A stretch of 54,985 bases of DNA, from contig JACPAX010000008.1 of assembly GCA_016180585.1 (NCBI GenBank), positions 1 through 54,985 of the forward strand, given 5' to 3'. A program made the translations under genes and the position numbers. This DNA comes from Candidatus Omnitrophota bacterium. GTDB lineage: Bacteria > Omnitrophota > Gorgyraeia > 2-02-FULL-51-18. A model generated the notes under the pieces. The model ran no database searches and was not told the origin of the DNA. It worked only from the letters and a program-made list of their open reading frames with translations. Shown piece after piece: positions 1 to 54,985 of the stretch. The stretch's first letter is position 1. Each line of letters opens with the position of its first letter.

Positions 1-129
1 CGAACAGTCTGATCAAAAAGCCCAAGATGCGAGGCGCGAGGAAGCGAGCGCGGAGGCGCTATGGGAATAGCGCCGCACAAGTAAGCGACCGAGTAACGAA
101 GCAGATTGGGCTTTTTCATCAGACTGTTA
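1..129. repeat. Copy A of a ~129-nt dispersed element with ~23-nt terminal inverted repeats (aacagtctgatcaaaaagcccaa ... ttgggctttttcatcagactgtt). A reverse-complement copy lies at 38343-38471.
   Basis: The reverse complement of 1-129 matches 38343-38471 with about five substitutions. The copy may be truncated by the window edge. Confidence 0.85.
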
Positions 130-158
130 AAATTTTTTGTGGATAACGGGCGGCGGGT

Positions 159-167
159 TGGTATACT
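159..167 (+). promoter_or_regulatory. Candidate extended -10 element TGGTATACT, 6 nt upstream of the ATG at 174. This implies a leaderless or near-leaderless transcript.
   Basis: TGnTATACT motif read directly. No convincing -35 box. Confidence 0.35.
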
Positions 168-173
168 TGAAAG

Positions 174-1304
174 ATGACTCAAACACCGCCGGTGTTTTTT
201 CTCGCGTCCGCCGTTTTCTGCCTCGCCATTTTTCTGAGCCATGCTCTCTCCGGACTTTTCATCCGTCTCGCTCACCGGTTCAACCTCCTGGATTACCCGA
301 CGAGCCGCAAAAGACACAAGAGGCCGACGCCTTTCCTGGGAGGGGCGGCGGTGTTTCTTTCCTTCTGGTCGGTGGTCGGGGGAGGGCTCGTGGCGGCGCA
401 GGTTTGGGGCGCGTCTCCTTTTTCCCTGATTCCCAGGGTTCTCGGAATTTTTCTGGGAAGTCTTGTGATCTTCGGGGTGGGGCTTGTGGACGACAAGATC
501 GGCCTGACCCCGCTCCAAAAGCTTCTCGGCCAGATCGTGGCGGCCCTCATTCTGGTGGGGTTTGGTTTCTCGATCAACCTCGTCTCGGGCCTCGGCCCGT
601 TCGGATATCTGGTCACCTTTGTCTGGATACTCCTCATCATCAACGCGTTCAACTTCATCGACTCGCTTGACGGGCACTGCGCGGGGATCGCGCTAATCTC
701 GGCAGGCACGCTCTTCTGGATCACGCAAATTGTCGGCCAGCCGCTGACCGGATTTTTTATCGCCGCGTTTGTCGGGGCGCTTGCCGGGTTTTTGCCGCGC
801 AATTTTCGCCCGGCCAAGATTTTTCTCGGCGACAACGGCAGTCTTTTCGTCGGCTACATGCTCGCGGCCTTCACGCTCCTTTGTCGGTATCAGCGCGAGG
901 GTTTCGTCGACGCGACCGTCTTTATCCCGGTCCTCATTTTCGGGATCCCCATCTATGACACCCTGTCGGTCATCGCGGTGCGCCTGAGGCGCGGCGTCGT
1001 TCCGTGGGAAGGGGACCGGAACCACTTTGCGCATCGTCTGGTGAAAATGGGGATGAGCGACAGGGTGGCCGTCATCTTTTCCTATTTCATCGCGGTCACG
1101 CTGGGCCTCTCGGCGATCCTGACGACTCAGGTCACTTTCTTCGGCGCGGCGCTCATCGGGCTCATGTTTCTTTCGATTCTCGGCGTGATCGCGTTTCTCG
1201 AGTACTATGCGGCCAAGCGCGAGCGAATCATCGAGCGGCTGGCCAAGACCAAGAGGCGCCGCAGAGAGGATATCGTGAGATTTGAGGAGGAGGGGTTGCG
1301 ATGA
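174..1304 (+). CDS. Glycosyltransferase family 4, polyprenyl-phosphate sugar-1-phosphate transferase (WecA/MraY-like)
   Basis: 376-aa polytopic membrane ORF with MraY/WecA-type motifs NAFNFIDSLDG and FLGDNGSLFVGY. Confidence 0.85.
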   Translation: MTQTPPVFFLASAVFCLAIFLSHALSGLFIRLAHRFNLLDYPTSRKRHKRPTPFLGGAAVFLSFWSVVGGGLVAAQVWGASPFSLIPRVLGIFLGSLVIFGVGLVDDKIGLTPLQKLLGQIVAALILVGFGFSINLVSGLGPFGYLVTFVWILLIINAFNFIDSLDGHCAGIALISAGTLFWITQIVGQPLTGFFIAAFVGALAGFLPRNFRPAKIFLGDNGSLFVGYMLAAFTLLCRYQREGFVDATVFIPVLIFGIPIYDTLSVIAVRLRRGVVPWEGDRNHFAHRLVKMGMSDRVAVIFSYFIAVTLGLSAILTTQVTFFGAALIGLMFLSILGVIAFLEYYAAKRERIIERLAKTKRRRREDIVRFEEEGLR

Positions 1305-1651
1305 TCTCGGAGGGGCGCCCCTGGGGCATGTATGAAGTGCTTCACCGGGCGCCGGGGGTCCAGGTCAAGCGGATTGAGGTGAAACCCGGGCTCCGCTTCA
1401 GCCTCCAGAAACACCGGAGGCGTTCGGAGAAATGGGTGGTGATCGCGGGGACGGGGGTTGCGACCGTCGGAGACCGCCAGATCGCGGCGACGAAAGGCGT
1501 TTTTTTGGACGTCCCCTGCGGGGAGGCTCACCGGATGCGGAATACCGGCAAGGATCCCCTTGTTTTCATCGAGGTGCAGTTCGGGGACTACCTGGGGGAA
1601 GACGACATCGTCCGCCTTGCGGATGATTTTGGGAGGACAGGATCTCTATGA
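1301..1651 (+). CDS. Cupin-domain protein, mannose-6-phosphate isomerase type II C-terminal-like
   Basis: 116 aa. Contains WGMYEVL..VKRIEVKPG..SLQKH..R.E.W and a GEAHRMRNTG cupin motif. 4-nt overlap with the upstream gene. Confidence 0.7.
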   Translation: MISEGRPWGMYEVLHRAPGVQVKRIEVKPGLRFSLQKHRRRSEKWVVIAGTGVATVGDRQIAATKGVFLDVPCGEAHRMRNTGKDPLVFIEVQFGDYLGEDDIVRLADDFGRTGSL

Positions 1652-2082
1652 AAAAAATAAAAGGGCGAAAGAAATCCGCCATGGGTTTCACGCTGGTGGA
1701 GCTGATGCTTGTCGTGATCATCATCGGGACGCTCGTCGCGATGGTCATGCCAAGGCTCTCCGGGCGGTCCGAGCAGGCAAGGATCAGCGCGGCCAAAGCG
1801 GACATCTCGGCGAACATCGCGACGGCCCTGAAACTCTACGAGCTGGACAACGGAAACTTTCCGACCTCCTCGGACGGCGGGCTCGGGGCGCTTTTCACGA
1901 AACCCGGCAGCGCCACGAATTGGAACGGTCCTTACCTTGAAAAGAAAGCGATGGATCCGTGGGGGAGGGAATACCAGTACCGCAATCCCGGGACGCACCG
2001 CAGCTACGACTATGACCTTTATTCTTTCGGGCCCGACGGACAGGAAAGCGATGACGACGTAAAAAACTGGGAGTCGGCATGA
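1648..2082 (+). CDS. gspG: Type II secretion major pseudopilin GspG-like, with a prepilin N-terminus
   Basis: Prepilin cleavage and methylation motif G/FTLVELMLVV, and a GspG-like C-terminus (NWNGPYL..DPWGREYQYR..YDLYSFGPDG). Confidence 0.85.
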   Translation: MKKIKGRKKSAMGFTLVELMLVVIIIGTLVAMVMPRLSGRSEQARISAAKADISANIATALKLYELDNGNFPTSSDGGLGALFTKPGSATNWNGPYLEKKAMDPWGREYQYRNPGTHRSYDYDLYSFGPDGQESDDDVKNWESA

Positions 2083-2423
2083 GCCGCGTTTTCTTGACGG
2101 TTCTGGCCGTGTGCTTTTCTTTTGCCGGGTCCGGCTTGTGGGCGGGGGAAAACGAGGAGGCGGACTACAAAGTCCAAACGTTGAAAACGAAAGAGGGCAT
2201 GCAGTTCCGCATCCCCGAGGACATGCCGATCGAGACGAAGGGAGGGGTCCTCGCGCCCGCCTCCACCGAAGAGTATATCTATGTCAAATTCAAACAGCTC
2301 GACAAGCGGCTCAAGACGATCGAGGACAAGATCGACCAGGTGACAAAGATCGTGCTTGCCACGGCCGGTGAAAAATACAAAGAGACCCCGGACGAAAAAT
2401 CGAAGGTCCTGACAAGCCGTTGA
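2079..2423 (+). CDS. Hypothetical secreted protein
   Basis: 114-aa ORF with an N-terminal signal-like hydrophobic segment. Translationally coupled to both neighbours. No recognisable domain. Confidence 0.5.
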   Translation: MSRVFLTVLAVCFSFAGSGLWAGENEEADYKVQTLKTKEGMQFRIPEDMPIETKGGVLAPASTEEYIYVKFKQLDKRLKTIEDKIDQVTKIVLATAGEKYKETPDEKSKVLTSR

Positions 2424-3217
2424 AATTTTTAATTTCCCTGATTCTCTTGCCCGCGCTCGCCGTCGGGTGCGCGAGGGTTCCCGCGCGTCCGCCGGTCGCG
2501 CCGCTCGGCGGTCCGGTCTCTCCGGCTCCGCCGCCGGCGCTTTACCATGCGGTGGAGCGGGGGCAGACCTTTTATCGCATCGCGAAAATGTACGGCGTGG
2601 ACGTGGGAGAGCTGATGCGCGTCAATCACCGGGAGGACCCCGGCGCTCTCGAGGTCGGTGAGCGGCTCCTCATTCCGGGTCTGGCCTCCTCCCCCCTGTA
2701 TCCCCCGGCGGCTCCGCTCTTGCCCGAGATGGACCGCCGGGAGATCCGACGGCGGGTGGGCCCGAAGCGGGAAGGGTCGGTATGGAAGACCATTACGGTG
2801 CATCACAGCGCGACGCGGCAGGGAAGCGCCAAGCTTTTTGACCGCGACCACACCCGGCGCCACATGGGAGGGCTTTTTTACCATTTTGTCCTGGGAAACG
2901 GCACCACCACCGACGATGGGGAGGTGGAGGTCGGCTGGCGGTGGAAAAGACAGGTCAAGGCCAATAGACCTTACGATATTCAAATATGCCTCGTGGGGGA
3001 TTTCAATAAACAGCAGGTCTCGGACGCTCAGTTTGGGTCCCTGGTGACGCTCATATCGCTTTTGATGGAACAGTACCCTATTTCTTTAAAAGCCGTCCGG
3101 AGGCATGAGGACATTAAAGGACGGCACACCGAGTGTCCCGGCCGCCATTTTCCTTTTTACCGGCTTTTATCCGAGCTCAAACGGCAGCAGGATTTGGCGG
3201 ACACCCATGCCGGATAA
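2420..3217 (+). CDS. Lipoprotein with a LysM domain and an N-acetylmuramoyl-L-alanine amidase (amidase_2/PGRP) domain
   Basis: Lipobox LAVGC. LysM-like segment YHAVERGQTFYRIAKMYGVDVGELMRVN. The C-terminus (ITVHHSAT ... RRHEDI..T.CPG) is typical of AmpD/PGRP amidases. TTG start. Confidence 0.8.
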   Translation: MKFLISLILLPALAVGCARVPARPPVAPLGGPVSPAPPPALYHAVERGQTFYRIAKMYGVDVGELMRVNHREDPGALEVGERLLIPGLASSPLYPPAAPLLPEMDRREIRRRVGPKREGSVWKTITVHHSATRQGSAKLFDRDHTRRHMGGLFYHFVLGNGTTTDDGEVEVGWRWKRQVKANRPYDIQICLVGDFNKQQVSDAQFGSLVTLISLLMEQYPISLKAVRRHEDIKGRHTECPGRHFPFYRLLSELKRQQDLADTHAG

Positions 3218-4253
3218 AAAGATCCTGGACGCGGGGGATCCTGCAAATCTTGAACTGGCCTCGGAAAAGATCAGGACGGGAGGCGTGGTCGCTTTCCCGA
3301 CCGAGACCGTTTATGGCCTCGGGGCCGATGTTTTCAACAAAGAGGCGGTGTGCCGGGTCTACGAAATCAAAAAGAGACCGTCGTTCGACCCGCTGATCGT
3401 CCACGTCTCGTCATCCGATGAGGCCCTCAGGCTCTGGCGTGAGATCCCTTCCGTCGCGTTGACGCTCATGAAAAAATTTTGGCCGGGTCCGCTGACGCTC
3501 GTGCTCCCAAAAAAACACGCGGTGCCGGATATCGTCACGGCGGGTCTTGACACCGTCGCGGTGCGCATGCCGAAGCACCCGGCCGCGCTTGAGCTGATCC
3601 GGAAATCCGGGACGCCGGTCGCGGCCCCGAGCGCCAACCGTTTCGGCCACGCCTCCCCGACGACGGCCGAGGCGGTTTATGAGGAATTGGGAGAGGGGCC
3701 GGATTTGATTTTGGACGGGGGGTCTACGCCCGTCGGCGTGGAATCCACCGTGCTCAAGGTCGAGAAAAAATCGGGGTTTCTCCTGAGGCCCGGGGGAATC
3801 GCCCTGGAAGAACTCGAGAATTTCCTGAGGGTCAGGACGGTTTCCGACGGCGGGGATGTCTCCCGGTCCCCCGGCCGGATGGAAAGCCACTACGCGATTG
3901 CGACCCCCCTGCATCTGGCCGCGCAACCGCTCGGCCGGTGTCTGGAGGCGCTCGAAGGTTTTTGCGAAAGCCGGCCTGCCGTCGGACGGCCCAAGCTCGG
4001 TCTCCTGTCTTTCGGGGACCCGGAGTCTCCCGCCGGCCTTTTTCAGGCGGTCGAGGCGCTCAGCGCGAAGAAAGACCTCCGTGAGGCGGCCGCAAAGCTC
4101 TTTCAAGCGATGCGAAAACTTGATAAAATGGGCCTCGATTTGATCCTGGCCATGCCGGTCCCGGAAAAGGGCCTGGGTCTTGCCATCATGGATCGTTTGC
4201 GGAAGGCCTCGGGGGTGGACAGCCTCATGGAATTTTTAAACGGATGGAAATGA
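3207..4253 (+). CDS. tsaC: L-threonylcarbamoyladenylate synthase (Sua5/YwlC/TsaC family, long form)
   Basis: YrdC-domain motifs VVAFPTETVYGLGAD, SFDPLIVHV and APSANRFG, plus a C-terminal Sua5-like extension. I chose the ATG at 3207 rather than the ORF-track start at 3105. Confidence 0.9.
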   Translation: MPDKKILDAGDPANLELASEKIRTGGVVAFPTETVYGLGADVFNKEAVCRVYEIKKRPSFDPLIVHVSSSDEALRLWREIPSVALTLMKKFWPGPLTLVLPKKHAVPDIVTAGLDTVAVRMPKHPAALELIRKSGTPVAAPSANRFGHASPTTAEAVYEELGEGPDLILDGGSTPVGVESTVLKVEKKSGFLLRPGGIALEELENFLRVRTVSDGGDVSRSPGRMESHYAIATPLHLAAQPLGRCLEALEGFCESRPAVGRPKLGLLSFGDPESPAGLFQAVEALSAKKDLREAAAKLFQAMRKLDKMGLDLILAMPVPEKGLGLAIMDRLRKASGVDSLMEFLNGWK

Positions 4254-5185
4254 GCGCGGCCGTCAGGGCGAAAAACGCCGAGACCGTGTGGGAGACCCAT
4301 CTGCCGCTCCCGCTCTTGAGTCGCGGAAAGGTGCGCGACATCTACTCGGCCGGAGACGACAAGCTTCTGATCGTCACGACGGACAGGCTCAGCGCGTTTG
4401 ACGTCGTGCTGCCCAATCCGATCCCCGTCAAAGGCAAGGTCCTCAACCAGATCTCTCTTTTTTGGTTCCGGAGATTTAAGCGCCTGGTCCCCAATCATCT
4501 GGTGACCTCCGAGGTCGGCCGGATGGGATTTGACCGCGATTTTCTGAAACGGCACGCCAAGATCCTTGAGGGCAGGTCGGCGCTCGTCCACCGAGCGCGG
4601 CCGCTGTCGGTGGAATGCGTCGTCCGCGGTTTCCTGGCCGGCTCCGGGTGGAAGGATTACCAGAAAACCGGCGGCGTCTGCGGACACGCGCTTCCTGCCG
4701 GGCTCGGGCAGTGCGGCGAGCTGCCTCGGCCGATTTTCACGCCGGCCACCAAGGCGACGACGGGCCACGATATCAATATCGATTTTGACGAAACGGTGAA
4801 GCGCGAAGGCAAAAAAATCGCCGCCAAGATACGGGACCTGTCGATCCGCCTTTACAGGGAAGGGGTCCGGTACGCCAGGGCGCGCGGGATCCTCATCGCG
4901 GACACCAAATTTGAATTCGGCCTCCTGGACGGCAGGCTCATTTTAATCGACGAGGTGCTGACGCCCGACAGCTCGCGTTTTTGGCCGGTGGAGAAGTACC
5001 GCCCCGGACAGGACCAACCCAGCCTCGACAAGCAGATCGTCAGGAATTATCTTTTGGGAATCCGGTGGAACCAAACGCCGCCGGCGCCTGAATTGCCGGC
5101 CGAGATTGTCCGAAAGACCTCGCGAGCCTACCAAGACGTCTACAAGCGTCTGACCGGAAAAAACTTATCGAGGGCGCCGGGATGA
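4244..5185 (+). CDS. purC: Phosphoribosylaminoimidazole-succinocarboxamide (SAICAR) synthase
   Basis: 313 aa with SAICAR synthetase motifs GKVRDIY, TDRLSAFD and LIADTKFEFG. Confidence 0.93.
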   Translation: MEMSAAVRAKNAETVWETHLPLPLLSRGKVRDIYSAGDDKLLIVTTDRLSAFDVVLPNPIPVKGKVLNQISLFWFRRFKRLVPNHLVTSEVGRMGFDRDFLKRHAKILEGRSALVHRARPLSVECVVRGFLAGSGWKDYQKTGGVCGHALPAGLGQCGELPRPIFTPATKATTGHDINIDFDETVKREGKKIAAKIRDLSIRLYREGVRYARARGILIADTKFEFGLLDGRLILIDEVLTPDSSRFWPVEKYRPGQDQPSLDKQIVRNYLLGIRWNQTPPAPELPAEIVRKTSRAYQDVYKRLTGKNLSRAPG

Positions 5186-5766
5186 CCCTAACCCCCTCAA
5201 CGATGATGCCGCTTGGATCGACGGCCCCTGATTTCGAGCTGCCGGACGTCGTCAGCGGAAAAAACGTCTCGCTCGCCACGTTCAAGAGCAAAAAAGCGCT
5301 TCTGATTCTTTTTATCTGTCGTCACTGCCCCTACGTCCGGCATCTCCAGGGGGATCTCGCGCAGATCGGTTTGGACTACCGTTTTAAGGACATCGGGATT
5401 ATCGCGATCAGCTCGAATGACGCCCAAAGCCATCCGGAGGATTCGCCGGAGAGCCTCAAGGAAATGGCGGCGGCCCTCGGTTTTACCTTTCCGTTCTGCT
5501 ATGACGAGACCCAGCAGGTGGCCAAAAATTATCACGCGGCGTGCACGCCGGATTTTTTCCTCTTTGACAAGAAACGCACGTTGGTCTACCGCGGCCAGTT
5601 TGACGACAGCCGGCCGGACAGCGGGCGCCCCGTCACGGGGCGTGATTTGAGGCAGGCGATCGACGCGGCGCTCGCCGACGAGCCGGTGTCCCGGATCCAA
5701 AAACCAAGCATGGGCTGCAATATCAAATGGAAGCCCGGCAATGAGCCGGACTATTTCAAAAGCTGA
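5182..5766 (+). CDS. Thioredoxin-fold thiol-disulfide oxidoreductase (AhpC/TSA-like)
   Basis: 194 aa. CxxC motif (CRHC) in a thioredoxin-like context (APDFELPDV..GKNVSL..KALLILF). Confidence 0.8.
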   Translation: MTLTPSTMMPLGSTAPDFELPDVVSGKNVSLATFKSKKALLILFICRHCPYVRHLQGDLAQIGLDYRFKDIGIIAISSNDAQSHPEDSPESLKEMAAALGFTFPFCYDETQQVAKNYHAACTPDFFLFDKKRTLVYRGQFDDSRPDSGRPVTGRDLRQAIDAALADEPVSRIQKPSMGCNIKWKPGNEPDYFKS

Positions 5767-5777
5767 AGGGGGAGCGG

Positions 5778-6161
5778 ATGGTCTTCAAAAAAATAAGCGA
5801 TCTTTTGTGCGAGATAGGGGCGACGTTGCTCAAGGACTACCAGTCGAAGGCCGTGGACCTGGCGAAGATCGAGACGGCCTCGCTTTATATCCGCGGGATC
5901 AAGGCATTACGCGAGCATTTCATCGCGGTCGTGACGCTCGTTTTCAGCTTGCTTCTCTTGGCCTTCGCGGTGATTCTTATCCCGCTGGCGCTCGTCCTCT
6001 GCATGGACTGGACGGCCGGCGCCAAGGTGTCCGCGCTCGGCGTGCTGTCGGTTTTTTACATCGGGATCCCCTGGGTGGTGGTCCGCCGTTTTCTCTCCGA
6101 AAAAACCTGGATGAGACTCTCCAAGTCCGACGAGCTCCTGGAAAAAGTCGTCGGCCGCTGA
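5778..6161 (+). CDS. Hypothetical membrane protein
   Basis: 127-aa ORF with two hydrophobic helices. Backbone-like GC. No recognised domain. Confidence 0.5.
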   Translation: MVFKKISDLLCEIGATLLKDYQSKAVDLAKIETASLYIRGIKALREHFIAVVTLVFSLLLLAFAVILIPLALVLCMDWTAGAKVSALGVLSVFYIGIPWVVVRRFLSEKTWMRLSKSDELLEKVVGR

Positions 6162-6223
6162 GAAGGTCCTTTTGCGCCAAATACAGGAGCTAGTACTCAC
6201 CGTATGAAAACGGCTAAAAATAT

Positions 6224-6252
6224 TTGACATTTCTTTAGTTAATGAGTATAAT
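6224..6252 (+). promoter_or_regulatory. Consensus sigma-70-type promoter TTGACA-17 nt-TATAAT for the ATPase island gene
   Basis: TTGACA at 6224-6229 and TATAAT at 6247-6252 with an exact 17-nt spacer. The -10 box lies inside the inverted repeat ATGAGTA-TAAT-TACTCAT (6242-6259). Confidence 0.7.
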
Positions 6253-6285
6253 TACTCATAGTAGTGAGTAATTATAGGAGTGTGT

Positions 6286-7470
6286 ATGTATAAACGAAAT
6301 ATGGTTGAGGTTGTCCGTAAACGCTTAACTGAGAAGAGACGCTTTATTCAGGTGATATTGGGTCCGCGCCAGGCAGGCAAAACAACGGCTATCCAACAGG
6401 TTTTGGAGGAGATAACCGCACCGTCACATTACGCTGCGGCTGATCTGCCGGCCCCCCCGGATACCGGCTGGATAGCCAGGCAGTGGGAAATGGCCAGGAT
6501 GAAAACAGAAGCGTCAAAGCCGGTTGTCCTTGTTCTGGATGAAATTCAGAAAGTCGCGCATTGGTCGGATGAGGTCAAACGCTTATGGGATGAGGATAGT
6601 CGCTTAAACAGCGATATTCACGTTGTGCTTCTGGGGTCATCGTCTCTATTGATTCAAAAAGGCTTAAGCGAGAGTCTGGCGGGGCGGTTTGAGCTTGTTC
6701 GTTTTCCCCATTGGTCATGGACTGAAATGCGGGAGTGTTTCGGCTTATCTTTAGAGCAATACGTCTACTTTGGAGGATATCCGGCCTCGGCATCTCTGAT
6801 GCAAGATGAAAACCGTTGGGGGCAATATGTCCGTGATTCATTGATTGAAACCGCCCTATCAAAGGATATCCTTCTTTTAAACCGTGTTGAAAAACCCGTT
6901 TTATTGCGGCAACTATTTGTACTGGCGTGCGAATATAGCGGTCAGATATTATCCTATCAAAAGATCTTAGGACAATTGCAGGATGTGGGTAACACGGTAA
7001 CGGTGGCACATTATCAGAGGTTTTTGGAAGCCGCTTTTCTTATCCGGGGCCTGCAGAAGTGGTCGGGTAAAGCGGTTCGATCAAGAAGTTCAAGCCCCAA
7101 GTGGCTTGCTTTGAATTCCGGACTGGTAAGCTCATTATCTAACCGTACATTCAACGAGTGGCGGAGCGACCCTGCGCAATGGGGAAGGCTTGTGGAAACG
7201 GGTGTCGGCGCCCATTTGGCAAATCGAGGTGTATTGAACGGCGTTGATATCTATTATTGGCGAGAGGGCAATAACGAAGTTGATTTTGTTCTGCGCAAAG
7301 GGAATGTCCTGACTGCCATTGAAGTAAAAAGCGGGCAGAAGCGCATAGCATCGAAGGGTTTGGCGGAATTTAAGAAGCAATATCCTCGGGCACATACGCT
7401 GATAGTCGGGACCGGAGGGATGGCGTTGAAGGAATTCTTTGAGACGCCGATCGTGAAATTAATGGCATGA
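6286..7470 (+). CDS. AAA-family ATPase with a C-terminal DUF4143 / PD-(D/E)xK-like domain (COG1373-type)
   Basis: Walker A GPRQAGKTT and Walker B VLVLDEIQ. C-terminal YYWREGNNEVDFVL...AIEVKSG nuclease-like motif. AGGAG SD 5 nt before the ATG at 6286. Clearly lower GC than the flanks. Confidence 0.85.
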   Translation: MYKRNMVEVVRKRLTEKRRFIQVILGPRQAGKTTAIQQVLEEITAPSHYAAADLPAPPDTGWIARQWEMARMKTEASKPVVLVLDEIQKVAHWSDEVKRLWDEDSRLNSDIHVVLLGSSSLLIQKGLSESLAGRFELVRFPHWSWTEMRECFGLSLEQYVYFGGYPASASLMQDENRWGQYVRDSLIETALSKDILLLNRVEKPVLLRQLFVLACEYSGQILSYQKILGQLQDVGNTVTVAHYQRFLEAAFLIRGLQKWSGKAVRSRSSSPKWLALNSGLVSSLSNRTFNEWRSDPAQWGRLVETGVGAHLANRGVLNGVDIYYWREGNNEVDFVLRKGNVLTAIEVKSGQKRIASKGLAEFKKQYPRAHTLIVGTGGMALKEFFETPIVKLMA

Positions 7471-7473
7471 AGA

Positions 7474-8799
7474 ATGAATAGTTCTAAACGAGTGTACATC
7501 CGTACCTTCGGATGCCAGATGAACGAGCGCGACAGCGAGGCGGTGACGGGGCTTCTGCTGGGGCGGGGTTATGAGGCGGCGGCCAGCGCCGAAGAGGCGG
7601 ATGTGCTTCTTTACAACACCTGCAGTGTGCGCGATCACGCCGAGCAGAAGGTTTTTGGACGGATGGGACATTTCAAGACATTGAAGGAAAAAAACCCGGC
7701 GCTCGTCGTGGGGATCGTCGGGTGCATGGCGCAGGAGCACGGGGAGAATTTTTTTAAGAAAAATCCGGAGATTGATCTCGTCTGCGGGCCGGGAAACTTG
7801 AGCCAGATCCCGGATTTGGTGGACGAAATCTGGCGGGAACGGTCTCCACGGCTGGCCATCGACAAATTAAACGATGAATACGGTCTGGAGGGTATCCATT
7901 ACCGTTCCGGCAAGATCAAGGCGCTTGTCACCATCATGACCGGCTGCGACCACCGCTGCACCTACTGTATCGTGCCATACACGCGCGGGGGCGAGTGTTC
8001 GCGCGGCTCCGGGAGTATTTTGAGGGAGATGAAGGACCTGGAGTCCCGCGGCTTCAAGGACGTGATGCTCCTGGGACAAAACGTGAATTCCTACGGCAAG
8101 GGGCTGGAGGAAAAAATCGATTTCGCGGGGCTGCTCGGGAAAATTCAAGAGGCCGCGCCGGGAATTGGCCGTCTCCGCTTCATCACCAGCCACCCCAAAG
8201 ACGCGCACACGCGGCTTTTTCGCGCGATGCGCGATCTCCCGATGGTCTGCGAACAGCTTCACCTGCCCGTGCAGTCGGGTTCCACGCGCACGCTCCGCCG
8301 GATGAAGCGCGAGCACACCCGGGAGTGGTATCTCGAGCAGATCGCCGAGTACCGAAGCCTCGTGCCGGGGGGCAGTCTCAGCACCGACTTCATCGTCGGT
8401 TTTCCCGGCGAGACCCGGGAGGATTTCGAAGAGACGCTGTCTCTGGCGGAGGAGGCGCAGTTCGACAGCGCCTATGTTTTTCAATACTCGCCCCGGCCGG
8501 GGACGCCGGCGCTCAAGCTGGCGGACGATGTGAGTCCCGCGGAGAAGGCCGGACGCCACCAGAGGCTGTTGTCTTTGCAGCGCGCGATAAGCCTGAAAAA
8601 GAATCAGGCGCTCATCGGCGACACGGTCGAGGTGTTGTTTGAGTCGAAGACCAAGCGGGGGGAGGAGCGTTTCGTCGGCCGGACCCGAAGCTACAAGCGC
8701 GTCGTGGCGGCGGGTCCCGGGGACCTCGTCGGGCGGTTGCGCAAGGCGCGCATCGCCGGCGCCGCGGACGAGACGCTTTTGGGCGAGATTCTTCCGTGA
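7474..8799 (+). CDS. miaB: tRNA-2-methylthio-N6-dimethylallyladenosine synthase (radical SAM methylthiotransferase)
   Basis: 441 aa. UPF0004 N-domain (YIRTFGCQMNERDSE), radical SAM CxxxCxxC (CDHRCTYCIVP) and a TRAM C-terminus. Confidence 0.93.
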   Translation: MNSSKRVYIRTFGCQMNERDSEAVTGLLLGRGYEAAASAEEADVLLYNTCSVRDHAEQKVFGRMGHFKTLKEKNPALVVGIVGCMAQEHGENFFKKNPEIDLVCGPGNLSQIPDLVDEIWRERSPRLAIDKLNDEYGLEGIHYRSGKIKALVTIMTGCDHRCTYCIVPYTRGGECSRGSGSILREMKDLESRGFKDVMLLGQNVNSYGKGLEEKIDFAGLLGKIQEAAPGIGRLRFITSHPKDAHTRLFRAMRDLPMVCEQLHLPVQSGSTRTLRRMKREHTREWYLEQIAEYRSLVPGGSLSTDFIVGFPGETREDFEETLSLAEEAQFDSAYVFQYSPRPGTPALKLADDVSPAEKAGRHQRLLSLQRAISLKKNQALIGDTVEVLFESKTKRGEERFVGRTRSYKRVVAAGPGDLVGRLRKARIAGAADETLLGEILP

Positions 8800-9401
8800 A
8801 AAGAAACGTCGCGGCCGCCCTCTGTTTCCTCTATCTCCTGGGCTCCGGCGTCGCCGCCGCCGATATTTTCGGGGCCAGGCCGCGGAGAGATCGCCAAAAA
8901 GAAAGTCCCCGTCGGATGATCGCCGAGAAACGTTCTTCCGATTCCGACGCGCCGTTGTACGAGAAAATTTTCGAAAGTTATCTCAAAGAAGACTACGCGG
9001 CAGCCGAACGGCTCGCCCTGGATTATGCGGCGGGAGAGGGCTCCTCTTCACAGAAAGAGGACATCCTGAATCTTCGGGCGCTGAGCTTGCTGAAGCTAGG
9101 GCGCGAGGCCGAGGGGCTCGAAGCGCTGAGACGCCTCGAGGGGCCCGCTTCTCCCGTTTTGGGAATGGGGGCCGTGGAGGAGACGCCGCTTTTTTCGGTG
9201 CAGGTCGGTTCTTTTTCCAAAAAAGAAAACGCCCAAAATCTTCTTCGGAAGCTCGCGGGGAAAGGCTATGACGCGTATCTTGTCGAAGGCCCTTCCGGGA
9301 CCTGGCGCGTCCGTGTCGGGCGCTTTGCCTCCAAAGAGGAGGCCGAGGAAGCGAAGGCCCGTCTGGACCAAGACGGCACCCCGACGAAGATTGTGCCGTG
9401 A
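8796..9401 (+). CDS. SPOR-domain (peptidoglycan-binding) protein
   Basis: The C-terminal segment FSVQVGSFSKKENAQNLLRKL..GYDAYLV....WRVRVGRFASKEEAE is a typical SPOR repeat. N-terminal signal sequence. Confidence 0.75.
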   Translation: MKRNVAAALCFLYLLGSGVAAADIFGARPRRDRQKESPRRMIAEKRSSDSDAPLYEKIFESYLKEDYAAAERLALDYAAGEGSSSQKEDILNLRALSLLKLGREAEGLEALRRLEGPASPVLGMGAVEETPLFSVQVGSFSKKENAQNLLRKLAGKGYDAYLVEGPSGTWRVRVGRFASKEEAEEAKARLDQDGTPTKIVP

Positions 9402-9420
9402 GCCCTCATTCTGCAGGAGC

Positions 9421-9572
9421 AAGGGCTGGTTCGCTTTGTTCCTCGCGCGACGTTGCGGAGGCGAGCACCACGGAAAGTGGGCTTTTGGGTAGCGCAGCCG
9501 GAGCACCGAGGTCGATTTTCCTCGGAGGGGAAAATCGACAGGTCGCGCGAGGAACAAAGCGAACCAGCCCTT
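9421..9572. repeat. 152-nt hairpin element with perfect 31-bp inverted arms and a nested inner hairpin
   Basis: 9421-9451 (aagggctggttcgctttgttcctcgcgcgac) is the exact reverse complement of 9542-9572. The inner stem is gtcgattttcc (9511-9521) with ggaaaatcgac (9529-9539). Confidence 0.9.
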
Positions 9573-9606
9573 TTGCGGGAGTGGCAGAGCCGTGGCTAGG
9601 CTTGGG

Positions 9607-10527
9607 ATGAGATCCAAGGTTCTTGTGATCGCCGGCCCGACGGGGTCCGGGAAGACCGATGTCGCGCTTGAAATCCTGCGCCGTATCCCCGCCGAGGCGG
9701 TTTCGTTTGATTCCATGCAGGTATACCGCTCGATGCCCTTGCTCACCCAGGCCCCGCCCCAGGCGCCCCAAACGCATCTGGTCTCTTTTTTGAGCCCGCT
9801 CAAAGCCTACAGCGCGGCGCTCTTCCGTAAGGACGCGACGAAGCTCATCCGGCAAATTCTGGCACGGGGCAAGACGCCGCTTTTAGTCGGCGGAACCGGC
9901 CTTTATCTCCGCGCGCTTCTCGACGGGCTCTTCGAGCCGGCCGGGGAGCGCCCGGCAAGGGACGAAACGCTAAGACGGGAGATGCTTGCCGAACACGAGA
10001 AAAAGGGGGAGGGGTATCTTTACGCGGAGCTTGCCAAGCGCGATCCCGTGTCGGCGCGGCGGATCCACCCCAACGATACCCGGCGCATCGTTCGGGCGCT
10101 TGAGGTGTTTCGCCTGACGGGGCAGCCGCTTTCGGAGCAGCTTCACCGTCGGAGCGGGCTGAGGAATGAGCTGGACTTCAACATTTATCTCCTCGAGAGG
10201 ATGAGGGACGACCTGTATGACCGCATCAACCGGCGCGTCGAGCGGATGGTGAAAGACGGCCTCGTGGAGGAGGTCAGGCGTCTTGCGAAAAAACGGTTGA
10301 GTCTCACGGCCCGGATGGCGCTGGGGGTCCGGGAGATCGGCGCCTACCTTGAGGGCCGGTGCGCGTTGGAAGAGGCGAAGGAGCTTTTGAAAAAGAACAC
10401 GAGGAATTACGCCAAAAGACAGCTTTCCTGGTTTCGCCACGAAAAGGGAACTGTCCCCGTTCCCGCGTCCCCCGGCGAGACCCCGCGCCGCGTCGCCGGG
10501 AAGATCCTGGCGCAGTGGGGAAAATGA
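9607..10527 (+). CDS. miaA: tRNA dimethylallyltransferase
   Basis: MRSKVLVIAGPTGSGKT P-loop and IPPT motifs (DSMQVYR, LVGGTGLY). ATG 9607 preferred over GTG 9592. Confidence 0.92.
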   Translation: MRSKVLVIAGPTGSGKTDVALEILRRIPAEAVSFDSMQVYRSMPLLTQAPPQAPQTHLVSFLSPLKAYSAALFRKDATKLIRQILARGKTPLLVGGTGLYLRALLDGLFEPAGERPARDETLRREMLAEHEKKGEGYLYAELAKRDPVSARRIHPNDTRRIVRALEVFRLTGQPLSEQLHRRSGLRNELDFNIYLLERMRDDLYDRINRRVERMVKDGLVEEVRRLAKKRLSLTARMALGVREIGAYLEGRCALEEAKELLKKNTRNYAKRQLSWFRHEKGTVPVPASPGETPRRVAGKILAQWGK

Positions 10528-11735
10528 AAGAGCGAGCGCTGCTGGTGTCGCCGCGGTTTTCTTCGCCGCGCCGTCAGGACCGCTTTCCCGAAGCCACCCG
10601 GGAATTGGAAGCCCTCTGCGGATCGGCGGGGCTTGAGGTTGTGGACCACCTGGTCTGCCGGCAAAAGACGCCGAACGCCCCGTTTCTTTTGGGAAAGGGA
10701 AAGGTCGAGGAAGCGGCCGCCCGGGTCCGGGACCGGAAGGCGGACGTGGTGGTGTTTGAGACGGATCTTTCGAGCACCCAGCAGAGAAATCTCGAAGAAA
10801 TCATTCCGGCGAAAACCATCGATCGCACCCAGCTTATTTTGGACATCTTCTCCCAGCGCGCGCGCTCTCCCGAAGGGAAGCTGCAGGTGGAACTTGCCCA
10901 GATGAAATATCTTTTGCCGAGACTGGCCGGCAAAGGGGTCTATCTCTCGAGACTCGGGGGCGGCGTGGGGACGCGCGGCCCCGGCGAACAAAAACTCGAA
11001 GTGGACCGGCGGCGCATCCGCGAACGCATCAGCCGTCTCTCCCGCGAGCTTGGGGAACTGCGGAAGAGGCGCTCTTTCAGCCTGCAGAAGAAAAAGGAGA
11101 AAGAGACGGCGCTGGTCGCCCTCGTCGGCTACACGAACGCCGGCAAATCCAGTCTTTTTAACCGGCTGACCCATTCGTCCGCGCGGGTGGAGGACAGGCT
11201 CTTCTCGACGCTGGACACGACGACGCGCCAGGTGGATCTGGGCCACCGGCAGAAAGCGCTGCTCGTCGACACGGTGGGTTTTATCCGGAACCTTCCGCAT
11301 CACCTGGTCGAGTCTTTCAAGGCGACGCTGGAGGAAATCGTCGAGGCCGATGTTTTGTTGCATGTCGCGGACGCGGGTCGTCCGGACGCGGCCGAGCTGG
11401 GGAAGGCCGTGGACGCGGTGCTGGCGTCCCTTGGCGTGGACCGGGCCAAAAGCATTCTGGTCTGGAACAAGTCGGACCTCTCGAGGCGAACGGACGGCGG
11501 TGTGCCGGTTTCCGCCAAAACCGGAGAGGGGATCGAGGAGCTCCTGTCCGTGATTTTAGAAGCGCTCTCCCGGGCGAAGCAGGAAACCACCTTTCTGGTC
11601 CCGGCCGGGTCCGAGGGGCTGGCCCATTTTTTGTATGAAAAAGCGGAGGTCCTGGAAAGGACCGAAAGCGGGGAAGGCGCCCTGCTGAAAGTCAGAATCA
11701 GCCGCCAGGGGGCGGGCCTTCGCCACGGACCATGA
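10524..11735 (+). CDS. hflX: GTPase HflX
   Basis: HflX N-domain (DLSSTQQRNLEE, QVELAQMKYLLPRL) and G-domain (GYTNAGKSSLFN, DTVGF, NKSD). The ATG at 10524 overlaps the miaA stop (ATGA). Confidence 0.92.
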   Translation: MKERALLVSPRFSSPRRQDRFPEATRELEALCGSAGLEVVDHLVCRQKTPNAPFLLGKGKVEEAAARVRDRKADVVVFETDLSSTQQRNLEEIIPAKTIDRTQLILDIFSQRARSPEGKLQVELAQMKYLLPRLAGKGVYLSRLGGGVGTRGPGEQKLEVDRRRIRERISRLSRELGELRKRRSFSLQKKKEKETALVALVGYTNAGKSSLFNRLTHSSARVEDRLFSTLDTTTRQVDLGHRQKALLVDTVGFIRNLPHHLVESFKATLEEIVEADVLLHVADAGRPDAAELGKAVDAVLASLGVDRAKSILVWNKSDLSRRTDGGVPVSAKTGEGIEELLSVILEALSRAKQETTFLVPAGSEGLAHFLYEKAEVLERTESGEGALLKVRISRQGAGLRHGP

Positions 11736-11740
11736 AAAAG

Positions 11741-11768
11741 TTGACAGCCGGAAAAAATATGCTAGACT
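11741..11768 (+). promoter_or_regulatory. Promoter of the heat-shock operon: TTGACA-16 nt-TAGACT, with TGn immediately upstream of the -10
   Basis: TTGACA at 11741-11746 and TGCTAGACT at 11760-11768, directly upstream of CIRCE. Confidence 0.6.
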
Positions 11769-11772
11769 AAGG

Positions 11773-11799
11773 TTAGCACTCCATAGGGTAGAGTGCTAA
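11773..11799. promoter_or_regulatory. CIRCE operator (HrcA binding site), perfect consensus TTAGCACTC-N9-GAGTGCTAA
   Basis: ttagcactc catagggta gagtgctaa read directly. Located between the promoter and hrcA. Confidence 0.95.
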
Positions 11800-11840
11800 A
11801 ACCCGCGTTACATTCCCATCCCGGCAGAGGAGGGGTATCG

Positions 11841-12659
11841 ATGATGAGAAACCAAGAGCAGGGCTCGCGTGATGACATGATTTTCGACATCGTGGTGAGG
11901 TCGTATATCGAGACGGCCGAGCCGGTGGGCTCAAGGACGATCTCGCGCCGGTACGGAGTGGGTCTGTCTCCTGCCTCCATCCGTAATGTGATGGCGGACC
12001 TTGAAGAACAGGGCCTCTTGTCCCAGCCGCACACTTCGGCGGGGCGGGTTCCCACGGACAGGGGCTACCGTTATTGGGTGGATTCCCTGATGCGACCGGA
12101 GGAGCTGGCGGCCAAAGAGAAAGAATGGATTGGCCGCGAGCTTCAGGAGGCCAAGACGATCGAGGACCTCGCCGAAAAAGTGTCCAAGATTATTTCGCAA
12201 ATCACCGGCAACGCGGCGCTCTTTTATCTGAGAAACCTGAAAAGAGTGTCCTTTTTGTCGTATCTTCTGGATGAGTTGGTGGAGGCCCACCGCCTCGTTG
12301 ATTTTCTGGAGGAGGAGCCCGAGCTCTACATCGAGGGAGCGGTGCGGGTTTTTCAACAGCCGGAGTTTCAGGATTTGGAAAAAATGAGGAGTCTTTTGCA
12401 GGCCTTTGACGAGGAAGGCGATTTCCTGCAGGTCTTCGTCAAAGACCTTGAAGAGGAGGGGGTGCATGTCCACATCGGGAGCGAAAACGAGGGGGACCGC
12501 CTCGAAGACGTGAGCCTTGTGGTCAAGGATTGTTATCTGGGCCGGATGCCGATCGGAGGGGTCGCAGTGGTCGGTCCGACGCGGATGAAATATCCCAAGG
12601 TGATGTCCGTCGTGGATTACGTGGCGGACAGTCTGACGGAGATTGCGCGCCGTTTTTAA
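11841..12659 (+). CDS. hrcA: Heat-inducible transcription repressor HrcA
   Basis: N-terminal winged-helix signature IVRSYIETAEPVGSRTISRRYGVGLSPASIRNVMADLEEQGLL. SD GAGGAGGGG upstream of the ATG at 11841. Confidence 0.92.
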   Translation: MMRNQEQGSRDDMIFDIVVRSYIETAEPVGSRTISRRYGVGLSPASIRNVMADLEEQGLLSQPHTSAGRVPTDRGYRYWVDSLMRPEELAAKEKEWIGRELQEAKTIEDLAEKVSKIISQITGNAALFYLRNLKRVSFLSYLLDELVEAHRLVDFLEEEPELYIEGAVRVFQQPEFQDLEKMRSLLQAFDEEGDFLQVFVKDLEEEGVHVHIGSENEGDRLEDVSLVVKDCYLGRMPIGGVAVVGPTRMKYPKVMSVVDYVADSLTEIARRF

Positions 12660-12669
12660 AAAGGTGGTT

Positions 12670-13161
12670 ATGGCCGAAGAGGACAAGGAAAAAAAAGAAG
12701 AAAAGACGGACGTCGCCGCGGAGCAGATGCTTCGCATTCGAGCCGATTTCGAAAACACGAAGAAGAGGCTTGAACGCGAGAAAGAGAGCGCGATCAGGTT
12801 CGCTAACGAGCGCTTGCTCGCGGAGATTCTGCCGATCGTCGATAATTTTGACCGGGCGATGACGAGTCTGTCCGAAGGTCACGACCCGGAGAAGGTCAAG
12901 CAAGGGCTCAAGATCGCGCAGGACGAGTTGCATCAGGTCCTTGAGGAACACGGCGTCGAGGTGGTGAAGAGCGTCGGAGAGTCGTTTGACCCCCACGTTC
13001 ATGAGGCCGTGGCGACGGTGCCGTCGGCCGGCGCCCGGGACGGCACGATTGTGGACGAGATCCAAAGAGGCTATCTTTTGAACGGGAGGCTCTTGCGTCC
13101 GTCCCGCGTGCGCATCGCGCAGAATCAACCAAAAAATTCAGGGGAAGAGGAGGAGACATAA
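12670..13161 (+). CDS. grpE: Nucleotide exchange factor GrpE
   Basis: [18 protein letters not shown] motif and a C-terminal beta-domain (FDPHVHEAV...[14 protein letters not shown]). Confidence 0.92.
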
Positions 13162-13162
13162 C

Positions 13163-15064
13163 ATGGCCAGCGAAAAAGTAATCGGCATTGATCTGGGAAC
13201 GACAAACTCCTGCGTGGCGGTGATGCAAAGCGGGGAGCCGGTGGTGATCGCCAACGCCGAAGGGGGACGGACGACGCCGTCGGTGGTCGGATTCGCCAAA
13301 AACGGGGAACGTCTCGTCGGCCAGGCGGCCAAGCGCCAGGCGATCACCAATCCCGAGAACACCGTTTTTTCGATCAAGCGTTTCATGGGCCGCAGACACG
13401 AAGAGGTGCTTGCGGAGGAAAAACTTGTTCCTTACAAGGTCGTCGAGGGGGCCGGTGGCGACCTGCGGGTCCGGGTATCCGGCAAGGAACATACGCCGCC
13501 CGAGATTTCGGCGATCATTCTCCAGAAAATGAAGCAGACTGCCGAGGATTACCTGGGACATCCGGTGATGAAGGCCGTCATCACGGTGCCGGCGTATTTC
13601 AACGACTCCCAGCGGCAGGCGACCAAGGATGCCGGCCGGATCGCGGGGCTTGAGGTCCTGCGCATCATCAACGAGCCGACGGCCGCCGCACTCGCCTACG
13701 GCCTCGATAAAAAGAAAAACGAGAAAATCGCGGTTTACGATCTCGGCGGCGGGACCTTTGACATCTCGATCCTTGAGATCGGCGACGGGGTGTTCGAGGT
13801 GAAGTCCACGAACGGCGACACGCATCTGGGCGGCGACGATTTTGACCAGCGCGTCATGGACTGGCTTGCCGAGGAGTTTAGGCGGGCGGAAGGCATCGAT
13901 TTGAGAAAAGACCGGATGGCGCTCCAGCGTCTCAAGGAAGCCGCCGAGAAAGCCAAGTGCGAGCTGTCTTCCAACGCGCAGAGCGAGATCAACCTTCCTT
14001 TTATCACCGCCGACGCCAGCGGGCCCAAGCATCTGACGATGACGCTCACCCGCTCGAAGCTGGAGCAGTTGGTGGACGATCTGGTCCAGAGGACCGTCGC
14101 GCCCTGCAAGAAAGCGCTTGAAGACGCCAAGCTCAAAGCCTCCGATATCGATGAGGTGGTCCTCGTCGGGGGACAGACGCGCATGCCCAAAGTGCAGGAA
14201 GTGGTGCGCGGACTTTTCGGCAAAGACCCCCACAAAGGCGTCAATCCCGACGAAGTCGTCGCGGTCGGCGCGGCGATCCAGGGCGGGGTGCTGGTCGGCG
14301 ACGTGAAGGACGTGCTGCTTTTGGATGTCACGCCGCTCTCGCTGGGCATCGAAACGCTCGGGGGCGTGTGCACGAAGCTCATCGAGCGCAACACGACGAT
14401 CCCGACGCGGAAAAGTCAGGTCTTCTCGACGGCGGCCGACAGTCAAACGGCGGTCTCGATTCACGTGTTGCAGGGTGAAAGGGAAATGGCCGAATACAAC
14501 CGCACGCTCGGCCGTTTTGACCTCGTCGGCATTCCGCCGGCCCCGCGAGGCGTCCCTCAGATCGAGGTCACTTTCGACATCGACGCCAACGGGATCGTGC
14601 ACGTGTCCGCCAAGGACCTCGGGACGGGCAAAGAGCAAAAGATCCGAATCGAGAGCTCCAGCGGTCTCAGCAAAGAAGAGATCGAGCGGATGACCAAGGA
14701 CGCTTCGGCCCACGCGGAAGAGGACCGGAAAAAGAAAGAAACGGTCGAGGCCAGAAACCGTCTGGACACGCTGGTCTATTCGACGGAAAAGTCGCTGAAG
14801 GATCTCGGCGAGAAAGTCTCCGCCGAGGAGAAAAAGAAAGTTGAAGAAGCGATCGCCGCCGCGAAAGAGGCGCTGGACTCCTCCGACCCCGCGACGATCA
14901 AAAAAGCCGAGGAAAACCTCACCGCCGCGTCCCACAAAATCGCCGAGGAAATGTACAAAAACGCCGCTTCCAAAGCGCAGCCGTCCGGCCCGCAAGCCGA
15001 AGGCGGACAGGACAAGAAAGAAGATGTCGTGGACGCGGAGTACAAGGTGGAAGACGACAAATAA
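13163..15064 (+). CDS. dnaK: Molecular chaperone DnaK (Hsp70)
   Basis: 633 aa with Hsp70 signatures [22 protein letters not shown] and [11 protein letters not shown]. Confidence 0.98.
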
Positions 15065-15120
15065 CTAGGGTGTCATTGCGAGCGACCGAAGAGAGCGAAG
15101 CAATCTTTGCAACGAAAAAT

Positions 15121-15169
15121 GGACAGCGCCCTTTTTTAACGGGTTTATCGCTAAAAAAGGGCACTGTCC
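15121..15169. other. Inverted repeat downstream of dnaK, a possible bidirectional terminator or insertion boundary
   Basis: ggacagcgccctttttt (15121-15137) pairs with aaaaaagggcactgtcc (15153-15169) with one mismatch. Confidence 0.5.
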
Positions 15170-15310
15170 CCTGTATGATTGTATCAGATAATGAATGAGC
15201 TAATAAACATGAGAGTCGTAGATACATTTTCTGGAAATGAATTTTAAAAATTCATAAAAGAGTTCCTGGAAAATTTAGAAATCTAACAATTTTTGCAGAA
15301 AGAATCAAAC

Positions 15311-15967
15311 ATGAAGAAAAGTAAGCGTTATGACACATCGGATTTGCTTGAAGATCAGGCCGAGCCCGGTTCTCACGGGTTGATGCTCAAGAATTTGATG
15401 GGCATCAAAAGCGAGCGTGAGATGGATGAGGTTGAGAGCGTGGCTTTAAAGCAAGCGGAGGATTATCTTTTTGGGCTTTATGACGCGAAACACCGATTTA
15501 CGGCCAAAGATATTTGCAATATGCACAAAGTTTGGTTGGGCCGAATCTATCCTTGGGCGGGGCAATATCGAAGCGTGGATCTAACCAAAGGCATTCGCTT
15601 TGCCCATGCGAAGCTTGTCCCTGAATTGATGAAGACTTTTGAGACGGAGTGCTTGGCCCGGTATACGCCCTGCAACTTCAAGTCGACCGAGGAGTTGGCC
15701 AGGGCTTTGGCGGAGGTGCACGTCGAATTTGTGCTCATTCATCCCTTTCGGGAAGGAAACGGTAGAATAGCCCGTGTCGTCACAACGCTCATGGCTTTAC
15801 AAGCCGCGAAACCTATTCTGGATTTCAATTCAATCCAGCAAGGTAGCGGGAAAGAGCAGTACTTCGAGGCTGTTCGCGCGGGTTTTGATCGGAATTACGA
15901 TCTGATGAAAAAAGTTATTGCAGGTATTTTGAAGAGGACTCTTGATCGTCAGGCAAGTGGTAAATAA
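15311..15967 (+). CDS. fic: Fic-family protein (Fido domain) with a canonical AMPylation motif
   Basis: HPFREGNGRIARV matches HxFx(D/E)GNGRxxR. About 218 aa, similar in size to class I Fic toxins. Low GC relative to dnaK and dnaJ. Confidence 0.88.
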   Translation: MKKSKRYDTSDLLEDQAEPGSHGLMLKNLMGIKSEREMDEVESVALKQAEDYLFGLYDAKHRFTAKDICNMHKVWLGRIYPWAGQYRSVDLTKGIRFAHAKLVPELMKTFETECLARYTPCNFKSTEELARALAEVHVEFVLIHPFREGNGRIARVVTTLMALQAAKPILDFNSIQQGSGKEQYFEAVRAGFDRNYDLMKKVIAGILKRTLDRQASGK

Positions 15968-16127
15968 GCGTTGGATAGCGGTCGTCTTGAAGAGCCTTCA
16001 ATATTGCCGGGTTTAGCCTTCCCAGTTCGACGGTTGCAGAACTGGTTACATTGGCAATCAACATCAACGCGTAGCGCTTAGAATCTCGAAGGAATGGATT
16101 GGTGTCTTTAAGTGATTTATGTTCCAT
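15915..16127 (-). CDS. Small convergent ORF (70 aa), a candidate Fic-inhibitory (VbhA-like) protein
   Basis: It is the only ORF in the fic-dnaJ spacer. It contains NVTSSATVELG, resembling the (S/T)xxxE(G/N) inhibitory helix motif. It overlaps the fic 3' end by 53 nt. No clear SD. Confidence 0.35.
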   Translation of the reverse strand: MEHKSLKDTNPFLRDSKRYALMLIANVTSSATVELGRLNPAILKALQDDRYPTLIYHLPDDQESSSKYLQ

Positions 16128-16175
16128 AAGTTAAGTGTACCACATTTTTATGGTTTATATTCTGAGAACTAGCTG

Positions 16176-17294
16176 ATGCCCCAGCATAAAAGAGACTATT
16201 ACGAGATCCTCGGGGTTTCCCGCGAGGCGACGCCGGAGGAGATCAAGAAGGCGTATCGCCAGTGCGCGCTGAGCCATCACCCCGACCGGAATCCCGGAGA
16301 TAAAAAGGCCGAGGACAAATTCAAGGAAGCGACGGAAGCCTATCAGGTTTTGTCCGACGAAAAAAAACGCGGCGTTTACGACCGGTACGGCCATGAGGGG
16401 CTGAAGTCTTCCGGGTGGGAAGGCGGCGGGTTCGCTTCGGGCGGATTTGGCGATATCTTCGAGGACATTTTCGAGGATTTCTTTGGCGGCGGGGCGGGTC
16501 GCTCGCGGAACCGCCCCGGCCGCGGCCGCGATCTCCAGGTCGGCGTGGAGCTCGCGTTTGAGGAAGCGGCGTTCGGCGCCGAGAAAAGTATTTCGCTTCG
16601 CAGAGAGGAAGCCTGCTCCGGGTGTCGCGGGGAGGGGACCAAGCCCGGCACGTCACGGACCGCCTGCGGCGTCTGCCGGGGTTCGGGGCAGGTGCAGGTC
16701 TCCAGCGGTTTTTTCAGCATTTCAAGGCCCTGCCACCGCTGCGGCGGAGAGGGGAGTCTCATCAGCCATCCCTGCCCGTCGTGCCGCGGGTCCGGTCGGG
16801 CCGTCATCGAAAGAAAAGTGCAGGTGAAAATTCCTCCCGGGGTCGACAACGGCCTGCGCCTGCGGGTGACGGGGGAAGGGGAGGCCGGCGTCCGCGGGGG
16901 TCCGCGCGGTGATCTCTATGTCGCGATGACGGTCAAGCCTCACGAGCTTTTTACCCGGCGTGAGAATGACGTGCTCTGTGAAGTCCCGGTGAGCTTCGCC
17001 CAGGCCGCGCTGGGGGCCGAGATCGAGGTCCCGACGCTGACCGGGAAAGCGCCGCTGAAGATCCCGGCAGGGACCCAGACCGGAAAAGTGTTTAAGCTCA
17101 AGGGCAAGGGGATCGCCTCGCTCAACGGCCGCGGCGTCGGCGACGAGGAAATCCGGATCTTCGTCGAAACCCCGGCGCACCTTTCCGAAAAACAAAAAGA
17201 GCTTTTGTGGCAATTCGCGGCGGCTTCCGACGAGAAGACGCAGCCTTTTTCGCGATCGTTTATCGAGAAAGTAAGAAAGATTATTTCAAAATAA
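16176..17294 (+). CDS. dnaJ: Molecular chaperone DnaJ (Hsp40)
   Basis: J-domain (DYYEILGV...HHPDRNPGD), G/F region and four CxxCxGxG zinc-finger repeats. Confidence 0.97.
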
Positions 17295-17296
17295 TT

Positions 17297-17419
17297 AAAA
17301 TCCGAAGCACGAAATTCGAAACAAGAACCAAAATTCGAATGACAAAAATTCTAAATAACCGTTTAGGGTATTCGAATTTAAAGTATTTGAATTTATTTCG
17401 GATTTTGAATTTCGGATTT
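17297..17419. repeat. AT-rich low-complexity imperfect hairpin built from aaatccgaa/aaattcgaa units
   Basis: The left half (aaaatccgaagcacgaaattcgaaac...) and the right half (...gtatttgaatttatttcggattttgaatttcggattt) are imperfect reverse complements. Confidence 0.7.
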
Positions 17420-17436
17420 GTTATTAGGAGGTTTTT

Positions 17437-17709
17437 ATGCCGACGTATGAGTACCGGTGTTTGAAATGCCGCAGGAAGTTTGAGAGGCTCCAGCGGATCA
17501 CCGAGCCTCCGCTCGGGCGTTGTGTGTTCTGCAAGGGCAAGGCCGAGCGTCTCATCAGCGCAGGAGTCGGGCTCATCTTCAAGGGCTCCGGGTTCTATAG
17601 CACCGATTACAAGAAAAAGCCCAAGGATGCCGTCAAGAGTGTTGCTTCCGAGCCCAAAGCAGCCTCCCCAAAAGAACCGAAGACGGAATCCACTCCAAAG
17701 AAAAACTAA
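17437..17709 (+). CDS. FmdB-family zinc-ribbon protein
   Basis: MPTYEYRCLKC....F.......PL..C..C.G. .RLIS signature. AGGAGG SD 5 nt upstream. Confidence 0.85.
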   Translation: MPTYEYRCLKCRRKFERLQRITEPPLGRCVFCKGKAERLISAGVGLIFKGSGFYSTDYKKKPKDAVKSVASEPKAASPKEPKTESTPKKN

Positions 17710-17739
17710 ACCTACACCTGGCGACGGGTGACAATTCTT

Positions 17740-17827
17740 CCCCTCCTTACGAAGGAGGGGAGCGGGGAGGTTAAACCAAGACTCCTCCGGTCGCCGAAGG
17801 CGACCACCTCCCCTTCGTAAGGGGAGG
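17740..17827 (+). repeat. Three consecutive perfect stem-loops. The last contains the SD of the downstream gene.
   Basis: cccctcctt-acg-aaggagggg (17740-17760), ggtcgcc-gaa-ggcgacc (17789-17805) and cctcccctt-cgt-aaggggagg (17807-17827). ATG at 17829. Confidence 0.8.
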
Positions 17828-17828
17828 A

Positions 17829-18245
17829 ATGCTTATGGTGTTTGAAGGAGGTTTGATGGGGATGTCTGTTAGGAAGCAAGCGTGGGTTTATGTGGCGCTC
17901 TACGCAGGACTTATTTTCTCTCTCTCCTCTCTTGAGCGACCTCTTCCGGCCCTCGAGCGCTTCCAGAAATACCATCTTGATTTTCTGCTTCATGTTGTAG
18001 AATATGGGATTCTTGGCGCGTTATTGGCGCGGGCGCTGGGTTTGAGTTTTGAATCCAGAGCGGCATGGGAGATAGGCGTGGCCGCTTTTTGGATCGGCTG
18101 TCTCTACGGGGCGACCGATGAGTGGCATCAGAGCTTCGTGCGTTACCGGGAGGCCAGCGTGTGGGACTGGGCGGCCGATGCGGGAGGGGTTCTTTTGGGG
18201 ACGTTTCTTTGGATCGATAGGAAAGAGAAAACATGCCCGAAATAA
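17829..18245 (+). CDS. VanZ-like family membrane protein
   Basis: 138 aa with four hydrophobic helices and the motif GATDEWHQSFVRYREASVWDWAAD, typical of the VanZ family. Confidence 0.75.
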   Translation: MLMVFEGGLMGMSVRKQAWVYVALYAGLIFSLSSLERPLPALERFQKYHLDFLLHVVEYGILGALLARALGLSFESRAAWEIGVAAFWIGCLYGATDEWHQSFVRYREASVWDWAADAGGVLLGTFLWIDRKEKTCPK

Positions 18246-19534
18246 AGGCGTTTCGTGGCTGGCGGTACGACCCCGGAAAAGTCAAGAATTTCTCGGCGGT
18301 TTGCGCCCCGCCCTATGACGTGATCTCGCCGAAAGAGCAGGGGGCGCTGTACCGCAAAAGCCCCTATAACGTAATCCGCCTGGAGCTTGGAAAAAAAGAA
18401 CGCGGCGACTCCGCGCGGCGCAACTCCTACACGCGGGCGAGCGATTTTCTCCGGCGCTGGAAATCCGATGGGGTCCTTGTCCGGGAGAGCATGCCGGCGC
18501 TCTACGTGTACCGGCAGGACTGGGGGGACGGCGGACGCCCTTATTCGCGTCTGGGATTTCTCGCGGCGATGACCATCGACGAGAAAGCGGTGTTGAAGCA
18601 TGAAAATACGCTGGCCGGTCCCAAGAAAGACCGCCTGGCCCTTTTAAAAGAGACGCGCACGAACTTGAGCCCGATCTGGGGGCTTTTTGAGGACGGAGAC
18701 CGGCGGGTCGGCCGCGCGCTCGGCCAGACGCTTAAAACCCGGCCCGCGGTGGACATCGCGCCGGACGGCGTGCGCCATCGCCTCTATGTCGAGACCCGCC
18801 CCGGCGTCGTGGACGCGGTGGCGGATGCGATGCGGCGCAAACCGATGTTCATCGCCGACGGACATCACCGGTTTGAAGTGTCCTGCCGGTTCAGGGACTG
18901 GATGCGTTCCCAAAGGCCCCACGGAAACGGCGACGCCGCCTGGGAACGGGTCCTGGTTTATTTTTCCGATTGCCTGCATCATTCCTTCAAGATTTACCCC
19001 ACGCACCGGCTTATCCGGACGGAGAAAAAAGGCGGGGCCCTTCTGGGAGCGCTGGAAAAAGCGGGCGCGCTCCGGCCCGCGCGCGATCTCTCGGACATTC
19101 TCGGGAGGCTTTCCAAATGCCGTCCGCCACTAAGGCGCCGGCGGACAGGCGCGCCCGCGTATGACTTCGGCGTCTATGCCGGAGGAAAGAAATTCTATCG
19201 GCTGACGCTGGATCCGCGCCGACTCTCTGAGAACGGCAGGCCGACCCTCGTGGACCGACTCGATGTCTCGGCGCTTCACCGGCGGGTCCTGGAGCCCTGC
19301 TATGGGATACGGGAGGTTGAAAAATCCCGCGCGATCGACTTCACGCGCGACCCGCGGGAGGCCGTCCGGCGCGTCCGGCGGGGGGAGTTTGACCTGGCCT
19401 TTTTCCTGAGGCCGACCTCGCTCGCCGAAATGATCGAGGTTTCCAGAAAAAACCTCAAGATGCCGCAGAAATCCACCTATTTTTATCCGAAGCTTCTCTC
19501 GGGGCTGGTGTTTCACGGACTGGACGATGATTAA
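18233..19534 (+). CDS. DUF1015-domain protein
   Basis: AFRGWRYDP, PPYDVIS and FIADGHHRF signatures of DUF1015. Confidence 0.8.
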   Translation: MPEIKAFRGWRYDPGKVKNFSAVCAPPYDVISPKEQGALYRKSPYNVIRLELGKKERGDSARRNSYTRASDFLRRWKSDGVLVRESMPALYVYRQDWGDGGRPYSRLGFLAAMTIDEKAVLKHENTLAGPKKDRLALLKETRTNLSPIWGLFEDGDRRVGRALGQTLKTRPAVDIAPDGVRHRLYVETRPGVVDAVADAMRRKPMFIADGHHRFEVSCRFRDWMRSQRPHGNGDAAWERVLVYFSDCLHHSFKIYPTHRLIRTEKKGGALLGALEKAGALRPARDLSDILGRLSKCRPPLRRRRTGAPAYDFGVYAGGKKFYRLTLDPRRLSENGRPTLVDRLDVSALHRRVLEPCYGIREVEKSRAIDFTRDPREAVRRVRRGEFDLAFFLRPTSLAEMIEVSRKNLKMPQKSTYFYPKLLSGLVFHGLDDD

Positions 19535-20231
19535 GCCCAAGGCCCTGACCTCGCTTTCCGTTTTTTTTCCCTGCTACAACGAAGCGGAAAACGTCGGCAC
19601 ACTCATCAGGGAAAGCGTCGAGATGGCCGATCGCTACGGCGTCGACTACGAGATCGTCGTCGTCGATGACGGCTCGCGGGACCGGACCGCCGAGATCGTC
19701 TCGGAATGGCGGGAAAAAAATCCCCGCGTCCGGCTCGTCCGGCATTCCGAAAATAAAGGCTACGGCGCCGCGGTCCGGTCCGGTTTCGAAAACGCGGCCA
19801 AAGACCTTGTGTTTATGACCGACGGCGACCGGCAGTTCCGCGTGGCCGAGATCGAGAAGCTTTTTTCAAAAATCGACAGCTGCGACGTGGTGACCGGCTA
19901 CCGGATCGGGCGGCGGGACAAGGGGTACCGGCGTCTCAACGGCCGGCTCTGGACGGCGCTCACGCGGTTTTTGTTTGGCCTGCCGGTGCGAGACGTCGAC
20001 TGCGCGTTCAAACTCGTCCGGCGCCACGCGATGGAAAATCTCAAGCTTGAGTCAAACCAGCTTCTGATCCACGCGGAGTTTCTGGCCCGGCTGAAGAAAA
20101 GAGGCTGCAAGATCGAGGAAATAGGGGTCACGCATTATCCGCGGGAAAAGGGGAAGGCCACCGCGACCGCGCCGCTCCGCGTTTTAAAGACTTTTGCCGA
20201 ACTCTTCAGGCTTTATTGGAGGCTGCGGTGA
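19527..20231 (+). CDS. Glycosyltransferase family 2 (polyprenyl-phosphate glycosyltransferase-like)
   Basis: LSVFFPCYNEAENV...IVVVDDGSRDRT...NKGYGAA...TDGDRQF motifs of GT2. Confidence 0.85.
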   Translation: MIKPKALTSLSVFFPCYNEAENVGTLIRESVEMADRYGVDYEIVVVDDGSRDRTAEIVSEWREKNPRVRLVRHSENKGYGAAVRSGFENAAKDLVFMTDGDRQFRVAEIEKLFSKIDSCDVVTGYRIGRRDKGYRRLNGRLWTALTRFLFGLPVRDVDCAFKLVRRHAMENLKLESNQLLIHAEFLARLKKRGCKIEEIGVTHYPREKGKATATAPLRVLKTFAELFRLYWRLR

Positions 20232-20247
20232 GGCCGGCCCGAAGAGG

Positions 20248-20276
20248 TTGAACCCACGGGGGCGGTGTGCTATGAT
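20248..20276 (+). promoter_or_regulatory. Candidate promoter TTGAAC-17 nt-TATGAT with a TGn extension (TGCTATGAT), 11 nt upstream of the accD ATG
   Basis: Motifs read directly at 20248-20253 and 20268-20276. Confidence 0.5.
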
Positions 20277-20287
20277 TTCTACTCATT

Positions 20288-21133
20288 ATGTCACCCTTTG
20301 AGACGAAGGTCAAAGCCGCTCCCGTTCGTCTTTTCAAGCGCCGGGACATCCCCGAAGGTCTGTGGACCAAATGCGATGAGTGCGGGGAAATCATCTACAA
20401 CAAGACCCTTGAGGAAGATTCCAAGGTCTGCCCCAAGTGCGACTATCACTTCACTCTCTCGGCCCACGAACGCGTGGCCCAGCTGATTGACGAAGGGACC
20501 TTCAAAGAGAAGGACAAGCATCTGGTCTCGGCCGACCCAATCAAATTCAGGGGGCCCAAGTCCTATCCGGCGAAGCTGAAAGAAGACCAGGAGTCCACGG
20601 GGCTCGTCGACGCGGTCATAACCGGTGAGGGGTTGCTCAACGAAATCCCGGTGGCGTTGGGGGTCACGGATTCGCATTTTATCATGGGGTCCATGGGGTC
20701 GGTGGTGGGAGAGAAGCTCACGCGGCTCATCGAGTCGGCGACCCGGAAGAAGCTGCCGCTCGTCATCGTCTCGGGGTCGGGAGGCGGCGCCAGGATGTAC
20801 GAGGGGATGTTTTCGCTGATGCAGATGGCCAAGACCTCTCAGGCGCTGGCCAAGCACCATGAGGCCGGTCTCCTCTTTATTTCCGTGCTGACCAATCCGA
20901 CAATGGCCGGGATCATGGCGAGTTTCGCCTCTCTCGGGGACCTGATTCTGGCCGAGCCGAGGGCGCTCATCGGTTTCACGGGGCCGCGCGTGATCGAGCA
21001 GACGATACGGCAAAAGCTGCCGGACGGGTTTCAGACCTCGGAGTTTCTCCTGGAGCACGGGATGATCGACAAGATCGTCCATCGAAAGCAGCTGAAGGCC
21101 TCTCTCTGTCAGTTCATCAACTATTTCAAATGA
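20288..21133 (+). CDS. accD: Acetyl-CoA carboxylase carboxyltransferase beta subunit
   Basis: N-terminal zinc ribbon (CDECGEIIY...CPKCDYH) and a carboxyltransferase domain (GSMGSVVGEK..., SGGARMYEG). Confidence 0.93.
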   Translation: MSPFETKVKAAPVRLFKRRDIPEGLWTKCDECGEIIYNKTLEEDSKVCPKCDYHFTLSAHERVAQLIDEGTFKEKDKHLVSADPIKFRGPKSYPAKLKEDQESTGLVDAVITGEGLLNEIPVALGVTDSHFIMGSMGSVVGEKLTRLIESATRKKLPLVIVSGSGGGARMYEGMFSLMQMAKTSQALAKHHEAGLLFISVLTNPTMAGIMASFASLGDLILAEPRALIGFTGPRVIEQTIRQKLPDGFQTSEFLLEHGMIDKIVHRKQLKASLCQFINYFK

Positions 21134-21155
21134 ATCGCGGAGTCGTTTAAAGATC

Positions 21156-22259
21156 ATGGCGCAAGTGAGTCTCGCCCGGGTCAGCAAAGTCTATCCGGGG
21201 AATATCCAGGCGGTTTCCAACGTGAACCTCTCGATCGAGCGGCGGGAGTTCATCGTCCTCGTCGGTCCCTCGGGCTGCGGCAAGACCACGATCCTGCGCA
21301 TGATCGCGGGCCTGGAGGAAATCACGCAGGGTAAAATTTACATCGGCGACAAACTCGTCAACGAGGTCCCGCCCAAGGACCGGGACATCGCGATGGTGTT
21401 TCAAAATTACGCGCTTTATCCGCACATGACGGTATTCGAAAACATGGCCTTCGCGCTCAAGCTTCGGAAGTATCCGAAGTCCGAGATCGAGTCGAGGGTC
21501 AATGACGCGGCCGAGATCCTCGGGATCAAAGCGCTTTTGGAGCGCAAGCCCAAGGAGCTCTCGGGAGGACAGCGCCAGCGCGTGGCGCTGGGTCGGGCCA
21601 TCGTGCGCAAACCCCTCGTGTTCCTGTTTGACGAGCCGCTGAGCAATCTCGACGCGAAGCTGCGCGTGCAGATGAGGACCGAGATCAAAAAACTTCACCA
21701 GCGGCTTCAGGCGACGATCATCTACGTGACGCATGACCAGACCGAGGCGCTCACGATGGGGGACCGCATCGTCGTCGTCAAAGACGGGACCGTCCAGCAG
21801 GTGGCCGATCCAATCACGCTTTATGACCGGCCGGTGAATAAATTCGTCGCCAGCTTTATCGGCAGCCCGCCGATGAATTTTCTGACCGGGGCCATCTCGC
21901 ACATCGACACCAAGTTTTATTTTCAAAACGGCCCGTTCAAGGTCCGGATCGCGGACGCCGCGGCGCCGAGACTCATGCCTTACGGAAACAAAGAGGTTAT
22001 TTTCGGAATCCGTTCGGAAGACATCTATGACAAGCTCTTCGCCACGGAGGCGTCTCCGGACAATACGGTGCGCGCGACCTGCGAAGTCGTGGAGCCCATG
22101 GGGGCCGAGGCGTTCCTTTATCTGAGGACGGGCGCGAATTCCTTTATCGCCCGCGTTTCCGGCCATGTGCGTCCCAGCGTCAATCAGGACCTGGACCTGG
22201 TTCTGGACATGGGAAAAGCGCACTTTTTTGACAAACATACGGAAAAAGCGATTCTGTAG
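21156..22259 (+). CDS. ABC transporter ATP-binding protein, MalK/UgpC/MsmX family. No adjacent permease.
   Basis: Walker A GPSGCGKTT, signature LSGGQRQRV, Walker B FLFDEPLSNLD and a C-terminal TOBE-like regulatory domain. Confidence 0.9.
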   Translation: MAQVSLARVSKVYPGNIQAVSNVNLSIERREFIVLVGPSGCGKTTILRMIAGLEEITQGKIYIGDKLVNEVPPKDRDIAMVFQNYALYPHMTVFENMAFALKLRKYPKSEIESRVNDAAEILGIKALLERKPKELSGGQRQRVALGRAIVRKPLVFLFDEPLSNLDAKLRVQMRTEIKKLHQRLQATIIYVTHDQTEALTMGDRIVVVKDGTVQQVADPITLYDRPVNKFVASFIGSPPMNFLTGAISHIDTKFYFQNGPFKVRIADAAAPRLMPYGNKEVIFGIRSEDIYDKLFATEASPDNTVRATCEVVEPMGAEAFLYLRTGANSFIARVSGHVRPSVNQDLDLVLDMGKAHFFDKHTEKAIL

Positions 22260-22291
22260 CTTCGGGTTTTTCGAACCGTGAGGCCCGTTCA

Positions 22292-23737
22292 TTGCCTCCT
22301 TATTTCATACCGCTGGTAGCGTTTGTCGTCTGGGCCCTGGCCCTGTTGTCCTATCTGCCCCTCCTGAGACTTGACCTTCCGCTGGCGGACCAGCTGGTCG
22401 CCCCGCAGTTTCTGATCGTGGGGGTTCTTCTGGTGACGGTCTGGGCGCTCTCGGGGCCGATCACCGCGTCGGTGTTGAGCGCGCTGTCCATCCTTTTCAT
22501 CCTTTATCTCTCGCTTGTGTACAAACAGCCGGCGCTTGCGGTCCAGGTGCTTTTCCAGGCGGGTCTTTTTATCGCGGTGGTTTCCTACCTGCACGAGGTC
22601 CAGCGCCGAAATAACCGAAGAGAAATCGTGCGGGAGAAACTGATGGAGGACCTGACGCTGCTTCGCCAGGAACAGCGCAAAAAAGACGAGCTTAAACTGG
22701 CGCTGGAGCAAAAGAGTCGCCGCTATTTCCACCTCCAGAAGTTTTCGGAAGACCTGAAGGAGGCGGAAGGTCTCGGACAGGCCGCGCAACGCATCGTCCG
22801 GGAGTCCCGCGAGGCGCTTCCAAAGGCGGCCGAATGCGCGCTGTATCTTGTGGACGAAGCCAGACAGGAACTTTCGTTGGCCGCGGGATGGCGGGCGGAC
22901 GGCGGCGGCGTCCGGCTGAAGCTGGGCAGCGTTTTTGACCAATGGGTGATGAAGCGCTCGCAGGCGCTTGTGATACAGGACAGCCATAACGATTTCCGGT
23001 TTTCCGCGGAGGCCGACGCCCCCCTTGAAAGGGGTCCGTCCGCATCCGGCGGCGAAGGGGGGGGCTTGCGCTCGGCGTGCGTCACGCCGCTCATGACGGA
23101 AAATAAAGTGCTCGGCGTGCTTCGGGCCGGCGCCGCCGAGGAAGGGGCATTCAACGCCGATGACCTGAGGCTCCTCAACGTGATTTCCAATCTGGGCGCC
23201 GTCGTCCTGAGAAACTTGAGGCTCTATGAAAAGATGCAGGAGCTGGCCTCAAAAGACAGCCTGACGGGACTTTACCTGAGCCGGTGTTTTCAGGAAAGAA
23301 TCGGCGAGGAGATCCTGCGCGCGCGTTACGGCCACACGCCGTTTTCGCTGATCATTCTCGATATCGACCACTTCAAGCGCTACAACGACGAGTACGGGCA
23401 CGCGGCGGGGGATCTCGTCCTCCGGCATATCGCCGGGCTTGTTTTGGGTTGTGTCGCCAGGGGGGACTTCGCCGCCCGTTACGGCGGGGAGGAATTCGCG
23501 ATTCTTTTGCCGAACCTGCCGAAGCGGGAGGCGGTGGGATTGGCGGAGAGCGTGCGGGCCCGGATCGAACAAAATAAATTTTACCTGCGCCGCGTCGAGA
23601 ACCGGGTCACGGCCTCGCTGGGCGTGGCCGGTTTTCCCGAGGACGGCCAGGTCAAGGAAGCGCTCATCCGCCAGGCGGACAAAAACCTTTATGAAGCCAA
23701 GCGCCTGGGGAGGAACCGCGTATGTGGAAATTCCTGA
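22292..23737 (+). CDS. Membrane-anchored GAF-GGDEF diguanylate cyclase
   Basis: N-terminal TM helices, a central GAF-like region, then a GGDEF domain with RYGGEEF. TTG start. Confidence 0.85.
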   Translation: MPPYFIPLVAFVVWALALLSYLPLLRLDLPLADQLVAPQFLIVGVLLVTVWALSGPITASVLSALSILFILYLSLVYKQPALAVQVLFQAGLFIAVVSYLHEVQRRNNRREIVREKLMEDLTLLRQEQRKKDELKLALEQKSRRYFHLQKFSEDLKEAEGLGQAAQRIVRESREALPKAAECALYLVDEARQELSLAAGWRADGGGVRLKLGSVFDQWVMKRSQALVIQDSHNDFRFSAEADAPLERGPSASGGEGGGLRSACVTPLMTENKVLGVLRAGAAEEGAFNADDLRLLNVISNLGAVVLRNLRLYEKMQELASKDSLTGLYLSRCFQERIGEEILRARYGHTPFSLIILDIDHFKRYNDEYGHAAGDLVLRHIAGLVLGCVARGDFAARYGGEEFAILLPNLPKREAVGLAESVRARIEQNKFYLRRVENRVTASLGVAGFPEDGQVKEALIRQADKNLYEAKRLGRNRVCGNS

Positions 23738-25041
23738 TCCTCAACGTGCTCTGGTTTTCGATTCTCTTCCTGGTCCATTTCTTCGGCAATCCCCCGGCCC
23801 GCCGCTTCGTCTTTTTTTCGATTTTCGTCGCGGCGGGCATTTTTGCTTTTCAGAACACCGTCGACCCGCTGGGCTGGGCGTATTACGCGGTCTATTCCCT
23901 GGTGATCTATGTCACCGCGTCCCGTTTCAGGGAATGGGCCGCCGCCCGCTCGGGGTTTTTGGATGGGGAGATCCGTTTCCTGTCGGAGGAACACGAGAGC
24001 CGGAAAACGGAGCTGGCCGTTCGCGGAGACCAGACCGGGACGGCCGCCCGCAAGGCCAACGAAATTTTTCAGATTTACGAGAAGGCGAGGGAGATGTCGC
24101 AGAGCCTGGACCGGCTCGAGACCTTCGTGATTTTCGGCGAGGCGCTTGCGCAGAACACGGCGTTTGACGAGCTGAAACTTGTGTTCTGGGACGGAAAAGA
24201 GGAGGCCGGCGCTCTCTCGGGCCGGGAGGTTTACAGGCTGGATTATTCGGTGTTCGGAAGTTTTTTTGACCGCGGAGTCTTCCTGAGGGACCGCGACGGG
24301 TTGAAGGCCGACCTGACGCCCGAAGAGGACAGGGCCCTCCGGGACTCTTGGGCGAACGAGGGAGGCCAGGCCGCGGAAAGGTCCTCCCCGACCGCCGTCT
24401 TCCCGGTGAGGCTCGAGAAGGAGATCTTTGCGGCGCTCATTTTGAACGGATGCGGGGCTGCGGGGAGCCATCCCGTCTCCATTTTGGCGCACAGCTTCGC
24501 CTCCGAGATGCAGCGGCTCAGGCTCTACGAACACGTCGAGAGGCTTGCCATCACCGACGGCCTGACCGGCGTCTATGTGAGACGGCATCTCATGGACCGC
24601 TTTCGGGAAGAAATGGACCGCTGCAAACGTTTCGGGCTCAAGCTCTCGTTTCTGATGATTGACGTGGACCATTTCAAGCGCTTCAACGACGATTACGGCC
24701 ACCTCGTCGGCGATGTGGTGCTCAGGCACGTGGCCGCGACGATCAGGAACAACACGCGCGAAGTGGACCTCGTGGGGCGCTACGGAGGGGAGGAGTTTGG
24801 GGCGCTTCTCATCGAGACGGACGAGTCTCACGCGGTCGCGGCGGCCCAAAGAATCCGGCAGGCGGTCGCGGAGAAAACATTCACCGCCTATGACGAAAAT
24901 CTGAAGGTCACGATCAGCGTCGGATGCGCCACGTACTCCCCCGGGAGGAGCGAGGCGTCTTCCATCGTTGAGTGCGCGGACAAAGCGCTTTACGAGGCGA
25001 AGCGCCAGGGGAGAAACAGGGTATGCTCGGAGACAGGATGA
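23722..25041 (+). CDS. Membrane-anchored GGDEF diguanylate cyclase with a canonical RxxD I-site
   Basis: GGDEF domain with REVDLVGRYGGEEF. It overlaps the upstream cyclase gene by 16 nt. Confidence 0.85.
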   Translation: MWKFLILNVLWFSILFLVHFFGNPPARRFVFFSIFVAAGIFAFQNTVDPLGWAYYAVYSLVIYVTASRFREWAAARSGFLDGEIRFLSEEHESRKTELAVRGDQTGTAARKANEIFQIYEKAREMSQSLDRLETFVIFGEALAQNTAFDELKLVFWDGKEEAGALSGREVYRLDYSVFGSFFDRGVFLRDRDGLKADLTPEEDRALRDSWANEGGQAAERSSPTAVFPVRLEKEIFAALILNGCGAAGSHPVSILAHSFASEMQRLRLYEHVERLAITDGLTGVYVRRHLMDRFREEMDRCKRFGLKLSFLMIDVDHFKRFNDDYGHLVGDVVLRHVAATIRNNTREVDLVGRYGGEEFGALLIETDESHAVAAAQRIRQAVAEKTFTAYDENLKVTISVGCATYSPGRSEASSIVECADKALYEAKRQGRNRVCSETG

Positions 25042-25042
25042 G

Positions 25043-25165
25043 GAGTTCGGAGTAGGGAGTTCAGAGTTCGGAGACAGTTTTTGAGTCGTTTAGTTCGGAG
25101 ACGTTTTTCTCCGAACTCAAAAACTCTTTACTGTCTCCGAACTCCGAACTCCCAACTCCGAACTT
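25043..25165. repeat. Long imperfect nested hairpin built from gagttcgg/ccgaactc units
   Basis: The left arm (gagttcggagtagggagttcagagttcggagacag) pairs with the right arm (ctgtctccgaactccgaactcccaactccgaactt). The central perfect stem is agttcggaga/tctccgaact. Confidence 0.8.
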
Positions 25166-25166
25166 C

Positions 25167-25175
25167 TGATATAAT
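25167..25175 (+). promoter_or_regulatory. Extended -10 element TGATATAAT, 8 nt upstream of the ROK kinase ATG. This implies a leaderless or near-leaderless transcript.
   Basis: Perfect TGnTATAAT read directly. No SD before the ATG at 25184. Confidence 0.5.
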
Positions 25176-25183
25176 GGGGCGTT

Positions 25184-26233
25184 ATGAAACAAAGCAGCGA
25201 CCATAAACCGCTCCGGGCCCGCACGGCGGCGATCGGCGTGGACATCGGCGGCACCAACATTAAACTCGGGCTCGTCGCGCCGGACGGACGGGTGCTTCTG
25301 CGGGGATCTTTCCAGACGCGCGCCGACGAGGGGCGGGCCGGGGTTCTTGGAAGGCTGGTCGAAAATATCCTGGCCGTTTCCTCCGCGGCGCGGCAAAAAG
25401 GATGGGGAGTGAAGGGCGTCGGCATCGGCGCGCCGGGCCCGGTGGACGTTCGTAGAGGATGGGTCTATTTTTTTCCCAATCTTCCCGGCTGGAAGAATAC
25501 GCCGCTTAAGGCCATTCTTGAGCGGCGCCTGCGTCTGCCGGTCGCGGTGGACAACGACGCGAACGTGATGGCGCTGGCCGAATTCCGCTTCGGCGCGGGC
25601 CGCGGGGCGGATCCGATGGTGGCGTTGACGCTCGGCACCGGGATAGGCGGCGGTCTGGTGATCGGGGGCAGACTTTTTCACGGCCCCGCTTATTCGGCGG
25701 CGGAGCTGGGGCACATTTCCATCCAGGAGGACGGCCCGCTCTGCGGCTGCGGAAGCCGCGGCTGCGTGGAGACTTATGTCGGCAACGGCTATTTCGTGAG
25801 GGAGCTTAAAAAAAGACTTAAGGCCGCCTCAGCCGCCGGACGCGGACGGACCCGCCGACGTTTCGGCGACGGGGGCCATGGCTTGCTTGAGGGCTGGGTC
25901 TTCAGGGAAAAAAGAGAGCTGACCCCGAAGCTTGCGGCCCTCGCGGCCCGGAAAGGCGACCCGGTCGCTTCGAAGCTCTGGGAGGAGACCGGCGAGCGTC
26001 TGGGGACGATGCTGGCGGGTCTGGTCAACGCGCTCAATCCCCAGAAAATCGTTCTTGGGGGAGGGGTGGCGCAAAGCGGATCGCTGCTTTTCGGGCCGGT
26101 GGTCCGGACAATCGGGAAAAAAGCTTTTCCGATAGCGGCGCGTTCTGTTAGAGTAGTGCCTGCGGCGTTCGGCGTCGACGCCGGTGTCGTCGGCGCCGCC
26201 GCGCTTCTTTTTGAAGGCCGGAACAAACCATAA
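25184..26233 (+). CDS. ROK-family sugar kinase (glucokinase-like)
   Basis: IGVDIGGTNIKLG ATP-binding motif and ROK zinc motif CGCGSRGCVETY. Confidence 0.88.
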   Translation: MKQSSDHKPLRARTAAIGVDIGGTNIKLGLVAPDGRVLLRGSFQTRADEGRAGVLGRLVENILAVSSAARQKGWGVKGVGIGAPGPVDVRRGWVYFFPNLPGWKNTPLKAILERRLRLPVAVDNDANVMALAEFRFGAGRGADPMVALTLGTGIGGGLVIGGRLFHGPAYSAAELGHISIQEDGPLCGCGSRGCVETYVGNGYFVRELKKRLKAASAAGRGRTRRRFGDGGHGLLEGWVFREKRELTPKLAALAARKGDPVASKLWEETGERLGTMLAGLVNALNPQKIVLGGGVAQSGSLLFGPVVRTIGKKAFPIAARSVRVVPAAFGVDAGVVGAAALLFEGRNKP

Positions 26234-26238
26234 AGAAT

Positions 26239-28491
26239 TTGCTTTGGGTCTCCATGAATTTTTTCAAGATATCGCATCCTAAGGCTAAGCTTGGCCGCGG
26301 GGCCTGCCGCCTACGGGACTCTATTTTCTTCAAGTGCTTCGCCTTGAATAAAATAGAGGACTCCCCTTCGGCGTCACCCGCGGCGGTTTTCCTTCTGGTT
26401 TTGGTTTTCTCTTTCTACTCTCTTGTCCCGCTTTTTGCCGCTTCCGATTTGCCCAAAGAAGAGGAAGGCCGGGCGCCCGTCCAGGTGCACGGCGACACCG
26501 TCGAGTATTTTCATGAAGAGGAAAAGGTGGTCGGCACGGGCCACGTCTCCATCGATTATGAGGGCGCGACGCTCACGGCGGACAAGGTCACGGTCTACAT
26601 GAAGACGAAGCTCGCGGTGGCCGAGGGAAACGTCGTGCTGACGCAGAAGGGGAGCGTGTACAAGGGTTCCCGGGCGGAATACAATTTTGAGAAGAAGGCG
26701 GGGAACGTCTCCGGGATGGACGGATTCATCGATCCCAGCTTTTACGGGAAAGCCCAAAAGATAGAAAAGATTTCGGAGGGGCATTACCGGGCGACGGGCG
26801 GCTACGTGACCACCTGTTGCGGCGACAGCCCCTTCTACAAAATACAGGCCCAGCAGGTCGACATTTACCCCGAAAAAAAGGTCGTGATCAAAAATGCCCT
26901 TGTCCTCGTCAAGGGCGTGCCGATCTTTTATATTCCCTATTACGTCCAGCCCCTTTTTGACTTCGAGCGCTTTCCGGTCCAGGTTGTGCCCGGCAAAAAT
27001 CAGGAGTGGGGATCGTTTATCCTGAGCAAGTGGCGGTACAATCTCATGGATACGCCCGCGGTGAAATCCAGGGGAAACATTCTTCTGGATTACCGCGCCC
27101 GGCGCAGCGTCGGCGTCGGCGTGGAAAATTATTACCGGACGGACGCCCTGGGCCGCGGCGCTTTCAAGTTTTACAGCGCCGAGGACAGGGAGCCGCCCGA
27201 CGGCGTCGAGACCCCGAGGGACCGCACCCAGTGGAGGCACCAGGCGGCGTTGGGAGAGTCCACGACGTTGATCACCGAGATAAACAAGCTCAGCGACGCG
27301 ACGGTCATCAAGGATTTTTTCTTCCGCGAGGAGTACGAGAAAAACGCGTTTCCGGACAATTACGCGTCCCTCATCACCGCAAGGCCGGAATACACGTTCA
27401 GCGTTCTCCATCGCCAGCGCTTCGACGATTTTTTCTCGGTGGTCGAGAGGGCCCCCGAGCTGCGCTTCGACACTCATAACCGCCAGTTCGCGGAGACCCC
27501 GTTTTATCTGCGCCAGGAAGTCCAGTTTTCCAATCTAAAAAAACAGTTCGCCAATTCCGACGAGGGGCTGGACACGCTGCGCCTGGACGCCAATCACACG
27601 CTGACTTACGCCGGCCATTTGGGCGCGGTTTCCGTCGCGCCGCATCTGGGGACCCGGCAGACGTATTATTCGCGCGAGATCGTAGGCGACCGCTCGCTTT
27701 GGCGCGGGACCTTTGACCCCGGGGTGGACCTCAGCACGCGTTTTTACAGGGTGTATGACGTTTACGTCAAAAAATTCGGGCTTGATTACAATCAGCTCCG
27801 CCACACGTTTACGCCGACCGTCAGTTACGATTGGCGGCCGAGTCCCACGGTATCCCGGACGCTTCTTCAGCAGTTTGACGCGCTCGACGCGATCGACAAG
27901 AGAAATATCCTGCGGTTTAACTTTGAGAATAAACTTCACGCCAAAGAGCACGCCAAAGACGGAACGCTCGTCGCGCGCCAAATCGCAAGAATCATTCCCT
28001 CCTTCGGGGTGGATCTCCATACCGGCCGTCTGGAGGATGTGGCGATAGACGCCGAGCTCAGGCCTTACTCGTGGCTGGGGCTTGAGGCCGACGCCACGTA
28101 TGACGCGCAGGCGCACGACGTCGACACGGCGAACTTCGATTTTTACCTGGGCAAAACGGAGAACTTTCGGCTCGCCGTGGGGCAGCGGTACGTGCAGGAC
28201 CAGAGCAGCCAGACGACGGGCCAGGTCAACTGGAGGCTTTCACCCGATCTGGAAATCAAGGTGTATGAACGCTACGAATTCCAGACCCGGGAGTCCAAAG
28301 AGTTCGAGTTCATGATCTCCAGGGCCTTCAGCTGCGTCATCGTGGATTTTACCTACAATCACGGCGACGGGGACACGTTTTATTTTGTGTTCCGGCTCAA
28401 AGGCTTCCCGAAGGCCTCCTTCAGCCTGAACCAGTCGTATAACCGGCCGAAGTCGGACGACCCGACGCGGCCCTCGATGTTTTCCATTTAA
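26239..28491 (+). CDS. lptD: LPS-assembly outer-membrane protein LptD (OstA family)
   Basis: OstA N-domain (VHGDTVEYF...ATLTADKVTVY...AEGNVVL) followed by a long beta-barrel-like region. The true start is uncertain: TTG 26239, ATG 26254 and TTG 26344 are all in frame. Confidence 0.8.
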   Translation: MLWVSMNFFKISHPKAKLGRGACRLRDSIFFKCFALNKIEDSPSASPAAVFLLVLVFSFYSLVPLFAASDLPKEEEGRAPVQVHGDTVEYFHEEEKVVGTGHVSIDYEGATLTADKVTVYMKTKLAVAEGNVVLTQKGSVYKGSRAEYNFEKKAGNVSGMDGFIDPSFYGKAQKIEKISEGHYRATGGYVTTCCGDSPFYKIQAQQVDIYPEKKVVIKNALVLVKGVPIFYIPYYVQPLFDFERFPVQVVPGKNQEWGSFILSKWRYNLMDTPAVKSRGNILLDYRARRSVGVGVENYYRTDALGRGAFKFYSAEDREPPDGVETPRDRTQWRHQAALGESTTLITEINKLSDATVIKDFFFREEYEKNAFPDNYASLITARPEYTFSVLHRQRFDDFFSVVERAPELRFDTHNRQFAETPFYLRQEVQFSNLKKQFANSDEGLDTLRLDANHTLTYAGHLGAVSVAPHLGTRQTYYSREIVGDRSLWRGTFDPGVDLSTRFYRVYDVYVKKFGLDYNQLRHTFTPTVSYDWRPSPTVSRTLLQQFDALDAIDKRNILRFNFENKLHAKEHAKDGTLVARQIARIIPSFGVDLHTGRLEDVAIDAELRPYSWLGLEADATYDAQAHDVDTANFDFYLGKTENFRLAVGQRYVQDQSSQTTGQVNWRLSPDLEIKVYERYEFQTRESKEFEFMISRAFSCVIVDFTYNHGDGDTFYFVFRLKGFPKASFSLNQSYNRPKSDDPTRPSMFSI

Positions 28492-29784
28492 ATGAAACTG
28501 TCGGTGGTCGGCTGCGGCTACGTGGGGCTGGTGTCCGGGGCGTGTCTGGCGTCCCTCGGGAACGAGGTGGTCTGCGTCGACATCGACAAGCGGAAGATCG
28601 CGCTCTTAAAAAAAGGGAAGATGCCGATCTACGAGCCCGGTCTCGGGGACCTCGTGCGCGAAAACGTCCGGAGGCGCCGCCTTTTTTTCACTTCGGACCT
28701 GAAGCGGGCCGTAAGGAAATCGGACGTGATTTTTATCGCGGTCGGCACTCCGCCGCGGCCCAACGGCGGGGCGGACTTAAGCTTTGTCGAGAACGTCGCG
28801 CGGACCATCGCCGAAGAGATGAATTCTTTCAAGATCATCGTCGAGAAGAGCACCGTCCCGGTGGAGACCGGCGAATGGATCCAAAAAACCGTCGAACGCT
28901 ACGCCAAAAAAGGCGCCAAGTTTGAGGTGGCCTCAAACCCCGAGTTTTTGCGCGAGGGGACGGCGGTCAAGGACTTCATGCATCCGGACCGCGTCATCCT
29001 GGGCGTCGAGTCCAAAAAGGCGGAGGAGGCCTTAAGGCAGATTTACCGGCCGCTCAAGGTCCCGATCGTCGCCACCGACATCCGGAGCGCCGAGATCATC
29101 AAGCACGCGTCCAATTCGTTTCTGGCGATGAAGATTTCCTTCATCAACGCGATCAGCAATCTCTGCGACGCCGCGAAGGCCGATGTCGGCCAGGTCGCGC
29201 TCGGGGTGGGGCTTGACCGGAGGATCGGCCCCGCGTTTCTCAACGCGGGCATCGGATTCGGCGGTTTCTGTTTCCCCAAGGACCTGGCGGCGTTCATCCA
29301 CCTCTCGGAAAAGCTGGGCTACGATTTCGAGCTCCTCAGGGCCGTCGAGAAAATCAACCAGAACCAGAAGGCCGTCTTCCTGAAAAAAATCGATCAGGCG
29401 ATCTGGAACGTGGGCTCCAAGACCATCGGGGTGCTGGGCCTCTCGTTCAAGCCCGATACCGATGACATGCGTTTTGCGCCGAGCATCGAAATCATCGAGG
29501 CGCTGCAGGCGCAGGGCGCCAGGGTCAGGGCGTTTGACCCGCATGCGATGCCGAAGGCCGGGGAAATTTTTAAAAACGTCGTGTTCTGCAAGGACAGTTA
29601 TTCGGCATGCCGGGGCAGCGATTGCCTGGTGATCCTGACGGAGTGGGATGAATTTAAAAAGCTCGATTTGAAAAAAGTCAAAAAACTTTTGAACCAGCCC
29701 GTCATCGTGGATGGGCGAAATATTTACCGGCCCGAGGAAGTGAGGGCGTTGGGGTTTCGGTATTTTTCGATGGGGAGGAGTTGA
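28492..29784 (+). CDS. ugd: UDP-glucose 6-dehydrogenase
   Basis: MKLSVVGCGYVGLVSGACLA Rossmann N-terminus and the catalytic GFGGFCFPKD motif. Confidence 0.93.
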   Translation: MKLSVVGCGYVGLVSGACLASLGNEVVCVDIDKRKIALLKKGKMPIYEPGLGDLVRENVRRRRLFFTSDLKRAVRKSDVIFIAVGTPPRPNGGADLSFVENVARTIAEEMNSFKIIVEKSTVPVETGEWIQKTVERYAKKGAKFEVASNPEFLREGTAVKDFMHPDRVILGVESKKAEEALRQIYRPLKVPIVATDIRSAEIIKHASNSFLAMKISFINAISNLCDAAKADVGQVALGVGLDRRIGPAFLNAGIGFGGFCFPKDLAAFIHLSEKLGYDFELLRAVEKINQNQKAVFLKKIDQAIWNVGSKTIGVLGLSFKPDTDDMRFAPSIEIIEALQAQGARVRAFDPHAMPKAGEIFKNVVFCKDSYSACRGSDCLVILTEWDEFKKLDLKKVKKLLNQPVIVDGRNIYRPEEVRALGFRYFSMGRS

Positions 29785-29941
29785 GAAAGGAAGAAGAAGA
29801 GGGGATGAGGGTGGGTTGTGGGTTGTGGGTCGGGGGGTGGGAGTGAGGGGGGGAAGAAGAAGAGGGGATGAGGGTGAGTGGTGGGTTGTGGGTCGGGGGT
29901 GGGAGTGGGAGTGAGGGGGGAGGAAAAGAGGGGGGCGGGGG
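29785..29941 (+). repeat. G-rich, C-depleted tandem duplication (about 63-nt unit, two copies) filling the whole ugd-rfbA spacer
   Basis: The units start at 29790 and 29853 (gaagaagaagaggggatgagggtg...). There are only three C residues in 157 nt and many GGG/GGGG tracts. Confidence 0.9.
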
Positions 29942-30742
29942 ATGAATGACTTGAAGGGGGTGATTCTGGCGGGGGGGCTCGGGAAAAGGCTCTGGCCGCT
30001 TACCAAGATTACCAATAAGCACCTGCTGCCGATTTACGACAAGCCGATGATTTATTACCCGCTGAGTCTCCTCGTGGAGGCCGGGATCAAGGACATCCTG
30101 ATCGTGACCGGCGGCAACCACGCCGGGGAATTCCTGCGGCTTTTGGGCAACGGCCAGGCGTTCGGCCTGAAGCACATCAACTACACCTACCAGGAGGGGG
30201 AAGGCGGGATCGCGGAGGCGTTGGGGCTGGCGCGCCATTTCGCGACCGGCAAGAAACTGGCGGTGGTCCTGGGCGACAATATCTTTGAGCACAGCGTGAG
30301 ACCCATGATTGAATCTTTCAGAAGGCAGAGAAAAGGCGCGCGGGTCCTCCTGAAAAAAGTAAACGACGCCCACCGATTCGGCGTCGCGGACGTGCGCGGC
30401 AAGCGCATTTTATCCATCGAAGAAAAGCCTCTCAAGCCGAAATCCAACTGGGCCGTGACGGGCATCTACCTCTATGACTCGGCCGTTTTTGACATCATCC
30501 AAACGCTTAAACCCTCGTCCCGGGGAGAGCTTGAGATCACCGACGTGAATAACGCCTATGCGCGGAAAGGCCAGCTTGAGTTTGACACGCTCGACGGCTG
30601 GTGGACGGACAGCGGGACCTTTGATTCGCTGCTCAAGGCCAATCAGTTGGTGGCTAGACAAGCAAAATATGAAGCAAGAAGCAGGAAGCATGAGGCAGGA
30701 AGCATGAGGCAGGAAGCAGGAAGCATGAGGCATGAAGCATGA
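29942..30742 (+). CDS. rfbA: Sugar-1-phosphate nucleotidylyltransferase (glucose-1-phosphate thymidylyltransferase, short form). Its C-terminal tail is encoded by the microsatellite.
   Basis: GVILAGGLGKRLWPLT and EKP....N.AVTGIYLYD motifs. The last ~25 codons (KYEARSRKHEAGSMRQEAGSMRHEA) read into the repeat tract. Confidence 0.85.
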   Translation: MNDLKGVILAGGLGKRLWPLTKITNKHLLPIYDKPMIYYPLSLLVEAGIKDILIVTGGNHAGEFLRLLGNGQAFGLKHINYTYQEGEGGIAEALGLARHFATGKKLAVVLGDNIFEHSVRPMIESFRRQRKGARVLLKKVNDAHRFGVADVRGKRILSIEEKPLKPKSNWAVTGIYLYDSAVFDIIQTLKPSSRGELEITDVNNAYARKGQLEFDTLDGWWTDSGTFDSLLKANQLVARQAKYEARSRKHEAGSMRQEAGSMRHEA

Positions 30743-30968
30743 GGCATGAGGCAGGAAGCATGAGGCATGAGGCATGAGGCGGGAAGCATGAGGCATGAGG
30801 CATGAGGCATGAAGCATGAGGCATGAAGCATGAGGCATGAGGCAGGAAGCATGAGGCATGATAAAAGAACTGTCTTTTCCTGCTTCCTGCTTCCTGCTTC
30901 CTGCTTCCTGCTTCATGCTTCCTGCTTCATGTTTCCTGTTTCCTGTTTCCTGCTTCCTGCCTCATCCT
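30668..30968. repeat. Microsatellite-built giant hairpin. About 190 nt of catgagg/caggaag/catgaag units is followed by about 90 nt of their reverse complement.
   Basis: Left arm 30668-30860, loop around 30861-30876, right arm 30877-30968 (tcctgcttcctgcttcatgc...). Confidence 0.9.
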
Positions 30969-30994
30969 TCAAACTTATATTGTAAAGAGGACTT

Positions 30995-31999
30995 ATGAAA
31001 GTATTGGTGACGGGGGGGGCGGGGTTTATCGGGTCCTGGCTTGTCCGCTTGTGGCTTCGCGAGGAACCGGGCATTTCGATCGTCAATCTGGACAAGCTGA
31101 CTTACAGCGGCGATCTGGCGCGTCTCGAGGAGGCGGCGGGCGATCGCCGCCACCGTTTCATCCAGGGGGATGTCTGCGACGCGCGCGCCGTCGGCGAAGC
31201 GATGGAAGGCTGTGACGGCGTCGTCCACCTGGCCGCCGAGACGCATGTGGACCGATCGCTTCTCGACGGCAAGGCGTTTATCGACACCAACGCCTACGGG
31301 ACCTATGCGCTTCTGGAGACGGCCCGGAAAAAGGGCGTGAAGGTTTTTCTCACCGTCAGCACCGATGAGGTCTACGGCAGCCGGGCGAAAGGCTATTTTA
31401 CCGAGAAAGACGCCCTGAACCCGACGAGCCCTTATTCCGTCAGCAAGGCCGCGGCCGATTTTCTGACGCAATCCGCCGCGCGCACCCACGGCCTGCGCGC
31501 GGTGGTGACGCGCGGCTCCAACACGTTCGGCCCTTTCCAGTATCCCGAGAAAGTGATCCCGCTCTTCGTGTCCAACGCGCTCTCCGGGAAAAAGTTGCCG
31601 CTTTACGGCGACGGCCTGCATGTCCGCAACTGGCTGTACGTCGAGGACCACTGCCGCGCGATCCTTCTGGCCTTCCGGAAAGGCCGGGCGGGGGAGGTCT
31701 ACAATATTTCGTCGGGCGTCGAGATGACCAACCGGGAGCTGACGCGCCGGATTTTGAAACTGCTCGACAAGCCGGCGTCCTGCGTGCAAAAGGTCAGGGA
31801 CCGACTCGGGCACGATCGGCGCTACGCGATCAGCTCGAAGAAGCTGCGCGCGCTGGGCTGGAAAGAAAAATTTTCTTTTGAGCAGTCTCTGCGCGACACC
31901 GTCCAGTGGTATTGTCGGAACGTGTCGTGGTGGAAGTCCATCCTCGAAAAATCGCGCGATTTCAAGGACTATTACGCCAGGGCCTATGGGAACGGGTGA
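30995..31999 (+). CDS. rfbB: dTDP-glucose 4,6-dehydratase
   Basis: MKVLVTGGAGFIGS, the STDEVYG and YSVSKAA catalytic motifs, and a C-terminus typical of RfbB. Confidence 0.93.
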   Translation: MKVLVTGGAGFIGSWLVRLWLREEPGISIVNLDKLTYSGDLARLEEAAGDRRHRFIQGDVCDARAVGEAMEGCDGVVHLAAETHVDRSLLDGKAFIDTNAYGTYALLETARKKGVKVFLTVSTDEVYGSRAKGYFTEKDALNPTSPYSVSKAAADFLTQSAARTHGLRAVVTRGSNTFGPFQYPEKVIPLFVSNALSGKKLPLYGDGLHVRNWLYVEDHCRAILLAFRKGRAGEVYNISSGVEMTNRELTRRILKLLDKPASCVQKVRDRLGHDRRYAISSKKLRALGWKEKFSFEQSLRDTVQWYCRNVSWWKSILEKSRDFKDYYARAYGNG

Positions 32000-32903
32000 A
32001 GTCCTTCTGACCGGCGCCACGGGACTTCTCGGCAGGGCGCTTGTCCGGCATCTGGCCGCGGACTATTCGGTCACCGCGGTTTCGAAGAGCGGGGCCGGAT
32101 CCGTCGTCCCGTGCGATTTGTCGGAAGAGGGAAGTGTCGCCGCCCTGTTCGGCTCCCGGAAGCTCAGCCTGGCCGTGCATGCGGCGGCCTGGTCGGACGT
32201 GGACGGCTGCGAGAACGACCCGATGCTCGCGCATCGCGTAAACGCGCTCGGCACGCGGCATCTGGCGCTTGAATGCGCAAGACGCCGGATCCCGCTTGTC
32301 TATATCAGCACCGATTACGTATTTGACGGACGGAAAGAAACGCCGTATGAAGAAAAAGACCGGACGTGTCCGGTGAACGTCTACGGGATGACGAAGCTGG
32401 AGGGGGAGCATTACGCCCGACTCGCGCCGCGGTCGGTCGTGGTGCGCACGAGCTGGCTTTTCGGCGCCGGGCCTTCCTCCGGTTTTGTGAACGCGATGCT
32501 GGGACGCCTGAAAAACGAAGACGCCGTCCAGGTGCTTGACGACCAAGTGGGGGCGCCGACCTATGCGGAAGACCTGTCGGGCGCGATCCGACGGATCGCC
32601 GCGTATTTGCTGGATCGGGGACCCGCCGCCGCGATGCCCGCCGGGGGCGGTCTGTTTCACGTCTGCAATGCGGGGAGCGCCACCCGTTATGAAATGGCCC
32701 TTCGCATGACGGAGTGGCTGGGTCTTGGGCGTGTCCGTGTTGAAAAGGCCGTGGAAAAATCCGTGCCGGGCCGCGTCGCGATACGGCCGCGCCGCTCGGT
32801 CATGTCGCCGGCGCATTTCGAGAATTTTTTTAAAGAGCGGATGAGACCTTGGGAGGAAAGCCTGAAGGATTATTTGAACGGAATGGCCGCATGCGCGCGC
32901 TGA
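31986..32903 (+). CDS. rfbD: dTDP-4-dehydrorhamnose reductase
   Basis: LLTGATGLLGRAL, STDYVFDG and YGMTKLEGE motifs. The ATG at 31986 overlaps the rfbB stop. Confidence 0.9.
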   Translation: MGTGEVLLTGATGLLGRALVRHLAADYSVTAVSKSGAGSVVPCDLSEEGSVAALFGSRKLSLAVHAAAWSDVDGCENDPMLAHRVNALGTRHLALECARRRIPLVYISTDYVFDGRKETPYEEKDRTCPVNVYGMTKLEGEHYARLAPRSVVVRTSWLFGAGPSSGFVNAMLGRLKNEDAVQVLDDQVGAPTYAEDLSGAIRRIAAYLLDRGPAAAMPAGGGLFHVCNAGSATRYEMALRMTEWLGLGRVRVEKAVEKSVPGRVAIRPRRSVMSPAHFENFFKERMRPWEESLKDYLNGMAACAR

Positions 32904-33859
32904 TTACGGGGATCACGGGATTTGCCGGAAGCCACCTTGCCGAGTTTTTGCTCGGCAAAAAAGGGCTGGAGGTGGTGGGTGTCGGGCGCATGCCGCGCGA
33001 CCGCGCCGCCCAGGGCCGCCTGAGGCCTTTCTTCGGTAAAATCGCCTATGTCGAGGCGGACATCGCCGATTTTTCCGGGATGAGGCGGGTCCTGAAAAAA
33101 TTCCGGCCCGAGCGGATTTTTCATCTGGCGGGCGTCTCCTCGGTCCGGGAATCCTGGAAAGACCCGGCCCGGACGTTGCACGTCAACGTCCAGTCCCAAC
33201 TGGGGATTTTTGAGGCGGTTCGCGGGCTCGGGCTCCGCTCGCGGATCCATGTGGCCGGCTCAAGCGAGGTGTACGGCGATGTCCCGGACGGGCGCCGTTC
33301 CATCGGCGAGGGGGCGCCGTTCAGGCCCTTCACTCCCTACGGCGTGTCCAAGGCGGCGCAGGACCTTTTGGTTTATCAGTATTTCCGCAGTTTCAGGCTC
33401 CCGGCCGTCGCGACCCGGGCTTTTCCCCACGCCGGACCGGGGCAGGACGAGGGTTTCGTGGCCAGTAATTTTGCCAGACAGATCGCGCTCATCGAGGCGG
33501 GAAAACAGGAGCCGGTGCTGCGGGTGGGAAATCTCCGATTGGTGAGGGATTTTACCGACGTTCGGGATACCGTGCGGGCGTACTGGATGGCGTTGGAAAA
33601 AGGGGATCCCGGGCAGTCTTATAATGTCTGCCGCGGCGAAGGGATTCCGCTTCGCCGGATCGTCGAAGTCTACCTGAAGGCCTCTTTCGTGAAGGTGAAG
33701 GTCGTGGTGGACCGCCAACGGCTCAGGACCAACGAGCCGCCGCGCCTAGTGGGCGATTCGTCGAAATTGAGGGAGCGGACGGGCTGGAGGCCTCTCATCG
33801 GCACGCGCACGACGCTCGTGGATCTTTTGAATTATTGGAGAGGTGAAATTGGCCGTTAA
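32891..33859 (+). CDS. NAD-dependent SDR epimerase/dehydratase, resembling GDP-mannose 4,6-dehydratase or GDP-6-deoxy-4-keto-mannose reductase
   Basis: MRALITGITGFAGSHL and YGVSKAA motifs. About 322 aa. The exact substrate cannot be determined from sequence alone. Confidence 0.7.
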   Translation: MRALITGITGFAGSHLAEFLLGKKGLEVVGVGRMPRDRAAQGRLRPFFGKIAYVEADIADFSGMRRVLKKFRPERIFHLAGVSSVRESWKDPARTLHVNVQSQLGIFEAVRGLGLRSRIHVAGSSEVYGDVPDGRRSIGEGAPFRPFTPYGVSKAAQDLLVYQYFRSFRLPAVATRAFPHAGPGQDEGFVASNFARQIALIEAGKQEPVLRVGNLRLVRDFTDVRDTVRAYWMALEKGDPGQSYNVCRGEGIPLRRIVEVYLKASFVKVKVVVDRQRLRTNEPPRLVGDSSKLRERTGWRPLIGTRTTLVDLLNYWRGEIGR

Positions 33860-35156
33860 CGAGCTTTGCCGAAAGATACGCTCCGGCGCCGCGCAGATCG
33901 CGGTCGTGGGGCTGGGCTACGTCGGCCTGCCGCTTGCGGTCGCGTTCGCCAAAAAAGGCTTCAGGGTCATCGGGGTCGATACGGACCGCCGGAAGATCGC
34001 CTCTCTTTCGGCGGGGCGCTCGTACGTGCTCGACGTGCGGTCGGACGATCTTGGGAGGGTCCTGCGCCGCGGCCGGTTCACGCCGGCGGCCGATTACGCG
34101 CAGATCGCTTCCTCGGACGCCGTCATCGTTTGCGTCCCCACCCCTTTGAGCAAAACCAAAGAGCCGGACATCTCGTTTGTCGTGCAGGCGACCAAGTCCA
34201 TTCTGCGGCATCTGAAGAAAGGGCAGCTGGTGGTCTTGGAAAGCACGACTTATCCCGGGACCACCGAAGAGGTGGTGCTGCCGCTTTTGCAAAAATCCGG
34301 CCTGCGTTTCGAAAAGGATTTTTTTCTCGCGTTTTCCCCCGAGCGGGTGGACCCGGGCAACAAGCAATACCCCATCACCTCGATTCCCAAGATCGTCGGC
34401 GGCGCCGGGCCGGCGTCCGGCATGGCCGCCAAGACCCTCTACGGGACCATCATGCGCCGCGTCGTTCCCGTTTCTTCGGCGCGCGCCGCGGAGATGGCCA
34501 AGCTTCTCGAAAACACGTTTCGGAGCGTCAACATCGGCCTGATCAACGAGATCGCTCTGATGTGCCAGCGTCTTGGCGTGGACATCTGGGAGGTGATCGG
34601 AGCGGCCAAGACCAAGCCCTTCGGTTTCATGGCGTTTTATCCGGGTCCCGGCATCGGAGGGCATTGCCTTCCCATCGACCCTCTGTATCTGTCCTGGACG
34701 TCCCGCCTGCACGGTTTTACGGCAAGGATGATTGAGCTGGCGGCTTCGGTGAATGAGGAGATGCCGGTGCATGTCGTCGAGCGGATCGCGCATCTTTTGG
34801 GCCTGCGGCGGCTCCCGCTCAAGCATTCCGAGGTGCTGGTGCTCGGCCTGACTTACAAGAAAAACGTAAACGACCTGAGAGAGTCGCCGGCGCTCGATGT
34901 CTTGAAGATTCTCTTGTCCAAAGGCGCCGGGGTCAACTATTCGGACCCCTATATCCCGTCCGTCAGGCTGCAGCGGCAGACCCTCCGCTCCCGCCGCCTG
35001 AGCCCTTCGTTCCTTAAGCGGCAGAAGTGCGTGGTCGTATTGACGGACCATGCGTTGTTTGATTACGCAAGCGTGGTACGGCATTCTTCGCTTGTGCTGG
35101 ACACCCGGAACGCGCTTCGGAAGTTTCATCCGAGAGAGAACCTGTTTTTCCTATGA
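33843..35156 (+). CDS. Nucleotide-sugar dehydrogenase (UDP-N-acetyl-D-glucosamine or -mannosamine 6-dehydrogenase family, WbpA/WecC-like)
   Basis: IAVVGLGYVGLPLAVAF Rossmann motif and the catalytic GPGIGGHCLPIDP motif. GTG start. Confidence 0.85.
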   Translation: MKLAVNELCRKIRSGAAQIAVVGLGYVGLPLAVAFAKKGFRVIGVDTDRRKIASLSAGRSYVLDVRSDDLGRVLRRGRFTPAADYAQIASSDAVIVCVPTPLSKTKEPDISFVVQATKSILRHLKKGQLVVLESTTYPGTTEEVVLPLLQKSGLRFEKDFFLAFSPERVDPGNKQYPITSIPKIVGGAGPASGMAAKTLYGTIMRRVVPVSSARAAEMAKLLENTFRSVNIGLINEIALMCQRLGVDIWEVIGAAKTKPFGFMAFYPGPGIGGHCLPIDPLYLSWTSRLHGFTARMIELAASVNEEMPVHVVERIAHLLGLRRLPLKHSEVLVLGLTYKKNVNDLRESPALDVLKILLSKGAGVNYSDPYIPSVRLQRQTLRSRRLSPSFLKRQKCVVVLTDHALFDYASVVRHSSLVLDTRNALRKFHPRENLFFL

Positions 35157-36118
35157 AGAGGCCGCGCATCAAAAAAGCGCTCGTGACCGGCATCGCGGGG
35201 TTTGTCGGCCTGCACCTGGCCGAGGCCCTGCTCAGGCGCGGGTTTAGGGTTCGCGGTCTCGATAATTTCATGTGCAGCCGCCGGGAAGGGCTGCGCCCGC
35301 TGCTCGGGGACATCGAATTCATCGAGGGCGACGTGCGCGACCGCCGCCACGTGCGCAGGGCGGTGGACGGCGTGGACGCCGTTTTTCATCTGGCCGCGAT
35401 CCGTTCGGTGGTGAAGACCGTGGAGGATCCGCTGGTGGCCCATGAGGTGAACGCGACGGGCGCGTTGCTTCTTTTGGACGGCGCGATGAAAGCGGGCGTG
35501 AAACATTTTATTTTTACGTCGACGAGCGCCGTGTACGGCGAGGCCCGGGCCCCGCGCCAAAGGGAAAGCGGGAAGACCCTCCCGATCTCTCCTTATGGGA
35601 TCGCCAAGGCCGCGGCCGAGGAGTACCTTCGTTATTATTTCCGGCAGACGGGTTTTCCGTCGACCGCGGTGCGCATTTTCAACGTGTACGGACCGCGGCA
35701 AAATCCCGAGTCGAAATATTCGCTGGTGATTCCGGGGATGTTGTCCAGGATCCTTGCCGGCCAAAGGCCGGTGATCGAGGGAGGCGGGAGGCAGAGCCGG
35801 GACTTCGTCTATATCGGCGATATCCTCGAGGCGTTTTTCAGGATTCTCGGCAACCCCGCGGCCTACGGGAAGGTGTACAATCTGGGCTCCGGCCGCACCA
35901 CGTCCATCAACGACATTGCCGGGGCGCTGCTTCGCTTGAGCGGAAGCCGGCTCCGGCCTTTGCGCGCCCCCAGGCGTCCCGGGGACCCCAAGCGCACCTG
36001 CGCCGACATCTCTCTGATCCGAAAGGAGCTGGGGTGGACGCCGAAGGTGAGTCTGGAAAAGGGGCTGAAAGAGGTCATCGGCTGGGCGACACGGAGTAAA
36101 AAAGAGGGGAGCTGCTAG
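35153..36118 (+). CDS. NAD-dependent SDR sugar epimerase (UDP-hexose or UDP-HexNAc(A) 4-epimerase-like)
   Basis: ALVTGIAGFVGLHLAE, STSAVYG and YGIAKAAAE motifs. Confidence 0.75.
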   Translation: MKRPRIKKALVTGIAGFVGLHLAEALLRRGFRVRGLDNFMCSRREGLRPLLGDIEFIEGDVRDRRHVRRAVDGVDAVFHLAAIRSVVKTVEDPLVAHEVNATGALLLLDGAMKAGVKHFIFTSTSAVYGEARAPRQRESGKTLPISPYGIAKAAAEEYLRYYFRQTGFPSTAVRIFNVYGPRQNPESKYSLVIPGMLSRILAGQRPVIEGGGRQSRDFVYIGDILEAFFRILGNPAAYGKVYNLGSGRTTSINDIAGALLRLSGSRLRPLRAPRRPGDPKRTCADISLIRKELGWTPKVSLEKGLKEVIGWATRSKKEGSC

Positions 36119-37080
36119 TGGCCGGAAAAAAAAATCAGACGGCGCTCGTCACCGGAGGGGCCGGGTTTCTCGGTTCCCATCTTTGCGAATATTTTCTTGG
36201 CAGGGGTTTCCGCGTGATCGGCGTGGACAATTTTATCACGGGCCGCGAGGCGAACGTCCGTCATCTTTTGAAGCAAAAGAACTTCGTTTTCCTGCGCCGG
36301 GACGTCTCGGCGCCGTTCGGCGTGAAAGAGAGAGTCCATTACGTGTTTCACTTCGCCTCGCCGGCCAGTCCGCCGGATTATCTCAAGTACCCGATTGAGA
36401 CGATGAAGGTCGGCGCCTTCGGCACCTATCAGGCGCTGAATCTGGCCAGGGACAAGCGCAGCGTCTTCATCCTGGCCTCCACGAGCGAAGTTTACGGAGA
36501 CCCGGAGGTGAGCCCCCAGGCCGAGGACTACCGGGGCAGCGTGAACCCCGTGGGGCCCCGCAGCGTTTACGACGAAGCGAAGCGGTTCGCCGAAGCGCTC
36601 ACGGCGGCTTACCGCCGCGAGCACCGGCTCGACACGAAGATCGCCAGGATCTTCAATACTTACGGCGAACGCATGAGACCGGAAGACGGGCGCGTGATCC
36701 CGAATTTTATTTCCCAGGCGCTTCAGGGCAGGCCGCTGACCGTGTACGGCGACGGAAGCCAGACGCGGAGCTACTGTTATGTCGGCGATCTCATTGAGGG
36801 GATCGCAAGGCTGGCGCATTCCTCTTTGCGCGGGCCGGTGAATCTCGGGAACCCCGACGAGATGTCGGTGCTGGAGTTGGCGAAGATGGTCCTTAAAATC
36901 ACCGGGGCCAAATCCGCGCTTGTCCGGCGGCCGCTTCCGGAGGATGACCCCAGAAGGCGCTGCCCCGACATCCGGCTGGCCAAAAAATCCCTGCGCTGGG
37001 CCCCCAAGGTCGCTTTGCGTGAGGGGCTCTCCCGGACCATCGATTACTTCAGAAGCCAGGCCCTCGGAAAAAAAATTTAA
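36118..37080 (+). CDS. UDP-glucuronate decarboxylase (UDP-xylose synthase)
   Basis: LVTGGAGFLGSHL, STSEVYGDP, YDEAKRFAE, RIFNTYGERM and GDGSQTRSYCYV are characteristic of UXS. GTG start overlapping the upstream stop. Confidence 0.88.
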   Translation: MAGKKNQTALVTGGAGFLGSHLCEYFLGRGFRVIGVDNFITGREANVRHLLKQKNFVFLRRDVSAPFGVKERVHYVFHFASPASPPDYLKYPIETMKVGAFGTYQALNLARDKRSVFILASTSEVYGDPEVSPQAEDYRGSVNPVGPRSVYDEAKRFAEALTAAYRREHRLDTKIARIFNTYGERMRPEDGRVIPNFISQALQGRPLTVYGDGSQTRSYCYVGDLIEGIARLAHSSLRGPVNLGNPDEMSVLELAKMVLKITGAKSALVRRPLPEDDPRRRCPDIRLAKKSLRWAPKVALREGLSRTIDYFRSQALGKKI

Positions 37081-37833
37081 GTGGAAAATTTTCCTTACCT
37101 GTCGGTGGTCATCCCGGTTTTCAACGAGGAAGGCACCATCGCCGAGACCCTGCGGCGCCTCCGCGCTTTCTTTTCTCTGAAAGACTACCCGTGGGAATGC
37201 CTTGTCGTGAGCGACGGATCCACCGACCGGACTTGCGAACGCGCGCGGGAGGCGATCGCGGCCCTCTCCGCGGGGGCCCCGTCGAATTTCCGTCTTCTCT
37301 CGAACGCCAAAAACCGAGGCAAGGGCGCGGCGGCCCGGCAAGGGATGCTGGCGGCAAGCGGACGCTACATCTTGCTCACGGATGTCGACTTGTCTTCCCC
37401 GATCAAGGAAGCGGACAAATTGGTCCTGGCCCTCGAGGAGGGGAGCGACATCGCGATCGGATCGCGCGCGCTGCGCGCCCCCGGCGCGGATGTCCGGCAA
37501 AGCCTGCGGCGTCGCATTTCGGGAAGGCTCTTTAACCTTGCCGTGAGGACGCTCCTTTTGAGGGATTTTCAAGACACGCAATGCGGCTTCAAGTGCTTCC
37601 GGAAGGAGGCCGCGCACCGCCTGTTTACCCTGCAGACGCTCGACGGATTCAGCTTCGACGTGGAGGTCCTGTATCTGGCCGTAAAAAACGGCATGCAGGT
37701 GAAAGAAGTCCCCGTGATGTGGAGCCAGGGACAGGACACCAAGGTCAAGTTTTTGCGCGATTCTTACCGCATGGTCCGCGACCTTTTCTTTCTCCGCCGG
37801 AAGTACCTTAGAAAGCGGCGGTTTGTAGTATAA
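37081..37833 (+). CDS. Glycosyltransferase family 2 (polyprenyl-phosphate beta-glucosyltransferase-like)
   Basis: LSVVIPVFNEEGTI...VVSDGSTDRT...NRGKGAA...TDVDLSSP motifs. GTG start. Confidence 0.85.
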   Translation: MENFPYLSVVIPVFNEEGTIAETLRRLRAFFSLKDYPWECLVVSDGSTDRTCERAREAIAALSAGAPSNFRLLSNAKNRGKGAAARQGMLAASGRYILLTDVDLSSPIKEADKLVLALEEGSDIAIGSRALRAPGADVRQSLRRRISGRLFNLAVRTLLLRDFQDTQCGFKCFRKEAAHRLFTLQTLDGFSFDVEVLYLAVKNGMQVKEVPVMWSQGQDTKVKFLRDSYRMVRDLFFLRRKYLRKRRFVV

Positions 37834-37874
37834 TAAAAGAAAAAAGAGAGCCTAACGAAGAAGGAGGTTTCCCC

Positions 37875-38345
37875 ATGAAGAAAAAAATCCTCGTCCTTAT
37901 GATGGTTGCGGTGTTTGCCGGCGGCGCTTTCGCTTTCGCCGGCTGTCCTCACGGAGGCAAGCCGTGCGCGCTGTCGGGGTCGGAATCCGAGAGCCCGTGT
38001 CCGGTCACCCAAAAGTTCCTCAAGAAAGCGCGTTTCTACCTGGGTAACGCCGAGGCCATCGGCCTGAGCGAAGAGCAGGCGAAGACCCTCCGGGCCCTTC
38101 AGGCGGACGTCAAAAAGGACGCGATCCGTCAGGGCGCCCAGATGCAAATCTTCGCGATGGACGTTCAGGCGAAGCTCTCGGAAGAGAAGGTGGACGTCGC
38201 CGCCGTCAGCCAGATGATTGAGGAGGAGTCCAAAACCTTTGTCGAGGCCGCCAAACGGACGGTAAGCGCCTACGCGAAGATGAAGGACACGTTGTCGGCG
38301 GAACAGAAGGACAAGGCGAAGGCCTTGTGGAAGAAAAAAAGCTAA
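37875..38345 (+). CDS. Secreted Spy/CpxP/ZraP-like periplasmic protein with an N-terminal Cys/His motif
   Basis: Signal peptide, a CPHGGKPC...C motif, and two L(S/T)xxQ motifs (LSEEQ, LSAEQ) in a helical, Lys/Glu-rich body. AAGGAGG SD. Confidence 0.6.
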   Translation: MKKKILVLMMVAVFAGGAFAFAGCPHGGKPCALSGSESESPCPVTQKFLKKARFYLGNAEAIGLSEEQAKTLRALQADVKKDAIRQGAQMQIFAMDVQAKLSEEKVDVAAVSQMIEEESKTFVEAAKRTVSAYAKMKDTLSAEQKDKAKALWKKKS

Positions 38346-38471
38346 CAGTCCGATGAAAAAGCCCAATCTGCTTCGTTGCTCGGTCGCTCGCTTGTGCGGC
38401 GCTATTCCCATAGCGCCTCCGCGCTCGCTCCCTCGCGCCTCGCATCTTGGGCTTTTTGATCAGACTGTTCG
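38343..38471. repeat. Copy B (inverted orientation) of the 129-nt element seen at 1-129
   Basis: It matches the reverse complement of 1-129 with about five substitutions. It starts inside the stop codon of the upstream gene. Confidence 0.9.
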
Positions 38472-38528
38472 GTTAATAGGTTTTTCAGCAGACTGCTGAA
38501 AGCAATTCCATAAAAACAGGAGAAAACG

Positions 38529-38792
38529 ATGAAGTCAGTGCGGAGTTTTGCGTTGTTTTTAATCGTCTCGGCTTTGCTGGTGTCGGGCGTGGCGTACGCG
38601 AATTGCGGCATGGACCATGGAAAAGGCGGAGTCTGTCCGATGGACAAGGCCGGCGATTATAAATCGACGATTATGGAGGCCGCAGCGGCCCTGAAAGAGA
38701 CCCATCCGGATTTGTCGGCCAAGCTTGAAGAGATAGCCGCCAAGTGCTGCGAGATCAATCTTCACCAGGGCGCGGATGCCGAAGAAGCTTAG
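38529..38792 (+). CDS. Small secreted Cys/His/Met-rich protein
   Basis: 87 aa. Signal peptide, then [14 protein letters not shown] and a C-terminal CC pair. CAGGAG SD. Confidence 0.55.
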
Positions 38793-38824
38793 GACTGTTA
38801 ATTTCTCAAATAACCGGTGAATTG

Positions 38825-38863
38825 GGGCAGGAAGACCGCGGGTTTTCCTGCCCTAATTTTTTT
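38825..38863 (+). terminator. Rho-independent terminator-like hairpin with a T-tract
   Basis: gggcaggaa (38825-38833) pairs with ttcctgccc (38845-38853), followed by taattttttt. The T-tract ends 1 nt before the yyaL ATG. Confidence 0.6.
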
Positions 38864-40975
38864 ATGAGCGCCAATCGCCTGATTCGCGAAAAAAGCCCCT
38901 ACCTTTTGCAGCACGCCCACAACCCCGTGGACTGGTACCCGTGGGGCGAGGAGGCATTTGAAAAAAGCCGCAGAGAAGACAAGCCGATTCTTCTGTCGAT
39001 CGGTTATTCCACCTGCCACTGGTGTCACGTGATGGAGAAGGAATCCTTTGAGGACCTCCGGACCGCGCGTCTTATGAACGAGGGTTTTGTCGCGGTCAAA
39101 GTCGACCGCGAGGAACGCCCGGACATCGACCACCTGTACATAAATTACGTGACGGCCACGACCGGCGGAGGCGGTTGGCCGATGACGGTATTTTTGACGC
39201 CGGACCAAAAGCCTTTTTATGGCGGGACCTACTTTCCCCCCGAGGACCGTTTTGGAATTCCCGGCTTCAGGACGCTTTTGGGATCGATGGCGGACGCCTG
39301 GAAGACGCGCCGCGCGGAGATTCTCGAGTCCGCCGATTCGGCGGCCGCGTTTTTGAAAAATCAGGAGTTTGCCGCCTCTCCCGGAAAGAACGAATTGTCG
39401 GCCCAGACCCTGGACGCGGCCTTCGAGCGCGCCAAATCGGCCTTTGATCCCGGCCACGGCGGATTCGGGGGAGCACCCAAGTTTCCGCGGAGCCACGCGC
39501 TGTCCCTCCTCCTCCGCCATTGGCGCCGGTCGAACCATGACGAGGCGCTCCGGATTGCGGAAACGACGCTCAAGGCCATGGCCCGCGGGGGGATGCATGA
39601 CCAGATCGGCGGAGGTTTTCACCGCTACTCCACGGACCGCCAGTGGAGAATTCCGCATTTCGAAAAGATGCTGTATGACCAGGCCTTGCTCGCGAAGACT
39701 TATCTGGAGGCCTATCAGGCCACTCGCGGGGAGGAATACGCGGCGGTGGCGCGAAAAACACTGGAGTATGTCCTGAGGATCATGACGGATTCCGACGGCG
39801 GATTTTTTTCGGCCGAGGACGCGGATAGCCCGGATCCCCGGGGGAGCGGCGAAAAGAAGGAGGGCGCCTATTATCTCTGGACGGAAAATGAGATCGAGAA
39901 ATGTCTGCCCAAAGATTCGGCGGCCGTCGTGGCGTTTCATTACGGGATCGCCCGGGAGGGGAATGCGATCGCCGATCCCCACCGCGAGTTTGAGGGGCTC
40001 AACGTTCTTTACCGCGCGCATTCGATTCCGGAGACGGCCGCCCATTTTAAAATCCGCCCGGAAGAAGTCGAAACAATCATGACGCGGGCGGATGCGCGGC
40101 TCCTCGAGGTCCGCGCGGCCCGGCCCTCGCCTCATCGGGACGACAAGGTGCTTGCGGACTGGAACGGGCTGGTGATCGCCGCCTTTGCGTTGGCCGGCCG
40201 TATTCTGGAAGAGCCCCGTTACACCGCCGCCGCCGAAAGAGCGGCCCGTTTTATCCGTGATCGCCTGAAGGATCCGCACGGCCGCCTGCTTCATCGCTGG
40301 CGCGACGGCGAGGCCGCGATACGGGGAAACTTAAGCGACTATTCTTTCTTCATCGAGGGGTGTCTCGAGCTGTATCAGGCGACTTTTGACGAGCGGTGGC
40401 TCGAGGAGGCCCGCGCCGACGCCGAAACGATGATCCGGTTTTTCTGGGACTCCGCCTCCGGCGGTTTTTTTCTCACGGCCCGGGACGCCGAAACGCTGAT
40501 CGCCCGGCCCAAGGACCTTTACGACGGCGCGGTCCCCTCGGGAAACTCGGTCGCGGCGCTGGACCTTTTGCGTCTGGACCGCTTCACGGCGGACGGGCGT
40601 TTCCGGGAATACGCCGAAAAGATTTTCGCCGCTTTCGGCGCCACGGTGGCCGGGGACCCGGCGTCCTACCCGCAATTTCTGGCGGCGGTGGATGAGGGCT
40701 TGGGCCCCTCGACCGAGATCGTGATTGCCGGGGATCCGGACGACGCGACGGTCCGGGCGATGCTGCGAGAAATTCATTTGCGATTTTTCCCCAATAAAAT
40801 TATCATGCTTCATAGGCCGGGCCCGGCCGGCCGAAGGCTTGAGGCGATAGCGCCCTACGTCAAGGCGTATCTGCCCGTCGGCGGCAAACCCGCGGCCTAT
40901 GTGTGCCGCAACCACGCTTGCGAGCTTCCGGTGACGGGGGTAGCGGAGTTAAAAAAGTTATTGGATCGGGAATAA
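38864..40975 (+). CDS. yyaL: Thioredoxin-domain protein of the YyaL/DUF255 (SSP411-like) family
   Basis: [24 protein letters not shown] and [10 protein letters not shown] motifs, plus a C-terminal six-hairpin glycosidase-like region. Confidence 0.9.
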
Positions 40976-40988
40976 TAAGGTTGAACGG

Positions 40989-42098
40989 ATGAAAGTGGCA
41001 ACAGAAAATCCTTTGAAGCAGGCGCTGGGCTGCGGCCAAAGCATCTGGTATGACGGGCTTGTGTCCCACCGGGAGTTTGAGGACATGATCCGCGAGGACG
41101 GGATTCGCGGCGCCACCACCAACCCCACGATTTTTGAGAAATCGCTTTCCGGCGGGGAGTACGACAAAGCGCTTTCCGGCCTCCTGGGGGCGCGTCCGGC
41201 CGAAGAAATTTACCGGACGATCGCCGCCAAGGCCGTGCAGGACGTGGCGGACCTTTTTCTTCCGGTGGCTGACCGGACCCGCGGCGAAGACGGTTTTGTG
41301 TCGATCGAGGTTAGCCCGCTTCTGGCCCACGACACCCAGGCCACCTTAAGCGAGGCGAGGGAGCTGTGGCGTCTTGTCGGCCGTCAGAATGTCATGATCA
41401 AGGTTCCGGCGACGCGCGAGGGGATCCCGGCGGTGCGCGCGCTCATCGCCGACGGGATCCACGTGAACATCACGCTGATTTTTTCGGTGAAGAGGTACCG
41501 CGAGGTGATCGAGGCCTATCTCGGCGGGTTGGAGGAGCGGGTTCGCGGCGGCAAGGCCGTGTCCGGCGTCGCTTCGGTCGCGAGCTTTTTTGTCAGCCGG
41601 GTCGACACGGCCGTCGACAAAATTCTCGAGGAGAAGATCGCCAAGGCCGCTCAGGGCCCTGAAAAAGAGGCGCTTGAGTCGCTTCTTGGAAAGGCCGCGA
41701 TCGCCAACTCAAAGGTCGCCTATGACGTCTTCGAGAAAATATTTTTCGGTCCCCGCTTCGAAAAGCTCGGAGCCAAAAACGCGCGGCTTCAGCGGCCGCT
41801 TTGGGCCAGCACCGGCACGAAGAACCCGCGTTACGGCGACGTGGTTTACGTCGAGGCGCTGATGGGCCCGCACACGGTGGACACCGTCCCGCCGGCGACG
41901 CTCGCCGCTTTTCGGGATCACGGCGTCGCCCGGGCGCGCCTGAAAGACAACGTGCCCGGCGCCTATGAGACGCTGGAGAAGATAGCGGCCGCCGGGATCA
42001 ATCTTGAAAAAACGACACAGGAACTGGAAGACGCGGGGGTCAAGTCCTTCGGCGACTCTTACAGGAAAATCATCGATTTGATTCGGACAAGGAAATGA
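40989..42098 (+). CDS. tal: Transaldolase (long form)
   Basis: GQSIWYDGL, GATTNPTIF and VMIKVPAT motifs. Confidence 0.92.
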   Translation: MKVATENPLKQALGCGQSIWYDGLVSHREFEDMIREDGIRGATTNPTIFEKSLSGGEYDKALSGLLGARPAEEIYRTIAAKAVQDVADLFLPVADRTRGEDGFVSIEVSPLLAHDTQATLSEARELWRLVGRQNVMIKVPATREGIPAVRALIADGIHVNITLIFSVKRYREVIEAYLGGLEERVRGGKAVSGVASVASFFVSRVDTAVDKILEEKIAKAAQGPEKEALESLLGKAAIANSKVAYDVFEKIFFGPRFEKLGAKNARLQRPLWASTGTKNPRYGDVVYVEALMGPHTVDTVPPATLAAFRDHGVARARLKDNVPGAYETLEKIAAAGINLEKTTQELEDAGVKSFGDSYRKIIDLIRTRK

Positions 42099-43759
42099 AC
42101 GGGGGCCGTTACCGCCCGAAAGAATCCTGGGGCGATTATCAAGAGAGCCTGAGCGAGTGGACGGACCGCGCGGCCAGGCAGTCTTTGATCCCGAGGATTT
42201 GGGCCAAAGACGCCTCTCTGTGGACCGGCGATCCGGAAGGGCAGCGGGAGGTCAGGGCCCGGCTCGGATGGCTTACCGCTCCCGGCCAGTCCAGGGAATT
42301 GGCCGGCGACATCCAATCGGTGGTCTCGGAGGTCAGGAAGGCCGGTTTTTCGCATGTCGTGCTGCTGGGCATGGGCGGTTCAAGCCTGGCCCCGGCGGTG
42401 TTTCAAAGCATCTTCGGCCGCGCGGAAGGTTATCCGGAGCTTATCGTTCTCGACAGCACCGATCCTCTGCAGGTCAAAGACACCGAGCAAAGAGCAGAGA
42501 TCGAAAAGACCCTTTTTATCGTATCCAGCAAATCGGGAGGCACGATAGAACTTCTTTCGTTTTTTAAATATTTCTACGACAAAGTGCGGAGCCGCAAAGG
42601 CGACGAGGCCGGGAGCCATTTCATCGCGATCACGGACCCGGGGACGCCGCTCGAGACGCTCGCCAAGACACACCGCTTCCGAAAAGTTTTTTTGGCCCCG
42701 GCGGACGTCGGGGGGCGTTTTTCCGCATTGACCTATTTCGGTCTCTTGCCCGCCGGCCTCATCGGCGTGGACCTGGACAAAGTCCTCGAGGCCGCGGGAG
42801 ACATGGCAGGCGCGGTGTCTCCCTCCGTGGCCGTCCGCGAGAACGCGGCCCTTTCCCTGGGCATCGGGATGGCGGTGCTCGCGGAGGAAGGCCGGGACAA
42901 GCTGACGCTCCTGACCTCTCCGTCGCTGGAATCTTTCGCCGATTGGGCCGAGCAGCTTGTCGCCGAAAGCAGCGGCAAGGAGGGCGCGGGAATCGTCCCC
43001 GTGGTGCGGGAGCCGATCGGCCCCGTCGAGTCCTACGGACACGACCGTTTTTTCGTGGCGCTTCTTTCGGACGGGGAGAAAACCGCCGAAGACACCGCGC
43101 TTGAGAAAAAGCTCGCGGAGCTGGCGGAGGCGGGACACCCTGTTCTGCGTTACCGGCTCAGGGAAAAATGGGATTTGGGCGCGGAATTTTTCCGATGGGA
43201 GATGGCGACCGCCGTCGCGTGCGCGCTTCTCAAAATCAACGCGTTTGATCAGCCGGACGTGCAGTCCGCGAAGGAGCGAACCAAAGCGCTTCTCGGGGCG
43301 TCGGCGGCCGGCAGAGAAATTCCCGTGAAGATTTCCGAAAGAGACCTGGGGACTTTTTGGGAAAACGCCGAGGAGGGGGACTACGCGGCGATCCTGGCTT
43401 TTCTGCCGGACCGGCCCGCGCTGCGGAAGGCCCTGACGGACCTTCAACGGGAGATCAGAGACCGCCGGAAGATGGCGGTTACCGTCGGGCTGGGGCCGCG
43501 TTACCTGCATTCCACCGGGCAACTCCACAAGGGCGGGCCCAACAAGGGCGTGTTTTTGCTGGTGACCACGGAGCACGCGGAGGACCTGCCGGTGCCCGGG
43601 GAGCCGTACGGCTTTGCGCGCCTGGAACTGGCGCAGGCGATGGGGGAGATGGAGGCGCTCGAGGAAAAGGGCCGGTGGGTTTTTCATTACCGGCTAAAAG
43701 AGGCCTCCGGGCAGGAGCTGGATCGGCTCGCCGGCGATGTCCGGGTGGCCCTGGGATGA
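42095..43759 (+). CDS. pgi: Glucose-6-phosphate isomerase
   Basis: SIS-domain motifs LLGMGGSSLAP and VSSKSGGTIE. 4-nt overlap with tal. Confidence 0.88.
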   Translation: MNGGRYRPKESWGDYQESLSEWTDRAARQSLIPRIWAKDASLWTGDPEGQREVRARLGWLTAPGQSRELAGDIQSVVSEVRKAGFSHVVLLGMGGSSLAPAVFQSIFGRAEGYPELIVLDSTDPLQVKDTEQRAEIEKTLFIVSSKSGGTIELLSFFKYFYDKVRSRKGDEAGSHFIAITDPGTPLETLAKTHRFRKVFLAPADVGGRFSALTYFGLLPAGLIGVDLDKVLEAAGDMAGAVSPSVAVRENAALSLGIGMAVLAEEGRDKLTLLTSPSLESFADWAEQLVAESSGKEGAGIVPVVREPIGPVESYGHDRFFVALLSDGEKTAEDTALEKKLAELAEAGHPVLRYRLREKWDLGAEFFRWEMATAVACALLKINAFDQPDVQSAKERTKALLGASAAGREIPVKISERDLGTFWENAEEGDYAAILAFLPDRPALRKALTDLQREIRDRRKMAVTVGLGPRYLHSTGQLHKGGPNKGVFLLVTTEHAEDLPVPGEPYGFARLELAQAMGEMEALEEKGRWVFHYRLKEASGQELDRLAGDVRVALG

Positions 43760-44304
43760 AATTCACTCCGGCTGCCGGGCTTCCGGGAGTATGGGTGGTT
43801 GAGCCCGACGTCCGTCGGGACGCGCGCGGGTTTTTCTTTGAAGCCTACAGCGCCCGTTTTTTTAAGGAGAACGGGATCGGAGAAGTCTTCGTCCAGGACA
43901 ATCACAGCCTCTCCCGGCGGGGTGTCCTGCGCGGTCTGCACTTTCAGGTCGAGCCGCATGCCCAGGCGAAGCTTGTGAGCGTCCTGCGCGGCAGCGCGTT
44001 TGACGTCGTGGTGGACATCCGCAAAGAATCCGGCACGTTCGGCCGCTACGCGACCGAGGTTCTCTCCGCCGAAAACCGGAAGACGGTGTATATCCCCAAG
44101 GGGTTCGCCCACGGGTTTCTCGCGCTCGAGGACGACACCCATTTTCTTTACAAGGTCTCGGATTTTTATTCTCCCGCCGGCCAGCGGGGCATTTTGTGGA
44201 ACGACCCGCAGATCGGGATCCCCTGGCCGGCGATCGAAGGCGGTTACCTCCTCTCCGAGAAAGACAAGAAAAATCAGACCCTTGAGACTTATCGACAATC
44301 CTGA
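43756..44304 (+). CDS. rfbC: dTDP-4-dehydrorhamnose 3,5-epimerase
   Basis: D.RGFF.E, NHS....VLRGLHFQ and KLV.V..G...DV.VD.R motifs. The ATG at 43756 overlaps the pgi stop. Confidence 0.92.
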   Translation: MKFTPAAGLPGVWVVEPDVRRDARGFFFEAYSARFFKENGIGEVFVQDNHSLSRRGVLRGLHFQVEPHAQAKLVSVLRGSAFDVVVDIRKESGTFGRYATEVLSAENRKTVYIPKGFAHGFLALEDDTHFLYKVSDFYSPAGQRGILWNDPQIGIPWPAIEGGYLLSEKDKKNQTLETYRQS

Positions 44305-45436
44305 ACTTCTGGACCGGGCGCTGGAGGTCCTGTCGGCCTGCGACTCGGCCGCGGTGGACACCGAGGCGGACAGCCTGCACCACTACGCCGAAAAACTCTG
44401 TCTGGTGCAGATCAGCACGCCGGACGACGATCTGGTGATCGATCCCCTCGCCGGATTGGACCTGGGCCCGCTCTGCCGTCTCCTCGAAGAAAAAAAACTC
44501 GTCTTTCACGGCGCGGATTTTGACATCCGCATGCTGAAGAAATCTTCCGGTTTCGAGCCGAAAGAGATTTTTGACACGCTGCTGGCGGCGCAGCTTCTCG
44601 GCTATGAGAAACAGGGCCTCGCGGACCTGGTCGCGCGGCACTACGACGTGACGCTCTCCAAGGCAAACCAGAAAGCGGATTGGTCCCGACGTCCGCTCGG
44701 CGACGATCTTCTGAAGTATGCGGCCAACGACACGCATTATCTTCTGCCGCTTCGCGCCAAGCTTCGGGGGGAGCTTGAGGCGCTCGGCCGCGAGGGGTGG
44801 CACCGGCAAAGCTGCCACAGGCTTCGGGAGTCGCTCGCGAACTGGGAGGAAAATCCCGTTGCGGAAGAAGACGAGTGGCGGATCAAGGGGAGCAAGGCCC
44901 TCAAGGGCAAGGCGCTCGTGATTCTCAAGGCGCTGTGGACCTGGAGAGAGGAAGAAGCCAAAAAGAAGGACAGGCCCCGCTTCAAGATCGTGAACGGAGA
45001 GTATCTCATCGACGTCGCGCGGTGGTCTTCGGAAAACCCGGGAAGGGACATCGCGCTCTGGCCGGACGCGCCACGAAATATCCGGGGGACCTACCGCGAG
45101 GTGATCAACGCGGTAATCAAACAATCGGAGCATCTTCCGCCGGTCGAACCGTATAAGAGGACTTTCTCGGGGCCAAAAAAAAGGTGGGGCAACCGCGAAA
45201 GCGAAAGATTTCAGGCCCTGAGAGAGGCGAGGGAAAAAATCGCCGCCGAACTCAAGATCCGTCCGAGTCTTCTGGCGACCAACGCGGTGCTCGAGCTCGT
45301 TTCGTCCGATCCCCCGATCGACCGGCGCGCGATGAAGGACTCCGGATTTTTCATGCCGTGGCAGGCCGAGGTCCTCGCCGGGCGATTTCTCGAAATCCTC
45401 CATGCCTCCCGGCAGGCAGGTCACGGGGCCCCTTGA
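44282..45436 (+). CDS. rnd: Ribonuclease D (DEDDy 3'-5' exonuclease plus HRDC)
   Basis: AVDTEADSL, ADFDIRML and YAANDTHYL exonuclease motifs. In-frame TTG at 44282 proposed as the start (uncertain). Confidence 0.85.
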   Translation: MRLIDNPELLDRALEVLSACDSAAVDTEADSLHHYAEKLCLVQISTPDDDLVIDPLAGLDLGPLCRLLEEKKLVFHGADFDIRMLKKSSGFEPKEIFDTLLAAQLLGYEKQGLADLVARHYDVTLSKANQKADWSRRPLGDDLLKYAANDTHYLLPLRAKLRGELEALGREGWHRQSCHRLRESLANWEENPVAEEDEWRIKGSKALKGKALVILKALWTWREEEAKKKDRPRFKIVNGEYLIDVARWSSENPGRDIALWPDAPRNIRGTYREVINAVIKQSEHLPPVEPYKRTFSGPKKRWGNRESERFQALREAREKIAAELKIRPSLLATNAVLELVSSDPPIDRRAMKDSGFFMPWQAEVLAGRFLEILHASRQAGHGAP

Positions 45437-45492
45437 CGGGTATTTGGTTATTCCTTTTTTGAGACCAACGGCGTAAAATAAGACTCAAATTT

Positions 45493-47745
45493 ATGGCCGA
45501 CGCGTTTCTGCTGCATCAGCAATCCCCTCAATTAAGAACTCCCCAAAAGACATATTACGCCCACAGCCGCGAAGGCAAACCCGTCAAAGAATGGCATTTG
45601 CTGAAAGACCATTTGGAAAACACGGCGCGAAAAGCCTCGGATTTTTCCAAGGATTTCAATGCCGCCGAATGGGCGTATCTAGCCGGCCTGTGGCATGACT
45701 TGGGGAAGTATTCGGAGGAGTTTCAAAATCGGCTGTCCGAAGCCAACGGCAATGATGCCCACATTGAAAAGCCGGGACGCGTTGATCATTCAACCGCAGG
45801 CGCGCAGTATGCCGCCAAGATGTTGGGGGACAAAGGGAGAATCATTGCATATACGATAGCAGGGCATCACGCGGGTCTCCCGAATGGGGAAGACAATAAA
45901 GATTCTTGTTTGTCATCTCGCCTAAAAAAGTGGATACCGGATTATTCTTGTGGAATAAGCGAACTGCCCTTGGCTCTGAATTCTCCCGGTCTTCCTTTTG
46001 CCTGTGGTGGGAGCATTTCAAATCAGCAATTTGCATTCCGACTTTCCGTGTTTATCAGGATGATTTTCTCCGCTTTGGTGGATGCTGATTTTCTTGATAC
46101 GGAAGAATTCGCGGGAGCTGAAAAGTGCTCATGGAGGAAAGGGTATCCCGGTCTACTCACCCTAAATCAACGGCTGGAAACTTACCTGGAGCGGTTTTCA
46201 GGACATTCCAATGGACATCCTGTAACGCGGATTCGCATGGAGGTGTTGGGACATTGCCGCGAGGCTTATGATTGGCCTTCGGGATTATTTTCTTTGACAG
46301 TGCCGACGGGCGGGGGTAAGACGCTCTCGTCTTTATCGTTTGCAATGAGACATGCATTAAAGTACGGAAAAAAGCGCATCATTTACGTTATTCCATACAC
46401 AAGCATTATCGAACAAAATGCTGCTGTATTTCGTGAGGCCCTTGGTGACGATGCGGTTTTGGAACATCACAGCAATTTTGAACCGGAGGAAGAGGACCAC
46501 CGGTCGCGGCTCGCTTCCGAAAATTGGGATGCCCCTATCGTGGTGACGACAAATGTGCAATTTTTTGAATCTCTTTTTGCCTGCAGAACTTCCCAATGCC
46601 GTAAGCTACACAATATCGCCAATAGTGTGGTGATACTGGATGAAGCACAAATGCTTCCGACTGAACTTTTAAAACCTTGTTTGGAAATTCTTAAAGAACT
46701 GTCAAATGTCTATAAAACCTCTATCGTATTGTGTACAGCCACTCAGCCGGCATTATCTACCACGGAAACTTTTAAGAATGGCCTCGATGGCGTTCGCGAG
46801 ATTATCCCTAATCCAGGAGAGCTGTACGATACGATGAAACGGGTGGAAATAAAAAACTTATCTACCATCACCGATGATGATCTGGTCAAAAAAGTCGTCT
46901 CTTGCGACCAAGTGCTTTGCATTGTGAATACGCGTCGGCACGCCCGGGTGGTTTTTGAAAAAATGAGAGCGCTTGTCAACGGACAAGGATGCTTCCATTT
47001 GAGCGCGCTTATGTGCCCTTTACACAGGACGCGGAAATTGGGAGAGATTAAAAAAGCCCTCAGAGAGGGAAAGTTGTGCCGTGTGATTAGTACGCAACTG
47101 GTTGAAGCGGGCGTGGACATTGATTTTCCCGTTGTATACCGTTCTATCGCGGGCGTTGACTCTATCGCCCAAGCCGCCGGACGATGCAACAGAGAGGGGC
47201 GGCTCGACAAGGGGGAAGTTTTTGTATTTATGCCGCAGGAGGGACTGCCTCGCGGACATTTCAGGCAGGCCGCGCAGACGGCCGAGTCCATCAGCCGGCG
47301 GCACCAGGATATCTTGTCATTAAAGGCCGTTGAAGAATATTTCCGCGAGTTGTATTGGATAAAAGGCGAAAAGGATCTTGATGCTTACGGGATTTTGCCT
47401 GCTTTGACCGAGGATGCGGCAAGGGGGAATTTGCCGTTTCGGGAAGTGGCCGAAAAATTCAAGATTATTAAGGACGGAATGGTGTCTGTGATTATTCCTT
47501 GGAAGGAAGAGGCGGATGTTTTAATTCAAGAGTTAAATTTCGTGAAGTATCCGGCAAAGTTTGCCCGTCAACTGCAGAAGTTTACCGTGCAGGTGTATCC
47601 GCAAGCCTTTGCCATCTTAAGACCAGCGCTTGAATGTATCCGTGATCAATATTATGTGTTGCGCAACATGGATATTTATCGGGATGATATCGGACTCTGC
47701 CCGGAAGACCCCGCATTTCATAAAATTGAAAGCTTGATCTGTTAA
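45493..47745 (+). CDS. cas3: CRISPR-associated nuclease/helicase Cas3 (HD domain plus SF2 helicase)
   Basis: HD motifs (AHS...H, LWHDLGKY, DHSTAG) and helicase motifs TVPTGGGKT and ILDEAQ. First gene of the cas operon. Confidence 0.95.
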   Translation: MADAFLLHQQSPQLRTPQKTYYAHSREGKPVKEWHLLKDHLENTARKASDFSKDFNAAEWAYLAGLWHDLGKYSEEFQNRLSEANGNDAHIEKPGRVDHSTAGAQYAAKMLGDKGRIIAYTIAGHHAGLPNGEDNKDSCLSSRLKKWIPDYSCGISELPLALNSPGLPFACGGSISNQQFAFRLSVFIRMIFSALVDADFLDTEEFAGAEKCSWRKGYPGLLTLNQRLETYLERFSGHSNGHPVTRIRMEVLGHCREAYDWPSGLFSLTVPTGGGKTLSSLSFAMRHALKYGKKRIIYVIPYTSIIEQNAAVFREALGDDAVLEHHSNFEPEEEDHRSRLASENWDAPIVVTTNVQFFESLFACRTSQCRKLHNIANSVVILDEAQMLPTELLKPCLEILKELSNVYKTSIVLCTATQPALSTTETFKNGLDGVREIIPNPGELYDTMKRVEIKNLSTITDDDLVKKVVSCDQVLCIVNTRRHARVVFEKMRALVNGQGCFHLSALMCPLHRTRKLGEIKKALREGKLCRVISTQLVEAGVDIDFPVVYRSIAGVDSIAQAAGRCNREGRLDKGEVFVFMPQEGLPRGHFRQAAQTAESISRRHQDILSLKAVEEYFRELYWIKGEKDLDAYGILPALTEDAARGNLPFREVAEKFKIIKDGMVSVIIPWKEEADVLIQELNFVKYPAKFARQLQKFTVQVYPQAFAILRPALECIRDQYYVLRNMDIYRDDIGLCPEDPAFHKIESLIC

Positions 47746-47758
47746 CACGGGGGTGTTT

Positions 47759-48412
47759 ATGTCCTATGGTGTGAAATTAAAAGTATGGGGTAATTACGCC
47801 TGTTTTACTCGTCCGGAAATGAAAGTGGAGAGGGTTAGTTATGATGTCATGACGCCTTCAGCGGCCCGGGGCATTCTGGAAGCGATTTACTGGAAGCCTG
47901 AAATTTTCTGGGTGATCGAACGAATCATTGTATTGAATCCCATTCGATTCACAAATATCCGCCGCAACGAGTTGGCAAGCAAGGTTAAGTTAGGTAATGT
48001 GAAAAAAGCAATGGGTGACGGGAAATCCCCCCTTGAAATTTTTATCGAAGAAGATCGGCAACAAAGAGCCGCAATGATTTTGCGTGATGTGGCGTACGTT
48101 ATCGAAGCCAAATTTGAATTTACCGCAAACAGCGATAATAATTCAGGCAAGCATAAAGAAATGTTTGACCGGCGCGCTGGGCAAGGGCAATGTTTCCACC
48201 GGCCTTATTTGGGCTGTCGGGAGTTTCCTGCCAATTTTGAATTAATCAATGGGGTATTGCCGGAATCCAGGTTCAAGGGCAAACAGGATTTGGGTTGGAT
48301 GCTTCATGACATTGATTTCAAAAATAATATGGAAGCCAAGTTCTTTAAAGCTGTCATGAATAATGGGGCCGTAGAAATTCCGCTCTTTCACCAAGCGGAG
48401 GTTTTGTTATGA
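47759..48412 (+). CDS. cas5: Cas5d/Cas5c, the type I-C pre-crRNA-processing Cascade subunit
   Basis: The YGVKLKVWGNYACFTRPEMKVERVSYDVMTPSAARGILEAIYWKPE signature is typical of Cas5d. The KH dipeptide (SGKHKE) is consistent with the catalytic Lys-His. Confidence 0.93.
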   Translation: MSYGVKLKVWGNYACFTRPEMKVERVSYDVMTPSAARGILEAIYWKPEIFWVIERIIVLNPIRFTNIRRNELASKVKLGNVKKAMGDGKSPLEIFIEEDRQQRAAMILRDVAYVIEAKFEFTANSDNNSGKHKEMFDRRAGQGQCFHRPYLGCREFPANFELINGVLPESRFKGKQDLGWMLHDIDFKNNMEAKFFKAVMNNGAVEIPLFHQAEVLL

Positions 48413-50103
48413 TTCTTCAGGCATTGAATCAATATTATGAAAGATTATCTAAGGATGAAAGCGCAACTATACCTTTATTTGGATTTAGTGAAGAAAAGAT
48501 ATCCTTCGTGCTTGTGGTCAGTCCGCAAGGAAAATTGCTGCAAACGCGTGATATAAGACGACAGATTAAAAACAAGCTTGTGCCGCAGTTAATGAATGTC
48601 CCCGAAGCAGTAATTCGTACTTCCGGGAAAAAATCGAATTTCATATGGGATAAGACCCAATATATTTTAGGAGCGGGTATCGAAAATAACAAAGACGAAT
48701 TACAAAAATGTTTCGGAATTTTTCAAAAGCTTCAATGTGAAATTGGGAATGAAATTGACGACGAAGGGATGATGGCGGTATTAAAGTTTTTAGATCATTG
48801 GGCGCCTAATAACGCTTATAAAATTCCAAATTGGGAGGAGGTTGCCGGTAAAAACTTAATTTTCCAATTGGACGGCCAAAGACAATATATTCATGAAAGG
48901 CCTAAAATCAGACAAGCTTGGCTGAAATTTCACAATCGGAATCGATCCTCAGTAATTGGCACATGCCTGGTTACGGGGGAGCGACGTTCAATCGCCCAGC
49001 TACATTCACCTTTGGGAGGATTTGCAGACCAGGTCCGGTTAGTGTCTTTCAATAAAGACTCTTTTATTTCTTATGGTAAGGAACAGAATGTCAATGCGCC
49101 TGTCGGCGAAGAGCCAGCTTTCAATTATGCGACTTCGCTGAATTACCTATTAAACTTTGATAGCCGTCAAAAAATTCAAATAGCAGATTCAACGGTAGTG
49201 TTTTGGGCAGAGCGACGATCACCAATGGAAGGTTTTTTAGGTAGAATTGTTGATTCTAAAGATGATAGTGGTGAAACCCCGGAAATAAAGCATTTTTTAG
49301 AAGCTGTGCGAGAGGGGAAAAAGCCGAAAAATTTGGATGGCGCGAATAAATTTTATATTCTAGGGCTTTCTCCCAATGTTTCTCGACTAGCCGTTCGGTT
49401 TTGGTTTGTAAGCACAGTTGACGATATAGCTTTGAAAATCGGCCAGCATTTTCAGGATTTATCGGTGATCAAAAGTTTTGACAGCGATAAAGAATTTCCC
49501 GGGATTTGGTGGTTATTAAAAGAAACAGTAAGGGACTCAAAGGATATTCCGCCCTTGTTGGTTGGAGCTATGATGCGCTCTATCTTGACGGGCGCGGCAT
49601 ATCCTCAAACATTATTATCGTCCGTGATCGGCCGTATTCGGGCGGATGGAAACGTGAATTATTACCGCGCGGCGATTATCAAAGCCTGTTTGGTCAGAAA
49701 ATATCGAATCATGAATCAACCGATGGAGGTGGGTATGACGCTCAATAAAGATTCAACCAGTGCGGCTTATCGTTTGGGAAGGCTTTTTGCTGTTCTGGAG
49801 AAAGCTCAGAAAGATGCCATTCCGGCCGCCAATGCCACGATTAAAGACCGTTTTTACGGTTCGGCGTCGGCAACGCCCAAGGTGGTGTTTCCACTGCTTT
49901 TGCGCTTGGCACAGCATCACATTCAAAAGTCCAATTTTCGGATTTCATTGGAAAAGGATATCCAGGAAATTGTGTCAGGGGTAAAAGAATTTCCGGCACA
50001 CTTATCCTTGGACGAGCAAGGCCTTTTCGCGCTTGGATATTATCACCAAAAAAAGGACATTTACACAAAATCTGAAAAGAAAGAGGAGGCCAGTCATGTC
50101 TAA
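48409..50103 (+). CDS. cas8c: Cas8c (Csd1), the type I-C large subunit
   Basis: [14 protein letters not shown]-terminus typical of Csd1. Positioned between cas5d and cas7. Confidence 0.9.
49735..50103 (+). CDS. cas11: Predicted internally translated small subunit Cas11c (in frame, nested in the 3' end of cas8c)
   Basis: Strong SD GGAGGTG (49725-49731) lies 3 nt before the in-frame ATG at 49735. The product would be 122 aa. Confidence 0.55.
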
Positions 50104-50977
50104 ATCGATCCAGAATCGCTATGAATTTGTTTATCTGTTTGATGTTGAAAACGGCAATCCAAACGGGGACCCCGATGCCGGCAATATGCCACGCATTGAT
50201 CCGGAGACAAGCTATGGAATCGTTACCGTTGTTTGTTTAAAGCGAAAGATTCGTAATTTTGTTGAAATTGCAAAAGAGAACAAACCTCCTTTTGAAATTT
50301 ATGTTAAGGAGAAAGCGGTCTTGAACAGGCAACACGAAAGAGCATATTTGGCACATGAATTAAAATCAGTATCGAAAAAACTACCTAAAAAGGATGAAGA
50401 TGCTAAAAAGGTTATCGGATGGATGTGCAAGAATTTTTATGATGTGCGCACTTTCGGCGCAGTTATGATGACTGAAGTTAACACGGGTCAAGTTCGGGGA
50501 CCCGTCCAGTTAAATTTCGGACGCAGCATTGAACCGATTGTTCCGCTTGAAGTGAGTATTACCAGAATGGCTGTAACAAAGGAAGAGGATTTAGAAAAAG
50601 AAAGAACGATGGGGAAAAAGCATATTGTTCCTTATGCCCTCTATCGCACCGAAGGGTATATTTCGGCACATTTAGCGCAAAAAACTGGGTTTAGCGAGGA
50701 TGACTTAAGGTTATTGTGGGAAGCGTTGAACAATATGTTTGATCACGATCATTCCGCGGCTCGGGGGAAAATGAATGCCCGCCGGCTGATCGTCTTCAAG
50801 CATGAGTCAATGTTGGGCAATGCCCCTGCGTATAAATTATTTGACCGGGTGAAAGTTCAACGCGCTACTGATGTATCCAAACCGGCTCGTTCATTCCAGG
50901 ACTATAAAATTGAAGTGGACGAAAAGAAGCTATCCTCAGGCGTAAGCCTTTTGGAAGACGATCTGATAAACAGTTAA
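50096..50977 (+). CDS. cas7: Cas7c (Csd2), the type I-C backbone subunit
   Basis: The [26 protein letters not shown] signature is typical of Csd2. Its ATG overlaps the cas8c stop by 8 nt. Confidence 0.93.
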
Positions 50978-50992
50978 GGAAAGGAATCATGC

Positions 50993-51412
50993 ATGAAAAT
51001 CGACTACTCGGCTTTTGAAAAAGCCATAGACCAGCTGGAGAAGAGCAGGGGGTTTTTGCGTTCGGAGATGGCCGCCGGGAACAAGGATCTCTACGAGCAA
51101 TTCCGGGCGGCCTCGATCAAAGCCTTTGAATACACCTATGAGCTGGCTTTGAAAATGATCAGGCGCCAACTGGATCAGATCGCCATCAATCCTGAAGAAC
51201 TGCGGGAAATGGCATTTATGGATTTCATCCGGACGGCTCATGAGGCGGGACTCGTGCGCGAGGTGCCGGCATTCAAAGTCTATCGCGAAAAAAGAAACAT
51301 CACCGCCCATACTTACGATGCGGACAAGGCCGAGGAAATTTTGCCGGTGTTGGACCCTTTTCTTCGCGACGCGCGGTATATTCTCGGGGAACTGAAGAAG
51401 AGAAATTCATGA
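50993..51412 (+). CDS. HEPN-domain protein of the HI0074 family (nucleotidyltransferase substrate-binding protein)
   Basis: 139 aa, all-helical. Rx4H motif RNITAH near the C-terminus. Family-typical AFEYTYELALKMIRR segment. Confidence 0.85.
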   Translation: MKIDYSAFEKAIDQLEKSRGFLRSEMAAGNKDLYEQFRAASIKAFEYTYELALKMIRRQLDQIAINPEELREMAFMDFIRTAHEAGLVREVPAFKVYREKRNITAHTYDADKAEEILPVLDPFLRDARYILGELKKRNS

Positions 51413-51732
51413 GCGTCTTTGACGTTCTCCCGCGCGATCTGGACACTGTCCGGAGGATTCTCGCGCGAGGTGTTCCGGAATATGACGTGTACGCGTTCGG
51501 TTCCCGCGTGGCGGGAAAAGCAAGAAAAGCCTCGGACTTGGATTTGGCCGTGATGACCGACGAGCCTCTGCCGGCCCTGCGCGTTGCGGATCTGAGGGAG
51601 GCCTTCAGCGAATCGGACCTGCCGTTTAAGGTGGACCTCGTGGACTGGGCGGGCGCGAAGGAAGATTTCAAAAAACTCATCCGGCAGAACAGGCTTAAAA
51701 TCCAGTCTGGAAAGAAACAAGCTCAGATCTGA
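51409..51732 (+). CDS. Minimal nucleotidyltransferase (MNT) domain protein, partner of the HEPN gene
   Basis: GSRVAGKARKASDLDLAV matches the pol-beta NTase motif G[GS]x9-13DxD. 4-nt overlap with the HEPN gene, and its stop overlaps the cas4 ATG. Confidence 0.85.
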   Translation: MSVFDVLPRDLDTVRRILARGVPEYDVYAFGSRVAGKARKASDLDLAVMTDEPLPALRVADLREAFSESDLPFKVDLVDWAGAKEDFKKLIRQNRLKIQSGKKQAQI

Positions 51733-52376
51733 TGGCCGCGACTGCGTTTTCCGAAGACGAACTGCTTTATCTCTCGGCGCTTCAGCACCTGGTTTTTTGC
51801 GAACGGCAGTGCGCGCTGATTCATCTCGAAGGGCAGTGGAACGAAAATTATCTGACGGCCCTTGGGCGCGTCATGCACGAAAAGAAGGTCGACCAGCCGG
51901 CACAGGAAAGCCGGGGCGATCTAAAAATTGAATACGGGATGCCGCTCCGGTCGTTAAGACTCGGACTGTCCGGAAAAGCGGATGCGGTGGAGTTTCACAG
52001 GCAACCGGACGGCTCGTGGCTGCCGTTTCCCGTTGAGCATAAACTGGGCAAACCCAAGATCGATGATTCGGACAGGATTCAATTGTGCGCTCAGGCCATT
52101 TGTTTCGAAGAGATGCTGAGTGTTCAGGTACCTCGCGGAGCGCTTTTTTACGGACGTCCGAGAAGGCGTGAGGAGGTGGCGTTTGACGAAGCGCTTCGTC
52201 AAAAAACGCAGGAAACGGCCGGGCGCCTGCATGCCCTGATAAAGGCAGGAATAACTCCCATCGCGGTTTATGAAAAAAAATGCGACGCTTGCTCACTCGT
52301 TGATCTTTGCCTCCCGAAACTGGCGAATAGATCAAAATCCGTCCACAGTTACCTAAGGGAAATCATGGGTTCGTGA
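51732..52376 (+). CDS. cas4: Cas4 (RecB-like exonuclease with an Fe-S cluster)
   Basis: YLSALQHLVFCERQCALIH N-terminus, a PD-(D/E)xK core (DAVEF...VEHKLGK) and the C-terminal Cys cluster CDACSLVDLC. Confidence 0.92.
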   Translation: MAATAFSEDELLYLSALQHLVFCERQCALIHLEGQWNENYLTALGRVMHEKKVDQPAQESRGDLKIEYGMPLRSLRLGLSGKADAVEFHRQPDGSWLPFPVEHKLGKPKIDDSDRIQLCAQAICFEEMLSVQVPRGALFYGRPRRREEVAFDEALRQKTQETAGRLHALIKAGITPIAVYEKKCDACSLVDLCLPKLANRSKSVHSYLREIMGS

Positions 52377-52380
52377 GCTT

Positions 52381-53412
52381 ATGAAAAAGCACTTAAATAC
52401 CATTTACGTGACGACCCAGAACAGCTACCTGCACAAGGACGGGGAGACGGTGGTCGTCAAGGCGGATGACGAGATTAAACTGCGTCTGCCGATCCACACG
52501 ATCAAAGGGATCGTTTGTTTCGGCCAGGTCTCCTGCAGTCCGTATCTGATGGGTTTTTGCGCCGAAAACGACGTTTCGATAAGTTTTCTGACCGATTATG
52601 GGCGCTTTCTGGCGAAGGTGGAGGGGCCGGTTTCAGGAAACGTCTTGCTTCGCCGCAGGCAATACCGTCTGGCGGATGATCAGGCATTTTCCGCGAAAAT
52701 GGCGCAATATTTTCTTGCGGGGAAAATCGCCAATGCCCGAACCTCTTTTTTGAGGGTGATGCGGGACCATCCGGAAAAAGGCGTCGCTGGGACGCTCCAG
52801 TCGGCCGCCACGAGACTGGGGAGTTGCATGGAGAAGCTCAAGACGGTGTCCGATCTGGAAATCCTGCGCGGGATCGAGGGCGAGGCCGCCCAGACGTATT
52901 TCACCGTTTTTAATGAGCTCGTCTTCGCTCAAAAAGACGAGTTCATGTTTAAGGACCGAAACAGGCGGCCTCCGCTGGATCGCGTTAATTGTCTGCTCTC
53001 TTTTTTTTACACGCTTGTGATGCATGACACGCGGTCTGCCCTGGAATCCGTCGGGCTTGATCCCGCAGTTGGATTTTTGCATCGCGACCGCCCCGGTCGT
53101 CCCAGTCTGGCACTTGATCTGATGGAAGAGTTCAGGGTTTTTCTCGCGGACCGGATCGTCCTTTCGTTGATCAACCTCAAGCAGATTACGGGAAGCCAGT
53201 TCAAGCGGTCCGAGTCCGGAGCGTTTACCATGAATGATGAGGCCAGGAAAACAGTTCTGACGGCCTATCAAGAACGTAAGCAGGAGGAAATCGTGCATCC
53301 CTTTCTGGGAGAAAAAGTCACCGTGGGTCTGCTCTTCCATCTTCAAGCGTTGTTGTTGGCTCGCTTCTTACGGGGAGATCTTGACGCGTATCCACCGTTT
53401 GTGTGGAGGTAA
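52381..53412 (+). CDS. cas1: Cas1 integrase (type I-C)
   Basis: 343 aa. Motifs GIEGEAA..YF, R.RRPP.D..N..LSF.Y and GFLH......SLALDLMEEFR. Confidence 0.95.
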   Translation: MKKHLNTIYVTTQNSYLHKDGETVVVKADDEIKLRLPIHTIKGIVCFGQVSCSPYLMGFCAENDVSISFLTDYGRFLAKVEGPVSGNVLLRRRQYRLADDQAFSAKMAQYFLAGKIANARTSFLRVMRDHPEKGVAGTLQSAATRLGSCMEKLKTVSDLEILRGIEGEAAQTYFTVFNELVFAQKDEFMFKDRNRRPPLDRVNCLLSFFYTLVMHDTRSALESVGLDPAVGFLHRDRPGRPSLALDLMEEFRVFLADRIVLSLINLKQITGSQFKRSESGAFTMNDEARKTVLTAYQERKQEEIVHPFLGEKVTVGLLFHLQALLLARFLRGDLDAYPPFVWR

Positions 53413-53418
53413 ATCGCT

Positions 53419-53712
53419 ATGATGGTTCTGGTCAGCTATGACGTTTCGACAAAGACCCCTGTGGGACGACGGCGGCTTCGAAAAGTGGCAGAGGCATGCC
53501 TGGATTACGGGCAGAGGGCGCAGAATTCTGTTTTTGAATGTCCGGTAGACCCGGCTCAGTGGGTTCTCTTGAAAAATGAGCTATTGAATGTCTATGAACC
53601 AAAAGAAGACAGTTTGCGGTTCTATTTTTTGGGAAGCAAATGGCAAAACAAGGTAGAGCATTTCGGGGTCAAGAAAGTGCTCGACCTGGAAAAAGACTCT
53701 TTAGTTGTCTGA
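53419..53712 (+). CDS. cas2: Cas2
   Basis: 97 aa. MMVLVSYDVST......RRLRKVA..C.DYGQR.QNSVFEC signature. Confidence 0.95.
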   Translation: MMVLVSYDVSTKTPVGRRRLRKVAEACLDYGQRAQNSVFECPVDPAQWVLLKNELLNVYEPKEDSLRFYFLGSKWQNKVEHFGVKKVLDLEKDSLVV

Positions 53713-53889
53713 GCGCGAAGGTGGAGCTGGCGGGGTTCATGTAAGAGGTCCGCGATCATCTTATCTAGTTGCTTTTAAAAAAGTTATGAGATTTTATTAT
53801 CCTTATGCGATAGCTTTTACAGTCTTGGCTGGGAGGTCCTCGAATAAGAAGTTTTAACCCTTTTCATTTCCTTAGCTTAAGAAAAGGGA
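53713..53889 (+). promoter_or_regulatory. CRISPR leader (AT-rich, between cas2 and the first repeat)
   Basis: 177-nt non-coding AT-rich stretch immediately upstream of repeat 1. It has the same orientation as the cas genes. Confidence 0.75.

Positions 53890-54985
<1,096 letters not shown>

Follow-up and report, generated by a model that had tools for sequence, protein, structure and literature searches.

Two additional genes inside a type I-C cas operon

The window (the whole 54,985-nt stretch of Candidatus Omnitrophota DNA analysed here) carries a type I-C CRISPR–Cas operon on its forward strand. The operon opens with cas3 (45493–47745), which encodes an HD nuclease and a helicase (Pfam Cas3_HD, DEAD and Cas3-like_C_2), and continues with a cas5 of the I-C type (47753–48412; PF09704, E 2e-45), cas8c, also called csd1 (48409–50103; PF09709, E 2.5e-174), and cas7, or csd2 (50033–50977; PF05107, E 2e-111; TIGR02589, 390 bits). 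The cas7 reading frame is listed from a TTG at 50033, the ATG at 50096 being the likelier start, and closes with a TAA at 50975–50977. Further downstream lie cas4 (51732–52376; TIGR00372, 131 bits), cas1 (52381–53412; PF01867, E 8e-106), cas2 (53419–53712; PF09827, E 1e-25) and a CRISPR array (53890–54977) with 17 copies of GTCGCGCCCCGCGCGGGCGCGTGGATTGAAAC. The array may extend past the window, because its final repeat stops 8 nt short of the end at position 54985. By Pfam and NCBIfam profiles the I-C set is thus complete: cas3, cas5, cas8c, cas7, cas4, cas1 and cas2.

Between cas7 and cas4 sit two further genes in the same orientation. The first (50993–51412) encodes a 139-aa HEPN protein of the HI0074 family, a putative RNase toxin, and the second (51409–51732) a 107-aa minimal nucleotidyltransferase (MNT) of the HI0073 family, a putative AMPylating antitoxin. 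A gap of 15 nt (50978–50992) separates cas7 from the HEPN gene and holds, directly 3′ of cas7, the purine-rich, Shine-Dalgarno-like stretch GGAAAGGA (50978–50985). The HEPN and MNT genes share 4 nt (ATGA, 51409–51412), and the TGA of MNT (51730–51732) has one base in common with the ATG of cas4 (51732–51734), forming a TGATG overlap at 51730–51734. The initial annotation had described this arrangement, and reading the sequence confirmed every coordinate of it.

Beyond that short gap, no intergenic DNA flanks the pair. A scan for a promoter or terminator of its own gave consensus matches only at the level seen in shuffled sequence, none of them bracketing the pair; the consensus was of the sigma-70 type only, and the host is probably a member of the Omnitrophota. 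Within that scan, the expectation that no separate promoter and terminator isolate the pair from the cas genes held. Because the two genes are co-oriented with the operon, have too little space around them for such signals, and show none above chance, they are physically part of the cas operon, and they would probably be co-transcribed with the cas genes.

Homology of the pair to HI0074/HI0073

Profile searches against Pfam, NCBIfam and PDB bore out the protein identities first proposed from the reading frames. HEPN matches PF08780 (E 4e-24; 85.3 bits against a cutoff of 31.8), TIGR01987 (68.1 bits against a cutoff of 55.8) and the structure of Haemophilus HI0074 (PDB 1JOG, E 2e-22). MNT matches PF18765 (E 1.5e-12) and PF01909, both above cutoff, and the structure of Haemophilus HI0073 (PDB 1NO5) with an E value of 9e-29 over residues 4–104. 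Judged by sequence, the assignment is far beyond chance, and the two proteins are clear homologues of HI0074 and HI0073, a type VII-like toxin–antitoxin family.

Both proteins appear intact, as had been noted for their motifs. The Rx4HxY motif of HEPN, RNITAHTY (residues 101–108, nt 51293–51316; R101, H106 and Y108), is unchanged across 28 relatives, and the protein keeps 18 of 18 family-invariant residues, R101, N102, T104, H106 and Y108 among them. In MNT the GSx10DxD motif (residues 31–45, nt 51499–51543) retains G31, S32, D43 and D45, which are invariant in 8 relatives. Both genes are under purifying selection, with dN/dS values of 0.03–0.09 for HEPN and 0.07–0.10 for MNT, at saturated dS in each case. 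Sizes and motifs are like those of the direct Haemophilus influenzae homologues, and MNT belongs to the short HI0073 type (about 107–114 aa); what differs is the context, which here is a cas operon.

A related pair in Legionella pneumophila (lpg2920/lpg2921) is a type VII system in which attachment of AMP to the motif tyrosine neutralises the RNase (PMC11586414). The Legionella HEPN also has 139 aa and belongs to the same superfamily branch; its RX4HXY motif carries the AMP-accepting tyrosine, and the two genes overlap as they do here. The HEPN profile finds its structure (PDB 8XDJ) with an E value of 1.5e-10, while the similarity of the single sequences is distant (E 1e-3). By analogy, the HEPN protein of the window is probably an RNase toxin, and MNT may AMPylate it. 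Unlike the window pair, that of Legionella forms a module by itself.

In Legionella the RNase site has been assigned to a Mg site formed by Q44/E47 and not to Rx4H (PMC11586414). The window HEPN has K43 at the position of the catalytic Q44, and a lysine there is common to several relatives. This observation is a counterpoint to the reading of the pair as a passenger toxin module, which we favour below.

In the HepT/MntA branch of type VII systems the logic is alike: a HEPN RNase toxin with an Rx4HxY motif is neutralised via (oligo)AMPylation by a GSx10DxD nucleotidyltransferase. Shewanella SO_3166/SO_3165 and the Aphanizomenon HEPN–MNT pair are examples. HepT, however, is a DUF86 protein (PF01934), whereas the window HEPN belongs to PF08780, and in HepT/MntA a longer MNT comes first, whereas here HEPN does. 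The window MNT scores 48.7 bits against the MntA model NF047752 of NCBIfam, below its cutoff of 60, and the pair belongs neither to the MntA equivalog nor to the DUF86 HepT family, in which MNT lies upstream. The gene order, which the initial annotation had called reversed, is so relative to HepT/MntA but is usual for the HI0074/HI0073 family: HEPN followed by MNT, with overlapping stop and start, recurs in eleven other loci, and HEPN first is the norm of this family.

Relatives of the pair and their neighbourhoods

The closest relatives of the pair (76–86% identity) sit, co-oriented with their neighbours, at unrelated sites among housekeeping genes: 3′ of rodA, 5′ of a ROK-family gene, amid transporter genes, at the junction of uvrC and an RF-type release-factor gene, and 3′ of greA. 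Overlap with a neighbour is found at other sites too, the neighbour being greA, a ROK-family gene, hsdM or hsdS. Less closely related pairs fit equally tightly into type I restriction operons, in the order hsdM, HEPN, MNT, hsdS, with overlaps of 1 nt and 4 nt, and in many contigs MNT is fused to HsdS. The family, which comprises 1102 clusters at 50% identity, also occurs on plasmids. All relatives sampled, in about 14 contexts, lie outside CRISPR loci. A metagenome scan with HEPN returned 3 loci, 2 of them too short to inform, and IMG/VR patterns and INPHARED gave no match that would indicate carriage of the pair by phages.

Nesting of this kind is known from the cassettes embedded in type I restriction-modification, BREX, DISARM and Hma operons that PADLOC lists under PDC and HEC names, and the hsdM–HEPN–MNT–hsdS arrangement involves the same family as the window pair. 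PADLOC has no model for HEPN itself. MNT matches PDC-S09 (E 8e-9) and Specificity_I (E 2e-18), a model that carries an N-terminal MNT domain. The window pair is defence-embedded in the same sense, being nested between cas7 and cas4 as its homologues are between hsdM and hsdS. The survey of such cassettes (Payne et al. 2024, preprint; 10.1101/2024.01.29.577857) took in no CRISPR–Cas systems, and the paper makes no mention of CRISPR; the window pair has a type I-C host operon.

The cas7–cas4 junction in other type I-C loci

We compared about 85 I-C loci in total. Not one of the 80 related loci found with Cas7, nor any of the 5 with the closest Cas4, holds a HEPN–MNT homologue. The initial annotation had named absence of the pair from closely related I-C loci, with its occurrence as a generic mobile cassette at random sites, as evidence against its being an integral, hard-wired member of the operon. 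That is the pattern seen, the closest relatives lying at unrelated sites, so that of the proposed operon membership the physical part stands and the integral part is not supported. Nor is any recurrent association with I-C systems, as cas or accessory gene, seen in these loci.

The same junction is occupied by other genes elsewhere. In the loci with the closest Cas4 it holds Bro-N, a decayed Bro-N remnant or a YhcG nuclease, and across the I-C relatives the cargo comprises Fic, RhuM-Fic, a four-helix-bundle protein, Bro-N, ParDE, an HTH protein, NYN, YhcG and glyoxalase. Classic toxin–antitoxin genes are among these: ParDE in locus L047 and a HigA-like HTH gene in L011. Of 74 loci, 22 have a cas7–cas4 interval enlarged by 250 nt or more, in contrast to the cas5–cas8c (0 of 75), cas8c–cas7 (0 of 79) and cas1–cas2 (1 of 61) junctions. 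The cas7–cas4 interval has a median length of 24 nt, and loci free of any insert are common. The remaining I-C slots hold AbiP2-type RT and Leo proteins. I-C operons have three permissive junctions, cas3|cas5, cas7|cas4 and cas4|cas1, two of which flank cas4. These slots repeatedly gather cargo of toxin or abortive-infection type, drawn from the gene pool that type I restriction operons also harbour.

Such cargo turns over. Two loci contain a Bro-N remnant, and the four-helix-bundle genes of five others are truncated or interrupted. In the window slot itself we found no remnants of four-helix-bundle, Bro-N, Fic or YhcG genes as prior cargo. The tight coupling to cas4 is a property of the slot and is not specific to HEPN–MNT: the Bro-N and four-helix-bundle genes of sister loci likewise run into the cas4 start with TGATG or TAATG, and in locus L097 a cTGATGGCC junction identical to that of the window stands behind a Bro-N gene.

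Two further ideas about the slot were rejected. One took the four-helix-bundle protein for a divergent HEPN, which would have made the HEPN fold a constant of the slot; hhalign gave this a probability of 0.4%. The direct and inverted repeats flanking the pair, which could have marked a transposon-like insertion, are short matches at chance level.

Origin of the operon and its host

DnaK and the only named close relative of HEPN (83% identity) both point to Omnitrophota, while the cas genes look like those of Desulfobacterota MAGs. GC content at third codon positions (GC3) is 0.40–0.50 in the cas genes against 0.72–0.76 in host genes. The I-C operon therefore looks like a recent horizontal acquisition. 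GC3 also steps from 0.43 to 0.64 at the boundary of cas7 and HEPN. The step is real, but we rejected it as proof of local recombination: GC3 of cas4 and cas1 exceeds that of cas7 in sister loci too, so the step is not specific to insertion of the pair.

Discussion

The slot between cas7 and cas4 collects cargo of toxin and abortive-infection type, and related CRISPR loci hold other cargo there. We therefore consider it probable that the HEPN–MNT pair is an autonomous mobile toxin–antitoxin or abortive-infection cassette that a permissive slot captured, a passenger in this one locus rather than an intrinsic part of the CRISPR system. It would have been captured once, in the lineage of the window, at the boundary of the effector (cas3–cas7) and adaptation (cas4–cas1–cas2) modules of a horizontally acquired I-C operon; the slot would be permissive for recombination, and the capture may have displaced earlier cargo. 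This order of events is the one we infer.

Once in place, the pair would be carried on the cas mRNA in a translational chain that runs from cas7 across 15 nt to HEPN, through ATGA to MNT and through TGATG to cas4. HEPN would act as an RNase toxin, as its homology suggests, and the co-translated MNT would neutralise it as an enzyme, by transferring AMP to Y108, the tyrosine in Rx4HxY. The pair would work without CRISPR, and CRISPR without the pair. Its benefit, if any, would be that of an embedded toxin–antitoxin or abortive-infection module, with a penalty on losing that piece of DNA as a side effect. Addiction and backup abortive infection, both suggested in the initial annotation, are possible roles.

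A reading we consider unlikely makes the pair a second line of defence that CRISPR guards. As part of the cas transcript, the pair would be supplied in step with cas expression, and a phage block of Cascade or of cas expression, or a host shut-off that stops fresh MNT synthesis, would let the HEPN RNase escape neutralisation and bring about abortive infection. PrrC, which the EcoprrI restriction enzyme keeps latent, can be likened to such an arrangement. The company that the pair keeps is consistent with it: cargo in I-C slots belongs mostly to toxin and abortive-infection families on PADLOC's list of defence-embedded candidates, which includes Fic (PDC-S04), RhuM-Fic (PDC-S23/S05), NYN (HEC-09) and MNT (PDC-S09), and to this are added the AbiP2-type RT and Leo proteins of other I-C slots and the overlapping or fused position of the pair's own family in hsd operons. 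‘Guilt by embedding’ has yielded seven experimentally confirmed defence systems (10.1101/2024.01.29.577857), and the CRISPR-embedded toxins CreTA and CrePA can guard Cascade (PMC12737573). The association is, however, unconserved, a single occurrence among the loci compared; the nearest relatives adjoin housekeeping genes, neither protein is fused to a Cas protein, slot cargo often decays in sister loci, and nothing indicates a sensor that ties the status of Cascade to HEPN. CreTA and CrePA share with the window pair the idea of a toxin module that guards or stabilises a type I cas locus from within, but CreA is a crRNA-like RNA that represses its toxin via Cascade, whereas both partners here are proteins. 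No crRNA-like antitoxin with repeat-like sequence accompanies the toxin: a search allowing up to 3 mismatches found no repeat-like match outside the array.

In a bolder form, the I-C locus would possess a protein-based guard built by translational chaining, its RNase unleashed when a phage interferes with cas expression or Cascade function, and more generally the cas3|cas5, cas7|cas4 and cas4|cas1 junctions would serve as dedicated docks into which interchangeable abortive-infection effectors fit, in common with type I restriction-modification operons. We regard this as quite unlikely; if true, I-C would be a modular immune system of two layers.

We are more doubtful still that the pair works as an addiction module, stabilising a costly acquired cas operon by penalising deletions through the middle of the locus. 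Its central position in an operon that, by GC3, looks recently acquired would suit such a function, as would ParDE and the HigA-like HTH gene in the same slot elsewhere, and CreTA provides a conceptual precedent. Neutralisation is expected to be a covalent modification, however, so that post-segregational killing would need either reactivation of the toxin or an unstable MNT; precise loss of the cassette alone would be penalised no differently here than at any other site; and the turnover and decay of cargo in sister loci speak against durable stabilisation. A domesticated regulator or accessory of adaptation, in which MNT or HEPN would, for example, modify Cas4 or Cas1 or process prespacers or crRNA, has in its favour the position directly upstream of, and translationally coupled to, cas4, but we judge it highly improbable, since unrelated genes are coupled to cas4 in the same way, insert-free I-C loci are common, and the pair keeps all its toxin and antitoxin motifs with no derived features; nothing we found supports the regulator between interference and adaptation once proposed for it.

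The captured-cassette reading leaves the pair itself ordinary, a common toxin–antitoxin family at a new address. What it exposes is a pattern of packed I-C junctions with toxin-type cargo, several with a stop that overlaps the next start, which extends guilt by embedding to CRISPR–Cas and gives an inexpensive route to new defence genes in CRISPR loci. The pair provides a concrete, testable case for telling a passenger from a stabiliser of the locus and from a second layer triggered when CRISPR is disabled. As a counterpoint to the passenger reading, the recurrence of toxin-type cargo in defence operons, the MNT–HsdS fusion included, could mean functional coupling.

Anatomy and identity of the HEPN-MNT pair

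The type I-C locus in the window is complete, with cas3 (45493-47745), cas5 (47753-48412), cas8c (48409-50103), cas7 (ending at 50977; stop codon 50975-50977), cas4 (51732-52376), cas1 (52381-53412), cas2 (53419-53712) and, after cas2, a CRISPR array of 17 identical 32-nt repeats (53890-54977). Two intact genes, ORF1 (50993-51412, 139 aa) and ORF2 (51409-51732, 107 aa), lie between cas7 and cas4 in the same orientation as the cas genes. The spacer between cas7 and ORF1 is 15 nt, mostly a GGAAAGGA stretch; the two ORFs overlap by a common ATGA, and the last base of the ORF2 TGA is the first of the cas4 ATG (TGATG, 51730-51734). On reading the sequence, the coordinates, gap and overlaps of the initial annotation were all correct.

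ORF1 was rightly identified as a HEPN protein of the HI0074 type, as it matches PF08780 (profile search, E 4e-24), TIGR01987 (68 bits, cutoff 55.8) and PDB 1JOG (E 2e-22). It keeps the Rx4HxY residues R101, N102, T104, H106 and Y108, invariant in an alignment with 27 relatives. ORF2 is likewise the proposed minimal nucleotidyltransferase (MNT), matching PDB 1NO5 (HI0073; E 9e-29), PF18765 and PF01909, and the invariant G31-S32 and D43-x-D45 are kept in the alignment. In PADLOC it matches the N-terminus of the 'Specificity_I' model (E 2e-18) and the embedded-candidate family PDC-S09. Judging from dN/dS values of 0.03-0.10 against the nearest relatives, at saturated dS, both genes are under purifying selection.

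Because MNT scores 48.7 bits with the curated MntA equivalog model, below its cutoff of 60, and the HEPN falls outside the DUF86/HepT family in profile searches, sequence comparison places the pair in the HI0074/HI0073 branch and not in HepT/MntA proper. Of the homologues studied by experiment, the nearest is the HEPN-MNT pair of L. pneumophila (PDB 8XDJ; profile E 1.5e-10), in which HEPN is an RNase whose motif tyrosine is AMPylated by MNT (PMC11586414). By analogy, the window pair may act like a type VII toxin-antitoxin system. The Legionella RNase site was mapped to Q44/E47, not to Rx4H (PMC11586414), whereas the window HEPN has K43 and E46 at these positions. The K43 variant (codon 51119-51121) is common to several HEPN relatives; most family members, like the Legionella enzyme, have a Mg-coordinating Gln where the window HEPN and this subset have Lys.

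The pair at other sites

The gene order was noted initially as reversed, which is true relative to HepT/MntA, and it departs from the general rule of Anantharaman et al. It is, however, normal for this family: every relative examined, on metagenomic contigs, MAGs and plasmids (Acetobacter, Zymomonas, Gemmobacter, Legionella), has HEPN first, with overlaps of 4-11 nt. The order thus belongs to the family and does not come from the CRISPR insertion. The family comprises 1102 clusters at 50% identity, and no phage-borne copies were found with IMG/VR patterns or in INPHARED.

HEPN relatives with 76-86% identity, each with its MNT, occupy unrelated sites in the orientation of their neighbours: after mreCD, PBP2 and rodA (L005), upstream of a ROK-family gene with a 4-nt overlap (L002), among transporter genes of an Omnitrophica MAG (L003), between uvrC and an RF-type release-factor gene (L089), and in 4-nt overlap with greA (L091). 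A subgroup with a 145-aa HEPN (69-72% identity, >23 contigs) lies between hsdM and hsdS of type I restriction-modification operons, with MNT fused to the HsdS N-terminus, so that the antitoxin would be physically tethered to the restriction complex. One such in-frame MNT-HsdS (L093 3425-5056, 543 aa; also L094-L096) directly follows an HI0074-type HEPN gene and hsdM. Acetobacter plasmids carry hsdM, HEPN, MNT, hsdS and hsdR with overlaps of 1, 4, 1 and 4 nt, a seamless architecture equal to that of the window.

Occurrence in I-C loci and coupling to cas4

We searched 80 I-C loci, those encoding the closest Cas7 relatives (62-75% identity), for every Cas protein of the window and for HEPN and MNT. 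None of the 80 has a HEPN or MNT homologue. In the contigs of the closest Cas4 proteins (L097-L101), the position before cas4 is filled in all, never by HEPN-MNT. L097 (Cas4 84%, Cas1 91%) has a gene of the Bro-N family that overlaps the cas4 ATG with its stop codon; L098 (Cas4 76%) has the order cas7, Bro-N, cas4; L099/L100 (Cas4 74%, Cas7 up to 86%) have a 310-nt gap that is a decayed Bro-N gene remnant; and L101 (Cas4 78%) has a YhcG PDDEXK nuclease gene. In the loci sampled, the pair is therefore not a standing I-C component. L098 (2096-5961) combines an adaptation module near that of the window (Cas4 76%, Cas1 82%) with a very different Cas7 (31% identity), which indicates that effector and adaptation modules have probably been shuffled at the cas7/cas4 boundary.

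The MNT/cas4 TGATG had been taken as a sign of co-evolved integration, a reading that fails because the same junction type stands behind other genes: L097 has an identical cTGATGGCC after Bro-N, the four-helix-bundle genes of L013 and L017 end in TGATG and TAATG, and in L098 a TAA is followed directly by ATG. We therefore attribute the overlap to the region of the cas4 start, from which any occupant inherits it. The junction falls within the C-terminal tail of MNT, a variable part of the protein, and elsewhere the pair is packed just as tightly against greA, the ROK-family gene, hsdM and hsdS. No promoter or terminator signals exceeded those of shuffled sequences (consensus sigma-70-type only, in a probably Omnitrophota host). 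Tight packing supports probable co-transcription with the cas genes; on these comparisons it is not evidence for a CRISPR-specific function.

Permissive junctions of I-C operons

A more useful by-product than the pair itself is the slot pattern of I-C operons. Over the 80 loci, with expansion set at an inter-gene distance of >=250 nt, three junctions are soft (cas3>cas5, 30/62; cas7>cas4, 22/74; cas4>cas1, 26/66) and three hard (cas5>cas8c, 0/75; cas8c>cas7, 0/79; cas1>cas2, 1/61). In the clade nearest the window (L006-L023), cas7>cas4 is expanded in 13 of 18 loci.

The commonest cas7>cas4 occupant is a ~190-aa four-helix-bundle protein with TIGR02436, a TIGR04258 suffix domain and a weak PF05635/Avd-like match (L012 1683-2232, L013 7991-8569, L017 7950-8528, L019 5717-6277, L022 7993-8571, L034 7877-8443, L057 7981-8787), whose gene may be a true accessory of I-C systems. 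It occurs in I-C loci of Desulfobacterota, Scalindua and Kiritimatiellia (60-82% identity), with gene fragments in L008, L010, L021 and L023, and L013 has a second, partial copy (12609-12902) ~4 kb further downstream, which covers the C-terminal 95 residues (73% identity). One type I restriction-modification operon has a PF05635-like protein of 190 aa between MNT-HsdS and hsdR. Other cargo comprises a shorter four-helix-bundle protein with TIGR02436 only (L070), Fic (L006, L007), RhuM-Fic (L018), ParD-ParE (L047), a HigA-like HTH gene (L011), NYN/HEC-09 (L081), a glyoxalase (L074) and unknowns (L059, L063). Among all cas7>cas4 cargo genes, several carry truncations, frameshifts or interruptions. 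Bro-N genes are nested in the four-helix-bundle gene, between its N- and C-terminal fragments, in L008 (1257-1946) and L010 (7952-9068), and adjoin cas4 in other loci (L097 2-361, L098 3131-4000; remnant L099 3691-4000, about 200 nt in L099/L100). This looks like insertion within insertion, then slot turnover.

Inserts of 1-2.8 kb at cas4>cas1, in Neisseria, Haemophilus and Cardiobacterium loci (L024 8839-10326, L032 8606-10090, L033 8613-10562, L064 2190-4133, L040 10394-11293), code for either a reverse transcriptase of the AbiP2 type (PADLOC E 1.6e-196) or a PDC-S41 protein of 649 aa. Those at cas3>cas5 (L032 564-4474, L046 3067-4389, L010 3901-4521) encode LeoBC/LeoA dynamin-like GTPases, an unknown 440-aa protein or, in L010, a 206-aa ORF that is NYN-like by eye. 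Many of the cargo families also appear in a survey of genes nested within Hma, BREX, DISARM and type I restriction-modification systems, which did not cover CRISPR-Cas (Payne et al., 10.1101/2024.01.29.577857).

Role and origin of the pair

The pair is a known toxin-antitoxin family at a new address, within the known phenomenon of defence-operon-embedded genes; it is an integral operon member, as first proposed, only in the physical sense. We consider it likely that the pair is an autonomous cassette of a HEPN RNase and an MNT AMPylase, which was captured by a permissive slot and is expressed together with the cas genes. A role as a guard in the manner of PrrC or CreTA, or as a backup arm for abortive infection, seems improbable; its only two supports are that toxin families are embedded repeatedly and that MNT occurs fused to HsdS. 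An addiction module stabilising the locus is less probable still, and an adaptation accessory very improbable.

An Omnitrophota host is probable, since its DnaK shares 83-87% identity with named proteins from that phylum. GC3 is 0.72-0.76 in the two flanking host genes measured (42095-43759, 44000-45436) and lower, 0.40-0.50, in cas3-cas7 (45493-50977), which points to a probable recent arrival of the I-C locus by horizontal transfer; the closest relatives of its effector genes are in Desulfobacterota MAGs. HEPN and MNT have GC3 of 0.64 and 0.69, and the one named close HEPN relative (P0006, 83%) is also from Omnitrophica. A plausible scenario is that the incoming locus, whose slot may already have contained a four-helix-bundle or Bro-N gene, then received the cassette there from the toxin-antitoxin genes present locally. 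In the window, no trace of previous cargo was found in the slot. A GC step at the junction was rejected as diagnostic of insertion, as sister loci show the step too.
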